The translations under genes and the position numbers were made by a program. Below, piece by piece: positions 1 through 64,000 of a stretch of 64,000 nucleotides of DNA. Source of the DNA: Gammaproteobacteria bacterium (GTDB lineage: Bacteria > Pseudomonadota > Gammaproteobacteria > UBA4575). Below the pieces are notes generated by a model. That model had not been told where the DNA came from, searched no databases, and worked only from the letters and a program-made list of their open reading frames with translations. Positions within the stretch are counted from its first letter, which is position 1. Each line of letters begins with the position of its first letter. Location: NCBI GenBank assembly GCA_963662355.1, contig OY759361.1, forward strand, positions 226,942 through 290,941, in the 5' to 3' direction.

Positions 1-993
1 ACTACCACCGGTAAGCACCACACCTGCTCCAACCAAGTCGCTGAAGCCGCTTCGGCGCAACTCGGCAAGAACCAGCGAAAGCAATTCTTCATAACGTGGC
101 TCTACAATTTCAGCTAAAGTTTGACGGGACAGTCTTCTTGGCTCCCGACCGCCTGCACTTGGAACTTCTATCGTGTCATCAGGATTTGCAAGTTGTCGCA
201 ATGCGCATGCATATTCGATTTTTATTTCTTCGGCATGCTGTGTCGGAGTACGCATTGCAATTGCGATATCATTGGTTACCTGATCTCCTGCAATAGGAAT
301 CACGGCAGTATGCTTGATTGCACCATCAGTAAATATCGCCACATCCGTGGTACCTCCACCGATATCAACAAAGCAGATTCCCAGTTCTTTTTCATCTTCT
401 GTCAGTACCGCGCAACTCGATGCAAGCTGTTCCAGAATGATGTCATCAACTTTGAGTCCACATCGATGTACGCACTTGATGATGTTTTGTGCCGCACTGG
501 CTGCGCCTGTCACCAAATGAACCTTCGCTTCAAGGCGCACACCTGACATCCCGATAGGCTCACGGATCCCTTCCTGCTGGTCGATCACAAATTCCTGTGG
601 CATGACCTGAAACACTCTCTGATCAGCAGGAATGGCTACTGCCCGAGCGGCATCGATGACACGCTCAACATCTCCACTTGAAACCTCGCGATCCTTGATT
701 CCAACTATTCCATGCGAATTCATTCCACGAATATGACTGCCTGCAACTCCAGTGTATACAGAATAAATCTGGCACCCTGCCATCAATTCAGCCTCCTCGA
801 TCGAACGCCGGATGGATTGCACAGTGGACTCGATATTGACAACGACTCCCTTTTTCAACCCGCGCGAGGGTTGTGAACCGATACCTATGACCTCTATCTG
901 ACTGTCCTCGTTCACCTCGCCTACCACCGCGGCCACCTTGGAGGTTCCGATATCCAGCCCGACTATCATGTCTTTTTCTGCTTTGCGGTTCAT
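1..993 (-). CDS. ftsA: Cell division protein FtsA (3' end runs off the window start)
   Basis: Reverse translation from ATG at 993 gives MNRKAEKDMIVGLDIGTSKVAAVVGEVNEDSQIEVIGIGSQPSRGLKKGVVVNIE... The frame stays open to position 1. Actin-like FtsA N-terminus (DIGTSK phosphate loop). ATGA overlap with the ftsQ stop. Plus-strand ORFs listed here (121..546 etc.) are antisense artefacts. Confidence 0.85.
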   Translation of the reverse strand, partial: MNRKAEKDMIVGLDIGTSKVAAVVGEVNEDSQIEVIGIGSQPSRGLKKGVVVNIESTVQSIRRSIEEAELMAGCQIYSVYTGVAGSHIRGMNSHGIVGIKDREVSSGDVERVIDAARAVAIPADQRVFQVMPQEFVIDQQEGIREPIGMSGVRLEAKVHLVTGAASAAQNIIKCVHRCGLKVDDIILEQLASSCAVLTEDEKELGICFVDIGGGTTDVAIFTDGAIKHTAVIPIAGDQVTNDIAIAMRTPTQHAEEIKIEYACALRQLANPDDTIEVPSAGGREPRRLSRQTLAEIVEPRYEELLSLVLAELRRSGFSDLVGAGVVLTGGS

Positions 994-1796
994 AAGGTGC
1001 TTTCCTGCTCAACGTTGCCAGCCAGCTGCGGATCTTTCCATTCAACTGCCAGACCATTGGTATAACGAAGATCAATTTTTTTTACCTGCCTTACGTGAGA
1101 CGATAAATATTGCTCGTATGCAACGACGAATCGTGCAATCTTCATACTGACATTGCCATTCCCAACTACCAGTATGATTCCATTTGACAAGACCAAGCGC
1201 TTGGACTGGCGTTCATCTTCAAACAGCCCCTGCAACTGCAGACCCAGAGGCTCCAGCCGTTGTACGCTGTTATCGAATGCCAAGGCCAGCTCTGCAGCAC
1301 GGGCCTCATCTCCGTACAGCATGGGCAAGGTTGAGTAGCCCTCCATAGATTCGGGGAAAAAGAGCTCCCCGTAGGTATTCACGAGTCCTGATCTACCCCA
1401 GCGGGCCACAGGATTCTGCCCCTGCACCATGATCTCCAGGGTGTTTGGCCAGGACCTGTGTGCTTGTGCGCGATATATCCACGGAAGGTCTTCCAGTTCC
1501 TGTTCCAGCGTGGCCATGGAAATGCGGAAAAACCCTTTAGAGACGTGAGTGGTTACTATCTCTTTAAATGCTTTATGCTCTGCGGGCCGCAAATGGCCGT
1601 CGACAGTTACTTGCCTGATCTGTGGCCATGACAGTATGCCAACGGGATGGTTTTGAAAATAATGTGAAAAATAGCCCGCAACACCAAGTAACAACACGAT
1701 CAACAGTACGTCCCATGCGCTGCGTAACGAAAAGCACCCTGTCAGCATTCTCAATGCAGTTTGTTTATTCCGGATTTTTTGCTTTGTGTTACGCAT
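990..1796 (-). CDS. ftsQ: Cell division protein FtsQ (POTRA domain)
   Basis: 268 aa. N-terminal basic region then one TM (LLIVLLLGVAGYF), then POTRA-like region. Position between ddl and ftsA in the dcw cluster. Confidence 0.85.
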   Translation of the reverse strand: MRNTKQKIRNKQTALRMLTGCFSLRSAWDVLLIVLLLGVAGYFSHYFQNHPVGILSWPQIRQVTVDGHLRPAEHKAFKEIVTTHVSKGFFRISMATLEQELEDLPWIYRAQAHRSWPNTLEIMVQGQNPVARWGRSGLVNTYGELFFPESMEGYSTLPMLYGDEARAAELALAFDNSVQRLEPLGLQLQGLFEDERQSKRLVLSNGIILVVGNGNVSMKIARFVVAYEQYLSSHVRQVKKIDLRYTNGLAVEWKDPQLAGNVEQESTL

Positions 1797-2715
1797 GCTC
1801 GGAAAACGAAGTTTCGAGAATCCTGATCACCAAGTCATTAAAATTTATACCTTCAGCCTTAGCTGCCATAGGCACCAGACTGTGGTCAGTCATACCCGGT
1901 ACAGTATTGATTTCAAGAAACCATGGCTGATGATGTGAATCCAGCATCAAATCAATACGTCCCCAGCCTGTGGCAGCCGTAACCTTAAATGCCTGCAGTG
2001 CCTGTTCCTTGATACTTGTTTCCTGTGCTGCCGACAGTCCGCACGGACAATGATATCGAGTATCACTGGACTGATACTTTGCATCAAAATCGTAAAATGT
2101 CCGTGGTGTCTCCAGACGAATCATTGGCAATATTTGATCGGTAAGTACAGCCGCCGTATATTCCTGTCCGTCAATCCATTCCTCGGCAATTACAGTACCC
2201 TCAAGTTCTCGTGCATGTTCCCAGGCCGGGATAATTTCATCCTTGGCATTGACCTTTGTAATACCGATGCTCGAACCCTGTGATGCAGGCTTGAAAACCA
2301 TCGGTAAACCCAGTTCTTTCACCAGCGCATCAGGATCAAGGGCCTCCTTCAATGTCCTGAAAGCCGGAGTAGGAATTCCCTGCCCTGACCAGATTTGCTT
2401 GGTCATCCATTTGTTCATGCATACACTCGACGCCAGGACACCACAGCCACTGTACGGCATGCCAATCACATCCAGTCCACCCTGTATAGAACCATCCTCT
2501 CCAAGAAACCCATGCAGTGCGATGAAGGCGCGGTCAAATTTTTCCGCACGTAACCGTTGAAATACATCACCTGACACATCAATACCCGTTGCATCAACGT
2601 GCATTTCAGTCAAGGCATTCAGTACCGCTGTGCCACTTCTTAGTGAAATCTCACGCTCTGAAGAACTGCCTCCCATCAAAACCGCTACCTTGCCAAACCG
2701 GGCAACATCCATCAT
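1789..2715 (-). CDS. ddl: D-alanine--D-alanine ligase
   Basis: 308 aa. KVAVLMGGSSSEREISLRSG N-terminus and ATP-grasp body typical of Ddl. dcw synteny. Confidence 0.9.
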   Translation of the reverse strand: MMDVARFGKVAVLMGGSSSEREISLRSGTAVLNALTEMHVDATGIDVSGDVFQRLRAEKFDRAFIALHGFLGEDGSIQGGLDVIGMPYSGCGVLASSVCMNKWMTKQIWSGQGIPTPAFRTLKEALDPDALVKELGLPMVFKPASQGSSIGITKVNAKDEIIPAWEHARELEGTVIAEEWIDGQEYTAAVLTDQILPMIRLETPRTFYDFDAKYQSSDTRYHCPCGLSAAQETSIKEQALQAFKVTAATGWGRIDLMLDSHHQPWFLEINTVPGMTDHSLVPMAAKAEGINFNDLVIRILETSFSEHA

Positions 2716-3587
2716 GCAGCCTCTCCTATAATCTTCACTTCAGGTACCAGCGCAATGCCGCATTCATGTTTCACGGTTTCATGCACTTCCCATATCAACT
2801 CTTCAATATCCTTTGCCGTTGCATGCCCCTTGTTGACAATAAAATTTGCATGTTTTTCCGAAACCCTGGCTCCTCCCTTGCACACACCTTTAAGGTTGCA
2901 CCTTTCAATTAATCTGGCTGCAAAATCATTTTCTGGATTTCTGAATACAGAACCGCAGCTCTGATGCCCCACTGGCTGAGATGCATTGCGTCTGTCCAGT
3001 AACCCACGAATCGTCTCTCTTGTCTGCGCACCATTCCCTGCCGCAAATTCGAATAGGGCTCGCGTGAACCACTCTTCCCTGGGCATGTGAACCATACGAT
3101 ACTCTGGCTGGAATTCTTTTGGGTAACGTATACGTAGCCTGCCACGACGATCTACTGTTTCAACAGTTGCAACAAACTCCCATGTTTCATTTCCATAGGC
3201 ACCCGAGTTCATGGCCAGTGCACCGCCAACCGTGCCGGGTATGCCTGCCAAAAATTCTGCACCCTGCAATTCCTGGTCTGCGCAAAATCGCGCAAGCTTT
3301 GCACATGTCACACCTGCTTCGGCTCGAATCATGCCGGACCCTGAGATCTCCATCTGACCCAAACAGCCGTGCAATAAAATAACTGCGCCACGTATTCCTC
3401 CATCACGCACCAAAACATTCGTACCACCACCCAGCCAGACTACCGGGACATCACCGTCCAGTGTCATTAGAAAATTTCTTACATCCTCTAAATCTGCAGG
3501 TCGATACAAAACATCGGCCACACCTCCCACCTTCCAACTGGTGAACCGAGCCAGTGAAACATTATTTTCTAGTGTCCCGCGCAACAT
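2712..3587 (-). CDS. murB: UDP-N-acetylenolpyruvoylglucosamine reductase
   Basis: 291 aa. FAD-binding motif region ...WKVGGVADVLYRPADLEDV...VVWLGGGTNVLVRDGG. Overlaps the ddl start. Confidence 0.9.
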   Translation of the reverse strand: MLRGTLENNVSLARFTSWKVGGVADVLYRPADLEDVRNFLMTLDGDVPVVWLGGGTNVLVRDGGIRGAVILLHGCLGQMEISGSGMIRAEAGVTCAKLARFCADQELQGAEFLAGIPGTVGGALAMNSGAYGNETWEFVATVETVDRRGRLRIRYPKEFQPEYRMVHMPREEWFTRALFEFAAGNGAQTRETIRGLLDRRNASQPVGHQSCGSVFRNPENDFAARLIERCNLKGVCKGGARVSEKHANFIVNKGHATAKDIEELIWEVHETVKHECGIALVPEVKIIGEAA

Positions 3588-3605
3588 TTCTTACTGCTTC
3601 CATCT

Positions 3606-5024
3606 TCAGTGCGTTACAAAAGTTTCATGCAAACGCTGTGCGAAATTGCCTATGCTACCTGCACCCAGAGTAAGCAAAACATCCCCTTCGTTTACAACAT
3701 GTTCCAGCGTGGACTGAATTTCGGAATAATTTTTGACCAGTATCGGGTCAAGCTTGCCCCGTGCACGTAAAGCCCGACTCAGTGCCAAACTGTCAGCCCC
3801 TGCAATCGGGTCTTCATTTGCCGCATACACTTCACAGAGCATCAGCACATCGGCCTCATTTAGCACACGCACAAAATCGTCGAACAGGTCTCTGGTACGG
3901 GAATAGCGATGCGGCTGGAACAACACGATCAGCCTTCGTTCTGGCCACGCATCACGCACGGTGGTCATCGTGGCAATTATTTCAGCAGGATGGTGGCCAT
4001 AATCATCAACCAGCTGAACATGTTTGCTGTTGATACAAATCTCCGGATAGATCTGAAAACGCCGTGCAATGCCTTGAAAGTGTTCAAATGCCGACTGTAT
4101 GCAACTTTCCTTGACATCAAGATGTAAAGCAATGATTGCCGCGGCTACTGCATTCAAGACATTGTGAGCACCCAGCAAATTCAAAACAAACCGGACTGGA
4201 GATAATTTGCCCGGACGAGACAAAACAAATGTTGTCTGGGTCCCTGATTTTGCTACCTCAGCAACCCGATAATCTGCATCGGTTGAAAATCCGTATGTGG
4301 TATACGGCCTTGAAATGCTTGGCAACAGGTGAGAAACAGTCTCATCATCAATGCACAAAACTGCAATGCCGTAAAATGGCAAATGGTGGATGAACTGCAA
4401 AAATGCATCCTGCAATGCATTGAAGTCACCACCATAGGCAGACAAATGATCTGAATCTATATTGGTTACCACCGACATTATCGGCTGCAAATACAAAAAC
4501 GAAGAATCGCTTTCATCTGCCTCGGCTACAAGATACTGTCCTCCCCCAAGTTTTGAATGACTTCCAAAGCTGTTTACACGGCCCCCGATGATAAAAGTCG
4601 GATCCAAATCTGCATGTGCGAGAACCGATGCAATAAGACTCGTGGTTGTAGTCTTGCCGTGTGTACCGGCAACCGCAATGCCATAGCGAAAACGCATCAG
4701 CTCAGCCAGCATTTCAGCACGCGGAACAACCGGTATACGCCTTTTGCGGGCAGCCATGATTTCCGGATTATCGTCTCCCACCGCACTCGACATCACTACC
4801 ACATCTGCATCCCTGATGTTGCTGATATCATGCTGCGTGTAAATGGTCGCGCCCAACTTTGACAGACGTTGAGTAATAGCATTTTCCTGCATATCAGAGC
4901 CATGTACCTGATAACCCAGATTAACCATTACCTCAGCAATACCGCCCATGCCGGAACCACCAATGCCAACAAAATGCACATGTTTGATTTTCCGGGTTGC
5001 AAAATGCCCAATATTAAACGTCAT
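3606..5024 (-). CDS. murC: UDP-N-acetylmuramate--L-alanine ligase
   Basis: 472 aa. HFVGIGGSGMGGIAEV N-terminus and Mur ligase P-loop GTHGKTTTTS. Confidence 0.9.
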   Translation of the reverse strand: MTFNIGHFATRKIKHVHFVGIGGSGMGGIAEVMVNLGYQVHGSDMQENAITQRLSKLGATIYTQHDISNIRDADVVVMSSAVGDDNPEIMAARKRRIPVVPRAEMLAELMRFRYGIAVAGTHGKTTTTSLIASVLAHADLDPTFIIGGRVNSFGSHSKLGGGQYLVAEADESDSSFLYLQPIMSVVTNIDSDHLSAYGGDFNALQDAFLQFIHHLPFYGIAVLCIDDETVSHLLPSISRPYTTYGFSTDADYRVAEVAKSGTQTTFVLSRPGKLSPVRFVLNLLGAHNVLNAVAAAIIALHLDVKESCIQSAFEHFQGIARRFQIYPEICINSKHVQLVDDYGHHPAEIIATMTTVRDAWPERRLIVLFQPHRYSRTRDLFDDFVRVLNEADVLMLCEVYAANEDPIAGADSLALSRALRARGKLDPILVKNYSEIQSTLEHVVNEGDVLLTLGAGSIGNFAQRLHETFVTH

Positions 5025-5028
5025 GACT

Positions 5029-6147
5029 TCAAATCTTTGCTAAGTTTTCACTGTTGTCACTTTTCCCTAAACAAACTTGCATGCAAATTCTTGCTACATC
5101 ATCGGCCGCCTGAGGTTTGGCAAATTTTCGGATTGCTAATGCAATGCCCTTGATTTTCGAACGATGTGCATTCACATCACGCAACAACCTGACCAGAGCT
5201 GATGCATTGAACTCACGTTCCTGAATCAGAAAAGCCGCACCAGCCTTGACCAGTGCAGCCGCATTGGCTGTTTGGTGGTCATCCACTGCATAGGGATACG
5301 GGACAAAAATTGCACCAACTCCTGCCATGGCAAGTTCAGCGACAGTGATGGCGCCTGCACGACATATGACAAGATCTGCCCATGCATAGGCATCGTGCAT
5401 CGCATCGATAAATGCATCCACGCGAGCTTCAACACCATGGTCATCATATTGCTGCTGCGTAAACTCAAGCTTACTCTCACCCGTCTGATGCCAGACTTCG
5501 GGGCGTTCTTTAGGGGTAAGCTGTGCCAGTGCAGAAGGGATCATCTGGTTAAAAACGTGAGCCCCCAGACTACCACCCACAACAAGCACTCGAAGTGGTC
5601 TATTGTCAGGCTCGGCAACGGGATATTCCCGCCTGCCTAGTGAGATTTCCATACGTACCGGGTTGCCCACTACTTCGACATTCCTGTGCACAATTGTGCT
5701 CGGGAATCCGGTCAGAACACATTTTGCAAATGGGGCGAGTATACGATTTGTCAGGCCTGAAATAGCATTCTGCTCATGAATGATCAAGGGCCGCCGAAAC
5801 AAGGCAGCTACCAAACCACCTGATCCAGAAACAAATCCACCCATACCTAGAACAGCACAGGGACGATGCTTAAGCATCAGCCATATGGTTTGCAGCCCGG
5901 CAAATCCCAGCTTTATGGGTGCTAACAGGTACGTCAGCATATCCTTACCGCGAAGGCCGCCAATAATGATTTTTTCAAATTGGTACCCTGTACTGGCCAA
6001 CACTTTTGATTCAATCCCTTTTTTCGTACCCACCCAGACTATCGGTATTCCCTGTTGTTCAATTTTTTTTGCAACGGCCAGTGCAGGGAATACATGCCCC
6101 CCCGTACCACCGGCAAAAATCATGATTGGAGGGCATACGGGTTTCAT
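5029..6147 (-). CDS. murG: UDP-GlcNAc:undecaprenyl-PP-MurNAc-pentapeptide GlcNAc transferase
   Basis: GT28 family. MIFAGGTGGHVFPALAVA N-terminal motif. Start placed at MKPV (6147), which gives an ATGA overlap with the ftsW stop. The track ORF extends in frame to 6231. Confidence 0.85.
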   Translation of the reverse strand: MKPVCPPIMIFAGGTGGHVFPALAVAKKIEQQGIPIVWVGTKKGIESKVLASTGYQFEKIIIGGLRGKDMLTYLLAPIKLGFAGLQTIWLMLKHRPCAVLGMGGFVSGSGGLVAALFRRPLIIHEQNAISGLTNRILAPFAKCVLTGFPSTIVHRNVEVVGNPVRMEISLGRREYPVAEPDNRPLRVLVVGGSLGAHVFNQMIPSALAQLTPKERPEVWHQTGESKLEFTQQQYDDHGVEARVDAFIDAMHDAYAWADLVICRAGAITVAELAMAGVGAIFVPYPYAVDDHQTANAAALVKAGAAFLIQEREFNASALVRLLRDVNAHRSKIKGIALAIRKFAKPQAADDVARICMQVCLGKSDNSENLAKI

Positions 6148-7334
6148 GAATCTGTAAATCCCTGTCGGCTTGCTGACTTTTCCGCTACTCCCTCTATGTA
6201 CACGCGCGTCACCAGACCGATTGCCATACACACTACCAGCAGGCTGCTACCACCCGCACTGATAAGCGGCAATGTAAGTCCTTTTGTAGGCAATACACCC
6301 ATGTTCACACCTATGTTGATGAATGCCTGCAGCCCTAGCCAGATCCCTACCCCGTAGCAAATTTGTGCACCGAACTTCATGCCTTTCTCTTCGACCTGCT
6401 TCCCAATCACAAAACACCTGTAAATCAGAACCAGAAACAGGAGCAGGACCACAGTGACACCAATCAGCCCCAATTCTTCTGCGATCACGGCAAATACAAA
6501 ATCGTTATGGGCTTTAGGCAAATAAAACAATTTCTGTACGCTTGCACCAAGGCCTAAACCTGTCCACGAACCGCTGCCGATCGCGATGAGTGATTGCGTG
6601 AGTTGAAAGCCCGAGCCAAACGGATCAGACCAGGGATTGAGAAATGCAGTCAGACGTTCCATACGATAAGGGGAAGAAACCGCAACCACTGCCATGGAAG
6701 CTGTAGATGCAATAAACAGAATCAAGAAATTCCAGACTTTGGCACCTGCCAGAAAAAACATACCCAGCGCAGTCACCAGCAAAACGATGGCAGCACCGAA
6801 GTCCGGTTCCAGCAGCAACAAGGTGAACAGTACAATCAGGACCAGCATGGGTTTAATAAACCCGGCAAACGACTCAATGACCTGCCTTCCATGCTTAACC
6901 AGATAGCCAGCAAGGTAGATGATTAGCAATAGCTTTACGATTTCAGATACCTGCAACCCGAATGGCCCCAGAATCAACCACCTCGTGCTCCCGTGTACAG
7001 TACGACCCACGCCTGGTACCAGAACGAGCACCAGAAGGGCAATCATCAGGAAAAGCAGCACCACACTGAAGCTTTCCCAGTACGCCAGTCGGATCCTCGT
7101 GAACACAAAACCTGCCAGCACCCCGAGCGCAGCGAAGATTGCCTGGCGTTTAAAATAATAAAGCGGGTCTCCTGTTGCACGATCTGCAATTTCCACTGAA
7201 GAAGATGCCACCATCACCAAACCGATACCCAACAACAGCATGGCCGACATGACAAGCGTTACATCGCAGAATTTATATAACTTGATGTCCAGGCTAGCAT
7301 GCAATCCTCGGGTAGCCTGTCTTGATAAATTCAT
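6144..7334 (-). CDS. ftsW: Peptidoglycan glycosyltransferase FtsW (SEDS family)
   Basis: Multi-TM SEDS protein. The internal start at MNLSRQ (7334) gives an ATGA overlap with the murD stop. The track ORF runs to 7355. Confidence 0.85.
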   Translation of the reverse strand: MNLSRQATRGLHASLDIKLYKFCDVTLVMSAMLLLGIGLVMVASSSVEIADRATGDPLYYFKRQAIFAALGVLAGFVFTRIRLAYWESFSVVLLFLMIALLVLVLVPGVGRTVHGSTRWLILGPFGLQVSEIVKLLLIIYLAGYLVKHGRQVIESFAGFIKPMLVLIVLFTLLLLEPDFGAAIVLLVTALGMFFLAGAKVWNFLILFIASTASMAVVAVSSPYRMERLTAFLNPWSDPFGSGFQLTQSLIAIGSGSWTGLGLGASVQKLFYLPKAHNDFVFAVIAEELGLIGVTVVLLLFLVLIYRCFVIGKQVEEKGMKFGAQICYGVGIWLGLQAFINIGVNMGVLPTKGLTLPLISAGGSSLLVVCMAIGLVTRVYIEGVAEKSASRQGFTDS

Positions 7335-8662
7335 TTGGCAAGCTCCCTGACACAACTTTCAAAATCCTTGCCCCGTTCACTGTAATCCTCATACATATCA
7401 AAACTTGAGCAAGCGGGTGATAACAGCACCTTGTCTCCTGCGACAGAGAGATGCTGTGCCCGAATTACAGCATCACGCATAGAGTCTACAGAATGAATCT
7501 GTGTCGCACCGTGTAAGGCTTCCTGCAATAAATCCGCATCCTGGCCCAATAAAATTACATGTTTCGCATGCTTGGCAACGGCGGCACGAAAATGATCCAG
7601 ATTTCCACCTTTGAAAACACCGCCAGCCAGCAGCACAATATTGCTTTTCAGACTCCTTAATGAAGTAACTGTAGCCCCAATATTGGTCCCTTTTGAATCG
7701 TTGTACCAAGCTACTCCCTGAAATTTTCCTACCCATGAAAGGCGATGTGGCAACCCTTTGAAACTCGCTAGGGTTAACAGCATTTTCTCCATAGACAAAC
7801 CCAGTACATCACCTATTGCCAACGCGGCAAGTGCATTCAGGATTCCGGATTCACCCTGTATCGCAAGTTCATTTGCCGGAAACAAGCACTGATCATTTTT
7901 TGCAAGGAATGCACGCGAGCCCTGGTGCAGCAATCCGAACCCCTGCCCTACAGGAGGACCCATGCCAAATTCTGTGACAACTCCGGAGGTTTTCATTTTT
8001 GTAACATACTTGTCATCCCGGTTTATGACACTGCAGGCTGCATGACTGTATATTTTTGCCTTGATGCCCGAATAACGCTCTATAGTTTCATGCCGGTCCA
8101 TGTGATCTGCAGATACATTCAGTACAGTACTGACACGAGTCCTTAGCAACCGGGTGGATTCAAGCTGAAAACTTGACAGTTCCAGGACAAACAGTTCGGC
8201 ATCATCACATTCAAGAATCTCCAGTGCAGGTCTGCCTATGTTGCCCCCTGCATACGCCTGTACTCCGGTAGCACATGCCATATCGGTTACCAATTGAGTA
8301 ACTGTGCTTTTACCATTTGAACCTGTTATAGCTACGACCGGTATATGATTGGCGTTGGCAAACAATTCGATATCCCCATAGCATTCCGCACCATGCGCTA
8401 CAGCTGACTGGATGGCCGGGTCTCTAGTATCAACGCCAGGGCTGACTATGATCTGCTTGGCATCGACAAATAGTTCCTCGGATAAAGCTCCTGAAAAGAC
8501 ACGGGTTTCCGGAAACTCCTGCCTGAATGCTCCCAGCCCGGATGGATTATCCCGAGTATCTGCCACAATGAAGGGCATGCCCCGGCTGCAAAAGTGACGC
8601 GCAACCGAAACTCCAGTCTTTCCAAGCCCGATAATGACTCGTTCATGGTTTCTGTCAGTCAT
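7331..8662 (-). CDS. murD: UDP-N-acetylmuramoylalanine--D-glutamate ligase
   Basis: VIIGLGKTGVS N-terminus aligns with E. coli MurD NVVIIGLGLTG. Mur ligase motif GSNGKSTVT. Start chosen at MTDRNHERV. The in-frame ATG at 8686 is also possible. Confidence 0.85.
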   Translation of the reverse strand: MTDRNHERVIIGLGKTGVSVARHFCSRGMPFIVADTRDNPSGLGAFRQEFPETRVFSGALSEELFVDAKQIIVSPGVDTRDPAIQSAVAHGAECYGDIELFANANHIPVVAITGSNGKSTVTQLVTDMACATGVQAYAGGNIGRPALEILECDDAELFVLELSSFQLESTRLLRTRVSTVLNVSADHMDRHETIERYSGIKAKIYSHAACSVINRDDKYVTKMKTSGVVTEFGMGPPVGQGFGLLHQGSRAFLAKNDQCLFPANELAIQGESGILNALAALAIGDVLGLSMEKMLLTLASFKGLPHRLSWVGKFQGVAWYNDSKGTNIGATVTSLRSLKSNIVLLAGGVFKGGNLDHFRAAVAKHAKHVILLGQDADLLQEALHGATQIHSVDSMRDAVIRAQHLSVAGDKVLLSPACSSFDMYEDYSERGKDFESCVRELAK

Positions 8663-8690
8663 CTGTTTTTGCAGAACAGGTCCCATAGCA

Positions 8691-9773
8691 TTACCGGATT
8701 TTTAACGTTGCTAGACTGATTAGCACCAGAACAAAAGTGATTATCCAGCAGCGTACGATTACCTTAGGTTCAGGCCAGCCTCTGAGCTCAAAGTGATGAT
8801 GCAGAGGTGCCATTTGAAAAATTCTTTTACCTGTAAACTTGAAAGACGTTACTTGAATTATTACGGAAACTGTTTCCACCACAAAAATACCACCCACTAT
8901 CATCAAGACAATTTCCTGACGGACCAGTACTGCAAGCAAACCCACCGCCGCACCCAGTGCAAGTGCACCCACATCACCCATGAATACTTGTGCAGGATAG
9001 GCGTTGAACCAGAGAAACCCTAGACCTGCGCCTACGATTGAACCGCAAAATACCACCAGTTCCGCTGTAAGTGGCAAATACGGAATTGCGAGGTAACTCG
9101 CAAAATTCAAATTGCCACTTACATAAGCAAATATGCCAAGGGTGCCAGCTACCATTACTACCGGCATGATTGCCAAACCATCCAAGCCATCAGTAAGGTT
9201 CACCGCATTGCTGGAACCAACAACAACTATGTATGTGAGCAACACAAACCAGGTGCCCAAAGGAATGACTACATTTTTAAAAAACGGGACATACAAAGTA
9301 TATTCAACGGAACTGTCGGCTGTATAAAACAAGAGTAGCGCAACACTGATTCCTATAACCGACTGCCAAAAATACTTGCTCTTTGCAGAAAGACCCTTAC
9401 TCGATTCACCCAGCAATTTCTTGATGTCATCGACTGCACCTATCAAACCAAACAACATTGTTGTGACCAACACAAACCAGACGTAACGATTGGTCATATC
9501 GCTCCATAAAATTGTACTCGCGAAGATTGCCAGTAACAGGAAAACCCCGCCCATGGTCGGTGTGCCTGCTTTATCAAGATGCGATTTCGGCCCGTCATCC
9601 CGGACATTCTGGTTTACACGGTAATCACCCAGTTTACGTATTATAAATGGCCCTGTTGCCAGACAAATGATCAATGCTGTAAGCACAGCCAGAATCGAAC
9701 GCAGCGTTAGGTACTGGAAGACATTAAACCCAGAATGAAAACTCTCAAAATATTCAAATAATTCAAGCAGCAT
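8691..9773 (-). CDS. mraY: Phospho-N-acetylmuramoyl-pentapeptide transferase
   Basis: 360 aa, about 10 TM. Conserved DD...[10 protein letters not shown] motif region. Confidence 0.9.
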
Positions 9774-11127
9774 GTTCTGTACAAACGCCTTTTAAGTCTG
9801 TCTTGACACGGATGCCCTCCACAACTTTTTCCAGATGCATGGCGCGGGAGCCTTTTACCAGCACGCAAACTTGTTCATGCAAATCATGCTGTAAACTCTC
9901 TATCACTGCAGAATGACCTGAGAAATGTTCTGCACCATTGCCAAAAGCCTCAACAGCATGAATCACCAGTTCGCCCACTCCCAGTAGTCGCACAACCCCT
10001 GATTTCCTAGCCATGATGCCGGCTTTCTTATGGAGGGCAATACTTTCAACACCCAGTTCGCCCATATCTCCCAGCACGAGCCAGCGTATGCCTGGCTCTC
10101 GCGCCTGCACATCCAGAGCAACGGACAACGAAGCCGGGTTGGCGTTGTAGGTATCATCCAGCACACATGCACCACGAATGCCTTCAAGCTTCATCAGTCT
10201 GCCTGGTACAGGCTGGGTAGATTCAATTCCGGCACGAATGTTTTCAAGTCCAATTCCGAGACCTGTGCACACGGCCGTGGCGGCAAGTGCATTGTATATG
10301 GCGTGTTCTCCAGGCACCTGGACTTTTGCTTGTATTTCGCCTTTAGGAGTACTGATTCTGACCAGGTTCAGATCGACTGTTTCAGCAGTAACATCCGCAT
10401 TCTGCCGGATGCCAAATGAAATTTGTGCACGCTCACCGATATCTTTTTTCCAAAGGGGACGGTACGGCTCATCCGCATTGACCACAGCGATACCTTGCGG
10501 ATTCATAAAACGGTACAACTCGGCTTTAGCACGTGCCACACCCTCCAACGAGCCAAACCCCTCAAGATGTGCCGGCCCGATATTATGAACTACGCCTATA
10601 TCAGGGTTTGCAATCTGTGCAAGGCCTGCAATTTCACCTGCATGGTTGGCACCCATTTCAATCACGGCAAATCGGTGGCGCTCATTCAAGCCTAGCAATG
10701 TAAGTGGCACACCGATATGGTTGTTTAGATTTCCCTTGGTAGCGAGTACTTCTCCCTGCGTACTCAGAATTTGCCTGATTAATTCTTTGACAGAGGTCTT
10801 CCCGTTAGAACCAGTAACACCTACAACGGGCATATTGAATTTTTCACGCCATACCTTAGCCAGATTGTGTAGGGCCACATAGGTATTGCGTACAATAATT
10901 TGCGGACCTGCAATATCCAATTCACGTTCTACCATAACGGCGCCTGCATGCTTCGCTTCCCCGGCAACTATAAGCTCATGCGGATCAAACCTTTCGCCCA
11001 CCAAGGCCACAAACAAATTGCCTTGCTGCAGGTCTCTTGTGTCTGTGGAAAGACCAAGCACAACCCTGTCATCACCGATCAGTTGGCCCTTCGTAATCTG
11101 TGCGATCTCGGAAAGTATAAATTTCAT
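9763..11127 (-). CDS. murF: UDP-MurNAc-tripeptide--D-alanyl-D-alanine ligase
   Basis: 454 aa. Mur ligase P-loop [14 protein letters not shown]. Confidence 0.9.
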
Positions 11128-12653
11128 GCCGGATATTCCTGTAAACAGCGCAAAGCTGTCGCTCTATCATCAAAACTCAATCGCTTGCCTCTGACAATTT
11201 GTAAAGCCTCATGGCCTTTGCCTGCAATCAGCACTGTGTCACCGGGTTTCGCCATGTTGATTGCAAATAGGATTGCCTGTTCCCGGTCACGAATTACGAA
11301 AAAACTGGCAGCGGTTGTAAATCCTGCCACCACATCCTGTACGATAGCATCAGGGTCTTCATACCGCGGATTGTCATCAGTGATCACTGCAAAATCGGCG
11401 ATCGACTCTACAGCCTGAGCCATCAACTCACGTTTTCCGGAATCACGATTCCCTCCACAACCAAATACACACCAAAGCTCACCAGCACAGGTTTCACGCA
11501 AGGTCTTCAGAACACTGGATAGAGCCTGGGGGGTATGAGCATAGTCCACAAGCACGGTGGGTGAATTTTGCTTGCCTGGAATCCGCTCCATCCTACCCGG
11601 CACGGTTCGTACGGAAGAAACAGCCTGAATCATCTCGTCAAATGCAATGCCGTCAGCAAGGAGTGCACCTGCTGCAGCCAAGATATTGCTGACATTGAAT
11701 TTTCCGCAGAGCCCGGTTTCGATTTCGGCATTTCCCCAACTCGAAACTATCTCGACTGCAATACTCCTTTCTGTGCATGAAATTTTTTCTGCATGAACGT
11801 AGGCTCCCCGCTGAGTATGACGTTTGTCACAGGAATACGAGACGACATTGAGATGTTGACTGGCTTCATCCGCCAATCTGCAGCCGAATGCATCATCTAC
11901 ATTGATGACTGCATTTTTTAGTCCAGGCATCTGAAACAGAATCCGTTTGGAATCTTCATAGTCTTCCAGAGTCACATGATAGTTCATGTGGTCACGACCC
12001 AGATTCGTAAACACAGCTGTGTCCACAGCGAGGCCATTCAATCTGCCCTGCTTCAGACCATGAGACGAAGCCTCAATGACAACATACGGAATCCTTTCTG
12101 AGACAAAACCATGCAGCAATCTATGCATACATATTGCATTGGGAGTTGTATGAGGCTTCGGTTCGAAATCAGGATAAACTCCATACCCCAATGTACCAAT
12201 CACTCCGCATGAAATTTCCAGCTGCTCATATGCTTGCGCTATAAACTGGCTGACTGAAGTCTTTCCATCCGTACCAGTGACGCCAGTAACATTAATGTTC
12301 GCAGAGGGGTTTTGGAAAAATCGTCCCGCAATGTAACCGATACTCTGCTGCAGTGCAGGAATCGGAATACATGGCAGCATGTCGGGCAGATTGTTGTTTC
12401 CTGCACCGGGGCTGGTTTCCCAGACCACTGCTGCTGCACCTCTCGCAACAGCCTGCTGTGTGTATTGCAGCCCATGTGCCCGGGTACCCTGTACAGCGAA
12501 AAACAGGTTTCCGGGTTCAATCGTACGGCTGTCCACGTCCAGGCCGGTGATCATTGTGTTGCTATACCCTTTTTGTACCTTTACCCACCCATCCAGCAAA
12601 TCTGCTAGCAACCAAGGGGATAGCGGGGCTCGTTTGCACGGTTCAGCCTGCAT
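11124..12653 (-). CDS. murE: UDP-MurNAc-L-Ala-D-Glu--2,6-diaminopimelate ligase
   Basis: Mur ligase P-loop GVTGTDGKTSVSQ and DNPR motif (ITDDNPRYEDP) typical of meso-DAP-adding MurE. Likely start at MQAEPC (12653). The track ORF extends to 12707. Confidence 0.85.
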   Translation of the reverse strand: MQAEPCKRAPLSPWLLADLLDGWVKVQKGYSNTMITGLDVDSRTIEPGNLFFAVQGTRAHGLQYTQQAVARGAAAVVWETSPGAGNNNLPDMLPCIPIPALQQSIGYIAGRFFQNPSANINVTGVTGTDGKTSVSQFIAQAYEQLEISCGVIGTLGYGVYPDFEPKPHTTPNAICMHRLLHGFVSERIPYVVIEASSHGLKQGRLNGLAVDTAVFTNLGRDHMNYHVTLEDYEDSKRILFQMPGLKNAVINVDDAFGCRLADEASQHLNVVSYSCDKRHTQRGAYVHAEKISCTERSIAVEIVSSWGNAEIETGLCGKFNVSNILAAAGALLADGIAFDEMIQAVSSVRTVPGRMERIPGKQNSPTVLVDYAHTPQALSSVLKTLRETCAGELWCVFGCGGNRDSGKRELMAQAVESIADFAVITDDNPRYEDPDAIVQDVVAGFTTAASFFVIRDREQAILFAINMAKPGDTVLIAGKGHEALQIVRGKRLSFDDRATALRCLQEYPA

Positions 12654-14361
12654 GATCTTTAGAAAGATGAGCAATGTCTGTGCGTACGGGCACATTGTCA
12701 GGAGCAATATTCAGTATGCGCAGGGCTCCACCCATGATGCTTGAAAAAATGGGAGCCGCAACCTGGCCGCCAAAATAGACTCCTCTGCTCGGTTCATTCA
12801 CCACAACCACGAGCACCAGCTTCGGGTCGCTGGCCGGAGCCATGCCTGCAAAAAGGGATATGTATTTGTCCTTAGCATATTCACCTCCTGCAAGCTTATG
12901 AACAGTACCGGTTTTACCCGCAACATGATATCCGGGTATCGCCGCACGAAAACCCGTGCCATACTCCGAGACGACTGCATTCAGGATCGAACGGACCTGC
13001 TTAACTGTTTGTGATGAAACCACTCTGGGAGAAGTTTTCCAGCGTTCACCTGCATCTGCCTTGCGCAACATGGAAATTGACAGCTGCCTGCCATTGGATG
13101 CCAAAACTGTGTAGGCGCGCGCCAGTTGCAGAGTCGTCGTCGACATACCGTAACCAAACGCCAACGTTGCATGTTCTGTGTGATGCCAGTCGCGATGATA
13201 TTTCAGATGGCCATGAACTTCGCCCGGGAACCCGGATTCTGTTGATTGTCCGACACCAATAGCGTTATAGAGGTTCCATAAATCAGGCCGCGGGATCGTC
13301 AATGCAATTTTTACAGCACCGACGTTGCTGGATTTAAGCAATACATCATTTACCGATAATGGTCCAAAATCCCTGACATCTCGGATCTTATACCTGCCTA
13401 TTTTGTAAGTGCCGGGCGTAGTATCAATGACTGTGTCTAGAAAATAGCGCTTGGATTCCAGAGCCAGTGCAATTACGAAAGGCTTCATCGTCGATCCAGG
13501 TTCGAATACATCTGTGACTGCACGGTTACGGTATGTGCTTTGTTTGTACCCTTTTCGATTATTAGGGTTAAACGAGGGCACATTGACCATGGCTATCACT
13601 TCACCTGTTTTGGCATCAATCATGACAGCAGAGGCTGATTGGGCGCCGTGCTGTATATAACCCGCCTTCAATTCACGATACGCCAGATACTGCACTCTCC
13701 GATCAATACTCAATTCTACGTTTCGACCAGGGCGAGGAATTCTTACAGCTTCAACGTCTTCAACAATTCGATTCAATTGATCTTTTATCACCCTCTTGGC
13801 ACCGGGTTTGCTGACCAGCCAATCTTCATATGCAAGCTCGATTCCCTCCAGGCCTTTATCATCGATATTCGTAAAACCAAGGACATGTGAGCTGACTTCA
13901 GCCGTTGGATAGTAACGTCGATACTCACGTTGCAAATAAATTCCGGACAAGTCTGCCTGGTTTAATTCCTCAGCATACTGAGGGCCTACATGGCGCTTTA
14001 CGTACAAAAATTGCCGTTTCTTTTTCTGTTCGAGTTTGCTTGCAAGTTCGCCCGCTTTCATCTCCAGAATTTTTTCAGCACGCACGACAGATTCACGGTC
14101 ATCCAATGCTTCTGCCGGGTTCGCCCATACTGAATAAACTGGCGTGCTCACTGCGAGTAATTGACCGTTCCGGTCCAAGATCATCCCACGGTGCGTGGGT
14201 ATCTCAACTACTCGCAAGTGGCGCGCCTTACCTTCCTCCTCCAGGAATTCATGATTGAATAACTGCAAATCCACTGCCCGCACAAACAAGATGCCGAGTC
14301 CCAAAGCAAAAACAGATAAAACAAAAATTCGTCTCAGCCTGTAATGCGGTATCTGTTTCAT
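12643..14361 (-). CDS. ftsI: Peptidoglycan D,D-transpeptidase FtsI (PBP3)
   Basis: 572 aa. N-terminal TM, then transpeptidase motifs STMKP (SxxK), SSN (KSSNVG) and KTGT. Confidence 0.9.
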   Translation of the reverse strand: MKQIPHYRLRRIFVLSVFALGLGILFVRAVDLQLFNHEFLEEEGKARHLRVVEIPTHRGMILDRNGQLLAVSTPVYSVWANPAEALDDRESVVRAEKILEMKAGELASKLEQKKKRQFLYVKRHVGPQYAEELNQADLSGIYLQREYRRYYPTAEVSSHVLGFTNIDDKGLEGIELAYEDWLVSKPGAKRVIKDQLNRIVEDVEAVRIPRPGRNVELSIDRRVQYLAYRELKAGYIQHGAQSASAVMIDAKTGEVIAMVNVPSFNPNNRKGYKQSTYRNRAVTDVFEPGSTMKPFVIALALESKRYFLDTVIDTTPGTYKIGRYKIRDVRDFGPLSVNDVLLKSSNVGAVKIALTIPRPDLWNLYNAIGVGQSTESGFPGEVHGHLKYHRDWHHTEHATLAFGYGMSTTTLQLARAYTVLASNGRQLSISMLRKADAGERWKTSPRVVSSQTVKQVRSILNAVVSEYGTGFRAAIPGYHVAGKTGTVHKLAGGEYAKDKYISLFAGMAPASDPKLVLVVVVNEPSRGVYFGGQVAAPIFSSIMGGALRILNIAPDNVPVRTDIAHLSKDHAG

Positions 14362-14365
14362 GTTG

Positions 14366-14638
14366 CTACTGTGATTTCAAAAGCACTGATTTATTTTTGT
14401 GAACCAGGCTCATACCAAGCTTTTCACGTGCAAGCTTCTCGACCCTGCCATATGTCAGCCAGGTGCTTTGCTCTAGCTGCAAGCGGCCCCACTCAACTTG
14501 CAGTTCATCAAACCTGTTCTGCATGTTCTGCAACTCGATGAATTCTTTCCGTATCGAATGCTTTGAGTACACAATACCTACTCCTGTAAACACGTTTGCT
14601 GCCAGCAAAATTGCTGCAAGCACGAACCTGCTTAACAT
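14366..14638 (-). CDS. ftsL: Cell division protein FtsL
   Basis: 90 aa bitopic protein. TM followed by a coiled coil (FIELQNMQNRFDELQVEWGRLQLEQS). Sits between rsmH and ftsI. Confidence 0.8.
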   Translation of the reverse strand: MLSRFVLAAILLAANVFTGVGIVYSKHSIRKEFIELQNMQNRFDELQVEWGRLQLEQSTWLTYGRVEKLAREKLGMSLVHKNKSVLLKSQ

Positions 14639-15576
14639 GTGACACGCTCCAGAACATGTAGCTTCGCACTGCGTGCTCTCGCATTGAAAATTACTTCGTC
14701 AGTTGAAGGGTGAACAGGTTTGCAGGCCCTTTTCAAGTCTGGCAAGGGTTGGTCGGTTACCGGAAGTTTACGGGGTACATCAAATTTGCTGTGTTTCCGA
14801 AATACAGCTTTCACCACCTGATCTTCCCGAGAATGAAATGTGATAATCAGCATGCGCCCGAAATCAGCGAGCAATTTCACACTGCTGTCCAGAGCAGCTT
14901 CCAAGGCTTTCAGCTCCTGATTGATGAATATACGAATTGCCTGAAATGTGCGTGTGGCCGGGTGTTTTTTTTCACTGGACCGGCCCACAGCCCCTAGCAC
15001 TACCTCTGCCAGCTGTCTGGTAGTTTCCAAGGGGCGGATTTTTTGTCGCGCCAGAATTGCAGAAGCTACTTTTTTTGAATATCGCTCTTCCCCAAACACT
15101 CTCAATACTTCTTCCAAATCCCGGAAATTGACCTGCTGCAGCCAGTCTGCAGCAGTGATGCCTTCATTTGTATTCATTCGCATGTCAAGTGGCCCATCCT
15201 GTACAAAACTGAACCCCCTCACGGGATCATCAAGTTGTGGAGAAGAAACTCCCAAATCAAATAAAATTCCTTTGACTTTACCTCCAAATCCGTACTTTTC
15301 AGCTATCTGCGCAACTCTTGAAAAGTTATCTGACTCGATACTTACCCGGCAGTCATCAGCGAGCAGAATCTTGGCATGGGCAACTGCTTGCGGGTCCTGA
15401 TCCAGGACTAAAAGACGCCCCCTGCAACTTAAATTCTTCAAAATTTCACAGCTGTGTCCTCCACGACCGAATGTGCAATCTATATAGATCCCATCCGGGT
15501 CAATTTTCAGCGCCTCAACTACCTCTCTAAGCAAAACTGGCCGATGCAGACAATGCGCAATCGGCTGCATCGTCAA
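14632..15576 (-). CDS. rsmH: 16S rRNA (cytosine1402-N4)-methyltransferase
   Basis: 314 aa. MraW family motifs YIDCTFGRGGHS and LFDLGVSSPQLD. Confidence 0.9.
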   Translation of the reverse strand: MTMQPIAHCLHRPVLLREVVEALKIDPDGIYIDCTFGRGGHSCEILKNLSCRGRLLVLDQDPQAVAHAKILLADDCRVSIESDNFSRVAQIAEKYGFGGKVKGILFDLGVSSPQLDDPVRGFSFVQDGPLDMRMNTNEGITAADWLQQVNFRDLEEVLRVFGEERYSKKVASAILARQKIRPLETTRQLAEVVLGAVGRSSEKKHPATRTFQAIRIFINQELKALEAALDSSVKLLADFGRMLIITFHSREDQVVKAVFRKHSKFDVPRKLPVTDQPLPDLKRACKPVHPSTDEVIFNARARSAKLHVLERVTC

Positions 15577-16025
15577 ATGGAAAGCGTTTCTAACGAGGCA
15601 GGAATGCTATCTGATTTATGTTCCTCCTTAATCCATAACTCACGTTTTTTCGTCCACCTGTCTCGATCCCAGAGTTCAAACTTGTTACCTTGGCCTATCA
15701 ATACTGTATGTTTGTCCAAGCATGCAAACTGGCGCAATGGAGGAGGGAGTAAAACGCGATACTGACCATCAATCTCACATTCTGTCGCGTGACCAAGGAG
15801 CAGGCGTTGCAAGCGCCTGACCTGTTTATCGATATTGGACAAACGCATTAATCTTTGTTCAATGTGCTCCCATTCAGGAAGTGGATAAATCAGCAGACAA
15901 CGATCCTTGTCAGCGGTTACAACTAGACTGCCACCGCAACTTTGCTGAATGTACTCACGATAACGGGCCGGCACAGACAAGCGGCCCTTGGCATCCAGAT
16001 TAAGGTCGTTAATACCCCGGAACAT
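15573..16025 (-). CDS. mraZ: Transcriptional regulator MraZ
   Basis: Start at MFRGINDLNLDAKGRLSVPARYRE, the canonical MraZ N-terminus. Two SpoVT/AbrB-like repeats. The track ORF extends 30 codons upstream in frame to 16115, which is probably not translated. Confidence 0.85.
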   Translation of the reverse strand: MFRGINDLNLDAKGRLSVPARYREYIQQSCGGSLVVTADKDRCLLIYPLPEWEHIEQRLMRLSNIDKQVRRLQRLLLGHATECEIDGQYRVLLPPPLRQFACLDKHTVLIGQGNKFELWDRDRWTKKRELWIKEEHKSDSIPASLETLSI

Positions 16026-16050
16026 TACTTGTACATCATGAAACTTAGTT

Positions 16051-16078
16051 CCACTGTCTCCCACAATTCCCCACTTTT
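16051..16078 (-). promoter_or_regulatory. Putative MraZ operator: three direct GTGGG/GTGGA repeats at 10-bp spacing upstream of mraZ
   Basis: Minus-strand reading: GTGGGgaattGTGGGagacaGTGGAac, 26-53 nt upstream of the mraZ ATG. MraZ is known to bind triple TGGGN direct repeats in the mra leader. Confidence 0.4.
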
Positions 16079-16327
16079 TTACACTATAAAAACCAGTTTG
16101 CTCGATTGCAAGCAAAACTGGACAAAAAATCCAAAAAAATACTTGTGAGACAGACAGTTAAGGGCACATCTGTCTGTGAAAACCGGATGGTCGCGTGAAT
16201 AAACTGCTTTGAATATGAAGGGTTAAAACAAAAAGATGAGGTTATATATTAAGAAAGCAGAGCCGCACTTGATGTGGGCGTCATGATGCATGACCAAGCG
16301 CAGTTTGCCAGTAGCCTACAATATTGT

Positions 16328-16722
16328 GAGTAGGAGTCTGCCTGTAAGCCGGGTTCTGTCATGGGCAGCCATTCATCTGGGATTCATGTCACCATGAACC
16401 TCAAGCAACCTACCCGGGGGCCATACGGGCCATATGCCGGATATTTCCGCGCCCCTCTATTCGGTCTTGCTCCAGGTGGGGTTTACCTAGCCACAACTAT
16501 TACTAGTTGTGCGGTGCGCTCTTACCACACCGTTTCACCCTTACCTAGCTCATCCGTCTGAATGATATTCAAGCGAAGCAGCCAGGCGGTCTACTCTCTG
16601 TTGCACTTTCCATGGACTCACATCCTCCAGGTATTACCTGGCACCCTGCCCGTGGAGCCCGGACTTTCCTCCCTCCTGCCTTTCCATTGAGGACGCAGGA
16701 AGGCGACTGCCTGGCAGACTCC
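16328..16722 (-). ncRNA. rnpB: RNase P RNA, bacterial type A (M1 RNA)
   Basis: The reverse complement reads ...GGAGUCUGCCAGGCAGUCGCCUUCCUGCGUCCUCAAUGGAAAGGCAGGAGGGAGGAAAGUCCGGGCUCCACGGGCAGGGUGCCAGGUAA...AGGUAAGGGUGAAACGGUGUGGUAAGAGCGCACC...ACAGAACCCGGCUUACAGGCAGACUCC. This is near-colinear with E. coli M1 RNA, including the P4 GGAAAGUCCGGGCUCC and AGGGCAGGGUGCCAGGUAA motifs. The 5' and 3' ends pair as helix P1 (GAGUCUGCC/GGCAGACUC). Ends approximate to about 5 nt. Confidence 0.92.
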
Positions 16723-16741
16723 CAAGTTCACAGTATCATAT

Positions 16742-17596
16742 TTACAACTGTTTTTTCAGACAGTCCTCAAGCCCGAGGGAATACAATCGATTTCGCCTAA
16801 GTCCGGTGTGTTTCGAAACGACATCAACGGCATCCTTGTGAGAAATATGCTGCTCCAAATCCGCCAAAAGTAACCTGGCTTTCTCTAGTGTCTCCACATC
16901 TTTAAAAGTGGTATTTCCGTGTACAACCAATACACATTCCCCTTTGAAAACCTGGTCAGGGTCGTTCAGGACCCGGGCAAGATGCTCAAGGTCCCCCGCC
17001 AGATGCTGCTCATGGACCTTGGTTAGTTCACGCAAAATAGCAGCACGCCTGTTTCCTCCGAATACATGGAGACAGCTCTTGATGGTATATCGAATCCGGT
17101 GAGGGGCTTCAAAAAACACCATGGAGCGTGGTTCATACAGAAGCGTTCGCAGAAATGCTTCGCGCTCAGCGGCTTTTTTCGGCAAAAATCCCTCGAAAAT
17201 GAATCGGTTAGTTGGAAGTCCCGAAACAGATAATGCAGCAATTATGGCGCTTGGACCCGGTACAGGCCTCACAGCAATCCCCTCTTTTTGAACTGCACAA
17301 ACCAGCTTGAAACCGGGATCGCTGATCAGGGGTGTACCAGCATCTGAGACCAGCCCTATATCCGCACCAGAACGTAAAGCCCGAATAAGCATCGCAATTT
17401 TCCCGGATTCGTTAAAATCATGTAGCGACTCCATTCCGGCTTGGATACCATAATGGTTTAAAAGTTTTTTTGTGACCCGGGTGTCTTCGACCAAGAGAAA
17501 CTTGACTTTTTTGATGGTATCCAGTGCCCGTAATGTAATATCCGACAAGTTGCCTATTGGCGTAGCAATAACATATAAAATACCAGGATCAACCAT
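16742..17596 (-). CDS. rsmI: 16S rRNA (cytidine1402-2'-O)-methyltransferase
   Basis: Start at MVDPGILYVIATPIGNLSDITLRAL aligns with E. coli RsmI LYIVPTPIGNLADITQRAL. Tetrapyrrole-methylase fold motifs SDAGTPLISDPG. Confidence 0.85.
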   Translation of the reverse strand: MVDPGILYVIATPIGNLSDITLRALDTIKKVKFLLVEDTRVTKKLLNHYGIQAGMESLHDFNESGKIAMLIRALRSGADIGLVSDAGTPLISDPGFKLVCAVQKEGIAVRPVPGPSAIIAALSVSGLPTNRFIFEGFLPKKAAEREAFLRTLLYEPRSMVFFEAPHRIRYTIKSCLHVFGGNRRAAILRELTKVHEQHLAGDLEHLARVLNDPDQVFKGECVLVVHGNTTFKDVETLEKARLLLADLEQHISHKDAVDVVSKHTGLRRNRLYSLGLEDCLKKQL

Positions 17597-17645
17597 TTTG
17601 CACCCACATACTTTCAAATTTTGCATCCTGGTGACGACTTACAAA

Positions 17646-20203
<2,558 letters not shown>

Positions 20204-20208
20204 TTTCT

Positions 20209-21618
20209 TTGCTGGCCAGAATGCCCTTGGAACCACACATCATACGCAGTTTTGTTGAGGCATGTGGACAACAGGACGTCCTGGTAAATCGAAGCGAGTG
20301 CTGGGCTTATGGATACGATAACAGCAAACAGCATGCCTGTCCGGACTTGGTCGTATTGCCACATCGAACGGGCCAAATCCAAGAATGCGTACAAATCTGC
20401 AGACGATACAACATCCCGTTGACGACACGAGGTCGTGGCACAAACACCACGGGAGCTACTGTACCAATCCATTCTGGAGTAATTCTTTCAACAGAGCGGA
20501 TGGACAGGATTCTGGAGATGGATGCATCTAACCGGAATATTCAAGTTGAGCCAGGTGTATTAAATGCATCCGTTCAGGAACGGGCTTCAAAACATGGGTT
20601 GTTTTGGCCACCCGACCCAGGCAGCTCTGACTATTGCACGATTGGCGGCAACCTAGCCTGTAATGCCGCTGGCCCTCGTGCAATCAAATATGGAACGTGT
20701 CGCGAAAACACACTTGAACTATGTGCAGTCACTGGGGCTGGAGAAATGATTCGCACCGGGAATGCTACTACAAAAGGTGTGGTGGGTTTAGACCTGACAC
20801 GTCTGCTGGTAGGTTCAGAAGGTATTCTAGCGATAATCACCGAGGCACGGCTAAAACTGAGCCCTATTGCTGAACGTACAGATACAATTCGTGCAACCTA
20901 TCAGGACACTCGGTCTGCCATTGAAGCAGTAGTTGAAATTCTTTCACAAAATTCCATGCCCTGTGCACTAGAATTTATCGATGAAGGATCTCTGAATCTG
21001 ATTCGCAGGCAGGAAAAAATGCGCTTTGATAACTGTGCAAAAGCAATGCTGATCATTGAGGTAGACGGACTTGAGCAGACCGTTGATGCGGATGTTGAAG
21101 CTATTTTACACGCAGCTAGTAATCCAGGATGTATCGACTTGCATAATGCAAGTGATTCCAAACAGAAAACAGAGCTCTGGCTCGCTCGTAAAGTGCTTTC
21201 CCAAGCTTTGCGCAGCTTTGCACCAGACAAAATCAATGAGGACGTGGTCGTACCTGTATCGCAGCTGCCAACCTTACTAAAGGAACTTGAATTGCTCAGC
21301 AAAAAATTCTCCATTCCTGTTTTCAGTTTTGGCCATGCCGGGAATGGGAATTTGCACGTCAATCTCTTATATAATGAATCCGATGAAAGGGAAGCAGTTT
21401 CGGCCCGCCAGTGTCTATCAGAAATTTTTGATCTGGTTTTAAGGCTGAATGGAACTTTGTCAGGCGAACACGGTGTCGGAATTTCCAAGCGGGACTGGGT
21501 CAGTAAGGAAATTGATCCTGGGGCATTGGGTTTGATGCAGAAAATCAAACAGCAGTTTGATCCTGACCAAATTTTAAATCCTGGAAAATCCCTTCCGGAT
21601 ACAGCCAATACAGACTGA
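20209..21618 (+). CDS. FAD-linked oxidase, GlcD / D-2-hydroxyacid dehydrogenase family
   Basis: 469 aa. FAD-binding PCMH-type domain (PLTTRGRGTNTTGATVP...GGNLACNAAGPRAIKYG...VGLDLTRLLVGSEGILAIITEARLKL) and a C-terminal FAD-oxidase domain. Confidence 0.7.
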   Translation: MLARMPLEPHIIRSFVEACGQQDVLVNRSECWAYGYDNSKQHACPDLVVLPHRTGQIQECVQICRRYNIPLTTRGRGTNTTGATVPIHSGVILSTERMDRILEMDASNRNIQVEPGVLNASVQERASKHGLFWPPDPGSSDYCTIGGNLACNAAGPRAIKYGTCRENTLELCAVTGAGEMIRTGNATTKGVVGLDLTRLLVGSEGILAIITEARLKLSPIAERTDTIRATYQDTRSAIEAVVEILSQNSMPCALEFIDEGSLNLIRRQEKMRFDNCAKAMLIIEVDGLEQTVDADVEAILHAASNPGCIDLHNASDSKQKTELWLARKVLSQALRSFAPDKINEDVVVPVSQLPTLLKELELLSKKFSIPVFSFGHAGNGNLHVNLLYNESDEREAVSARQCLSEIFDLVLRLNGTLSGEHGVGISKRDWVSKEIDPGALGLMQKIKQQFDPDQILNPGKSLPDTANTD

Positions 21619-21637
21619 GTTCCAGATACACCTCATG

Positions 21638-22030
21638 CTATTTGACAATGCGCAAACGTGAGCGGTCAGGCTTGGCCGGGTCCGTTGCGGGCGGTAATTC
21701 ACCTTCCTCGGGAAATGCCATGCCGTGTCCATTTTCGCGGGCGTAAATTGCCAGCACATGTTCTACAGGAATGACTACGCTCATAGACGTACCTGAAAAC
21801 CGTGCATCGAAACTGACTACTTCCGAACCGAGGTCGAGTGATTGTACTGCTATCGGACCGATGTTGAGCACAATTTTGCCATTTTCTTCAAACTGTCGAG
21901 GGATCTGAACCTGCTCACTGCCAGTGTCCGCAAGGATATGTGGAGTCATTCCGTTATCAATAATCCACTCATACATTGCGCGGATCAGATAAGGTCTGTT
22001 TGAAGTCACGCGTGATACAAAGACTGGCAA
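21638..22030 (-). CDS. sspB: ClpXP protease specificity-enhancing factor SspB
   Basis: RPYLIRAMYEWIIDNGMTPHILAD...GKIVLNIGPIAVQSLDLG...VLAIYARENGHG is closely colinear with E. coli SspB. C-terminal ...RLRIVK ClpX-binding tail. Confidence 0.85.
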   Translation of the reverse strand: MPVFVSRVTSNRPYLIRAMYEWIIDNGMTPHILADTGSEQVQIPRQFEENGKIVLNIGPIAVQSLDLGSEVVSFDARFSGTSMSVVIPVEHVLAIYARENGHGMAFPEEGELPPATDPAKPDRSRLRIVK

Positions 22031-22045
22031 TACTGTGTAGCCAAG

Positions 22046-22645
22046 TCACTCCATCCGCGCTTCCACTTCCTCTTCCGACAAACTACTCCTGAAAGAGGGA
22101 CGGTTGAATACTCGTTGTGCATATTCCGTAATAGGCTTTACCGTCTTACCCAACTCGATTCCAAGGCTAGGCAATCTCCAGAGAATGGGCGCAATACTGC
22201 AATCGACCAAACTGAACTCATCACTCAGAAAATATGACTTGACCTTGAATAACTCTGAAACCGAAAGCAGACTTTCCTGCAAATCCTTTTTTGCCTTATT
22301 TGCGACACTTGCCTGATCTGAATATAACCTTGTCAGCGGCTCATACCAGTCTTTCTCGATGCGGAAAAGCATCAGACGTGATTTGGAACGTGACACCGGG
22401 TCCACGGGCATCAATGGCGGATGAGGAAACCGTTCATCCAGATATTCCATAATGACACGCGCATCATACAACACCAGTTCCCGGTCTGTGAGAGTTGGAA
22501 CAGAGTTGTAAGGATTCACATCCAGCAAATCCTCAGGCTTGTTATCTGGGTCGATGTATACAATTTCTACGGTGATATCCTTTTCTGCCAGAACAACACG
22601 TACGCGATGGCTTTGCGCACAATTCGGGTCAGAAAACAACGTCAT
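22046..22645 (-). CDS. sspA: Stringent starvation protein A (GST-like)
   Basis: GST fold. MTLFSDPNCAQSHRVRVVLAEKDI... Start chosen at MTLFS. Adjacent to sspB as in other proteobacteria. Confidence 0.85.
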   Translation of the reverse strand: MTLFSDPNCAQSHRVRVVLAEKDITVEIVYIDPDNKPEDLLDVNPYNSVPTLTDRELVLYDARVIMEYLDERFPHPPLMPVDPVSRSKSRLMLFRIEKDWYEPLTRLYSDQASVANKAKKDLQESLLSVSELFKVKSYFLSDEFSLVDCSIAPILWRLPSLGIELGKTVKPITEYAQRVFNRPSFRSSLSEEEVEARME

Positions 22646-22714
22646 GCAAGAACGGCGATTCGCTACTAAAACCATGACTCTCTTGAATATGCAACCTCTT
22701 CCTGAAAAAACATG

Positions 22715-23479
22715 TCAGTGAATGTTCTTCCAGTAGCTTTTTTTCATGAAATAGGAGAGTACTCCTAATACAGCAAGGAAAAATAGTACACCTATACCTA
22801 TTTTTTTGCGCACCAGCTGGGCAGGCTCGCTTAAATAGGCCAGGAAGTTCACAATATCCACCACTACACGTTCATACTCTTTCTCACTGAGTGACCCCGG
22901 CTGCAGCATCTCAAGCTTGTCGAATACATGATGCTCTTTTCCATTTTTATCCGTTTCATTACGAAATACAGCTTTTTGCAGACCTTGCAAATTTACCAGT
23001 ACATGCGGCATAGCCGTGTTAGGCAGATGCAGATTGTTTACACCGAAAGGACGTGTGTCATCTGCATAGAATGATTTCAGGTATTCATACACTGCTTGGG
23101 GGCCAATCGCACGTGCATGTGTGCTCAAATCCGGCGGGTCGATCCCAAGAAACCATTTTTGGGCATCTTCTCTCTTCATGGCTACAGTCATCAAGTCACC
23201 GAATTTCTGGTCAGTAAAGATCAGGTTGTTTTTTGTCAGGCTTTCGCTGATACCCAGATCATCGGCTACCCGTTTGTAACGACTGTGTTTTGCTGGGTGA
23301 CAGCTTAGGCAGAAATTAACAAAGTATTTTGCGCCCCGTTGTAATGAAGTCTTGTTGCTCAAATCTATATGAATTTTCCCAAAGGTCCCTTTTTTATAGG
23401 CCTCCGACCCGGCAGACCAGACGGGATTCACGAAGACCAATATGAGTACAGCAGCCAGTACTTTTGTGCAGGTGTTCAT
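22715..23479 (-). CDS. petC: Cytochrome c1 of ubiquinol-cytochrome c reductase
   Basis: Signal peptide, single CXXCH (CLSCH) heme site, C-terminal TM anchor (GIGVLFFLAVLGVLSYFM). Confidence 0.85.
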   Translation of the reverse strand: MNTCTKVLAAVLILVFVNPVWSAGSEAYKKGTFGKIHIDLSNKTSLQRGAKYFVNFCLSCHPAKHSRYKRVADDLGISESLTKNNLIFTDQKFGDLMTVAMKREDAQKWFLGIDPPDLSTHARAIGPQAVYEYLKSFYADDTRPFGVNNLHLPNTAMPHVLVNLQGLQKAVFRNETDKNGKEHHVFDKLEMLQPGSLSEKEYERVVVDIVNFLAYLSEPAQLVRKKIGIGVLFFLAVLGVLSYFMKKSYWKNIH

Positions 23480-24867
23480 GATGTTAGCCGCTCAGGCACT
23501 TCTTTTTCGCTACCCAGCCGCGTGAGAAACGGCAACAACAAGGTAATAACCAGATATGCTGCTGGAATGCTCCAAGTTTGCCAGATAAGTTCGGTTCTTT
23601 CAGAGGTGTTAATGAATACATCGTACAGGGTAATGATGCCAAGCAGTATCACAAAGCTGCTGATCCAGAACACCACTCCACGTGACCTGCTATATGTCCA
23701 AAGCACTATGAAAAACAGGAAGTACAGCTCTGTAAAGCGTAGGGCCAACTGTGAGTAAAGGGGTGTGACTGCATTTAACCCAAGATACCCGAGAACAAAA
23801 AATGTGACAGCAAATATGAGTAGATTGATTTTGAACAAAAAGCTTCTGTAACGAATTGACTTGATGGGATTGCGATCAATCCATGGTAGGAAGAACAATA
23901 CGATAATTGCGAGGCTCATTCCTACAAACCCGCCAAAAGGATCCGGGATTGCACGCAGTACCGTATAGAAAGGAGTGAAGTACCAGATGGGTGCAATGTG
24001 CTCCGGTGTATTCAGGGCACTGGCCGGGTCAAAATTAGCATGTTCCAGAAAGTAGCCATACATATCAGGAATAAAAAACACCACCACTGAAAATATACCC
24101 AGGAATACGACAGCACCGAATATATCCTTTACAGTGTAATACGGGTGGAAAGGAACGCTATCAACCGGAATCCCATCAGCACCCTTGTTTTTCTTGATTT
24201 CAACTCCGTCAGGGTTGTTGGAGCCGACTTCATGCAATGCCAGAATGTGACCAACTACCAGAGCAAGTAATGCAAGCGGTACGGCAATCACATGCAAAGA
24301 GAAGAAACGGTTCAGCGTTGCATCCGAGATAACAAAATCTCCGCGAATCCACTCAGAAATAGCCTCGCCAATGTATGGGATCGTATTGAACAGATTGATG
24401 ATAACCTGTGCACCCCAGTATGACATATTGCCCCAAGGCAACAAATAACCCATGAATGCTTCGGCCATCAGAGCAACGTAAATCAACATTCCAAAAACCC
24501 ACAACAATTCGCGCGGGTTTTTAAATGACCCATACATCAGTGCACGAAACATATGCAGGTATATGACGATAAAAAAGAATGATGCACCGGTGGAATGCAT
24601 GTAGCGAATCAGCCAACCCCAGTTAACATCACGCATAATGTGTTCAACCGAAGCAAAAGCCAGTTCTGCATCAGGCTTGTAGTGCATCGTTAAAAAGATA
24701 CCACTCAAGATTTGGATTACCAGAACGAGCAGCGCCAGAGAGCCAAAGAAATACCAGAAATTGAAATTTTTAGGGGCATAATATTCAGATAGATGTTCTC
24801 TCCACATTTTGGAAAGTGGAAACCGTGCATCAATCCACCCCAGAAGTCCTCGCGCAATCCCGCTCAT
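23476..24867 (-). CDS. petB: Cytochrome b of the bc1 complex
   Basis: 463 aa polytopic protein. Conserved cytochrome b N-terminal region (NFNFWYFFGSLALLVLVIQILSGIFLTMHY, bis-His heme ligands) and PEWY-type region. Confidence 0.9.
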   Translation of the reverse strand: MSGIARGLLGWIDARFPLSKMWREHLSEYYAPKNFNFWYFFGSLALLVLVIQILSGIFLTMHYKPDAELAFASVEHIMRDVNWGWLIRYMHSTGASFFFIVIYLHMFRALMYGSFKNPRELLWVFGMLIYVALMAEAFMGYLLPWGNMSYWGAQVIINLFNTIPYIGEAISEWIRGDFVISDATLNRFFSLHVIAVPLALLALVVGHILALHEVGSNNPDGVEIKKNKGADGIPVDSVPFHPYYTVKDIFGAVVFLGIFSVVVFFIPDMYGYFLEHANFDPASALNTPEHIAPIWYFTPFYTVLRAIPDPFGGFVGMSLAIIVLFFLPWIDRNPIKSIRYRSFLFKINLLIFAVTFFVLGYLGLNAVTPLYSQLALRFTELYFLFFIVLWTYSRSRGVVFWISSFVILLGIITLYDVFINTSERTELIWQTWSIPAAYLVITLLLPFLTRLGSEKEVPERLTS

Positions 24868-25457
24868 GCCGCAGCCTCTTCTCTGGTCATCCCGATCAGT
24901 ATTCGACCGTTACTCATAAAATAATAGGGAGGAACTTCAAGATTCTTGTTTGCAGGAACATTCTTGTAGACACGTCCTGCAAGATCAAACCTCGACCCAT
25001 GGCAGGCACAGTAGAACCCGCCAAGCCAGCTAGAACTGATCGTTCCTGGTTCAGGACGAAATTCTGGAGAACAGCCAAGATGAGTGCAAATACCAATCAG
25101 TACCAAAAACTCTTCCTTTATGGACCGGAATTCATTTTGTGCAAAAGCCGGCTGCTGATTTTCTTCAGAACCCGGGTCACGCAGCTTGGGTGTCAGCGTA
25201 CTTAGTGTTTTTATCATCTCTGGCGTACGGCGAATTATCCATACGGGCTTCCGGCGCCAGATCTCCTGAATTTGCTGTCCCGGTTGCATTTTGCTTACAT
25301 CCACCTCAACGGGTGCACCTGCAGCCAGTGCACTTGCACTAGGATTCATACTTGCAATGAAGGGCCAGGCTGTGATTACAGCACCAACCCCCCCAACAAT
25401 TGCTGCACCACCCGTCAGTGCTTTGCGGCGGCCATGATCAAAATCGTCATTTGCCAT
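24864..25457 (-). CDS. petA: Ubiquinol-cytochrome c reductase Rieske iron-sulfur subunit
   Basis: Tat signal RRKALTGGAAIVG. Rieske boxes CTHLGC and CACHGS. Confidence 0.9.
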   Translation of the reverse strand: MANDDFDHGRRKALTGGAAIVGGVGAVITAWPFIASMNPSASALAAGAPVEVDVSKMQPGQQIQEIWRRKPVWIIRRTPEMIKTLSTLTPKLRDPGSEENQQPAFAQNEFRSIKEEFLVLIGICTHLGCSPEFRPEPGTISSSWLGGFYCACHGSRFDLAGRVYKNVPANKNLEVPPYYFMSNGRILIGMTREEAAA

Positions 25458-25650
25458 ATATAACAGCTCCCTTCACTCACTATGGACAAAATGCCAACTC
25501 TGACTCAAACGAGGGGCTAGTGAGCATTTATGTCCAGAAAATCCAAGTATGGGTAATCTCAGTGCCTGATTAAGAATGTCAGTCTGCAAAAGATGCGTAG
25601 AATGGCTCAAGATCCAAAATCCGTCAAGTAAAAGTACTAGTGAGACTGGT

Positions 25651-26409
25651 TCATGCAGGGTTATCAATGTCTACAAATTCATGTCTGATACTGAATTCTT
25701 GCCTCAGATGTTCTCCCAGCGCCTGAATGCCGTAGCGCTCTGTAGCATGATGGCCAGCAGCAAAATAGTGAATTTTAGCTTCTCTTGCGATATGAGCTGT
25801 AGGTTCTGAAATTTCACCACTTATATAGGCATCCAGATTTTTTTTCACTGCCAGCTCAATAAACCCCTGCCCAGCCCCAGTACACCAGCCCACTGTCTTG
25901 ACCATGGCTGGACCTGCATCAACATGTATGCAGCTGCGCCGTAACTTCGTACTGATCAGACGTTCAAACGTTTCCGCCTGTATAGCCTGATCAAGGTGGC
26001 CATAACTACCGCAGACATCCCGGTCCCTGGATTGCAGCAAACCATCGATCTGGATTCCAAGCAGCCGCCCCAGTTGTACATTGTTCCCAACTTCCGGATG
26101 CGCGTCCAGCGGCAAATGATAAGCAAGCAGGCTGATATCATTCCGCAACAGTACTGCAAGCCGTGCCCTTTTGATCCCGGTTATGCATGAATCTTCATTT
26201 TTCCAGAAGTAGCCATGATGAACCAATACTGCATCGGCCTGTCTGACACAGGCGACATCAATCATTGCCAGACTTGCAGTGACTCCAGTGATAACGCTCC
26301 CTATCGTTTCCTTGCCTTCTACCTGCAATCCATTCGGGCAGTAATCCCTGAAACTGTCTGTTTGCAAAAAAGTATCTGTGTAATGCGCAAGCTCTTGTAG
26401 GGTCACCAT
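25651..26409 (-). CDS. Nif3-like dinuclear metal centre protein (GTP cyclohydrolase 1 type 2 homologue, YqfO/YbgI family)
   Basis: HHGYFW motif and C-terminal HHATERYG metal-binding motif typical of the NIF3 family. Start chosen at MVTLQELA. Confidence 0.75.
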   Translation of the reverse strand: MVTLQELAHYTDTFLQTDSFRDYCPNGLQVEGKETIGSVITGVTASLAMIDVACVRQADAVLVHHGYFWKNEDSCITGIKRARLAVLLRNDISLLAYHLPLDAHPEVGNNVQLGRLLGIQIDGLLQSRDRDVCGSYGHLDQAIQAETFERLISTKLRRSCIHVDAGPAMVKTVGWCTGAGQGFIELAVKKNLDAYISGEISEPTAHIAREAKIHYFAAGHHATERYGIQALGEHLRQEFSIRHEFVDIDNPA

Positions 26410-26481
26410 TATGCTGCAGCAATCAGATTGTCCTAGTGACAGGGTACCGAAGCCTGAACATGTTCGCAAACGTTTCCATCG

Positions 26482-27561
26482 TCAAGCCAGGGAATCCTTC
26501 AGCGCATCGAGAAAGGCCTGGTTTTCTTTTTCTGTACCGACAGTAACCCTCAAACAATTCTCCAGCAGGTGATTGTCCGCAACATTCTTGATCATGATTT
26601 TGTTTTTCACCAGACAATTGAATACCGTATCTGCAGATGCCCTCAATGTCCTGAACAAGATAAAATTTGCCTCACTCGGATATACCTGTATGCCACTAAT
26701 GGCTTGCATGGCTTGAATTAACCACGCTCTTTGTATACAAATCTGCTCGGCCTGCTCAGTGAAAATAGAAATGTGGTCCAATGCAAAGTTGGCGCTGAGT
26801 TGTGTAAGCACATTGATATTATAGGGCAGACGGAGCTTGTCGAACTCTTTCACCCATAGGTCTGCTCCCATCAGGCAACCCAGGCGCAACCCTGCAAGAC
26901 CCATCTTTGAAAACGTGCGCAACATCAATACATGTGAATACCTTTCAACCAGGGACATCATTGTGCGAGAAGAGAACGGGGAATATGCCTCATCGATAAT
27001 TACCAGCCCACTCGACTGCTGCACTATCTGTTCAATATCATGCTGTGGCCAGAGCGTCCCGGTCGGGTTATTTGGACATGCCAGAAATATTAATGCTGGA
27101 TTATGTTCACGGATCGCTTCACAAACCTGATCAACCTGCAAGGTAAAGGACTCAGCTGCCAACGGAACTTTGACAACACGCACACCCATAAAATCTGCAA
27201 TAGTTCCATACATGGAAAAGCTGGGTGTTACAGTAAGAATGCAGGCATCAGGCCTGGCAACTGCCATAATCAGAATCTGGATCAGTTCATCAGACCCGTT
27301 CCCGAGTATTAATTCAAGGCTGGAAGGAATTGCAAATGTTTTGCAGAAATTTTGCCTGAGTGCGGTCGCCTTCGAATCCGGGTAACGATTCAACGCTGCC
27401 TGCTCAAGCGTGTCCAGCCACCGTTCTTGCAATGCTGCCGGCAATTCATACGGGTTTTCCATTGCATCCAGCTTAATAAAGCCTTGTGCCTGTACCACCT
27501 TATATGCGCTTATGTCAGCCAAATCAGTGCGCAGCAATTGTCGTGGTGAAATAGCCATCAC
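26482..27561 (-). CDS. hisC: Histidinol-phosphate aminotransferase
   Basis: 359 aa class-II aminotransferase. ...YPDSKATALRQ...ILGNGSDELI...PNNPTG...SKMGLAGLRLGCL (PLP lysine region). Confidence 0.85.
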   Translation of the reverse strand: MMAISPRQLLRTDLADISAYKVVQAQGFIKLDAMENPYELPAALQERWLDTLEQAALNRYPDSKATALRQNFCKTFAIPSSLELILGNGSDELIQILIMAVARPDACILTVTPSFSMYGTIADFMGVRVVKVPLAAESFTLQVDQVCEAIREHNPALIFLACPNNPTGTLWPQHDIEQIVQQSSGLVIIDEAYSPFSSRTMMSLVERYSHVLMLRTFSKMGLAGLRLGCLMGADLWVKEFDKLRLPYNINVLTQLSANFALDHISIFTEQAEQICIQRAWLIQAMQAISGIQVYPSEANFILFRTLRASADTVFNCLVKNKIMIKNVADNHLLENCLRVTVGTEKENQAFLDALKDSLA

Positions 27562-27569
27562 AGTACTAC

Positions 27570-28883
27570 TCAGGTAGCAGCTGACTGCTTACATCGGTAT
27601 TGCGCCGATCTAGCATGTGCTGACAGACCTTCACTATATGCGAGAACCGCTGCCACCTCGCCCAGTTTTCCTGCACCTTCACGGGAACAGCTTATAACAC
27701 TGGTACGCTTTTGAAAATCATATACGCCCAACGGTGAAGAGTAACGTGCTGTGCCGGCGGTCGGCAGTACGTGGTTGGGACCTGCACAATAGTCCCCAAA
27801 CACTTCGGGAGTGTAATGTCCCAGAAATACCGCTCCTGCGTTACGAATCTTTTTCAGTAATACATTGGGTTCAGATATGCACAATGCGAGATGTTCCGGT
27901 GCAATTCTGTTACTCAGTTCAGCAGCTTCATCCAGGTGATTAACCCGTATGAATGCACCACAATGTGTTATCGACTGCACAATCGTATCTGCACGCTCCA
28001 ACTGATCCAGAAATTTCTTCATGTGGGCCAAGACACGCTCCAGAAATTTGTCTCCTGTTGCAATCAGTACGGCACGTGCGCGGGTGTCGTGTTCAGCCTG
28101 TGAAAACAAGTCCATAGCTACCCACTCAGGGTTTGCGCTGTCATCACATATCACCAGCAATTCGGAAGGACCGGCAATCATGTCAATCCCGACCTGACCA
28201 TACAGCATGCGTTTTGCGCTTGACACGTATGCATTGCCTGGGCCAACGACCTTATCGACCTTGGGAACTGTCTGTGTGCCGTATGCAAATGCGGCAATGG
28301 CCTGAGCTCCACCAATGGTAAACACTCGGTCTACTTCTGCAAGTCTGCCAGCAGCCAGCACCAGTGGATTTAGTTTCCCATGTGGTGCAGGAACTGCCAT
28401 GCACACAGACTCAACTCCTGCAACCTTTGCTGGGATTACATTCATGAGGACGGAGGAAGGGTACGCTGCGGTCCCACCAGGCACGTAAACACCCACCCTT
28501 TGCAGGGCAGTAATTTTCTGGCCCATAGAATTTCCATATTCATCCTCTATCGACCATGGTCGTATAGGTTGCTGTTCTGCATAACTCCGGATTCGGGATG
28601 CAGCTGTCTCGAGCGCTGTACGCTGATCTTCATCGATTGTTTGCAGGGCCTCCAGCATTTGTTGATCTGTAATTTCGAGGTCATTCACGCTCTGAGCTGA
28701 AACGCGATCAAAGCGTTGTGTGTATTCAAGAATGGCTTTATCTCCTTGTACTCGAACAGCTTCAATGATTTCAGCTACACCGCGATCTACATCCTGCTCG
28801 ACCACCTGGCTGCTGCAGAGCCACTCTTCGAATTGTGCAGAAAACCCTGCATCTTGAATATTAAGACGTGTAATGTCCAGCAT
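27570..28883 (-). CDS. hisD: Histidinol dehydrogenase
   Basis: 437 aa. Conserved HisD core ...VGVYVPGGTAAYPSSVLMNVIPAKVAGV...AGPSELLVICD... and Zn-binding His/Glu residues. Confidence 0.9.
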   Translation of the reverse strand: MLDITRLNIQDAGFSAQFEEWLCSSQVVEQDVDRGVAEIIEAVRVQGDKAILEYTQRFDRVSAQSVNDLEITDQQMLEALQTIDEDQRTALETAASRIRSYAEQQPIRPWSIEDEYGNSMGQKITALQRVGVYVPGGTAAYPSSVLMNVIPAKVAGVESVCMAVPAPHGKLNPLVLAAGRLAEVDRVFTIGGAQAIAAFAYGTQTVPKVDKVVGPGNAYVSSAKRMLYGQVGIDMIAGPSELLVICDDSANPEWVAMDLFSQAEHDTRARAVLIATGDKFLERVLAHMKKFLDQLERADTIVQSITHCGAFIRVNHLDEAAELSNRIAPEHLALCISEPNVLLKKIRNAGAVFLGHYTPEVFGDYCAGPNHVLPTAGTARYSSPLGVYDFQKRTSVISCSREGAGKLGEVAAVLAYSEGLSAHARSAQYRCKQSAAT

Positions 28884-28904
28884 GGTCAGTTAGCACACTC
28901 TGTA

Positions 28905-29984
28905 TTACGCAGCAGTTGCTGCTGAACTGACATGTCGTCGCTCATGCGCTGCCTCGGCAAGCAGGTGCAGCAACTCTTCTGTTTCCTGCCATCCCATGCA
29001 TGCATCAGTAATACTTTGGCCGTAAGTCAACTCTGCGCCAGGCTTCGCATTCTGCCGGCCCGCAACAAGGTGGCTTTCAATCATCACTCCAAAAATGCGT
29101 GTATCCCCCCCACTCACTTGGGTAGAAATGGATTTGCCCACCTCCATTTGTCTGTCATGCTGCTTGAAGCTGTTAGCATGGCTGCAATCCACCATCACCC
29201 ACTGTGCCAAACCAGATTTTTCAAGCAATTTTGCAGCTGTATCGATACTTTCCTGACTGTAATTGGTCTCTTTGCTGCCTCCCCGCAAAATGATATGGCA
29301 ATCCTTGTTGCCTGTGGTGGAAAATATTGCAGACCTGCCAAATTTGGTCACAGATAAAAAATGGTGTGGATGAATCGCAGAACCCACAGCATCCACCGCA
29401 ACCTGCAAATCTCCACTGGTTGCATTTTTAAACCCTACCGGACAGGACAGCCCGGACGCCAGTTCGCGATGTACCTGGCTTTCAGTGGTGCGTGCTCCAA
29501 TCGCACCCCAGCTCACCAGGTCTGAAACATACTGGGGACTAATCAGGTCCAAGTACTCCGTACCGGAAGGCAGGCCCATCTCATTAAGGTCCAACAGTAA
29601 TTTGCGCGCAATACGCAAGCCCTTGTTGATTTTGAAACTGCCATCCAAATTAGGATCATTGATCAAACCTTTCCAGCCTACAGTCGTACGCGGCTTTTCA
29701 AAATAAACACGCATCACAACCACTAGATCACTAATGAGTTCATTACGCAGGGCTACCAGACGACCTGCATATTCACTTGCTGCATCAGGGTCATGAATCG
29801 AACAGGGACCAACAATCACAAGCAGACGATTATCTCCACCATGCAGTATTTTCTGGATGTCTGCGCGTGCATGGAATACACATTTGGAAGCATTGTCTGT
29901 AATCGGAAATTCGCTTCGCAGGACAGAGGGAGCAACCACCTCCTTGGTTTCTGCGATTCTAAGATTATCTGTCGGATAACTCAT
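28905..29984 (-). CDS. 3-deoxy-7-phosphoheptulonate (DAHP) synthase, class I (AroF/G/H type)
   Basis: MSYPTDNLRI...RLLVIVGPCSIHDP...VMRVYFEKPRTTVGWKGLINDP...WGAIGARTTESQVHRELASGLSCPVGFKN is colinear with E. coli AroG along its length. The isozyme cannot be assigned. Confidence 0.9.
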   Translation of the reverse strand: MSYPTDNLRIAETKEVVAPSVLRSEFPITDNASKCVFHARADIQKILHGGDNRLLVIVGPCSIHDPDAASEYAGRLVALRNELISDLVVVMRVYFEKPRTTVGWKGLINDPNLDGSFKINKGLRIARKLLLDLNEMGLPSGTEYLDLISPQYVSDLVSWGAIGARTTESQVHRELASGLSCPVGFKNATSGDLQVAVDAVGSAIHPHHFLSVTKFGRSAIFSTTGNKDCHIILRGGSKETNYSQESIDTAAKLLEKSGLAQWVMVDCSHANSFKQHDRQMEVGKSISTQVSGGDTRIFGVMIESHLVAGRQNAKPGAELTYGQSITDACMGWQETEELLHLLAEAAHERRHVSSAATAA

Positions 29985-30654
29985 GGTCAATTTGCCTTGT
30001 TAAAAAATCTTGTTGTTTCTCAGCTGCCCGCTTAAATTGTTCAATAAAAGTCTTAAGTGTAGCAGATTTTATCTTCATCGCTGCCTTGTTGACTATGAGC
30101 CGACAGCTAATGTCAGTTATATGCTCAATGGGTACCAGACCATTCGCCTTGAGCGTATTGCCCGTTGCAACCAGATCCACGATACAGTCAGCAAGGCCAA
30201 GTACCGGTGCAAGCTCCATTGAGCCATACAACTTTATCAATTCGACCTGCTGGCCTTTAGCTGCAAAATGCCGTTGTGTGCTCCGTATGTATTTAGTAGC
30301 CACACGCAAACGCCTGCTGCTCCCTACCGCAGCTTCAGACCCTGCTACCATCAGACGGCACTTAGCAATACCCAGATCTACTGGCTCATAGATCCCATCG
30401 CCATCAAATTCCATCAGCACATCCTTGCCTACTATGCCTAATTCTGCCACCCCATACTGTACATAGGTCGGAACATCTCTGGAACGGATAACCAGCAATC
30501 GAATCCCTGGCTGACTGGTCGTTAACAGAAGTTTACGGCCATCTAGGTCCCTCTTCTCAACGGTAATGTCCAGGGCTGCGAGCAATGACAGACTCTCCTC
30601 AAAGACACGTCCCTTTGAAATAGCTATGGTAGTTACGTTCTTTTCAGCTTGCAT
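29965..30654 (-). CDS. hisG: ATP phosphoribosyltransferase
   Basis: TTIAISKGRVFEESLSLLAALDI...RLLVIRSRDVPTYVQYGVAELGIVGKDVL aligns with the HisG N-terminus. Start chosen at MQAEK. About 20-nt overlap with the DAHP synthase start. Confidence 0.85.
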   Translation of the reverse strand: MQAEKNVTTIAISKGRVFEESLSLLAALDITVEKRDLDGRKLLLTTSQPGIRLLVIRSRDVPTYVQYGVAELGIVGKDVLMEFDGDGIYEPVDLGIAKCRLMVAGSEAAVGSSRRLRVATKYIRSTQRHFAAKGQQVELIKLYGSMELAPVLGLADCIVDLVATGNTLKANGLVPIEHITDISCRLIVNKAAMKIKSATLKTFIEQFKRAAEKQQDFLTRQIDHELSDR

Positions 30655-30706
30655 TGCGATACACACGTCACTTCAGAAACTAAGGAGGATAATGAATCAT
30701 CACAGG

Positions 30707-31987
<1,281 letters not shown>

Positions 31988-32276
31988 TTAAGCTGAAACC
32001 GGCCATAAAGACTGTGGAGATCGGGCAACCCTGGCAAGCAGAGTCTGACTGAAATTGAGCTAAGCACCTTCACGTCACCAAGTTGACCGTATCTTTTTTT
32101 CGAGAAGAAATCCCGCAGGACCATCCTGCATCCGTTCAGTATCACAGACTCCTAGAAAAACTCAGACAGATCCACAAGTCCGCAGATCCTGATCAGCTTG
32201 ATTCCTTACAGAAGTCATTCCGGAAATTATCTGACTACCAGTAATCCGAAACCCACCTAGACCTACACATCGGAAT

Positions 32277-32963
32277 TCACTCTGCCCGAACCCTATTTGC
32301 GCTGCTGCCTCTGTTGCTATTTGCCAGACGCATAATCAGGGCATCCAGTGAAGTTTCCTTGATTTCTTGATTAAAGCTGGTGCGAAAATTTTTTACAAGG
32401 CTCAAACCGTCTACAGAAAGGTCAAATACCTTCCATTCATTCTGTTTGTTATTGCGAAATACATAGGCAACTTGCAGCGGAGTCTTGCCAGAACCAATAT
32501 CCAGTTCAGTTTGTACAGTATGATACTTGCCTTTCTGCTTGTCATGATCAGGCAGAACCTTGACCCGTGCGTGCCCGAAGTCCAGCATTGCCTTTGCATA
32601 GATCCGAATCAGCATGTCCTTGAACTCCAAAACAAAGCCTGACCGCTGTTCTTCACTCGCCTGCTTCCAGTACCTTCCCAGTATCAGTTTGCCCATTGAA
32701 ACCAAATCAAGAATAGGAACAATAGTCTCTTTGATTAGGTCATTGATCAAGGCAGGGTCTGCTCTCAGGCGCTCCCGCTCTTCATTCAGCACTTTCAGCA
32801 CCTTTGTTGAGGTTTCCTCAATAATCTGTTCAGGGGTTCGGCTATCCGCAGCATACACCCGCACAGTCAATAGCTGAAGCAGTACGCACACAACGACGCC
32901 ATACCGGGCAGTGGCTTGAACCGGCCTGATGTTACTCACAGCTGACTTTCCCTGAAACCACAC
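32277..32963 (-). CDS. mlaC: MlaC / Ttg2D-family periplasmic phospholipid-binding protein
   Basis: 228 aa, signal peptide. Tgt2/MlaC-like region (...PILDLVSMGKLILGRYWKQASEEQRSGFVLEFKDMLIRIYAKAML...). Confidence 0.7.
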   Translation of the reverse strand: MWFQGKSAVSNIRPVQATARYGVVVCVLLQLLTVRVYAADSRTPEQIIEETSTKVLKVLNEERERLRADPALINDLIKETIVPILDLVSMGKLILGRYWKQASEEQRSGFVLEFKDMLIRIYAKAMLDFGHARVKVLPDHDKQKGKYHTVQTELDIGSGKTPLQVAYVFRNNKQNEWKVFDLSVDGLSLVKNFRTSFNQEIKETSLDALIMRLANSNRGSSANRVRAE

Positions 32964-33371
32964 AATAACCTGTTAGACTTTGCACAAATTGGTATGGCTA
33001 TTCAGGGTAGTTAAAAATCATCCTGACGTCAATTTGACAAATTTTTTACCGCCAACCTGGTCAGAAGCCAGTGCCGATTCAGTAAACTCTATGCCATCTC
33101 TGGCCTTGAGCACCTCTTCCCCAGCATCGGGCTGGGCAGCCCCTCAGAAACTGCTGCATCTGGCCAGAACCACTGATGATTCGCTTATTGATCTTTTTGA
33201 TCTTTTTGATCTTTCCTAATCCGAATTAACAGAATACCATATAGCCCGATACCTGAATTTTGTGCGGTATCCCACTCATTTCCGAAGTTTCTGGCAATTT
33301 ACAGTTTCATCTGCAACTACCTAAAAGCTGTTACTTGCCCGTAACCCAAGATTTTACCAGACGACCCAGAC

Positions 33372-34331
33372 ATGTACCTATACACCGCAGCCCTCCTAGC
33401 AGGTTTCTTACTGCTAATGTGGAGTGCCAGCCAACTGGTAACCAGTGCGTCCAGACTACAACAACGCCTTGAGGTTTCAGGGTACATCATCGGATTTTTA
33501 GTGCTGGGATTTGGTACCTCTGCACCTGAACTGCTGGTCTCTGGTTTGTCTGCCTTGCAGGGTAACCCGGGCTTGGCAGTCGGCAATGCGATGGGATCAA
33601 ATACAACCAACATCTTACTGATCCTGGGCATGACCTTATGTGTATCACCTCTTTACCTGAACAAAGATGCTCTGCACATGGACTTCATACTACTCATCGC
33701 CGCCACCTCATTGTTTGCCGGATTGATTTTTGACCAGAATTTGCAAATTTATGACGGTCTGATCCTGCTGGCAGTTCTCCTGATCATTTTGTATTACAAG
33801 ATGCGCCTTGAGCCCGGAAAGCAAGTTCAGGAAAATCTCGCGCGGGACTCCACCCGCCAAAATAGCATGACAGCTGTGCTGACAAGACTGCTATTCAGCC
33901 TTGCAGTCCTGTTACTGAGTTCAAAGCTCGTAGTATGGAGTTCTGTCTCGATTGCAAAATATCTGGGTATCAGCGACTTGATCATAGGCCTCACGATTGT
34001 CGCAGTCGGAACCAGTTTGCCTGAACTGGCAACATGTATCGCGAGCGCCCTTAAAAGGCACAGTGAACTACTTCTGGGTAACATAATTGGCTCCAATATT
34101 TTCAATACTCTCGGGGTTGTCGGCACTGCAAGCCTGATTGCTGCCTACAAAGTTCCACACGAGGTCTACATGCGGGATCTTCCCGTTATGTCAGGTGCAA
34201 CAGCAATGTTATTTATACTGGTTCTGGTTTTTATGCGCTTTGGGAAAATCCCTCGAGGCATCAGTATTTTATTTATCTCTTCCTACATTGCATATATATT
34301 CCTTGTTTATCGGCAAACCTTGCAAACATAG
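33372..34331 (+). CDS. yrbG: Sodium/calcium exchanger (CaCA) family membrane protein YrbG
   Basis: 319 aa, about 10 TM. Duplicated alpha-repeat motifs GTSAPELLVSG and GTSLPELATCI. Confidence 0.75.
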   Translation: MYLYTAALLAGFLLLMWSASQLVTSASRLQQRLEVSGYIIGFLVLGFGTSAPELLVSGLSALQGNPGLAVGNAMGSNTTNILLILGMTLCVSPLYLNKDALHMDFILLIAATSLFAGLIFDQNLQIYDGLILLAVLLIILYYKMRLEPGKQVQENLARDSTRQNSMTAVLTRLLFSLAVLLLSSKLVVWSSVSIAKYLGISDLIIGLTIVAVGTSLPELATCIASALKRHSELLLGNIIGSNIFNTLGVVGTASLIAAYKVPHEVYMRDLPVMSGATAMLFILVLVFMRFGKIPRGISILFISSYIAYIFLVYRQTLQT

Positions 34332-34351
34332 TCACCACATACCCTCTGCGC

Positions 34352-34885
34352 ATGAAACTACCGGAAACTGTTTTCAATAGAGCCAAGGCAATTCGTCTTG
34401 CACTGTTTGACGTCGATGGAGTACTTACGGATGGAAACATTTATATTGATAACCATGGTACTGAGATGAAGGCTTTCAATACGCATGACGGTCATGGTAT
34501 CAGGCTGCTGTTGCATTATGGCATCGAGGTGGGTGTCATTACAGGGCGCGCATCCAAGGCACTCGAATATCGAATGCAGGACCTGCAGGTCAGGCATGTG
34601 TACCAGAGTTGCAAGGATAAATTTCTTGCATTCCAGAATTTGTTATCCAAGCTGAACCTGGAAGAACATCAGGCTGCATTTGTTGGAGATGACATTTTCG
34701 ATCTGCAGGTAATGTCTCGCTGTGGCTTAGCTGTCGCAGTGGCAAACGCACATACCATTGTGAAGCAGCATGCACATTGTGAGACCGAAAATTCAGGCGG
34801 ACACGGTGCAGCAAGAGAAGTGTGCGAGTTGCTGCTGGATGCTCAAGGTCTGCTGGACACTGCCATTTCACATAACCTCCGCTGA
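34352..34885 (+). CDS. kdsC: 3-deoxy-D-manno-octulosonate 8-phosphate phosphatase (HAD family)
   Basis: RLALFDVDGVLTDG HAD motif I. GDDIFDLQVM motif IV. Position upstream of lptC. Confidence 0.85.
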   Translation: MKLPETVFNRAKAIRLALFDVDGVLTDGNIYIDNHGTEMKAFNTHDGHGIRLLLHYGIEVGVITGRASKALEYRMQDLQVRHVYQSCKDKFLAFQNLLSKLNLEEHQAAFVGDDIFDLQVMSRCGLAVAVANAHTIVKQHAHCETENSGGHGAAREVCELLLDAQGLLDTAISHNLR

Positions 34886-34900
34886 GGTGCAAGGAGCACC

Positions 34901-35467
34901 ATGCGATCCAGGCAGGTTTGGATAGGTTGTCTGATCATTGCAGGGGCCGTTTTGGCATTGTGGTTTTTGAATCAGCGCGATTCGCCAATCGATGTGGTAC
35001 AACCAGGCACCTCATCAAATGCTCCTTCCGTACATTTCACCGGTATCAAAATGCTCATTAATTCTCCAGACGGAAAACCTCGGTACAGGTTGCTGGCATC
35101 CGGATACCGATTGTATGACGAGGAACAGCGGAGCGAGTTTGATCTTCCAGAAATTACGCTCTATGATAGTGAAGGAAGCCGAATTTATGCGCGGGCATTG
35201 CGGGGGGAAGCACACAATTACACAAGTGTAATTGTCTTGACAGGCGATGTCAGAATTAATCGGGCAAAACTTGACACTGGTCCGCACCCGTTGAACATTA
35301 CAACGGATACACTGATTGTGTTCCCAGAAGAACAACGTGCTAGTACTGATTCAGCCATCAAGGCTACGCTCGGTTCACAAAATTTTTCATCACATGGTAT
35401 GAGCCTGGACCTGAATACAAAAGTACTGCTTTTGCACAGCAATGTTGAAAGTATTTATGAACCTTAG
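34901..35467 (+). CDS. lptC: LPS export protein LptC
   Basis: 188 aa, N-terminal TM anchor then OstA-like beta-jellyroll. Synteny kdsC-lptC-lptA-lptB. Confidence 0.75.
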   Translation: MRSRQVWIGCLIIAGAVLALWFLNQRDSPIDVVQPGTSSNAPSVHFTGIKMLINSPDGKPRYRLLASGYRLYDEEQRSEFDLPEITLYDSEGSRIYARALRGEAHNYTSVIVLTGDVRINRAKLDTGPHPLNITTDTLIVFPEEQRASTDSAIKATLGSQNFSSHGMSLDLNTKVLLLHSNVESIYEP

Positions 35468-35984
35468 ACACATACTGTGGCCAGCATGCACGATGGTCTT
35501 GATGGCATGCAGTGCATCGCTCATGGCTTATTCAGATGACTCTAGCAAACCGATCAGCATCACTGCCGATTCTGCCGAAATCGACGATACAGCAGGAACC
35601 AGCATTTATCGTGGCAATGTAAGAATTGCACAAGGCAGTATACTGCTTACAGGCGATATGGTGGTGCTTGAAACTATTAACAAAAAAATTCATAAAATTA
35701 CATCCGAGGGCAATTTAAGTACATTCAGACAGGTTAGGGATGACGGGGAAACCGTACATGCACAAGCACAAAAAATGGTATATACAGTTAGCAAGAATGA
35801 AGTCGTTTTAACCAGAAATGCCAAACTTACGGAAGCCGGGAATACTCTTGCAAGTGAAAGAATTGTTTTTCATGTTGACAAGAAAACCGTCAGCGGAGGA
35901 AGCCCAGCTGGAAAAGGACGGGTCAGCATTACAGTTCTTCCTGAAACACTCACAGGCGAAACGCCAGCAGAAACCAGCCACTGA
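35442..35984 (+). CDS. lptA: LPS transport periplasmic protein LptA (OstA-like)
   Basis: Signal peptide then SITADSAEIDDTAGTSIYRGNVRIAQGSILLTGDMVVL. Alternative start MNLRH at 35457. Confidence 0.8.
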   Translation: MLKVFMNLRHILWPACTMVLMACSASLMAYSDDSSKPISITADSAEIDDTAGTSIYRGNVRIAQGSILLTGDMVVLETINKKIHKITSEGNLSTFRQVRDDGETVHAQAQKMVYTVSKNEVVLTRNAKLTEAGNTLASERIVFHVDKKTVSGGSPAGKGRVSITVLPETLTGETPAETSH

Positions 35985-36026
35985 TCCCGTAACCTGCCTG
36001 ACCGGGATGATCGAAATGCCTGCAGC

Positions 36027-36764
36027 ATGAATACTCTACGTGCAGAAAATTTACGTAAGAGGTTCAATACACAAGTAGTCGTCGAGCATGCCAGCCTGTC
36101 CGTTCAATCCAGTGAAATTGTCGGCCTACTAGGCCCGAATGGGGCCGGCAAAACTACATGCTTTTATATGCTTGCAGGGTTGCTTCGCTCAAACAGTGGA
36201 AAGATCACTTTGAATGATATGGATATCACGCATATGCCCATGCACATGCGTGCCAGACATGGCATCGGATACTTGCCTCAGGAGCCATCCATTTTCCGTG
36301 GTCTAACAATTGAACAAAATGTCATGACAAGTCTCGAGGCACGTGGTGACTTGAACAAAAACCAGCGTAGGCAGGTATGTGATACTCTCTTGACAGACTT
36401 AAGGATCGAACATATTCGTGACCACAAGGGTGCACGCCTGTCAGGCGGAGAAAGGCGCCGTGCGGAAATTGCCCGTACACTGGCAATGAAACCCAAGTTC
36501 ATTCTACTTGATGAGCCATTTACAGGCGTGGACCCCATATCTGTCAAGGATATACAACGGATTCTCAAAGACTTGTGTGCCAGAGGTATAGGTTTACTGA
36601 TTACTGACCACAATGTCCGTGAGACTCTAAGTATATGCAATCGCGCCTATATTCTTAGTGAGGGACGCATGCTGGCAGAAGGCTCTCCTTCCAGCATCTT
36701 GGATAATCAACAGGTACGCAATGTTTATCTTGGCACCCACTTTTCTCTTGGCCTGCATGACTGA
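36027..36764 (+). CDS. lptB: LPS export ABC transporter ATP-binding protein LptB
   Basis: Walker [10 protein letters not shown], signature LSGGERRR, Walker B LILLDEP. Confidence 0.9.
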
Positions 36765-36890
36765 TTGCGGACAACCTGAACAACCTGATTTCTGAACAGA
36801 GCTCCAGTGGCCCAGCCAACACTGACTAGCATCCTGTTTGGTTCATAATTTCTCAACATGCGCGGGCAATTTTCATGCCATAATTCAGGT

Positions 36891-38354
36891 ATGTTGAAGC
36901 CCACCCTGCAAGTCCGTCTTGGTCAGCAATTGACTATGACGCAGCAGTTGCGACAGGCCATCCGCCTGCTACAACTGTCATCACTGGAACTCAAAGCTGA
37001 AATCCAGGAGGCTTTTGAGTCCAACCCCCTGCTGGAAACTGAAGAAAGCAGTGAATTTGAGACTGATGCAGCAGAACGAGAGGCAGCCGAACAGGTTGAT
37101 CTTGAAATCCAGACAGCCATCAAAGATGATCTGCTGCCAAGCGAACTCGCTGTGGACAGCCAATGGGATGATATTTATGAGCCTTCCTATACATCAGCAA
37201 CCAGCCATCACCAGACTAACGATTATTTTGATTACCTGGAAGCCCAGAACACAGTGGATCCTGGGTCCTTGCAAAAGCATCTGTTGTGGCAACTTGAACT
37301 TAGCGCACTTTCTAACCAAGACCTCATGATTGCAGCAACTTTAGTCAATGCGTTGGATGAATCCGGTTATTTGCATGAGCCGCTGGAAGGCATTCATGAA
37401 AACCTGAACCAGACGCATGAAATCGAACTGGATGAGATCGAGGCTGCGCTTAAATTTGTTCAGTGCCTTGATCCGGTCGGCTGTGGCACGCGATGCCTTC
37501 AGGAATGTCTAGAGGTACAACTGCAGCAAATACCTGATACGACCCCCTTCCTGTCACAAGCGCAGTCTATCGTAAGCAAGCACCTTGACCTTGTTGGGAT
37601 GAGAGACTATGAGAAATTGGCTATAAAGAGTGGACTTAGTCTTGAGGAAATTCAGAATGCGGTCGTGTTAATACAATCCCTGCACCCTAAGCCTGGGGAC
37701 TTAATTACTGTACAAAAATTTGAATACATTGTACCGGATGTATATGTTGAAAGATACGAGGGAGTTTGGCAGGTGCGGCTCAATACGAACGCTACTCCGA
37801 AGCTAAGCATCAACAATGTATACTCGAGTATGATCAAATACCTAGTAAACAGTGAGGCAGATTATATGCGTAACCAGCTGCAGGAAGCGCGCTGGCTGAT
37901 CAAGAGTATACAGCATCGCAACAATACACTATTACGTGTTGCAACTTCCATTGTCAGACATCAGAAAGCATTCTTTGAGCTCGGTGAGGAAGCTATGCAG
38001 CCTTTAGTCTTGAAAGATATTGCCGATGAACTGGATTTGCATGAATCTACCATCTCACGGGCAACCACCAGCAAGTACATGGATTCCCCTAGGGGTATCT
38101 TTGAGTTCAAATATTTTTTTTCAAGTCACGTCAACACAAGTGATGGAGGAACATGTTCAGCCACCGCGATCAAGGCAATGATAAAAAAGCTTGTCAAGGA
38201 AGAAAGCCAGGGAAAACCTTTAAGTGACAGTAAGATTGCCGCTCTGCTGAAGCAAGAAGGTGTCAGTGTAGCACGCCGCACCATTGCCAAATATCGTGAA
38301 TTCCTTGGCATCCCGCCATCCAACGAACGCCGACTTTCACCTAAATCTTTTTAG
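36891..38354 (+). CDS. rpoN: RNA polymerase sigma-54 factor
   Basis: Start at MLKPTLQVRLGQQLTMTQQLRQAIRLLQLSSLELKAEIQEAFESNPLLE, nearly identical to E. coli RpoN region I. C-terminal RpoN box ARRTIAKYRE. The track ORF start at 36858 adds 11 residues. Confidence 0.9.
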   Translation: MLKPTLQVRLGQQLTMTQQLRQAIRLLQLSSLELKAEIQEAFESNPLLETEESSEFETDAAEREAAEQVDLEIQTAIKDDLLPSELAVDSQWDDIYEPSYTSATSHHQTNDYFDYLEAQNTVDPGSLQKHLLWQLELSALSNQDLMIAATLVNALDESGYLHEPLEGIHENLNQTHEIELDEIEAALKFVQCLDPVGCGTRCLQECLEVQLQQIPDTTPFLSQAQSIVSKHLDLVGMRDYEKLAIKSGLSLEEIQNAVVLIQSLHPKPGDLITVQKFEYIVPDVYVERYEGVWQVRLNTNATPKLSINNVYSSMIKYLVNSEADYMRNQLQEARWLIKSIQHRNNTLLRVATSIVRHQKAFFELGEEAMQPLVLKDIADELDLHESTISRATTSKYMDSPRGIFEFKYFFSSHVNTSDGGTCSATAIKAMIKKLVKEESQGKPLSDSKIAALLKQEGVSVARRTIAKYREFLGIPPSNERRLSPKSF

Positions 38355-38403
38355 TATATTGTGTCTATGCGCCACTTGAATCTGCACTGAATAAGGAATA
38401 ATT

Positions 38404-38724
38404 ATGCAAATAGATATCACTGGTCACCATCTTAAAGTGACTACCGCCTTAAGAAATTATGTTGAAAAGAAATTCAAACGACTAACCAAGCATTTTGATA
38501 ATGTAATCAATATTCACGTTGTCCTGACAGTTGAGAAACTGACCCACAAGGCTGAAGCATCATTACATGTACGTGGCAACAGGATTTTTGCCAACTCCAA
38601 CAACGAAGGCATGTACGCAGCCGTAGACTCCCTAGTTGACAAGCTGGACCGCCAGATTGTCAAACACAAGGAAAAATTAAAAGATCATCACCAAGACGAA
38701 GTACGGCATCACACAACTCATTGA
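38404..38724 (+). CDS. hpf: Ribosome hibernation promoting factor (sigma-54 modulation protein)
   Basis: 106 aa. MQIDITGHHLKVTTALRNYVEKKFKRL canonical HPF N-terminus. Directly downstream of rpoN. Confidence 0.85.
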   Translation: MQIDITGHHLKVTTALRNYVEKKFKRLTKHFDNVINIHVVLTVEKLTHKAEASLHVRGNRIFANSNNEGMYAAVDSLVDKLDRQIVKHKEKLKDHHQDEVRHHTTH

Positions 38725-38742
38725 TACTTCATTTTTCAGATT

Positions 38743-39210
38743 ATGCTCCTCAAGGACTACATCTCTGAAGAAGGGATAATATTTGCCTCATCGGTCAGTA
38801 GCAAAAAAAGAGCTCTGGAACTCCTCAGTGAGGCACTTGCAAAACAGGACTCAGGATTGACTAAAAGCAAGATATTGAATGCCTTACTGGCTAGAGAGAA
38901 GCTTGGCTGCACAGGACTCGGGAAGGGAATTGCAATCCCGCATTGCCGAATGGCTGAAATTAAAAATACTCATGTTGCAATGCTCAAACTGAACGATGGC
39001 GTCGAATTTGAATCCAGTGATGGCTTGGCTGTCAAATTTCTTTTCTGCATGGTGGTACCCGAAAACGCAGCAGATGACCAGCTTCGATTGCTGGCTGGCC
39101 TTGCCAAGCTTTTGGATAATGACCAGGTTCGCCAATCTATTGAAAAATGCTACCATGCCAGTTGTCTTTACGAGCTGCTGTGCCAGGACCCAGGGGGTCT
39201 TGCCGTTTGA
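38743..39210 (+). CDS. ptsN: PTS IIA-Ntr nitrogen regulatory protein
   Basis: EIIA(Fru/Ntr) fold with phosphorylatable His in GKGIAIPHC. rpoN-hpf-ptsN synteny. Confidence 0.85.
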   Translation: MLLKDYISEEGIIFASSVSSKKRALELLSEALAKQDSGLTKSKILNALLAREKLGCTGLGKGIAIPHCRMAEIKNTHVAMLKLNDGVEFESSDGLAVKFLFCMVVPENAADDQLRLLAGLAKLLDNDQVRQSIEKCYHASCLYELLCQDPGGLAV

Positions 39211-39287
39211 TTCTGTAAGAACGGAAACATAGTACAAACCAGACCACTACCGTGCATGCACGTTAAGAGTAATCAAGCACACGCCTG

Positions 39288-40247
39288 ATGACAGGGTCAA
39301 AGTTAAAACCAGACTCAGTTGTCTTGACTGCAAGGAGTCTGTTTTCAAAGAAAAAAACAGATTTGAAGCTGACTTGGTGGGCAGGAAACCAGCACAGTCT
39401 TAAGGGGTTCACACGGTTTCCATTCATTTCCTCAAAATCAGGCCTGGTCGGTTATTATAATCCTACATGCCCGAATCAGGTGCAGATCCTTGGTGAAGCA
39501 GAACTGAAATTCTTTAAGGAAGTGGAGCCTGCTGTTCTGGAAACTGCATTAGGCCAGCTTTTCCAGGGGAAATCGTCGGCTATATTTATCACTAACGGCT
39601 TAAAGCCTCCAGAAATTTTCAGAAAGTTTTCTGAAGCACACGACCTTCCAGTTATTTGTTCATTGCTCCCTGGTAATGAATTAATCGATCAGTTACAGCA
39701 TTTTCTGTCTAAGGAGTTAGTTGCAAAATCCATATTGCATGGAGTATTCATGGAAATAATGAGTGTCGGTGTACTGATCACAGGGCAAAGCGGCCTGGGC
39801 AAAAGTGAGCTTGCATTGGATCTGGTGAGCCGGGGGCACCGACTGATAGCTGATGATGCGCCGGAATTTACCCGCGCTGCACAGGATGCAGTGAATGGAA
39901 CCTGTCCAGACTTGTTGAAGAACTTTCTTGAAGTGCGAGGCTTGGGAATATTAAATATACGCAAAATGTATGGCGCCAAGGCAATCAAGCCAAACGAATA
40001 CTTGGGACTGATCATCAAACTTCTTTCTCCGGATCTGGACAATTCGGAAACTGAAGATCGGAGTCGTTTAATGGAAAGAAGTACCGACGTGCTCGGTGTC
40101 AGTATCCCTACCATACCCCTTGCCGTAGCCTTGGGCAGGAATCTTGCAGTTCTGGTTGAAGCTGCAGTACGTGACCATATGCTGATCAAGCATGGCTATA
40201 TTGCAAGTAGAGAGTTGAGTGAAAACCAGAAAAAACAGATGCAGTAG
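39288..40247 (+). CDS. hprK: HPr kinase/phosphorylase
   Basis: Walker A GQSGLGKSELAL. GILNIRKMYG region. N-terminal LKLTWWAGNQ. Confidence 0.85.
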   Translation: MTGSKLKPDSVVLTARSLFSKKKTDLKLTWWAGNQHSLKGFTRFPFISSKSGLVGYYNPTCPNQVQILGEAELKFFKEVEPAVLETALGQLFQGKSSAIFITNGLKPPEIFRKFSEAHDLPVICSLLPGNELIDQLQHFLSKELVAKSILHGVFMEIMSVGVLITGQSGLGKSELALDLVSRGHRLIADDAPEFTRAAQDAVNGTCPDLLKNFLEVRGLGILNIRKMYGAKAIKPNEYLGLIIKLLSPDLDNSETEDRSRLMERSTDVLGVSIPTIPLAVALGRNLAVLVEAAVRDHMLIKHGYIASRELSENQKKQMQ

Positions 40248-41117
40248 ATGCTGATGAAACTGGTGATAGTAAGTGGCCTGTCCGGCTCAGGAAAATCGGT
40301 TGCAATCAATACCCTTGAGGATAATGATTTTTACTGTATCGATAACATGCCGTTAAGTATGCTACCGATCTTTACCGAACAGCTGACCACGGCCCCGTCC
40401 AATCTTTATGAAAGGGTTGCAATTGGAGTTGATGCGCGTAGCGTCAGTCAGGATACCCATGCATTTCCAAATATCATCAAACAGTTCAAACAACAGGATT
40501 TTGATCTTGAGCTTGTATATCTGGAAGCCAGTGAAGAGGCTTTGGTACAACGTTACAGGGAAACGGGGCGCAAGCATCCGTTCACCAAAAGCGGACTGCC
40601 GCTCATCGATGCAATTCATACAGAAAAACAGATCTTGGCAGAGGTTATACTACTTGCAGACATCTGTATTGATACTACCCTTACCAATGTGCGGCAATTA
40701 CGCTCCATCATTACCGACCAGGTTTGCCGAAACAAATCTGCGACGCTAACCCTATTACTACAGTCCTTTGGCTTCAAATACAGTGTTCCAAACGACTCAA
40801 ATTATGTATTCGATGTTCGCTTCCTGCCCAACCCATATTGGGAACAGCATTTACGTAATCTCACCGGCTATCATCCGGAAGTCATTGATTACTTGCAATC
40901 TCATGAAGAAGTAAAGCAAATGATCCGTTCCATAGGTGATTTTATCGAGTACTGGACTCCGCACTTCTCCCGAGAAAGCCGGAATTACCTGTGTATTTCC
41001 ATCGGCTGTACTGGTGGGCAACATCGTTCGGTGCACATTGCCGAGTTTCTTGCAGACCGCTTCAGGAAATCTTCAGATAAACACGTATTGGTCAGGCACC
41101 GCGATTTAAAATACTGA
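40248..41117 (+). CDS. rapZ: RNase adapter protein RapZ (YhbJ)
   Basis: P-loop IVSGLSGSGKSVAINTLED. C-terminal CTGGQHRSV motif. Confidence 0.85.
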   Translation: MLMKLVIVSGLSGSGKSVAINTLEDNDFYCIDNMPLSMLPIFTEQLTTAPSNLYERVAIGVDARSVSQDTHAFPNIIKQFKQQDFDLELVYLEASEEALVQRYRETGRKHPFTKSGLPLIDAIHTEKQILAEVILLADICIDTTLTNVRQLRSIITDQVCRNKSATLTLLLQSFGFKYSVPNDSNYVFDVRFLPNPYWEQHLRNLTGYHPEVIDYLQSHEEVKQMIRSIGDFIEYWTPHFSRESRNYLCISIGCTGGQHRSVHIAEFLADRFRKSSDKHVLVRHRDLKY

Positions 41118-41118
41118 T

Positions 41119-41517
41119 ATGTCTGTATCCATACTCACTGTGACACATGGCAAATTGGGGAATGAGTTGCTTGACACAACTGAATCAATGCTTGACTCGC
41201 CGCTCCCCTTGACGTGCCAGTCACTCTCTGTGACCAATACCTGTAATACTGACGAGTTGCTGTCAAGGGCCCAGAACCTTTGTGCTGAAATTGATGAAGG
41301 GGATGGAGTACTAGTTTTGACAGATATATTTGGTTCAACACCAAGTAACATCTGCAACAAAATTGACACGGTTACGAATATACGCGTGCTTGCGGGACTG
41401 AGTTTGCCGATGTTGATTCGTACCATGAATTATCCAGACTTAAGCCTGGACAAGCTTGCAGAAAAAGCCCTGAGCGGTGCCCGAGACGGCATTGTTGACT
41501 GCAGCATGAAAAGGTAA
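41119..41517 (+). CDS. PTS EIIA component, mannose/fructose class
   Basis: ILTVTHGKLGNEL (phospho-His), VLVLTDIFGSTPSN and GLSLPMLI motifs align with ManX IIA (IVIGTHG / VLFLVDTWGGSPFN / GVNIPML). Confidence 0.75.
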   Translation: MSVSILTVTHGKLGNELLDTTESMLDSPLPLTCQSLSVTNTCNTDELLSRAQNLCAEIDEGDGVLVLTDIFGSTPSNICNKIDTVTNIRVLAGLSLPMLIRTMNYPDLSLDKLAEKALSGARDGIVDCSMKR

Positions 41518-41522
41518 AGCCT

Positions 41523-41792
41523 GTGACTAGCAAAGAATTAACCATTATTAATAAGCTGGGGCTGCATGCACGTGCCGCAGCAAAATTGGTAGCTTTAGCT
41601 TCAACCTTCCAAAGCAAAATACTGCTTGAAAAAGACACCAAGGAAGTAAATGGGAAAAGTATCATGGGGGTCATGATGTTGGCGGCGAGCCAACATGCTG
41701 TAGTAACTGTCACCGCGTCCGGTAACGATGAGCAGGACGCTATAGATGCCATTGAGAACCTGATCAACAATTTTTTTGATGAAGAAGAGTAA
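41523..41792 (+). CDS. ptsH: Phosphocarrier protein HPr/NPr
   Basis: 89 aa. GLHARAA with His15. MMLAASQHAV region with regulatory Ser. Confidence 0.85.
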   Translation: MTSKELTIINKLGLHARAAAKLVALASTFQSKILLEKDTKEVNGKSIMGVMMLAASQHAVVTVTASGNDEQDAIDAIENLINNFFDEEE

Positions 41793-41816
41793 ATTACTCA
41801 TAAATAGATTTCTGTT

Positions 41817-43556
41817 ATGGCACTGATTATCTCTGGAATCGATGTATCAAAAGGTATCGCAATAGGCAAAGTGCACTTGCTGAATCGCGGGGCACCGGAA
41901 GTATTTGAACATAAGCTTAAAGAACACGAAATCAAATCAGAAATCAAACGTTTTCAGAATGCGGTTGATGACGCCAGCAACCACCTGCGCAGCATCCGAG
42001 AAACAATTCCGGAAGATGCACCCACAGAAATTGCTACATTTATCGATTCACATATTCTCATGGTCGAAGACTCTATGCTGCGTAAAGTGCCGGTTGAGAT
42101 TATCCGGGAACAGCATTGCAATGCAGAATGGGCACTGAAAAACCAGCATGACAAGCTGGTCTCCGTGTTTGAGCAAATGGAGGATGACTATCTGCGTACA
42201 CGGATCAATGATGTAGAACATGTCATCAATCTGATTCAGCAGATCCTTAAAGACCAGCAGTATACGGCACAGATAGACATACAACCACTCAAAGGTCGCA
42301 TCGTCGTTGCAGACGACCTTACGCCTGCAGATACTGTTCTCATGCAAAACCAGAGCATCGCAGGCTTCGTCACCGAGCTTGGTGGACCCTTGTCTCACAC
42401 AGCAATTTTAGCCCGCAGCCTAGGCATCCCGGCTGTTGTCGGAATTCAGGATGCACGTCCGCTCCTGCAACAGGAAGAGCTAGTGATTGTTGATGGTGGC
42501 ATTGGCATGGTATTGGCAGGCGTCGGACATAAAACAATCGAAGATTATCGACGCAGACAACGCAAACAAAAAGAAGCTCGACGCAAGCTGCGTGCGCTAC
42601 GTGATGTCTCGGCCAAAACACGTGATGGACAGCGCATTATCCTGCAGGCCAACATAGAACTTGCCGAGGATGTGAGTGCACTCAAACAATCCGGGGCAGA
42701 AGGTGTAGGTCTGTATCGCACGGAATTTCTTTATATCGATCGCGAGGAACCTGCAGACGAGGTCGAACAGCTCAACGCTTACCGCAAAATTATCCGCGTA
42801 TTGAAAGGCAAACCACTAACCATACGCACCCTTGACTTAGGTGCTGAAAAAGAATTTGACCCCAATTTTCAGGGTCCACTAACCCAGAATCCTGCTTTGG
42901 GTTTGCGTGCAATACGCCGATCCTTAAAAGACACCGAGCTGTTCAAGCAGCAATTGCGCGCAATTTTGCGCGCCTCTTCGAGTGGACCTGTCCGAATTCT
43001 GTTACCCATGGTCACGAGCCACATAGAACTTGTCCAGTCGTTATCTGTACTCAAGCAGGCGAGCAGGGAACTGGAAAGCGAACAACATCAATTTGATCCA
43101 GACATTCCGGTCGGTGCCATGATAGAAGTCCCTGCAGCTGCGCTTTCAGCCAACATTCTTGCAAAACAACTTGACTTCCTGTCTATCGGAACCAATGACT
43201 TGATTCAGTATACTCTTGCCATTGACCGTATAGATGACCAAGTAAACTATCTATATGACCCACTGCATCCATCTGTACTCAAGCTTATCAATCTGACTTT
43301 GCAAGCGGGTCGACGGGCAGATATTCCCGTAGCAATGTGCGGTGAAATGGCAGGAGATCTGCGCTACACACGACTCCTTCTGGGCATGGGACTACAAGAA
43401 TTCAGCGCTCCCCCTTCCAGTTTGCTTGAAATCAAGCAGATTGTTAACCGAAGTAGAATTTCGGAGCTGAAAAAACCGGCAATGAGAATCCTGAATACGA
43501 CTGTACCAGACCGGATTGTTTCCATGGTCGATGCCCTGAACGATCAACCATACTGA
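41817..43556 (+). CDS. ptsI: Phosphoenolpyruvate-protein phosphotransferase (Enzyme I)
   Basis: 579 aa. Phospho-His motif GGPLSHTAILARSLGIP. PEP-utilising TIM-barrel domain with C-terminal CGEMAGD. Confidence 0.85.
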   Translation: MALIISGIDVSKGIAIGKVHLLNRGAPEVFEHKLKEHEIKSEIKRFQNAVDDASNHLRSIRETIPEDAPTEIATFIDSHILMVEDSMLRKVPVEIIREQHCNAEWALKNQHDKLVSVFEQMEDDYLRTRINDVEHVINLIQQILKDQQYTAQIDIQPLKGRIVVADDLTPADTVLMQNQSIAGFVTELGGPLSHTAILARSLGIPAVVGIQDARPLLQQEELVIVDGGIGMVLAGVGHKTIEDYRRRQRKQKEARRKLRALRDVSAKTRDGQRIILQANIELAEDVSALKQSGAEGVGLYRTEFLYIDREEPADEVEQLNAYRKIIRVLKGKPLTIRTLDLGAEKEFDPNFQGPLTQNPALGLRAIRRSLKDTELFKQQLRAILRASSSGPVRILLPMVTSHIELVQSLSVLKQASRELESEQHQFDPDIPVGAMIEVPAAALSANILAKQLDFLSIGTNDLIQYTLAIDRIDDQVNYLYDPLHPSVLKLINLTLQAGRRADIPVAMCGEMAGDLRYTRLLLGMGLQEFSAPPSSLLEIKQIVNRSRISELKKPAMRILNTTVPDRIVSMVDALNDQPY

Positions 43557-43640
43557 CTTCTAAAGTCCACGTTTTGGCAGCCCCTGTCAAAGCAGTTACA
43601 CTTGCCATGTATTGTCACAGTCTATAGACGTCCAGCAAAG

Positions 43641-44993
43641 ATGCCCGAATCAGCCATACAAGCACAGAACCAGGCTTTAAAAATCATTAGTGAAGCCCTG
43701 CAGACAGGAGCCATGCTGCGTGCAAAACGCATGCTGAATGCTCTTCACCCAGCTGAAATTGCCAACCTGCTGGAAGCACTTCCCCATTCACAGCGCATTA
43801 TCGTCTGGAACATGCTGGACCACGATGATGGTGAAATTCTACTGAATGTGGGGGAAGAGGTGCGCAGCGGTCTGATTAAACTCATGGACAGCGACGCCCT
43901 GATAGCTGCAACTGAAGGGCTGGAAATCGATGACCTTGCCGATTTGCTTGTTGACTTGCCGGACACAGTCACTCAACAGGCACTTTCCAGCATGGATCAT
44001 CAGGACCGACAACGGTTGGAAGCCGTGCTTTCCTACAATGAAAACACAGCTGGTGGCCTCATGAATACAGACATGGTAACCGTGCAACGTGATGTCACGC
44101 TTGATGTGGTGCTGCGCTACCTGCGGACTCGGGGAGCACTGCCTGATGGAACAGACTCACTCTTCGTTGTCAATCGTTATGATCATTACATTGGTGCATT
44201 GCCACTCTCGAAAGTGCTAACCAGTAAACCCACAAAACTGGTGCGGGATGTCCTGGATGACAACGTTCGAACATTTGAGGCAAACACGGAAGCTTCTGTG
44301 GTCGCAAAATCATTTGAAGACCTGGATCTGGTTTCTGCAGCCGTAGTAGACAAAAATAACAAGCTTATCGGCCGAATCACTGTTGATGATGTAGTGGATG
44401 TCATCCGCGAAGAGGCTGAACATTCCGTATTCAGTATGGCAGGATTACCGGAAGAAGCAGATTTATTTGGCCCGGTTGTCGCTACTGCTCAACGTCGCAC
44501 GATCTGGCTAGGCGTAAATCTGTTGACGGCATTCCTGGCGGCGTGGGTCATCAGCCTCTTCCAGGTAACTTTGGAAAAGATTATTGTGCTGGCCATATTG
44601 ATTCCGGTAGTAGCAAGCATGGGCGGCATAGCGGGAAGCCAGACATTAACGCTGGTCATACGGGGTCTTGCCCTTGGTCAAATCGGACACAGTAATTCAA
44701 AATTGCTGTTATTCAAGGAGCTTGCCGTTGGCATATTAAATGGAATGACTTGGGCCATTATCGTCGCACTCGTCGTAGTCTTGTGGTTCAAAGACTTCAA
44801 GATGGGAGGTGTGATAGCAGCAGCAACAATGGCAAACCTGGTTTGTGCTGCACTTGCTGGTGTATCGATACCGGTGATTTTACGCAGCCTCAAGATTGAC
44901 CCTGCACTGGCGGGTGGCGTTATCCTTACCACCATCACGGATATCATCGGAATTATTGCATTTCTTGGACTGGCAACATGGCTGCTTTTGTAG
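43641..44993 (+). CDS. mgtE: Magnesium transporter MgtE
   Basis: N-domain, tandem CBS domains, and a 5-TM C-terminal domain with the GGIAGSQTLT pore motif. Start chosen at MPESAIQ. The track start 43602 is in frame. Confidence 0.85.
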   Translation: MPESAIQAQNQALKIISEALQTGAMLRAKRMLNALHPAEIANLLEALPHSQRIIVWNMLDHDDGEILLNVGEEVRSGLIKLMDSDALIAATEGLEIDDLADLLVDLPDTVTQQALSSMDHQDRQRLEAVLSYNENTAGGLMNTDMVTVQRDVTLDVVLRYLRTRGALPDGTDSLFVVNRYDHYIGALPLSKVLTSKPTKLVRDVLDDNVRTFEANTEASVVAKSFEDLDLVSAAVVDKNNKLIGRITVDDVVDVIREEAEHSVFSMAGLPEEADLFGPVVATAQRRTIWLGVNLLTAFLAAWVISLFQVTLEKIIVLAILIPVVASMGGIAGSQTLTLVIRGLALGQIGHSNSKLLLFKELAVGILNGMTWAIIVALVVVLWFKDFKMGGVIAAATMANLVCAALAGVSIPVILRSLKIDPALAGGVILTTITDIIGIIAFLGLATWLLL

Positions 44994-45117
44994 CAGCAGT
45001 TCCACTGGTTGCATTTCAATGTGCAGCGGACATTCAGGATACTCTGAAGTACCATGGCCACTGCCTGGCCTTTTAAACATCCAGGCAGAACATAATACAG
45101 ACCCAATTCGGCGTCAC

Positions 45118-45684
45118 TTAAGTCTTGGGCAATGTCACTCCTTGTTGACCCTGATATTTGCCACCTCGGTCCTTGTAAGAAATTTCACAGACTTCATCAG
45201 ACTCAAAAAAAAGCATCTGTGCAATTCCTTCATTCGCATAAATCTTTGCTGGTAGCGGTGTGGAATTGGATATTTCAATGGTGACATGGCCCTCCCATTC
45301 AGGCTCCAGCGGGGTGACATTGATGATAATTCCACAGCGGGCGTACGTGGACTTCCCTAGACATACAGTTAACACCGAACGAGGAATACGGAAGTATTCA
45401 ACTGTTCTGGTCAGCACAAAAGAATTGGGAGGAATCACACACTCGTTTGCCTTGAGGTCAATAAAGCTGCCTTCATCGAAATGTTTCGGATCCACAATCA
45501 CAGAATTTATATTGGTGAATATTTTGAACTCATCTGCACAACGGACATCATACCCGTAGCTTGACGTTCCATAAGAAACCAGGCGATCTTTACTACAGGC
45601 ACGCACCTGACCCGCCTCAAAAGGCTCAATCATGCCATGCTGTTTCACCATCTGGCGGATCCACCGGTCTGATTTAATTGCCAT
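45118..45684 (-). CDS. dcd: dCTP deaminase
   Basis: [23 protein letters not shown]...SSYGYDVRC...dUTPase-like fold with conserved ...EISN... motifs. Confidence 0.9.
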
Positions 45685-45813
45685 ACGGATTCAACTCAGG
45701 AAAAATATGATCAAGGGTCCTGCCTGTATACAGTACTACTAATTCATCTTCACCGTATAACAGACTCCCGAAAGGATGCGTAGATAAGCTGTAACAAAAT
45801 CACAAGGAGGGGA

Positions 45814-46902
45814 TCAGGTATTCTGAATCACGATTTTCGGAAACTTTGCTCTGTAGTCCTTGCTTTGAGCGGCTAGTTTTGCCGCTGCCTTGCGTGCAAT
45901 TTCCCTGTAAATTTCGGCTATACGGCTGTCCGGCATCATTGCCACAGACGGGTTTCCTCCGTCAGCCTGTTCACGAATCCTAATATCAAGGGGCAAGGCA
46001 CCCAGCATATCAACACCTGATTCTTCAGCCATTCGCTCCCCTCCCCCTTTGCCAAAAATCGACTCTTCATGGCCACATTTACTGCATATGTGGATACTCA
46101 TGTTTTCCACAACCCCCAGCACAGGCACCTCAACTTTTTCAAACATTTTTAACCCCTTACGCGCATCAAGCAAGGCAATATCCTGTGGAGTAGTCACGAT
46201 AATAGCCCCGCTAACCGGTATCTTTTGCGCCAAGGTCAGCTGTACATCCCCTGTACCAGGAGGCAGATCAACTACCAGATAATCAAGCCCACGCCAGCAG
46301 GTATCGTTCAGCAACTGTTCCAATGCCTGGGTCACCATTGGTCCCCGCCAGATCATGGGTGTTTCTTCATCAATCAAAAACCCGATCGACATGGCCTGCA
46401 ATCCATGAGCCTCCATAGGTTCAAGGCTTTTCCCGTCACTCGACTTGGGCTGACCACTCACACCCAGCATGCGCGGTTGACTGGGTCCGTAAATATCTGC
46501 ATCCAGCACCCCTACAGTTGCTCCTTCCATGGAAAGTGCCAAAGCAAGGTTGGCTGCAGTAGTAGACTTGCCTACACCTCCTTTACCAGAAGCCACGGCA
46601 ATGATGTTTTTGATATCTTCAAGAGGCTTGAGGCTTTTTTGCACGGTATGCGCCTCAATCTGCCAGCTTACATCCGCCTGAACATTTTCAGCACCCGCAT
46701 CCACAAGTTTTGCTTCGATCTGCTCGGCCAAACCAGCTACAATCCCCTTCGCGGGATAGCCCAGCTTGACTGCAACATCAACTTTGCCAGATTCGGTCTC
46801 AATTTTTTTTACAGCATTGCTGGCAACAAGATCCTTGCCAAGGTATGGATCCTGAATTTGTTTCAGCACGGCCTCCACCTGCTTATTTGTCAGCTGCACC
46901 AT
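45814..46902 (-). CDS. apbC: Iron-sulfur cluster carrier ATPase ApbC/Mrp
   Basis: Deviant Walker A IAVASGKGGVGKSTTAANLALAL. CxxC motif CSKCGHE. N-terminal MIP18-like region. Confidence 0.85.
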   Translation of the reverse strand: MVQLTNKQVEAVLKQIQDPYLGKDLVASNAVKKIETESGKVDVAVKLGYPAKGIVAGLAEQIEAKLVDAGAENVQADVSWQIEAHTVQKSLKPLEDIKNIIAVASGKGGVGKSTTAANLALALSMEGATVGVLDADIYGPSQPRMLGVSGQPKSSDGKSLEPMEAHGLQAMSIGFLIDEETPMIWRGPMVTQALEQLLNDTCWRGLDYLVVDLPPGTGDVQLTLAQKIPVSGAIIVTTPQDIALLDARKGLKMFEKVEVPVLGVVENMSIHICSKCGHEESIFGKGGGERMAEESGVDMLGALPLDIRIREQADGGNPSVAMMPDSRIAEIYREIARKAAAKLAAQSKDYRAKFPKIVIQNT

Positions 46903-47070
46903 TCTTTGATTCTCCTGAAATATTTGGGTCTAGCATAAAGGGGAACTTACTATACCACGCGCAGCATGGTAGCAAAGATCCCTGTAGCAATAGCCTTAAA
47001 TTGCAAAAAAAACAGTGGCAATTTCTTCAAACTGCTAATAAGGTGAAATCGCAAAACAGACCACATCATT

Positions 47071-49098
47071 ATGCCCGGCCCAAAACGCAAGATCCTTGTC
47101 ACCAGTGCACTGCCTTATGCCAACGGGCCTATACATATCGGGCATTTGGTCGAGTACATCCAAACTGATATCTGGGTGCGATTCCAGAAGATGTGCGGGC
47201 ACGATTGTATATATATATGTGCAGACGACGCCCACGGCACACCGATTATGCTCAAGGCACAACAGGAAGGTATCACGCCGGAACAACTGATTTCACAAGT
47301 AGGCTCAGAACATGAGAAAGATTTTTCTGACTTCCATATTCAGTTTGATAATTACCACTCTACTCACTCGGAAGAAAACAGGGCTCATGCCACCAAAATA
47401 TATGAACGTCTGAGAGATAATGGGCACATCACAACTAAAATGGTTGTAGACCTGTATGACCCGCAAAACAAAGTGTTCCTGCCTGATCGTTTCGTCAAGG
47501 GCGAATGCCCAAAATGTTACGCAAAAGACCAATACGGGGATAACTGTGAAGTCTGTGGAAACACGTACACTCCGGCAGACTTAATCAATCCCTACTCATC
47601 TGTGAGCGGCGCAACACCAATAAAGAAAGAAAACCTGCATTATTTCTTTACGCTGAATGACTTCAAAGATATGTTGCATGAATGGATTGAGAGCACGTCA
47701 TTGCAACCAGAAATTACCAATAAGCTGCAAGAGTGGTTTAATGCGGGTCTCAGAGACTGGGATATCTCCCGTGATGCTCCATATTTTGGTTTTGAAATTC
47801 CCGATGCGCCGGGCAAGTACTTTTATGTGTGGCTCGATGCACCTGTAGGGTATATGGCAAGCCTGCAGCAATATTGTGACCGGACCGGAAAAGAATTTGA
47901 CGGGTACTGGAAGGTTGGTAGCGATCACGAAGTACACCATTTTATTGGCAAGGATATTGCGTACTTCCATATGCTCTTTTGGCCTGCCATGCTGCATGGG
48001 GCGAACTACCGGACCCCTACTGCAGTGTATTGTCACGGGTTCCTGACAGTTGATGGACAAAAAATGTCCAAATCACGAGGCACATTTATCAAGGCGCGCA
48101 CCTATCTTGATTATCTAAACCCGGAATATCTACGCTACTACTTTGCAGCAAAGCTGGGACCCGATGTAAGTGACATCGACCTCAGCCTGAATGATTTTCG
48201 GCAGCGCGTAAACAGTGATGTGGTTGGCAAACTTGTAAACATTGCCAGCCGCTGCTCCGGCTTTATCCAAAAGCATTTTGAGGGAAGACTCACATCAGAT
48301 TTTATCGCAGGAAGCCAGCAAATATTTGACGAGGCTGTCAGTACAAACGAGCACATAAAACAGCTTTACGAGTCCCGTCATTACTCGCAAGCCATGCGTG
48401 CCATCATGAACCACGCTGATGCGACCAACCAGGTGATCGATGCCCACAAGCCATGGGACCTAGCTAAAAGCGAAGCCAAAATGGAACAGGTACAGCAGGT
48501 ATGCAGTTTTGGCCTGAATATGTATCGCCTGCTGATAGGCTATTTAAAACCAGTCATACCAGAGCTTGCAGAGAAATCGGAAGCTTTTCTTAATACGGAA
48601 ACCTGCTGGGATGATCTGGCCTCAGGAAAGCCTTTGCCCGAAGGACACAGGATCAAAATTTTTAAACCCCTGATTACACGTATCGAACAACAGCGAATTG
48701 AAAAAATGATAGAAGATTCCAAACAGGATGAGATAACCAGCATATCGGACCCAATCATGGATGAAGTTATTTTTGACGATTTTGCTAAGCTGGATTTCAG
48801 GATTGCAAAAATTATTCAGGCAGAACATGTTGAGGGGGCAGACAAGCTGCTGAAACTGACACTAGACCTGGGTGAACCCACTGGGAACATACAGCGGACC
48901 GTATTTGCAGGAATCAAGTCTGCCTATGCCCCCGATGAAATTGAGGGGCGATTAACCGTGGTGGTAGCTAATCTGGCACCACGCAAAATGCGTTTCGGTA
49001 CCTCAGAGGGGATGGTGCTGGCAGCAGGTCCCGGTGGAAAAGATATATTCCTGTTGCAACCTGACAGCGGTGCCACACCTGGCATGCGTGTAAAATAA
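47071..49098 (+). CDS. metG: Methionine--tRNA ligase
   Basis: HIGH motif ([12 protein letters not shown]), KMSKS motif, Zn knuckle (CPKCY...CEVCG), C-terminal tRNA-binding (EMAP-like) domain. Confidence 0.9.
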
Positions 49099-49105
49099 TT
49101 CACCT

Positions 49106-49579
49106 GTGCAAAACACTGATACCGGCATCCCGACTGGCAAATATATTGCAAGAATTGATGAACAACGCTGTATTGGTTGTACCTTATGCATCAAGGCCTG
49201 CCCATTCGATGCAATCGTGGGTGCGCCAAGGCATGTACACACCGTCATTAACCGCAATTGCACCGGTTGCAAACTGTGTCTCTCCCCATGTCCTGTAAAT
49301 TGTATAGAACTGGAAACAAATACCCGGTATCAGCTAATTTGCCAAACCCTTTCCCCAAGCAAGCAACGGAAATTAAAAGAAAAATTTGCCGTATTCTCGC
49401 GTGAAAACAAAAAACGGCGCATGCATAGAATCGGGCGCATCCAGAAAGAAAAGCAGGAACTATTCGAACGCAGGAAAAAAGAAATTTCAACCAACAAACA
49501 GACTTTAATTCAAAACAATGAACAAGGAAAAATGCACGGAAATATTTCATCGCCTGAGGAAGGCAAATCCCCGCCCTAG
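49106..49579 (+). CDS. 4Fe-4S dicluster ferredoxin, RnfB/RsxB C-terminal-domain-like
   Basis: Two CxxCxxCxxxCP motifs ([24 protein letters not shown]) that align with the C-terminal half of E. coli RsxB. Lys/Arg-rich tail. The 3' end overlaps the nth start by about 60 nt. Confidence 0.7.
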
Positions 49580-50156
49580 GACAGAACTCGTACATGAATC
49601 AGATTTCGAGCTTTTGGTCTCAGTCATACTTTCTGCCCAAGCTACAGATGTAAGCGTAAACAAGGCAACGAAAGAGCTTTTCAAAGTAGCCAATACCCCG
49701 AGGAAAATGCTGGCACTGGGAGAAATAAAACTGAAAACCCACATCAAGTCAATCGGTTTGTATAACAGCAAAGCTGAAAATATCATCAAAACTTGCCACA
49801 TTCTGGACAAGATATACGGAAGCCGCATCCCGCAAAATCGCGAAGCCTTGCAGACTTTACCGGGTGTCGGCAGAAAAACGGCAAACGTAGTACTTAACAA
49901 TGCATTTAACCAGCCCACCATTGCGGTTGATACACATATTTTCCGGGTTGCTAACCGGACAGGAATTGCACCGGGGAAAAATGTTCTTGCCGTAGAACTG
50001 AAACTCGAAGAACGCGTACCGGAAAAGTTTAAACTACATGCACATCACTGGTTGATCCTGCTGGGACGGTATATTTGCATGGCACGCAAGCCAAAATGCT
50101 ATGAATGTCCGATTTTGGATCTGTGCGAGTACAGCGAAAAGAACGTAACCCAATAG
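49518..50156 (+). CDS. nth: Endonuclease III
   Basis: Near-colinear with E. coli Nth: [21 protein letters not shown], Hh[18 protein letters not shown], and C-terminal 4Fe-4S loop [17 protein letters not shown]. Confidence 0.9.
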
Positions 50157-50182
50157 AAAAGAGCAGTATTAAGGAGGCTCCC

Positions 50183-50833
50183 ATGTCAGGATTCGTTATA
50201 ACCATTAACTCATTACAAGATATTCTGGACAGGTTTCGCATATTTGATTTCTTAGGACCCCTTGCCCTGCGGCTGTATCTGGCACCTGTATTTATAGCTG
50301 TTGGCCTGCATAAATTCATGCATCTGGAAGAAATTGCAAACTGGTTCGGAAACCCGGACTGGGGACTTGGCTTGCCAGTCCCCATGCTCATGGCCATACT
50401 TGCTGCATCTGCAGAACTGTTCGGGGGCATCGCTTTGTTGTTCGGAGTAGCTGTACGCTGGTTAGCAATTCCCCTCATGATTACCATGCTTGTAGCAGCA
50501 TTTGCAGTGCATTGGGACAAAGGCTGGTTTGCAGTAGCACCAGGCAACCCTGCAACCAGCACGGCAAAACCACTAGCATCAATAGGCATCCCTGCAGCAA
50601 AACGCAGCTTGGAAAACAGTGTAGAAGTCGGCAAGCGTCTGGACGCAGCCAAATCATTGCTGAAAAGGCATGGAAACTATAGCTGGCTGACGGAAAAGGG
50701 AAACTTTGTAGTACTTAATAACGGCATTGAATTTTCGGCCACCTATTTTATTATGTTACTGGTGCTGTTTTTCACGGGTCCCGGAAAATACCTGAGTATT
50801 GACTACTGGATTGCCAGACATTTTAGAAAATGA
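50183..50833 (+). CDS. DoxX-family membrane protein with a C-terminal extension
   Basis: AAGGAGG Shine-Dalgarno 6 nt upstream of the ATG at 50183. N-terminal about 135 aa have the DoxX TM pattern (LRLYLAPVFIAVGLHKF...GLPVPMLMAILAASAELFGGIALLFG...IPLMITMLVAAFAVHW). An extra roughly 80-aa C-terminal part carries another TM. The track start at 50105 overlaps nth and is rejected. Confidence 0.75.
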   Translation: MSGFVITINSLQDILDRFRIFDFLGPLALRLYLAPVFIAVGLHKFMHLEEIANWFGNPDWGLGLPVPMLMAILAASAELFGGIALLFGVAVRWLAIPLMITMLVAAFAVHWDKGWFAVAPGNPATSTAKPLASIGIPAAKRSLENSVEVGKRLDAAKSLLKRHGNYSWLTEKGNFVVLNNGIEFSATYFIMLLVLFFTGPGKYLSIDYWIARHFRK

Positions 50834-50899
50834 CGAGTGATTTTTCACAGGTTAATTCCCGCATGTGAGATGCCTGCAAAGCCAGAGAAATAGCAGTAT

Positions 50900-51778
50900 A
50901 TGAACACTAATATTCAAAATACCCATTCTATAACAGGCTCGGGTCTCGGTCTGCGGCGTAATCTTCTCAACGAACTGGAAAACAGCTTTCCTGAAGATGT
51001 TGACTTTATGGAAGTCGCACCAGAAAACTGGATCGGAATTGGAGGAAAACTGGGTAAACGATTTCGTGCCTTTACCGAAAAAATTCCATTTGTAATTCAC
51101 GGACTGTCCCTGTCAATCGGCAGCCCCGCTCCACTGGACGAATCACTTGTACGTGACATCAAGAGTTTTATGCGTGCACACAACATCCGTTGTTACAGTG
51201 AACACCTGAGCTATTGCTCGGATAACGGCCATCTGTACGACTTGATGCCAATCCCATTTACTGAAGAAGCCGTGCACTATGTTGCCGAAAGGATCCGACG
51301 AGTACAGGAAATTCTGGGACAAAAAATAGCTGTGGAAAATGTGTCATATTACGCTGCACCCGGCAAGGAAATGAATGAAATCAGTTTCATCAATTCCGTG
51401 CTCGAAGAAGCGGATTGTGATCTGCTTCTGGATGTAAACAATATCTATGTCAATTCTGTCAATCACCGTTATGACCCTGTTGAATTTCTGCGTGCCTTAC
51501 CTAGCAAGCGCATCGCGTATTGCCATGTTGCTGGCCATTACAATGAGGCAGAAGATTTGCTCGTTGACACGCATGCAGCGGATGTGATTGATCCAGTCTG
51601 GCATTTATTGCACAAAGCCTATGAACTGTTCGGTGTGTTTCCGACCCTGCTTGAGCGCGATTTCAATATTCCTCCCCTAGAGAATCTGTTACAGGAAGTG
51701 CAAACCATTCGCAAGCTTCAGGGAAAATGCAACGCACTACCAGCGTCGCCATGCAAGCAGGCTGATTCAAATCAGTAA
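50900..51778 (+). CDS. DUF692 / UPF0276 family protein (MbnB/HvfB/BufB-like multinuclear-iron TIM-barrel enzyme)
   Basis: 292 aa. Family hallmarks GLGLRRNL, FMEVAPENW, HGLSLSIGS, AVENVSYY, LLLDVNNIYVN, YCHVAGH. Confidence 0.8.
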   Translation: MNTNIQNTHSITGSGLGLRRNLLNELENSFPEDVDFMEVAPENWIGIGGKLGKRFRAFTEKIPFVIHGLSLSIGSPAPLDESLVRDIKSFMRAHNIRCYSEHLSYCSDNGHLYDLMPIPFTEEAVHYVAERIRRVQEILGQKIAVENVSYYAAPGKEMNEISFINSVLEEADCDLLLDVNNIYVNSVNHRYDPVEFLRALPSKRIAYCHVAGHYNEAEDLLVDTHAADVIDPVWHLLHKAYELFGVFPTLLERDFNIPPLENLLQEVQTIRKLQGKCNALPASPCKQADSNQ

Positions 51779-52548
51779 TGTCTTCAGAAATCCCCGAATT
51801 CAAAAAAGTTCAGTACGGGTTTACCGCCCATTTGAGGGATCCGGACCACATTAGTGCGCCAGACGACATCGAAGATCGCCGCATGGAAATTTATCGTGGT
51901 CTTCTCTACCGCAATATACAGAATTTCATTTCCAGCGCATTCCCTGTGCTTCGCAAACTGTACAATGAAGATGACTGGCATAGGATGGTACGGCATTTTT
52001 TTGCCAATCATGAGTCCACATCACCCTATTTCAGGGATATTTCCCGGGAATTTCTTGATTACTTGCAAAATGAACGGGAACCTCAACCTGAAGATCCGGC
52101 CTTTATCAATGAACTGGCCTACTACGAATGGGTTGAGATCTACTTGACCCATGCAGACATCGAGCCTGATATGTCGAATATAGATCCTGATGGGGATCTA
52201 ATGCAAGGCAGACCAGTCCTGTCACCCCTTACAGATTTACGTGGCTACAACTTCCCGGTACACAAAATCAAGCCTGACTTTCAGCCCGAACAAGCAGGCA
52301 GACAGCCTATTTTCCTGATGGTCTACAGAGACTCACAGTACAAAATTGGCTTCATGGAGCTGAATCCCCTTACAGCATCACTGGTAGAGCAGATTAAAGT
52401 TGATAGTTTGAAAACAGGCAGACAACTGCTCAAAGAGATTGCTGAAACGTTGCAGCACCCAGATCCAGATGCTGTGTACAGAGGTGGAGAACAGGCCTTG
52501 AAGCAGCTTCGTGCCAAAGATATTTTACTCGGTACGAAGTTTCAATAA
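51778..52548 (+). CDS. DUF2063 family protein (MbnC/HvfC/BufC-like partner of DUF692)
   Basis: 256 aa. Start overlaps the DUF692 stop (ATGA-type coupling). N-terminal region YRGLLYRNIQNFISSAFPVLRKL and later ELAYYEWVEIYL fit the NGO1945-like DUF2063 family, which invariably partners DUF692. Confidence 0.7.
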   Translation: MSSEIPEFKKVQYGFTAHLRDPDHISAPDDIEDRRMEIYRGLLYRNIQNFISSAFPVLRKLYNEDDWHRMVRHFFANHESTSPYFRDISREFLDYLQNEREPQPEDPAFINELAYYEWVEIYLTHADIEPDMSNIDPDGDLMQGRPVLSPLTDLRGYNFPVHKIKPDFQPEQAGRQPIFLMVYRDSQYKIGFMELNPLTASLVEQIKVDSLKTGRQLLKEIAETLQHPDPDAVYRGGEQALKQLRAKDILLGTKFQ

Positions 52549-52554
52549 AGTGAT

Positions 52555-53112
52555 TCACTTTCTTGACTGATTTTCGCTAGACCAGAGCATCTCTGGATGG
52601 CCTGAATGTCTGGACAAAATTCTGCATGTCACAAACAGAAAATCTGACAACCGGTTCAGGTAAGCCTGAATTTCCGGGTTAACAGCCTGATGTTGACTTA
52701 AGTTCACTACACTCCGTTCTGCCCGCCTGCATACAGCGCGCGCCAGATGACAGATTGAAGCTGCATCCCCGCCATTCGGCAAAATGAATTTTTTCAGCAC
52801 CGGTAGGCTTTGACTGAAACTGTCCATCTGTTGCTCTAAACTCGTCACCATGTCGGCATGAATAAGTTCAAGATCAGGATTGCTCAACTCTGCACCCAAG
52901 TTAAACAGCTGGTGCTGAATTTCGATTAGAATGTTCTTTACATCACCTGCCACATCATGCGCAAGTATCATACCGATAACAGAATTCAGTTCATCAACAT
53001 CCCCGATTGCCTGAATTTCCGGGCAATCCTTACGCACACGCCTGCCTCCAGATAAACCTGTTTTGCCCTGATCCCCGGTTCTGGTATAAATTCTGGCGGC
53101 ATGGTCAGGCAT
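52555..53112 (-). CDS. Cob(I)yrinic acid a,c-diamide / cob(I)alamin adenosyltransferase, PduO/MMAB type
   Basis: 185 aa. IYTRTGDQGKTGL N-terminal ATP-binding motif typical of PduO-type adenosyltransferases. Confidence 0.8.
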   Translation of the reverse strand: MPDHAARIYTRTGDQGKTGLSGGRRVRKDCPEIQAIGDVDELNSVIGMILAHDVAGDVKNILIEIQHQLFNLGAELSNPDLELIHADMVTSLEQQMDSFSQSLPVLKKFILPNGGDAASICHLARAVCRRAERSVVNLSQHQAVNPEIQAYLNRLSDFLFVTCRILSRHSGHPEMLWSSENQSRK

Positions 53113-53131
53113 GTCCGATCACCTGGTAATT

Positions 53132-54916
53132 TCAGTGTACTGGCCTGAACTGCAGTTCCGCAAACACGGACTGGCCAGGCTGATTATAACCTGAGGCCAG
53201 TTCATACTCCTTGTCCAACAGGTTTTCCGCCTTCAATATCAGTGTAGCGTAGGGGAAGTGGTATCCTGCAGACACATCCACCAATCCGTAACCAGATAGA
53301 GTCACTCCACCAAAGTCTCTTCTTTCTGACGTCACCAGACCATTCATCTGAACAAAATATTGTTCCTGTTTATATAGCAGGGATCCGGTCAGCGTGCGCT
53401 TTGCACGCCTTAACAGACGCGAATTTTCGGTCTCATTGCGGGGATCCTGAATTATACCTTCCAGACTGATATCCCAAGGCCCGGAATGATGACTGAATGA
53501 GAACTCGATCCCTTTGATACGTGCCTTTTCAACATTTCTGTTTTCATAAACAAAGTTGACCGAATCAACTGCCACGGTTTCGATCAAATCATCAATCCTG
53601 TTTTCAAAAAGCCGAAGTGACAATGCCGTCAGCGGGTTCAGGTCATGCCTGACCCCGGCTTCAACGGAACGCGAGGTTTCTTCCTTCAAGCCAGGGTTCC
53701 CGCCAAATCCGAATCTTGCATTGCTGTCAGGTGCCCGAAACCCTGTACCGATGCTGGCGAACAGCTTTGTCTTGCTGGCCAGACTGTAGCCATATTCCAG
53801 ATTCCAAGTCATTGCATCATCAAAATCTTCATGATCCGTATAACGGGTTGCGGTGGACAGGCTATGTCCGTTTCTGATGTATTGCTCATGCAAATATACC
53901 GAGAAAATGTCCGTGTCTTCTCGATAAGTGGTCCCGAAAGACAACGAGTCAGTATTCTCATCTGCAAGGGAAACTCCTAGTACGAGAACGTTATTATTCA
54001 GCGTGAGGTCATTTTTCCAGTCATATACTACCCTGTCAGTATAGGCAAAATCTTTATCTCCCAAAAAGTTGCTCTGGTTTTGGCGAACCTCATCCTTCGT
54101 TCGTGATATGGACAGGGTAGACTGCCAGTTTTCAGACATGGGTATAGTCAGCCCGGTCTGCAAAATATTGTTCTTGCGATCTTGGTCGAGATCGCCAAAA
54201 CTGTCATATTCCGTATTACCTCTTGCCTGCCAGAATCCTAATGAAAGCTCACCTGTGCCAACTTTCGTTTTCATGTTCAGGTCGAACGTTTCATTGTCAT
54301 GCCCGTGATCCGAATTGGATGTACTTCTCGCAGGAAACCCTCTTGTATCCAGTCGACTGAAAGACAGATCACCCGATGCACGGTCATTCCCGTAACTCAG
54401 ATTGACACTTTGCTCGCTTGTATCATATTTGCCTTGCATGACATGAAAGTCAGCAGAACTCCCAACACCTTGACCATAGGTAATGATATTGATCACACCC
54501 CCAACAGCCTCCGACCCATACACTGTCGAGCGAGGTCCTTTAACAACCTCAATGCGCTCAATTGCTGATGTATTGATCATCTCCAGTGCACCTGCACCAG
54601 TCGTGGCAGAATTCATTTTTATACCGTTAATCAGTATCGTAGAATGGTTACTGTTGGTACCACGGATAAACACGGATGTCTGCTGACCTATTCCGCCGGT
54701 ACGCCCGATATCCAGACCCGCGTGCCACCGCAACAAGCCTGCAATGTCCACAGAAGGACTCCGCTCAATCATTTCACGATTAATGATTATCAAGGAAGGC
54801 ACAACGTCTTTCAGGGACTGTGAATATCTTGCAGGAGTTACAACGACCTCTTCAACTGCATGGCTCAATGAACTCATACCTATAAGCCACATTATCAAAA
54901 GGTTTTTGATGTTCAT
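53132..54916 (-). CDS. TonB-dependent outer-membrane receptor, BtuB (cobalamin)-like
   Basis: 594 aa. Signal peptide. TonB box EEVVVTPAR. Plug domain then beta-barrel ending in an aromatic-rich C-terminus. Co-oriented 20 nt upstream of the adenosyltransferase. Confidence 0.8.
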   Translation of the reverse strand: MNIKNLLIMWLIGMSSLSHAVEEVVVTPARYSQSLKDVVPSLIIINREMIERSPSVDIAGLLRWHAGLDIGRTGGIGQQTSVFIRGTNSNHSTILINGIKMNSATTGAGALEMINTSAIERIEVVKGPRSTVYGSEAVGGVINIITYGQGVGSSADFHVMQGKYDTSEQSVNLSYGNDRASGDLSFSRLDTRGFPARSTSNSDHGHDNETFDLNMKTKVGTGELSLGFWQARGNTEYDSFGDLDQDRKNNILQTGLTIPMSENWQSTLSISRTKDEVRQNQSNFLGDKDFAYTDRVVYDWKNDLTLNNNVLVLGVSLADENTDSLSFGTTYREDTDIFSVYLHEQYIRNGHSLSTATRYTDHEDFDDAMTWNLEYGYSLASKTKLFASIGTGFRAPDSNARFGFGGNPGLKEETSRSVEAGVRHDLNPLTALSLRLFENRIDDLIETVAVDSVNFVYENRNVEKARIKGIEFSFSHHSGPWDISLEGIIQDPRNETENSRLLRRAKRTLTGSLLYKQEQYFVQMNGLVTSERRDFGGVTLSGYGLVDVSAGYHFPYATLILKAENLLDKEYELASGYNQPGQSVFAELQFRPVH

Positions 54917-55018
54917 CGAATACCCTATTTTTCTTGCTTGCTTTGCCCTCCCATCTTGAGGGCTAATGTTACCTAGAAAAGTTCTGGTTGCAGGGACAGC
55001 TGACAGTACGCCTGATAG

Positions 55019-55732
55019 TTAACTCTTTCCATATACGGGCACAGCAGCACCTGTTATGCCTTTTGCCTGCTCTGAGCACAGATGAAGAATTTCCCTAGCT
55101 AATTGTTCGGTGGGCACCCAGTTGCTAAAGTCACCGCCCGGCATGTCAGCCCTGTTCTGCGGTGTATCAATTGTCCCGGGTAGAATGCAGTTTACATTAA
55201 TGTTTTCATGCTTGCATTCAGCTGCAAGACTTTGTGTAAGTGTAATCACCGCTGCCTTGCTTACGCAGTACGGCGCCATTTTTGACTTACCCTCCACGGC
55301 TGCACGTGCAGCCACATTTACAATTTTTCCTGTTCCCATTTCCAGCATATGCGGGATGACAGCACGACACATCAGGAACACACTCTTTGCGTTCATGTTC
55401 AGCATGAAATCCCAGTCCTGTACCGGAGTTTCATGCACGGGTGGACCCATTCTGAATCCTCCTGCTATATTAGCGAGAATATCAATGCGCTGAAAACGCT
55501 CTCTGATTTGGCCCACTGAATGATTCACCTGCTCCACATCGGTCAAATCGGTTTCAAACAAACCGGCATTCTCAGCATCCTGCCAAGGGGCACATCGTAA
55601 ACGATCTAAAGAAATATCGACCAGTGCAAGTTTTGCACCTGCATGGTAGAAGAGTTCCGCTACAGTACGGCCAAGGTTTCCAGCAGCACCGGTGACTACT
55701 ACGACCTGCTTGTGAAAATCATACTCGCTCAT
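55019..55732 (-). CDS. Short-chain dehydrogenase/reductase (SDR) family oxidoreductase
   Basis: VVVVTGAAGNLG Rossmann motif. Catalytic YCVSK (YxxxK). NAG-type region NIAGG. Confidence 0.8.
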   Translation of the reverse strand: MSEYDFHKQVVVVTGAAGNLGRTVAELFYHAGAKLALVDISLDRLRCAPWQDAENAGLFETDLTDVEQVNHSVGQIRERFQRIDILANIAGGFRMGPPVHETPVQDWDFMLNMNAKSVFLMCRAVIPHMLEMGTGKIVNVAARAAVEGKSKMAPYCVSKAAVITLTQSLAAECKHENINVNCILPGTIDTPQNRADMPGGDFSNWVPTEQLAREILHLCSEQAKGITGAAVPVYGKS

Positions 55733-55847
55733 TATTTTTTCCGCCTGTTTTACTTTTCACGAAATTCTACTATACCGACTGCATGCTCATCATTCCTGAC
55801 AGGCATTGCTTTTGTCCGCGACAGCTCCCGGTATTTTGATGCCCAAT

Positions 55848-55896
55848 AAAAAAAGGGAGCAGGGTGCTCCCTTAAAACAGCCACCGCAAGGGTGGC
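55848..55896 (-). terminator. Putative intrinsic terminator of the nrdAB operon (tandem hairpins followed by a T-run on the minus strand)
   Basis: Plus strand reads AAAAAAAGGGAGCagggtGCTCCC (6-bp GC stem), then GCCACCgcaagGGTGGC. On the minus strand both hairpins are followed by UUUUUUU. Lies 27-75 nt downstream of the nrdB stop. Confidence 0.45.
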
Positions 55897-55922
55897 CCCA
55901 TGACACTGGGTAACCCTGACTC

Positions 55923-57182
55923 TTACCAGGTAAGAGCTCCTCCAGTTTGATATTCAGTGACTCGTGTTTCGAAGAAATTCTTTTCCTTTTTCAGGTCCAG
56001 TATTTCCGACATCCACGGGAAAGGGTTGCTCACCCCGGAATATTGTTGCGGTAACCCAATTTGCGCATAACGCCGGTCGGCAATAAATTTCAGATACTCT
56101 TCAAACATGGGTGCATTCAAACCAAGAATACCGCGTGGCATGGTGTCACGGGCATATTGGGATTCAAGCTCTACACCCTGTTTGACAAGCATGATGATTT
56201 CCTGCTGGAAACTTTCCGTCCATAACCGTGGGTTCTCCAGCTTGATCTGGTTGATGACATCAATACCAAAATTCATGTGCATGGACTCGTCACGCAAGAT
56301 GTACTGAAACTGCTCGGCAACACCGGTCATTTTGTTGCGACGACCCATGGAGAGGATTTGTACAAAACCCACATAAAAGAAGATCCCCTCAAACACTACA
56401 TAAAATGCAATAAGATCCCGTAATAACCGCTGGTCATCTTCCAGAGTACCGGTCTTGAAATCCGGATCACCCAAGCTGTTGGTATACGGCAATGCCCATT
56501 CAGCCTTATGGGCCACTGCAGGTAACTCACGATACATGTTAAATACTTCACCTTCATCCAGACCCAAAGACTCGATGCAGTATTGATAGGCATGCGTGTG
56601 AACAGCCTCTTCAAAGGCTTGGCGCAACAGATATTGCCTGCATTCCGGATTGGTAATATGCCGATATAGTGCCAGTACAAGATTGTTTGCAACCAGAGAA
56701 TCCGCAGTCGAAAAAAAGCCCAGATTACGTTTGACGATGGTGCGCTCATCCTCAGTCAAGCCCTCTGGATTTTTCCACAGGGCTATGTCTGCCGTCATGT
56801 TGATCTCCTGTGGCATCCAGTGATTGGCACACCCGTCCAGATATTTTTGCCAAGCCCACTCGTATTTGAATGGAACCAGTTGATTCAAATCAGCACGACA
56901 ATTAATAATTTTCTTGTCATCCACCTGGATACGATCAGCACCTCTTTCGATGCTTTCAAGGCCAGTAACGCCTTCGCACCGTTCCCGGTCACCAGACTGT
57001 TCCCGCAACCCGCCAAGATCCTGGGGACATTCCAAGACGACTGCGCTCCTTGAACCCAGTGCAGAATTTCCAAGTGCCTGCTCCCGTTTTTCCAGAGCAA
57101 GCGAGTCTATAAAAACGGCAGGTGCATTAGCACTTGACGTGCCGGTTCGCGCATCAGCGATCGGATCTTCCCAACTTTGCAT
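55923..57182 (-). CDS. nrdB: Ribonucleoside-diphosphate reductase class Ia beta subunit
   Basis: Ferritin-like di-iron ligands (...[10 protein letters not shown]..., ...DESMHMNFG...) and tyrosyl-radical region. Start chosen at MQSWEDP downstream of the nrdA stop. The track ORF extends to 57221 and overlaps nrdA. Confidence 0.88.
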
Positions 57183-57211
57183 AACTGCTGCTCCCCCTAT
57201 AGTTTTGCTGC

Positions 57212-60115
57212 CTATTGGCAAGCTTCACAATCAGGATCCAGTATCGAACAAGCCTCAGGCACGCCACCGCCATTGCCGTTATTTTTTACAGCATTGAGCT
57301 TATTTTCCCGGCCTTGAACAGTACTTTTTTCCACATGTGTAGCGCCCATGGAGCGTAGGTAATACGTCGTTTTCAAACCACGTACCCAAGCAAGCTTGTA
57401 CAGATTGTCCAGCTTTTGTCCTGATGGCTCGGACATATAAAGATTGAGCGACTGCGCCTGATCAATCCATTTTTGTCGACGCGATGCAGCTTCCACCAGC
57501 CAGCGCGGGTCGATCTCAAATGCAGTCGCATAAATATTTTTCAGTTCAGCAGGGATGCGGTCTATAGGCTGTACACTGCCATCAAAATATTTAAGATCAT
57601 TGGCCATAACCTCATCCCACAAATCGCTTGCTTTCAGATCTGCAGCCAAGTAAGGATTGCTGACCGTAAATTCTCCCGACAAATTCGATTTCACGAACAG
57701 GTTTTGATACGTGGGCTCAATGCTTTGCGTCACGCCACAAATATTTGAGATCGTGGCAGTCGGTGCAATCGCCATGGTATTGGAGTTGCGCATGCCAACT
57801 TCTTGCACCCGTTGCCGCAAGCTGTCCCAGTCCATAGTGGCAGAACGATCCTGTTTCAGATAACCGTTACGCCCTTTGGCCAAAAGTTCGATTGAATCGA
57901 TCGGCAAAATACCCTGATCCCAGAGTGAGTTTTTGAATGTCGGGTAGGTTCCGCGTTCCTCAGCCAAATCGGTTGATGCCTTGATGGCACAGTAACTCAC
58001 TGCCTCCATTGAACGATCAGCAAACTCAACCGCAGCATCACTCCCATAAGCGATACGCTGTTTGTACAAGGCGTCCTGAAAACCCATTATGCCCAACCCA
58101 ACAGGGCGATGACGAAAATTGGAACGACGCGCTTTGGATACACTGTAATAGTTATACTCAATCACGTTATCCAGCATGCGCATGGCAGTAGACACAGTCC
58201 GCTCCAGCTTCTCAAGATTCAGACCATTTTCATCAACGTGCGCAGCAAGGTTGACAGAACCCAAATTACATACGGCTATCTCTTCATCGTTAGTGTTAAG
58301 GGTTATTTCCGTACATAAGTTGGATGAATGCACTACACCGACATGTTGTTGTGGAGAACGTAAATTGCAGGGATCCTTGAATGTGATCCATGGGTGCCCT
58401 GTTTCATACAACATGCCGAGCATTTTGCGCCACAGGTCAATGGCATTTACTTTTTTGAAGTTTTTGATTTCACCACGCTCGGCTTTTTGCTCGTACTCCT
58501 CATAGCGTGCTTCGAATTCAGCACTACACAAGTCATGCAACTCGGGTGTTTCATGTGGCGAGAACAGTGTCCATTGCTGTTGTTCACTGACACGTTTCAT
58601 GAATAGGTCCGGCACCCAGTTGGCAGTATTCATGTCGTGTGTGCGACGACGATCATCACCGGTGTTCTTACGCAATTCCAGAAACTCTTCAATATCCAGA
58701 TGCCAGGTTTCCAGATACGCACACATGGCACCCTTACGCTTTCCGCCCTGATTCACAGCAACTGCGGTGTCGTTGGCAACTTTCAGGAATGGAACCACAC
58801 CTTGCGACTTGCCGTTCGTACCTTTGATATGCGAACCCATGGCGCGCACCCGGGACCAGTCATTACCCAGACCGCCAGCAAATTTGGACAGCATGGCATC
58901 ATCCCGAATGGCTTCGAAGATACCGTACAGATCGTCCGGTACAGTGCTGAGATAGCATGAAGACAACTGTGAACGTAAGGTACCTGAATTAAACAATGTG
59001 GGGGTTGAACTCATGAAATCGAAAGACGACAGCAAATTGTAAAACTCGATAGTGCGGTCTTCACGATCAACTTCGTTCATGGCCAGACCCATGGCAACGC
59101 GCATGAAGAAGGCTTGTGGCAGCTCAACACGGGTACCCTTGCTTTGGATGAAGTAACGGTCGTACAACGTTTGCATGCCGAGATACGTGAACTGATGGTC
59201 ACGTTCCGGCTTTATGGCCTTGCCGAGTTTTTTCAGGTCATATTCTGAAACCAGCTTTGCGTCCAGCAACTCCAGCTCTGTAGCCTTGCGCATGTAGCGT
59301 TCGAAGTAGTCCGCATACTGATGCGACATTTCCTTGAATGTTGCTTCGGTAGAGACTCCGTATATAAAACTGAGTACTTCGCGACGCAGGCAATCCAGCA
59401 ACAGGCGTGCAGCAACGTACGTGTAATTGGGCTCCAGTTCAATCAGGGTGCGTGCACTCATGGTCAATGCTGTACCAACCTCTGCTTCAGGGATACCGTC
59501 ATACAGACTACGCAACGCCTCATCCACAATAGATTGCGCATGGACATCCTTGGTATCTGCACATGCCTCGGTAACCATGCGGGTGAGACGTTCAGCATCC
59601 AGTGGCTTCAGACCGCCTTTTGCATCCAGCACACTTATTGTTTCAGATGCCTTATCCGCTTCTTGCAGCGTATCCTTTTCAGCAAGTTGTGCCGCACGTA
59701 GCTGTGCACGCTGTTCACGATACAGTACATAGGCACGGGCAATCTTATGCTGGCCATAACGCATGAGGGCCAGCTCAACCTGGTCCTGAATATCTTCTAT
59801 ATGGAACGTTCCGCCTTGAGGCTGGCTGCGGGAAAGCGCAAAAAAGACTTTTTCAGTAATTTCTTCGACCATCGCATGAATGCGTGAAGAAGCTGCAGCA
59901 TGACCTCCTTCAACTGCAAGAAAGGCCTTGGTGACTGCAATTTTGATCTTGTCGCGATCAAAACTGGTAACTTTGCCGTTACGGCGAATTACACGGTACT
60001 GGCCAGGTGAGGTGACCGTAACTTTGGGATCTTGCTGTCCGGAATAACTGCCCGGCTGATTCAGTGTTGTAGGGTTATAGGTAGTAGCTTCTGACCGCAT
60101 CTGGTTCTCTGGCAA
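57212..60115 (-). CDS. nrdA: Ribonucleoside-diphosphate reductase class Ia alpha subunit
   Basis: 967 aa. N-terminal ATP cone ([16 protein letters not shown]). Catalytic core with active-site Cys/Asn/Glu region and C-terminal CxxC redox pair (LDPDCEACQ). Confidence 0.9.
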
Positions 60116-60221
60116 AACATGTTCGAATTATTTGTTTTCGTGCAATTTCCCGTTTATCCCCTGATTGCCTCCTCCAAGCCCTTCATGCAAACAGTAGTGA
60201 CGGGCGTCTTGTAGTATACAA

Positions 60222-60237
60222 GTACTATATATTGTGT
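60222..60237 (-). promoter_or_regulatory. Candidate NrdR box upstream of nrdA
   Basis: GTACTATATATTGTGT matches 14 of 16 positions of the NrdR operator consensus acaCwAtATaTwGtgt. About 105 nt upstream of the nrdA start. A second overlapping 6-3-6 palindrome CTTGTAgtaTACAAG lies at 60208-60222. Only one clear box was found; pairs are usual. Confidence 0.3.
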
Positions 60238-60433
60238 AAAGGAAATTTTTGCGACCAATTTGTTGGGGAGCTGGCTCCAAATTATTTCGACAAGCCAAAA
60301 CCCCTGAATAATCGAGAGGTTACGAAACCGGAGGCGCTTTTATTAAAATCCAAGGGCTAAGTTGATAAAATTTTTTGATAATCCGGAATGCCACAAACCA
60401 AAATGACACGGCAACTTCACTGTACAATACGGC

Positions 60434-60788
60434 CATGAACAGCCCTGAAAACATCCCACTGCAGGCAGACCTCGCCGACCACGGTGGATGCGCCAATTCG
60501 GAACCGTTTGCCTTGCGCGTTTTAGGCGACAGCATGGAACCGGAATTCAAGGATGGAAGCATTATCATCATCGACTCTGCAGCGGCCGTGAAGAGCGGCT
60601 GTTATGTGTTGGCCATGGTCAATGAAGAATATATTTTTCGCCAACTGATCATAGAGGGTGACCACTATGAACTCAGAGCCCTGAACAAAGGGTATGAACC
60701 AATAGAGGTCACAGGCATCGATGCTATTCGTGGTGTGATCGTACAGCGCTCAGGTACACGCCGCAAAGACCACAAGCATTATGACTGA
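60434..60788 (+). CDS. Stand-alone S24 (LexA/UmuD-like) serine peptidase domain protein
   Basis: LRVLGDSMEPEFKDGSIIIIDSAAAVKSGCYVLAMVNEEYIFRQLIIEGDHYELRALNKGYEPI aligns with UmuD ([23 protein letters not shown]...GDIVIAAVDGEFTVKKL), including the Ser nucleophile in GDSM and a downstream Lys. There is no N-terminal HTH and no adjacent umuC/dinB. Start could also be the in-frame ATG at 60375. Confidence 0.6.
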
Positions 60789-60839
60789 AAGCTGAATACC
60801 TGAAAGGTCAGGTTTGGTATTCCCTGCAAGAAAACTGTC

Positions 60840-61307
60840 TCACTGCTCCGGTTCTTGCTGCTCAGGTGCAGGTCTTGGACTCAAATAGGCTTCTGCGCGA
60901 TCCAGTTTGACCTTATTATTGTTTTGATCAACCAGCGGTTGTTCATAGTCATGCCAGCCTTTCAAACCTGTTTTCAGAGAAATGACGTTCTCAAATCCCA
61001 TTAACTGCATAGTGTGGGCTGCCAGTACACTGCGGTTTCCAGAGCGGCAGGCGACAATGATTTCCTTCTTCCGGGCCTCTACAAGGTCGGGCACAGTTTC
61101 GCTATAACCGTAATCACACGCTGCCTCAAGAACACCCCGAGGGACATTAACGGAACCTGCTATATGCATCGCTGCGAATTCTTCAGGCTCACGTATGTCC
61201 AGAACAAGGGGACTGTGATTGCCGGAAAGTTTCTGCTCCAGGTCCCAAGGCATGATTTCATTGATTAATTTTTCATGCTCGAATACAAGCTGTTTGAATG
61301 TTTTCAC
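60840..61307 (-). CDS. Single-domain rhodanese (thiosulfate sulfurtransferase-like)
   Basis: 155 aa. Rhodanese fold with the active-site loop CRSGNRS (catalytic Cys). Acidic/Pro-rich C-terminal tail. Lies 53 nt downstream of the response regulator. Confidence 0.8.
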   Translation of the reverse strand: MKTFKQLVFEHEKLINEIMPWDLEQKLSGNHSPLVLDIREPEEFAAMHIAGSVNVPRGVLEAACDYGYSETVPDLVEARKKEIIVACRSGNRSVLAAHTMQLMGFENVISLKTGLKGWHDYEQPLVDQNNNKVKLDRAEAYLSPRPAPEQQEPEQ

Positions 61308-61360
61308 TGGTATCCGGGTCCAGCAAATTCAGGCAGGATTCATTCGAAAACAAAGGGCTT

Positions 61361-62038
61361 CTAATTGTCTGTATACGTTTTCCTGGCCCTGAGCCCTTGT
61401 TCTACTGCAATTACCGCAGCTTCCACACGCGAATGTATGTCCAGCTTTCTCAAGATAGCCTTGACATGCAGCTTGACAGTCCCATCCGAGATTCCAAGAT
61501 TTCTTGCAATAACCTTATTGCTTTGACCTTCGGCCAGAAGGCTCAGAATTTCACGCTCACGTGGAGTCAGGTTGTCCAGCGGACTCTGTTCGGATTCAAG
61601 AGGGTCTTCCCCCTTCACCACTTTTGCCAGGATCTGGGTCAAATTTGGTGCAACAACCGTTTCACCCTTGATGATCTCACGCAATGCTGCCACGACGTCA
61701 TCGGGCTCCATATCCTTTAACAGATAACCCTTGGCCCCATTACGCAAGGCCTCTACCAGGTCTCGCTCGTCACCGCTTGTCGTCAGCATGACTACCGGTG
61801 CTTGAAACTTAAGATGCTGGAACTGCTTCAGGACCTCGAGTCCAGACATCCCTGGCATTCGCATATCCAGCAACACGATGTCGGGCTGTAATTCCAAAGC
61901 CAATTTGATTCCCTCTTGACCATCACTCACTGAGGCAACAACCTCTATTCCATGTCGGCCTAACAGGCTTTGTAACCCTTCACGGAACAGGGTGTGGTCA
62001 TCAATCACTATAATGCTCAACTTCATATTGGACATCAT
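61361..62038 (-). CDS. NarL/FixJ-family response regulator
   Basis: Receiver domain (IIVIDDH...LDMRMPGMSGLE...LLKDMEPDDVVAAL) plus LuxR-type HTH (LTPREREILSLLAEGQSNKVIARNLGISDGTVKLHVKAILRKLDIHSRVEAAV). Colinear with E. coli NarL over the full length. Confidence 0.85.
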   Translation of the reverse strand: MMSNMKLSIIVIDDHTLFREGLQSLLGRHGIEVVASVSDGQEGIKLALELQPDIVLLDMRMPGMSGLEVLKQFQHLKFQAPVVMLTTSGDERDLVEALRNGAKGYLLKDMEPDDVVAALREIIKGETVVAPNLTQILAKVVKGEDPLESEQSPLDNLTPREREILSLLAEGQSNKVIARNLGISDGTVKLHVKAILRKLDIHSRVEAAVIAVEQGLRARKTYTDN

Positions 62039-62048
62039 GATTCAGCGC

Positions 62049-63419
62049 TCACACCATTTCGTGTTGGATATCACCTTGCAGTTCACCCGGTAAATAATCA
62101 AACTCAAAACGGACCTGCACACCTTCACCAGGTTCTCCCTCTACGGTAAGTGTACCACCAATCCGGTTTGCACGATCCTGCATGATGCTGATTCCGACAT
62201 GTTCGCCCGCAGGATCCTGATTCTGCAGGTCTGTCATTCCAATACCATCGTCTTCAACCAAGACCGTGTAGTGGCCATCCTCGTTACCTCGCATGAGCAC
62301 CCGGACTGTACCAGCTTCACTGTGTTTGCGTGCATTTGTAAGGGCCTCCTGAATGACACGCAGTACCTGCAATTCTGTTTGAGGGGGCAGTGTGGTATCC
62401 GGCCACTCTTTTTGCAAGTATACCTGTATGTCATCACTGTCCTGCTTGAATCGTTCTATAACCTGTTCTACAGACACTGTAAGACCGTACTCACCTATAG
62501 GCATGCGAAAATGCGCAATAAGTGTCCGCAACTCTGTATGCGCTTCATCAATGGTAGATTCGATGCGTTCCAGTTCCTGCCAGGTTGCCGCTTCATCTTC
62601 TTGATGGATAGTTTCATCCAGTACCCGCACCTGATATTTGATGCTTGCCAACGTTTGCGCAAGTGAATCATGCAACTCATTGGCTATATTGGTCCTCTCA
62701 CGCATGATGGACAAGGCATTGGCCTCCTCGTCCAGACGCGCCTTTTCTACTGCGATTCCAAGGTGTCGACCCATACTGGTGAACAATTCTTCATACTCAC
62801 CATCTCTTTTGAGTTGATCTCCATCAATGTACAGGTTATACACACCCAGAACCTTACCGCGATACTGCAACGGTATAATCAAAATCGAAAGTTTATCACG
62901 TTCAGCATTTCCCTCACTGACCTGGTCAGGACAAGGAATAACTTTGATGGGGATCACCCGCTCTTCATCAGATCCACGTGTATTTTCGGGTAAATAAGGG
63001 AATTCATCCCTGGCAGCCATTGCAATACCGGTCTCTGCAATCAAAGAGAATGTACTATTTTTTGTCTCAAGGTAAACGGCAGCTCGATGTGCATTGACCA
63101 GTTCCGTCATGGTATGAAGGAAACGCGTGAGCAGCTCATGCACGTTACGAGACATATTGATGCTGGTAACCACGTCGTACAATGTTTTTTGTGACTTGTT
63201 TTTGCGCGCAATGTGTTCCGTGTGCCGCTGTAACTGTATCTCGGCATCTCTGGACAGGGATTCCAGCATTTCGGCAACGAAGTTAATATCCTGACTCAGT
63301 TCGGATAAATCCTGCTGCGAACAGTCAGGAATGCGCGCAGAAAGCTCACCTGCACGAATTTTTTGTGTCCACGTGCGCAAAGCAGTCAGAAACTCACTTG
63401 GCTTGGCATCCGGGAACAT
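62049..63419 (-). CDS. Soluble NarX-like sensor histidine kinase (HAMP - GAF-like central module - HisKA_3 - HATPase_c), lacking the periplasmic/TM sensor
   Basis: 456 aa with no hydrophobic TM stretch. The N-terminus (FLTALRTWTQKIRAGELSARIPDCSQQDLSELSQDINFVAEMLESL) reads as a HAMP domain. HisKA_3 H-box ELHDSLAQTL. N-box QEALTNARKHS. G-boxes DDGIGM and GISIM. Confidence 0.8.
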   Translation of the reverse strand: MFPDAKPSEFLTALRTWTQKIRAGELSARIPDCSQQDLSELSQDINFVAEMLESLSRDAEIQLQRHTEHIARKNKSQKTLYDVVTSINMSRNVHELLTRFLHTMTELVNAHRAAVYLETKNSTFSLIAETGIAMAARDEFPYLPENTRGSDEERVIPIKVIPCPDQVSEGNAERDKLSILIIPLQYRGKVLGVYNLYIDGDQLKRDGEYEELFTSMGRHLGIAVEKARLDEEANALSIMRERTNIANELHDSLAQTLASIKYQVRVLDETIHQEDEAATWQELERIESTIDEAHTELRTLIAHFRMPIGEYGLTVSVEQVIERFKQDSDDIQVYLQKEWPDTTLPPQTELQVLRVIQEALTNARKHSEAGTVRVLMRGNEDGHYTVLVEDDGIGMTDLQNQDPAGEHVGISIMQDRANRIGGTLTVEGEPGEGVQVRFEFDYLPGELQGDIQHEMV

Positions 63420-63643
63420 TCACAAGCTCCGAATGATTGAAGCATGCATTTCATGGCACCATGTTGTACACATCATAATTTACTGTTACTTTACCAGTAT
63501 TGAAATTAAATTCGTAATGAGAGCCATCTCTTAACACCATGAAACCCTGTTAAATTCCCTGAGGTTCTTGAGAGGCCAGCGGTAAAGCCACCAAGACATG
63601 GATCGGAGAATACAGGAATCGAGCAGATTGCAGGAGAACCACT

Positions 63644-63733
63644 ATGAGTGAAATGACCAAAACCATGTTGATTGTTGCCGCAATGGTGATACCGTGCATC
63701 ATTCTAGCCATAGCGATAATAATGAAGTTTTAA
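63644..63733 (+). CDS. Candidate 29-aa single-TM micro-protein
   Basis: AGGAG Shine-Dalgarno 8 nt upstream of the ATG. MSEMTKTMLIVAAMVIPCIILAIAIIMKF is one hydrophobic helix. Followed 19 nt later by a perfect 9-bp hairpin GGCGCAAAT(ctgcttgtc)ATTTGCGCC. Not in the >=60-aa ORF track. No recognisable family from sequence alone. Confidence 0.35.
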   Translation: MSEMTKTMLIVAAMVIPCIILAIAIIMKF

Positions 63734-63869
63734 CATTGCATAGCATCCACATTGGGCGCAAATCTGCTTGTCATTTGCGCCTGACCAATAAGCCGCCGTT
63801 ACGACAAACAACTGCTTCTGCTTTTACCTGACTCCCTTCCAGACCATTGCTGCCTGGATACACCCTGCA

Positions 63870-64000
63870 TCATCCCTCGGTAGGCGGGGAATAATCCGGG
63901 TCATTTGGATTCAGGAACACAAAGTGAAATTGCTTGGGTTCCAATTCAGCAAAATCAATTGTCGTTCCATCCAGCAAGCCAAAACTGGACTCTGCTACAA
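63870..64000 (-). CDS. Possible 3' end of an unidentified gene entering from beyond the window
   Basis: The minus-strand frame is open from the window end to a TGA at 63870-63872 and reads ...AESSFGLLDGTTIDFAELEPKQFHFVFLNPNDPDYSPPTEG*. Only 43 codons are visible, so this could be chance. Confidence 0.25.
   Translation of the reverse strand, partial: VAESSFGLLDGTTIDFAELEPKQFHFVFLNPNDPDYSPPTEG

Follow-up and report, generated by a model that had tools for sequence, protein, structure and literature searches.

The window, a stretch of 64 kb, carries three adjacent forward-strand genes downstream of nth (endonuclease III, 49518-50156, with the Pfam domains HhH-GPD, HHH and EndIII_4Fe-2S). The first, hvfX (50183-50833), encodes a DoxX-family membrane protein (NF050144, 228.5 bits for a cut-off of 80; PF07681, E 9.5e-22). 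It is followed by hvfB (50900-51778), encoding a multinuclear non-haem iron oxidative enzyme (MNIO, formerly DUF692; NF003818, 451 bits, cut-off 360; PF05114, E 3.9e-106), and by hvfC (51778-52548), encoding a DUF2063/RRE-type partner of PME type 1 (NF050145, 296.9 bits, cut-off 142; PF09836 and PF22106). A profile search of the window proteins placed all three products above the NCBIfam equivalog cut-offs. The earlier note had named a DoxX/DUF692/DUF2063 trio and made this reading depend on hits of the two enzyme ORFs to the DUF692 and DUF2063 profiles; the identities hold. On the reverse strand, a convergent cob(I)alamin adenosyltransferase gene (52555-53112; PF01923, E 3.9e-57) marks the boundary of the locus and lies outside the hvf system.

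These genes are tightly packed, and the distances and translational coupling given in the earlier note are exact. Only 26 nt separate the end of nth at 50156 from hvfX, whose ATG at 50183 is preceded by a Shine-Dalgarno sequence (AAGGAGG) at a spacing of 5 nt. The sequence between hvfX and hvfB (50834-50899) reads as a 66-nt spacer that has no ORF and is below gene size, and it is likewise short in the related loci L003-L005, L007 and L009. The stop codon of hvfB overlaps the start of hvfC (TAATG), and hvfC ends 6 nt before the end of the adenosyltransferase gene. A terminator scan found no terminator-like site on the plus strand between nth and hvfX, and nth and hvfXBC are probably one transcription unit. 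Scans for sigma-70 promoters and terminators near hvfXBC and hvfA gave results at chance level only.

HvfB retains the motifs in which its family holds the metal ligands. It matches PDB 3BWW (E 2.8e-75), and the motifs kept relative to this structure are IHGLSLS (66-72), EHLS (101-104), VEN (145-147), LDVNN (177-181), HVAGH (209-213, of the form H(V/I)AGH), DTH (223-225) and ERD (252-254). The Asn and the Asp-x-His that align with the site-3 ligands N175, D242 and H244 of Haemophilus influenzae HvfB, whose roles have been described (10.64898/2026.07.17.739211), are present, with residues mapped through the motifs rather than through a structure. By analogy with that enzyme, HvfB would convert the Cys of EGKCG motifs to 5-thiooxazoles. 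The three genes are under purifying selection. Compared with clade relatives, dN/dS is 0.06-0.09 for hvfX, 0.04-0.07 for hvfB and 0.07-0.11 for hvfC, values that resemble those of nth and metG and are approximate because dS is saturated (>1).

The window contains the DoxX-family HvfX and the DUF2063/RRE partner adjoining the MNIO that characterize the hvf/oxazolin-type captophorin systems (EGKCG group), and it lacks the adjacent Sec-signal EGKCG precursor. Six-frame translation of the 64 kb contains neither EGKCG nor GKCG, hidden Markov models built from 50 HvfA sequences had no match there, and a regular-expression search of the window returned no DUF2282-like or NPF..SGY-like motif. For the window and for loci L001-L011 alike, six-frame motif and HMM searches gave no sign of a precursor concealed within or beside the locus. 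The local absence of a precursor, as the earlier note had it, is therefore borne out. That note left three options: that the substrate is encoded elsewhere, that it is unusual, or that the enzymes serve some purpose other than peptide modification. The evidence favours the first.

A 2.15-Mb contig (ena:ERZ25084387:ctg36531l) carries an hvfXBC locus (L002) that shares 99.914% identity with the window across 20,879 nt. With 18 differences over this length, the contig and the window belong to one species, but they need not come from one assembly. This contig also encodes a Sec-signal EGKCG precursor, hvfA, at positions 95,725-96,087 (L088:9468-9830), upstream of folD. The distance between hvfA and hvfXBC is about 1.68 Mb, or about 0.47 Mb if the contig is circular. 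The predicted HvfA has 120 amino acids: a Sec signal peptide (MKAKSELKPLVVAVGAVLATGAFGISTASA, called by eye together with its ASA-D cleavage motif), then a conserved stretch (DLFQMTELSAGYMVA; conserved segment FQMTELSAGYMVA), and then seven EGKCG motifs. It scores 63.3 bits with the HvfA-family model NF050137 (cut-off 19.5), and its 47 bits with the strict H. influenzae HvfA equivalog are under the cut-off of 95. The gene was reached through FolD synteny; the initial HvfA profile search had no protein of the window contig among the matches listed, and the 120-aa allele evidently lies outside the top-ranked cluster representatives. Folding, the only method that detected it, predicts a strong terminator hairpin downstream of hvfA (-29 kcal/mol, z -5.2).

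We found no cis-regulatory motif common to the upstream region of hvfA and the hvfXBC locus. A search of the 505 nt upstream of hvfA for a riboswitch or sRNA gave no Rfam match at E <= 1. A position weight matrix of a block conserved at about 90-120 nt ahead of hvfA reached at best 15.0 in the window, for a shuffle maximum of 17.8.

The separation is not peculiar to one assembly. The same layout, nth-hvfX-hvfB-hvfC at one place and hvfA-folD at another, occurs in three further species-level genomes of an uncultured clade of Gammaproteobacteria: OZ244849.1 (hvfXBC in L003, hvfA in L083), OZ244850.1 (L009 and L086) and OZ242174.1 (L004 and L091), in which the two loci are roughly 0.30-0.40 Mb apart. 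Three strains with identical FolD all have hvfA at the folD site (3/3). Among 80 related, more distant loci, hvfA is immediately upstream of hvfB in 65, and nth is upstream of hvfA or hvfB in more than 30. Some loci (L085, L058 and L061) have the order nth-hvfA-...-hvfX-hvfB-hvfC; in L010, unrelated genes separate hvfA from hvfX, which lies 5 kb downstream, and L046, L063 and L082 have no adjacent precursor either. The position next to nth would be the ancestral one of the hvf cluster. The ancestral layout would have been nth-hvfA-(...)-hvfX/hvfB/hvfC, and we infer that the clade lost hvfA at the nth locus and retained it at the folD locus. Clade synteny and the low dN/dS lead us to reject a recent deletion or pseudogenisation of the hvf locus.

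With a canonical hvfA about half a megabase distant on the same-species contig (if circular), the data point to a usual kind of system whose genes occupy two separate loci. We thus consider it very probable that the window supplies the enzymes of such a two-part hvf system (oxazolin or "captophorin", EGKCG group) for a ribosomal peptide, and that the folD-linked, monocistronic HvfA is the precursor. The four species-level genomes and the three strains document a stable separation of precursor and enzymes by 0.3-0.5 Mb (shorter arc if circular), with both under selection. This replicated stability supports action in trans. Stand-alone Buf_EGKCG precursor genes have been reported before, and very few genomes have precursors of this type without genes for an MNIO and its partner (PMC12452194).

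The pairing of HvfB and HvfC with HvfA in trans, its chemistry and its copper function can be proposed from homology with the characterised systems of H. influenzae, N. gonorrhoeae and F. thermophila. In these, both HvfB and HvfC are required, and the target is the Cys of EGKCG (PMC11252979; 10.1101/2025.11.18.689057). In the cytoplasm, HvfA would be bound by HvfC, which would activate HvfB. The iron cofactor of HvfB would then carry out a four-electron oxidation of each EGKCG Cys to a 5-thiooxazole, a change of -4 Da per Cys. Modified HvfA would be exported through Sec and its signal peptide cleaved, and the acidic mature peptide could bind copper in the periplasm or extracellularly. More recent work assigns HvfA a 5-thiooxazole modification in place of the former oxazolone/thioamide (10.64898/2026.06.05.730506, a bioRxiv preprint; 10.1101/2025.11.18.689057). 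The earlier note identified the trio correctly, but the oxazolone/thioamide groups that it proposed no longer apply to HvfA.

The closest comparison is the system of nontypeable H. influenzae, whose product is oxazolin and whose operon has the order hvfX-hvfA-hvfB-hvfC (PMC11252979). The four components are the same, HvfX, HvfB and HvfC pass NCBIfam models built on that system, and both precursors carry EGKCGEGKCG repeats as well as a Sec signal peptide. The expectation that the precursor lies next to the enzymes fits H. influenzae, where hvfA sits between hvfX and hvfB, but fails for the window locus. Here hvfA is monocistronic and outside the operon, at the distance given above, and hvfXBC directly follows nth. 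HvfA also has seven target Cys instead of six and lacks the N-terminal disulfide pair of the H. influenzae protein. Captophorins or Buf_EGKCG systems (fontiphorin, gonophorin; 10.1101/2025.11.18.689057; PMC12452194) have the same pair of MNIO and PME1 (DUF2063/RRE) and a precursor with Lys-Cys (EGKCG) repeats, and the product predicted here by analogy is likewise a 5-thiooxazole copper-binding peptide. Their clusters are mostly contiguous, whereas the clade described here keeps a fixed two-locus layout across several species.

Other families are more distant. Bufferins Buf1/Buf2 (BufA-BufB-BufC-DoxX), whose precursors have a role in copper stress (PMC11626156), share the architecture of enzyme, partner and DoxX and have Sec-exported, Cys-containing precursors. 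However, HvfB scores 263.9 bits with the BufB equivalog, below the cut-off of 310, and neither a DUF2282 precursor (searched in the window by regular expression only) nor a 6/12-Cys precursor was seen; for its MNIO and for its precursor, the locus does not belong to Buf1/Buf2. Methanobactin biosynthesis (MbnA/MbnB/MbnC) also relies on an MNIO-superfamily enzyme and a partner acting on Cys of a copper-binding ribosomal peptide. Membership there fails too: HvfB reaches 48.2 bits with TIGR04159 (MbnB) for a cut-off of 325, the partner is of the HvfC and not the MbnC type, no MbnA-like ORF was noted, and methanobactin chemistry is oxazolone/thioamide versus 5-thiooxazole in the Hvf type (10.64898/2026.06.05.730506). 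The suggestion of an ammonia-oxidising host finds no support. The nearest genomes are Gammaproteobacteria/Thiotrichales metagenome-assembled genomes whose chromosomes measure 1.7-2.1 Mb, and the HvfB of Nitrosomonas ureae, which has its own adjacent hvfA, is only 70% identical.

HvfB and HvfC could have a broader range, modifying other Cys-containing secreted proteins in addition to the distal HvfA. This is compatible with the two-locus system, and it would agree with the multiple or tandem precursors known elsewhere (up to 4 Buf_EGKCG genes per genome; PMC12452194), with the many core variants accepted by FonBC in vitro (10.1101/2025.11.18.689057) and with HvfA variants fused to an EF-hand in related metagenomic genomes (P0030). 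Yet neither the 64-kb window nor the 20 kb around hvfA contains a second precursor candidate, and we consider such a range quite unlikely. It is still harder to regard HvfB and HvfC as orphans recruited to a non-EGKCG or non-peptide substrate. The precursor-free window, the similar state of L046, L063 and L082, and about 4,000 published MNIO loci without a recognised neighbouring precursor (PMC12452194) would be in line with this. Against it, a canonical HvfA is found in the species itself and in all clade genomes checked, HvfB scores as an HvfB equivalog far above BufB, ApyH, MbnB and ChrH, and HvfC retains its RRE-type C-terminal domain, all of which makes recruitment very improbable. Least credible of all is a decaying remnant, with hvfA deleted from the operon in a reduced genome of about 2 Mb and hvfXBC heading for pseudogenisation: the ancestral interval between nth and hvfX/hvfB does lack hvfA and clade genomes are small (1.7-2.15 Mb), but the ORFs are intact in all clade members with dN/dS like that of neighbouring housekeeping genes, HvfB keeps its metal-ligand motifs, and the arrangement with an intact distal hvfA persists across at least four species-level genomes.

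An apparently orphan MNIO cluster is thus resolved, with a standard HvfA, encoded at a fixed position far away, as its probable substrate. The precursor is of the canonical type and the pathway a standard one, which speaks against the unusual substrate, the non-peptide role and the cryptic pathway considered earlier. No sign of novel chemistry or of a novel type of system emerges; the fixed two-locus layout is a clade feature of a known family. It has a practical consequence: genome mining limited to a few genes on each side of the MNIO would score such a cluster as precursor-less, and the replicated separation is a reason to look for precursors across whole genomes and not just in the neighbourhood.

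The surroundings of hvfA include a cluster of copper-enzyme genes 2.4 kb away, with hvfA on its upstream side. Its genes are mtoX (Cu-dependent methanethiol oxidase; NF052453, 762 bits), two of the SCO1/SenC type, of which the first is divergent, and one for a MauG/MbnH-like di-haem enzyme. Because hvfA is kept beside it, the thiooxazole peptide might have been recruited to buffer copper in the periplasm, or to supply it, for the maturation of methanethiol oxidase, beyond copper detoxification alone. We put this forward as a speculative and rather doubtful idea; among the 80 related hvfB loci there is no general linkage of mtoX or SCO1 to hvf. If it were true, the number of HvfA repeats, which appears to differ among strains (7, 5 or 3 Cys; alleles of 120, 90 and 80 aa), would tune copper capacity.

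In the window, ORF mapping and profile searches (Pfam, NCBIfam) place hvfX (DoxX; 50183-50833; NF050144, 228.5 bits, cut-off 80), hvfB (MNIO; 50900-51778; NF003818, 451 bits, cut-off 360; PF05114, E 3.9e-106) and hvfC (51778-52548; NF050145, 296.9 bits, cut-off 142; PF09836 and PF22106) between metG (47071-49098) and nth (49518-50156) on one side and, on the other, a convergent cob(I)alamin adenosyltransferase gene (cobO; 52555-53112, - strand) and a TonB-dependent receptor gene (TBDR; 53132-54916, - strand). The earlier note described this trio as lacking a visible precursor gene, and its gap sizes proved exact on re-measurement: 26 nt from nth to hvfX, including an AAGGAGG ribosome-binding site, 66 nt from hvfX to hvfB, a TAATG overlap of hvfB and hvfC, and 6 nt from hvfC to cobO. 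EGKCG and GKCG are absent from every frame of the 64 kb window, HMMs from 50 HvfA precursors have no match in it, and regular expressions for DUF2282-type and HvfA-leader motifs return none there. The exact gaps and these empty searches thus confirm that the trio has no local precursor. A terminator scan found no terminator-like site on the + strand between nth and hvfX, so hvfXBC may be transcribed by read-through from nth.

Upstream of nth, a + strand ORF (49106-49579) encodes a ferredoxin-like protein of 157 aa, in which a clear 4Fe-4S dicluster domain (Fer4_21, E 2.4e-19) is accompanied by a tail rich in Lys and Glu; the GTG start of the ORF lies 8 nt past metG, and its 3' end runs 62 nt into nth. 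This gene appears under-called on public contigs, since the calls there record just its last 52 aa (8522-8680 in the same-species loci L001 and L002). At gathering threshold the window matches a single Rfam family, the bacterial RNase P class A RNA (16329-16722, - strand; 324 bits). The window has no tRNA genes, and the region upstream of the TBDR/cobO pair (52555-54916) yielded no cobalamin riboswitch.

Where, then, is the precursor? An HvfA profile built from the nearest relatives recovered thousands of homologues, two of them leading to OZ244849.1 (locus L083; the L003 chromosome) and OZ244850.1 (L086; the L009 chromosome), where, as in L087, hvfA stands alone between the gene of a membrane protein of ~180 aa (- strand) and folD (+ strand); OZ242174.1, the L004 chromosome, is a fourth genome with folD-linked hvfA. 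With FolD as synteny anchor, the protein match P0207 led to a 2,152,178-bp contig, ena:ERZ25084387:ctg36531l, that holds both an hvfXBC locus (L002) and hvfA (L088). The product of this hvfA (95,725-96,087; L088:9468-9830) is MKAKSELKPLVVAVGAVLATGAFGISTASADQDLFQMTELSAGYMVADSHGAAEEGKCGEGKCGEGESEEDKSEEGKCGEGKCGEGESEEDKSEEGKCGEGKCGEGKCGEGKSEEGSDSS, with seven EGKCG cysteines and a score of 63.3 bits against the HvfA-family model NF050137 (cut-off 19.5). The gene lies 1.68 Mb from hvfB (1,773,697-1,774,575); on a circular molecule the distance would be 0.47 Mb. Over 40900-61778 the window and L002 differ by 18 mismatches (99.914% identity across 20,879 nt), and the window's identity to L001 (ERZ18545484:ptg001236l) is 99.53%. 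Judged by nucleotide identity, the window and the hvfA-bearing contig are the same species, not provably the same assembly, and the window represents another very close strain or assembly, the third of the L001/L002 species. HvfC is called 6 aa longer in L001 (262 vs 256 aa).

All three strains with identical FolD have hvfA at the folD site, with alleles of 120, 90 and 80 aa (L088:9468-9830, L089:9558-9830 and L090:1069-1311) carrying 7, 5 and 3 EGKCG cysteines. Their N- and C-termini are identical and they differ within a 15/60-nt tandem repeat array (TRF score 286); the lengths could reflect real repeat-number variation or assembly collapse. Folding gives a strong hairpin with a U-tract 3' of hvfA (-29 kcal/mol, z -5.2), so the gene is probably monocistronic. 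Upstream, a 505-nt intergenic region (L088 8963-9467) separates it from the divergent gene (L088:8423-8962, - strand) of a conserved multi-pass membrane protein (179 aa) that matches neither a Pfam nor an NCBIfam family. A conserved block, GGTTTACCTGnCTGnATTGnATAnGGTAnCTTT, lies about 90-120 nt before hvfA. The 505-nt region, block included, has no Rfam match; the block has no counterpart in the window, no regulatory motif shared by the hvfA and hvfXBC loci was found, and promoter scans around hvfXBC and hvfA stayed at chance level.

Comparison with relatives (an HvfB scan, one genome per species, 80 loci) shows how the layout varies. In 65 of the 80, the ORF immediately preceding hvfB encodes a precursor that combines a signal peptide, a conserved NPF-x-M-x-ELSSGYM-x-A segment and EGKCG repeats; the commonest layout is nth-hvfA-hvfB-hvfC-hvfX. 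The order in H. influenzae is hvfX-hvfA-hvfB-hvfC (PMC11252979), so the 66-nt hvfX-hvfB spacer corresponds to the position of hvfA in the type system. Closest to the window are L003, L004, L005, L007 and L009 (HvfB identity 76-85%); they share its metG-nth-hvfX-hvfB-hvfC-cobO-TBDR synteny, and none has hvfA within 6 kb either side of hvfB. Intermediate layouts exist: nth-hvfA-...-hvfX-hvfB-hvfC in L058, L061 and L085, whereas in L010 unrelated genes fill the 5 kb from hvfA to hvfX downstream of it. In a sister genome with the same metG-nth ... cobO-TBDR flanks (L012), hvfA (L012:5402-5794; about 10 GxCG motifs, a loose pattern) occupies exactly the position of the window's hvfX, and hvfX is absent from the locus; the ancestral cluster had a different outcome in each of the two lineages. 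Three further, unrelated hvfB-hvfC loci, from an Ectothiorhodospiraceae MAG (L046), a Bathymodiolus methanotrophic endosymbiont (L063) and a gammaproteobacterial MAG (L082), lack any recognisable precursor in the 6 kb that precede hvfB (which starts at 6001), so split or orphan layouts arise repeatedly. The split system is of an already known kind, since the MNIO landscape study reports some stand-alone Buf_EGKCG precursor genes and about 4,000 MNIO loci with no recognised precursor beside them; it also finds that genomes lacking MNIO and partner genes hardly ever carry a precursor (PMC12452194). What this case adds is modest: a two-locus layout that is stable and replicated.

All four components are present and conserved. 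No clade member has internal stops in hvfX, hvfB or hvfC, and their dN/dS against clade relatives (0.04-0.11) matches that of nth and metG, values that are approximate because dS is saturated. In an alignment with the H. somni MNIO structure 3BWW (E 2.8e-75), HvfB keeps all metal-binding motifs; the roles of N175, D242 and H244 were described in H. influenzae HvfB (10.64898/2026.07.17.739211). By homology with characterised systems (PMC11252979; 10.1101/2025.11.18.689057; 10.64898/2026.06.05.730506; 10.64898/2026.07.17.739211), HvfC would bind the precursor and enable the mixed-valent diiron state of HvfB, which would oxidise each EGKCG cysteine to 5-thiooxazole; the peptide would be exported via Sec and then bind copper. 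The oxazolone/thioamide chemistry invoked in the earlier note has been superseded, the laboratory that made that assignment having revised it to 5-thiooxazole. The copper-dependent ammonia-oxidiser host that the note raised as a possibility finds no support: the nearest genomes are Gammaproteobacteria/Thiotrichales MAGs of 1.7-2.1 Mb. Nitrosomonas ureae (L049) has its own contiguous hvfA-hvfB-hvfC.

A copper-related cluster (L088:11558-16017) lies 2.4 kb downstream of hvfA. It comprises a divergent SCO1/SenC gene (- strand) and then genes for the methanethiol oxidase MtoX (NF052453, 762 bits, cut-off 650), another SCO1/SenC protein, a MauG/MbnH-like di-haem enzyme and a thioredoxin-like protein. 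Members of the clade (L088, L083, L086, L087 and L091) share this neighbourhood, but mtoX/SCO1 adjacency is absent at canonical hvf loci. A link of the HvfA peptide with the copper supply of methanethiol oxidase is possible but speculative, and rather improbable.

Several relatives carry, directly upstream of hvfX, the gene of a ~500-aa FMN-dependent glutamate-synthase-family protein (PF01645; L085:8476-9975, L010:3618-5114, L008:2358-3872 and L011:3650-5149). We found no mention of it in hvf clusters in the literature cited here; in L085 and L010 the gene has hvfA on one side and hvfX on the other, and it may belong to the cluster as an accessory gene. The linkage to nth, for which there is no obvious functional reason, is strikingly conserved: the hvf cluster directly follows nth in more than 30 of the 80 gammaproteobacterial loci.

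Follow-up and report, generated by a model that had tools for sequence, protein, structure and literature searches.

NarQ and NarX of E. coli share one cytoplasmic order, in which a HAMP domain is followed by a signalling helix, a GAF-like module, a HisKA_3 domain and a HATPase_c domain. Both are paired with a NarL-type regulator that joins a REC domain to a GerE helix-turn-helix. The histidine kinase described here, encoded by a gammaproteobacterium within a 64-kb window (the whole stretch of DNA that was analysed), has the same order and a regulator of the same type. NarQ and NarX also have a periplasmic P-box sensor and transmembrane (TM) helices, whereas the present kinase has neither and starts six residues before HAMP. 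Its GAF domain is larger than the central module of NarQ/NarX and is recognised by Pfam. The NarX module carries cysteines C302, C308, C313 and C316, and relatives of this kinase with two TM helices (2-TM) likewise carry a Cys motif. Genomic context differs as well: NarQ/NarX-NarL systems neighbour narK/narG, while this kinase lies beside dsr genes and a rhodanese gene.

Several other systems resemble parts of this locus. NreBC of Bacillus licheniformis, a soluble HisKA_3/NarL-type pair, senses sulfide and activates sqr-pdo; it likewise places a cytoplasmic kinase and a NarL-type regulator in a sulfur-oxidation cluster with rhodanese-like proteins (PMC9918477). However, NreBC senses via PAS rather than HAMP-GAF, its host is Gram-positive, its targets are sqr-pdo rather than dsr, and there is no detectable orthology between the two pairs. 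DosS/DosT (DevS)-DosR of Mycobacterium tuberculosis likewise combine soluble GAF-sensing HisKA_3 kinases with a NarL-family regulator, and DosS is reported, as cited in PMC9918477, to respond to H2S. In DosS and DosT the GAF domains are in tandem, one of them with haem, and HAMP is missing, whereas we find a single GAF after a HAMP. Aer2 and similar proteins are likewise soluble, with HAMP upstream of the sensor domain (PAS in Aer2) (PMC13446029). These proteins have several or many HAMPs and mostly chemotaxis outputs, in contrast to the single canonical HAMP here, which appears to be left from a membrane-bound ancestor. DesK of Bacillus subtilis provides the best solved-structure sequence match, to residues 232-432 (E 4e-11 with a single sequence, 2e-14 with a profile), and its structures are among the top Foldseek matches and the best for the kinase core. 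DesK differs in using five TM helices to sense membrane thickness and in lacking both HAMP and GAF.

To our knowledge, little is known about the regulation of reverse-Dsr in gammaproteobacterial sulfur oxidisers, for which only DsrC, DsrR and DsrS have been discussed. We found no dsr-linked two-component system in the literature, and nothing specific on Alvin_1057/1058. In A. vinosum, ‘NarXL’ genes are present and nitrate-reduction genes are absent (PMC3368242); like NreBC, this is a precedent that favours the explanation proposed below.

Domain order of the soluble kinase

The kinase ORF is maximal. It opens with an ATG that is directly preceded by an in-frame TGA, leaving no in-frame N-terminal extension, and a Shine-Dalgarno GGAG stands 7 nt 5' of the ATG. 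The highest 19-residue Kyte-Doolittle mean is 0.84 and no window reaches 1.6; thus the protein has no TM helix. A reading made earlier from the DNA letters alone (the sequence-only reading) had reported no hydrophobic segment and advised a TM prediction, which, run as this hydropathy scan, agrees. It had also given the order HAMP, GAF-like module, HisKA_3 (ELHDSLAQ) and HATPase, and Pfam, the AlphaFold model (monomer, mean pLDDT 77) and the NarQ alignment all return that order (Table 1).

The kinase is closer to NarQ than to NarX. In BLASTP, residues 11-446 align with residues 180-561 of E. coli NarQ, from the start of HAMP to the end of the protein (27% identity, E 8e-36), while the alignment with E. 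coli NarX is limited to the transmitter. Thus, past TM2, the kinase reads like NarQ more than NarX. The sequence-only reading had likened it to NarX downstream of TM2 and proposed alignment with both proteins: the layout it described holds, and the nearer relative is the other one. Both NCBIfam equivalog cut-offs are missed, NarQ with 198.8 bits against 553 and NarX with 129.1 against 578.

Table 1. Features of the kinase locus (positions within the 64-kb window)
Feature	Position	Strand	Basis or remarks
Single-domain cytoplasmic rhodanese, third operon gene	60840-61307	-	Pfam Rhodanese, E 9e-18
NarL-type response regulator, 225 aa, REC + GerE HTH	61361-62038	-	Pfam Response_reg, GerE
Soluble histidine kinase, 456 aa	62049-63419	-	ORF, Pfam/NCBIfam, AlphaFold model, NarQ colinearity
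HATPase_c catalytic domain, residues 349-441	62097-62375	-	Pfam, E 5e-15
HisKA_3 dimerisation/phosphotransfer domain, residues 241-307	62499-62699	-	Pfam, E 4e-15; His250 codon 62670-62672
GAF, residues 91-225, presumed sensor	62745-63149	-	Pfam GAF_2/GAF; Cys163 codon 62931-62933
Signalling-helix coiled-coil linker, residues 56-90	63150-63254	-	One helix 36-89 in model, continuous with AS2
HAMP, residues 7-55 (AS1 7-22, connector AGELSARIP, AS2 36-55)	63255-63401	-	Pfam, model, alignment, PDB profile
Conserved TGGTAAAGT block, extended -10-like	63488-63496	-	About 70-80 nt upstream of kinase ATG
Small hydrophobic ORF, 53 aa, one predicted TM helix	63550-63711	-	In dsrR-kinase spacer; status uncertain
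dsrR (IscA-like) 3' end, last dsr-operon gene	63870-64000	-	Translation; window ends inside the gene

Pfam detects the HAMP of this kinase weakly (residues 13-53, E 0.042, under the gathering score), and detects HAMP in 14 of 23 aligned family members at E <= 0.01 (best E 2e-8). The region has the form that defines the domain, about 50 residues of helix, connector and helix with a Gly-x-hydrophobic ... Pro connector. The AlphaFold model shows a helix at 7-22, a loop at 23-35 and a helix from 36 (pLDDT ~90), and a profile search of the PDB matches the HAMP of 9trk (E 6e-5). Residues W17, R22 and G24 are invariant in an alignment of 117 sequences. A position after a TM helix is typical of HAMP and lies outside the definition of the domain; here no TM helix precedes it.

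The GAF assignment rests on scores of 29.2 bits for GAF_2 (cut-off 28.6) and 26.4 bits for GAF (cut-off 22.4), and on a GAF fold of helices and beta sheet at 93-206 in the AlphaFold model. Searched against the PDB, the kinase profile matches weakly the GAF structures of PtsP, DevS and DosT, as well as the ATPase structures of DevS/DosT. Cys163 is kept by 90% of the soluble orthologues and by 98% of those with two TM helices. Of the three GAF cysteines in the 2-TM relatives, the soluble clade has lost two, and the CxC motif of the 2-TM orthologues is missing from this GAF through a deletion. These losses, and the replacement of Cys163 by Ile in two members of the soluble clade, weigh against the explanation that we propose below.

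The transmitter has the features of the HisKA_3 class: the DHp domain carries a conserved H-box, the HATPase_c domain carries N and G boxes, and a REC-GerE regulator is encoded alongside. Residues 248-256, which include the predicted phospho-acceptor His250 within ELHDSLAQ, are invariant among the 117 sequences, as are the N-box residue N362 and the DDGxG motif at 390-394. Kinase cores dominate the matches in a Foldseek search with the whole kinase.

Operon partners and the dsr neighbourhood

The regulator gene starts 10 nt past the kinase stop codon. Its product is 45% identical to E. coli NarL over 210 residues, as expected from the NarL-like cognate regulator named in the sequence-only reading, and it has the REC residues D13, D14 and D58. 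The recognition helix TVKLHVKAILRK occurs in 71 of 76 loci and is near-identical to that of NarL. The NCBIfam NarL cut-off is narrowly missed (238.7 bits against 250); so NarL-like a regulator counts against our main explanation.

The rhodanese is predicted to be catalytically competent. Its active-site loop reads CRSGNRS, and a CRSG.RS/CGSGKRS loop is kept in 61 of 63 loci. The order kinase-regulator-rhodanese recurs in 60 of the 68 loci with enough flanking sequence, and the intergenic gaps of the operon are short. At one locus (L020) the unit is detached from dsr and the rhodanese is retained.

The operon adjoins a dsr operon. The dsrR stop codon (63870-63872) is separated from the kinase gene by a spacer of about 450 bp, and a near-identical contig (L001) carries dsrA,B,E,F,H,C,M,K,J,O,P,N,R directly upstream of the kinase gene. 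Where flanking sequence suffices, dsrR lies within 5 kb upstream of the kinase in 51 of 54 loci; in one soluble subclade, unrelated genes (SRPBCC, mtgA) take up about 4 kb between the two. Because the synteny also takes in unrelated genes (S24 peptidase, ribonucleotide reductase), the linkage to dsr may in part reflect a gene order passed down by descent and not a functional tie. A DsrB scan yielded a further 80 metagenome loci with longer, dsrL-containing dsr operons, none of which reaches the kinase. The kinase-regulator pair lies away from dsr in L020, L028 and L029, an observation that goes against the proposed explanation.

We searched for nitrate genes by tblastn, using as probes only E. 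coli NarK and the N-terminal part of NarG. There was no match in the 64-kb window, nor within 10 kb in 80 kinase loci (L002-L081).

The TGGTAAAGT block upstream of the kinase is possibly the operon's own promoter. AATACTGGTAAAGTA is conserved in seven loci (L001-L005, L007 and L034), and in the sister subclade GCGTATAAT stands at much the same distance. A consensus promoter scan did not call the block. Upstream of the kinase and the rhodanese, a search for a regulator box returned only -10-like blocks and one hairpin.

The soluble clade and its rival readings

The absence of a membrane anchor is a property of a whole clade. Some 80 protein clusters fall at 65-100% identity; every one measures 450-491 aa, with short, variable and hydrophilic N-terminal tails, and they include complete chromosomes of 1.6-2.8 Mb. 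By hydropathy, all 20 loci at >=66% identity in our genome collection are without a TM helix, so that the full-length version sought among close relatives by the sequence-only reading is missing there. Homologues at 50-57% identity have two TM helices and a tiny loop. These 2-TM orthologues, present for example in MAGs assigned to Thiohalobacter and Thiogranum, occupy the same genomic position; they have a membrane hairpin whose loop measures 10-20 aa, and they lack a P-box domain. Because the membrane-bound orthologues carry only this hairpin, the lineage had no NarX-type periplasmic sensor that it could have lost: the sequence-only reading was right that the sensor is absent, and misleading in implying that one had been removed. 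A P-box-like motif with the same HAMP-GAF module occurs in distant relatives only (e.g., P0192).

The soluble clade comes out as monophyletic (21/21) in a neighbour-joining tree, where it sits 11 nodes deep within the 2-TM orthologues. This suggests a single gammaproteobacterial lineage that lost its membrane anchor long ago. Mean pairwise identity within the clade is 72% for AS1, 75% for AS2, 85% for the signalling helix and 59% for GAF. The HAMP helices are thus more conserved than GAF, which points to purifying selection on HAMP. AS1 is also the segment most diverged from the 2-TM relatives (31% identity).

The kinase begins exactly at the start of the cytoplasmic part of NarQ, with a stop codon immediately 5' of its ATG, as would a recent truncation, pseudogene remnant or assembly artefact of a membrane-bound NarX/NarQ gene. 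Such an origin is extremely improbable, and it is refuted to the extent that sequence data allow. The same architecture recurs in the protein clusters, complete chromosomes among them, and at 20 independent genome loci; the catalytic residues are all invariant, HAMP is under purifying selection, and the start has a good Shine-Dalgarno. Nor is there a credible TM-coding relic in the 480 nt upstream, where tblastn with 2-TM N-termini for a frameshifted remnant gave nothing beyond compositional noise (with composition correction off, E ~0.001 at best, at the small hydrophobic ORF). The sequence-only reading had left the choice between a recent N-terminal truncation, with an upstream in-frame start and TM segments in related strains as one outcome, and a cytoplasmic paralogue that senses through its central module. 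The latter is supported here, with GAF as the likely sensor. Alternatively, the sensor could be split, the free HAMP docking on a membrane protein (a small hydrophobic peptide or DsrMKJOP) that replaces the TM2 input. HAMP is strongly conserved despite the loss of its usual input, and the divergence of AS1 fits a remodelled interface. The candidate peptide is the small ORF, 130 bp upstream of the kinase, which seems to be under purifying selection in the closest relatives: a 23-aa version (MHGITIAATTSIVFVISLIVFLL) in L002 and L034 differs at about 5 synonymous and 4 non-synonymous codons over 22 shared codons. The ORF occurs only in L001, L002 and L034, however, and the other soluble-clade loci (L003-L019) lack it; it is not a sensor domain, and we rejected it as the missing half of a split sensor. 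The sequence-only reading, which saw 224 bp upstream without an ORF for such a domain, was therefore correct about the domain, although the gap is about twice as long and does hold an ORF. The operon has no other conserved membrane-protein gene in its company. Since soluble, HAMP-first, PAS-sensing receptors such as Aer2 exist, a free N-terminal HAMP needs no membrane partner (PMC13446029), and we regard a split sensor as very unlikely.

A further rival keeps the kinase soluble and changes its signal. The GAF domain might sense nitrate, nitrite or NO in the cytoplasm, and the regulator might govern a nitrate respiration that is coupled to sulfur oxidation. Binding of NO is known for haem or iron GAF domains, and the GAF protein NreA is cited in PMC9918477 as binding nitrate. 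The closest characterised relatives of the kinase are NarQ and NarX, distant HAMP-GAF relatives (P0192) have a NarX-like P-box periplasmic domain, and the regulator resembles NarL both overall and in its recognition helix. Against this, the kinase is conserved alongside a rhodanese and the dsr operon, the NarK and NarG probes had no match in the 64-kb window or within 10 kb in the 80 kinase loci of the genome collection, and the kinase scores far under the NarQ/NarX family cut-offs. Furthermore, the NarX-type nitrate-binding domain is absent across the orthologous group, membrane-bound members included. We therefore consider a nitrogen-oxide signal unlikely, and the nitrate/nitrite framing of the sequence-only reading finds no support in this context.

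A proposed cytoplasmic sensor linked to reverse-dsr

With moderate confidence in the explanation as a whole, we propose that the kinase is a functional, dimeric, cytoplasmic member of a NarQ-like HAMP-GAF-HisKA_3 subfamily tied to the reverse-dsr cluster and to rhodanese. The ancestor would have been anchored by a two-helix membrane hairpin without a periplasmic domain. One gammaproteobacterial clade, including this organism, would have shed the hairpin long ago and retained everything from HAMP onward. Because both forms share partners and neighbourhood, the signal must be read in the cytoplasm, most likely by the single GAF and possibly via the conserved Cys163. HAMP and the signalling helix might then act as a dimeric coiled-coil cap or set-point module, rather than as a transmembrane relay. 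Autophosphorylation on His250 would be followed by phosphoryl transfer to Asp58 of the co-transcribed regulator. Because the operon holds a rhodanese and adjoins dsr genes, a sulfur or redox input is likelier than nitrate; from this operon context, the input is probably sulfur- or redox-related, and sulfur-oxidation genes would be the output.

The kinase-regulator-rhodanese unit, found beside dsr across several orders, is a testable candidate dsr regulator. The family is also a natural experiment on HAMP, with orthologues that have and lack the hairpin in the same context and with the same partners. That the anchorless clade keeps HAMP under strong constraint argues for a role beyond relaying a transmembrane piston or rotation. 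As a soluble protein, the kinase is tractable for studying HAMP-to-GAF-to-DHp coupling, including the unexplained central module of NarX/NarQ.

A more specific version of this mechanism is speculative, and we think it doubtful. The operon would be a sulfane-sulfur (persulfide/polysulfide) sensor for reverse-Dsr, in which the rhodanese persulfidates Cys163, HAMP sets the switch point, and the phosphorylated regulator binds conserved 7-2-7 inverted repeats at the dsrA promoter and so switches sulfur oxidation on or off. If true, it would give dsr genes their first assigned two-component regulator, and histidine kinases their first rhodanese co-sensor.

The dsrA promoters of this group do carry a conserved 7-2-7 inverted repeat, TATCYCW-NN-WGRGATA, whose layout resembles that of NarL sites. 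It came to light in the dsrL-containing metagenome loci of the DsrB scan. Neither the surroundings of the kinase operon nor the rest of the window contain a copy. Degenerate copies persist where a dsr operon has no two-component system next to it (L167, L168); such operons are thus not clean negative controls, and the repeat is not assignable to this regulator. As support for the dsr link it is suggestive only. The repeat is concentrated at dsrA, with 26 of 35 matches in 2.15 Mb falling within 300 bp upstream of that gene. In L164, from a related genome, the candidate regulator sites in the dsrA promoter lie at 5045-5081 (TATCCCTATTGGGATA and CCCCATGGAGGGG).

An intact cytoplasmic kinase with HAMP and GAF domains

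We show that the kinase is an intact, cytoplasmic HisKA_3-class protein with HAMP and GAF domains, co-transcribed with a NarL-type regulator and an active-site-competent rhodanese. Its reading frame is maximal, encoding 456 amino acids from an ATG that is immediately preceded by an in-frame TGA and has a GGAG 7 nt on its 5' side. The H-box (ELHDSLAQ, His250), N-box, and DDGxG motif are invariant across 117 homologues. The maximum 19-residue hydropathy mean is only 0.84, and the kinase thus has no membrane helix.

The HAMP assignment is real despite its sub-threshold Pfam score. This is because 14 of 23 aligned relatives match Pfam HAMP at E ≤ 0.01 (best 2e-8), the family profile matches the HAMP part of PDB 9trk, and an AlphaFold model (alignment of 117 sequences; mean pLDDT 77) predicts a helix-loop-helix. 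The model places a helix at residues 7-22, a loop with the connector AGELSARIP at 23-35, and a long helix at 36-89 that runs into GAF, with pLDDT ~90 over residues 7-89.

Positions of the features discussed (in the window unless a residue range or another locus is named)
Feature	Location	Strand	Remarks
Kinase	62049-63419	-	
HAMP	kinase residues 13-53		Pfam, sub-threshold, E 0.042
GAF/GAF_2	kinase residues 91-225		Pfam, both above gathering
HisKA_3	kinase residues 241-307		Pfam
HATPase_c	kinase residues 349-441		Pfam
CxC motif region	aligned between kinase residues ~145 and 163		GAF of 2-TM orthologues
Regulator	61361-62038	-	REC-GerE
Rhodanese	60840-61307	-	
S24 peptidase-like gene	60375-60788	+	UmuD/LexA C-terminal type, without HTH
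Hydrophobic ORF	63550-63711	-	53 aa, one predicted TM helix
RNase P class A RNA (bacterial)	16329-16722	-	324 bits; the window's only Rfam match at gathering threshold
rve-integrase insertion	L001 13364-14623		
dsrK-dsrJ without dsrL; separate DsrL-like gene	L001 3671-5726; L164 1-1083		
Repeat, second palindrome, and hexamer	L164 5045-5081		

The sequence-only reading had described a NarX-like order of HAMP, central module, HisKA_3, and HATPase, with no hydrophobic segment and a NarL-like partner. These observations are confirmed by Pfam, BLASTP, and the hydropathy profile, with NarQ as the closer match. Kinase residues 11-446 align with E. coli NarQ 180-561 (27% identity, E 8e-36), so the first HAMP helix beyond NarQ TM2 marks the exact start of homology; with E. 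coli NarX, only the transmitter aligns. NCBIfam scores fall far under the equivalog cut-offs for both NarQ (199 vs 553) and NarX (129 vs 578). The adjoining regulator is 45% identical to NarL (238.7 bits on the NCBIfam NarL model vs a cut-off of 250), carries D13/D14/D58, and has a recognition helix almost the same as that of NarL.

Age and ancestry of the anchor loss

The loss of the membrane anchor is old and fixed, the kinase is under selection, and its ancestor had a bare membrane hairpin without a NarX-type periplasmic sensor. These conclusions follow from homologue lengths, TM calls, a tree, HAMP conservation, and the absence of an upstream relic. A search of 5.8 billion proteins found ~80 clusters at 65-100% identity, all 450-491 aa long with variable, hydrophilic N-terminal tails of 0-35 aa; several derive from contigs or chromosomes of 1.6-2.8 Mb. 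Homologues at 50-57% identity have 510-566 aa and start with a pair of hydrophobic helices that have a very short loop between them. Across 80 genome loci in which we identified the kinase ORF, TM helices were absent in 20/20 with ≥66% identity, and two helices 10-20 aa apart were present in almost all with ≤53% identity. With E. coli NarX as the root, neighbour joining groups the soluble kinases into one monophyletic clade (21/21) that lies 11 nodes deep within the 2-TM orthologues. P0227, also a soluble kinase that starts with HAMP, branches apart from this clade; the anchor was therefore lost more than once. Pairwise identity within the soluble clade is 72-75% in the HAMP helices vs 59% in GAF, and the first HAMP helix is the segment most altered between soluble and 2-TM forms (31% identity). 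The 480 nt upstream of the kinase hold no credible relic of TM-coding sequence.

Together, these data lead us to reject a recent N-terminal truncation, one of two explanations offered in the sequence-only reading: the orthologue comparison yielded no full-length TM version among the closest 20 loci, and the depth of the clade, its HAMP conservation, and the upstream DNA all speak against it. The other explanation, a cytoplasmic paralogue, holds. The picture of a NarX that lost its periplasmic sensor does not, as the 2-TM orthologues bear only the hairpin.

The HAMP+GAF module is widespread, and gain and loss have given it different N-terminal inputs. This conclusion is based on 849 relatives of the module found among 1.84 billion representatives. 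In most, HAMP sits at position 65-125, indicating that they are anchored by a hairpin; in a few, it sits at 214-265 and is preceded by a periplasmic domain, and P0192, which belongs to these few, has a NarX-like P-box. Soluble proteins that start with HAMP have precedents, as do soluble GAF-HisKA_3 kinases. The literature appears to contain no description of the subfamily linked to dsr and the rhodanese, or of its anchor-free clade.

Genomic neighbourhood of the kinase

The window terminates within the gene upstream of the kinase. In locus L001, where the kinase is identical at 455/456 residues, this gene is dsrR, which closes the series dsrA,B,E,F,H,C,M,K,J,O,P,N,R. Beyond dsrR come a ~450 bp spacer, kinase, regulator, rhodanese, a convergent S24-peptidase gene, and ribonucleotide reductase. 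The single kinase difference is P7S, and L001 carries an rve-integrase insertion between the S24 and ribonucleotide reductase genes that is missing in the window; the window strain is thus closely related to, though different from, the L001 strain.

We mapped this neighbourhood by tblastn in the 80 loci, from uncultured Gammaproteobacteria (record titles include Thiotrichales, Thiogranum, Thiohalobacter, Thioalkalispiraceae, Thiohalomonadales, and Acidiferrobacterales), counting loci with enough flank. dsrR lies ≤5 kb upstream of the kinase in 51/54 loci, directly adjoining it in 40 of those 51. In 60/68 loci the rhodanese is the next gene after the regulator, across short gaps; it lacks a signal peptide, and its catalytic loop (CRSG.RS or CGSGKRS) is conserved in 61/63. 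Part of the dsr linkage may be inherited gene order, since unrelated genes (S24, ribonucleotide reductase) are also conserved, one subclade has an insert of ~4 kb, and three loci have the kinase-regulator pair elsewhere than dsr. The kinase-regulator-rhodanese triad is the firmer unit; in L020 it lies away from dsr with the rhodanese still present.

Several local variations were seen. The insert, ~4.3 kb of unrelated genes between dsrR and kinase in one soluble subclade (L009-L019), encodes an SRPBCC protein, several products without a family match, and an mtgA-like monofunctional transglycosylase; L166 has a MotA/ExbB- and ZorA-like gene at the same site. L016 (CAXMUG010000113.1) is labelled “uncultured Mycobacterium sp.”, yet has the gammaproteobacterial dsrR-kinase-regulator-rhodanese arrangement, and the contig is probably mis-binned. 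The S24 peptidase-like gene, convergent to the rhodanese, is retained at this place in most loci, throughout the group. Between dsrR and the window kinase lies a 53-aa hydrophobic ORF; a 23-aa version occurs in L002 and L034 (~5 synonymous and 4 non-synonymous codon differences), and other soluble-clade loci lack it. One subclade (L014-L019) has a conserved hairpin (e.g., TAGTTCGCAGC...GCTGCGAACTA) in the regulator-rhodanese spacer, which may be an attenuator or internal terminator.

Nature of the signal and a candidate output

The partners are the same whether or not an orthologue has the hairpin. This suggests that the signal is cytoplasmic and most likely read by GAF. In that case, HAMP together with the signalling helix would form a dimeric coiled-coil cap and set the kinase/phosphatase balance; N-terminal HAMPs have a comparable role in Aer2 and similar soluble receptors (PMC13446029). 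The GAF of 2-TM orthologues has three conserved cysteines, a CxC motif (97% and 83%) and Cys163 (98%), which recall the central-module cluster C302/C308/C313/C316 of E. coli NarX. In the soluble clade, CxC is cleanly deleted and Cys163 is kept in 90% of members.

The genomic setting speaks more for a sulfur or redox signal. A precedent is NreBC, a soluble pair from Bacillus licheniformis that responds to sulfide by activating sqr-pdo (PMC9918477). The main rival is a cytoplasmic sensor of nitrogen oxides. Neither the window nor any kinase locus has a NarK or NarG homologue, and NarXL genes are reported from A. vinosum, an organism without nitrate reduction genes (PMC3368242). The kinase is probably not a nitrate sensor; overall, the earlier interpretation is partly supported.

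A conserved 7-2-7 inverted repeat, TATCYCW-NN-WGRGATA, occurs upstream of dsrA, whose promoters we reached by fetching loci around DsrB and DsrK. At ≤1 mismatch it has 35 matches in 2.15 Mb of fetched DNA. Of these, 26 lie within 300 bp before dsrA (130-260 bp upstream), in 26/59 eligible loci; others precede a divergent dsrC-like gene and, once, fall between dsrR and kinase. In L164 (kinase 84% identical), a second palindrome (CCCCATGGAGGGG) and a TAGACT -10-like hexamer follow, as they often do in dsrA promoters of gammaproteobacterial sulfur oxidisers. NarL sites are also 7-2-7 (TACYYMT-NN-AKRRGTA), and the repeat resembles them in layout, as the regulator resembles NarL in its recognition helix. 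The window contains no copy of the repeat, the DNA upstream of the kinase is not enriched for it, and degenerate copies remain in dsr operons without an adjacent two-component system. It is thus a lead on regulator output, a candidate site that sequence does not assign to the regulator.

In the window's clade, dsrJ directly follows dsrK, and the operon has no dsrL. At ~4 kb upstream of dsrA, the opposite strand carries a DsrL-like gene, clustered with a DsrC-like gene, a Pfam Cas6 (PF09559) match, a TauD-like gene, and a 2OG-Fe(II) oxygenase.
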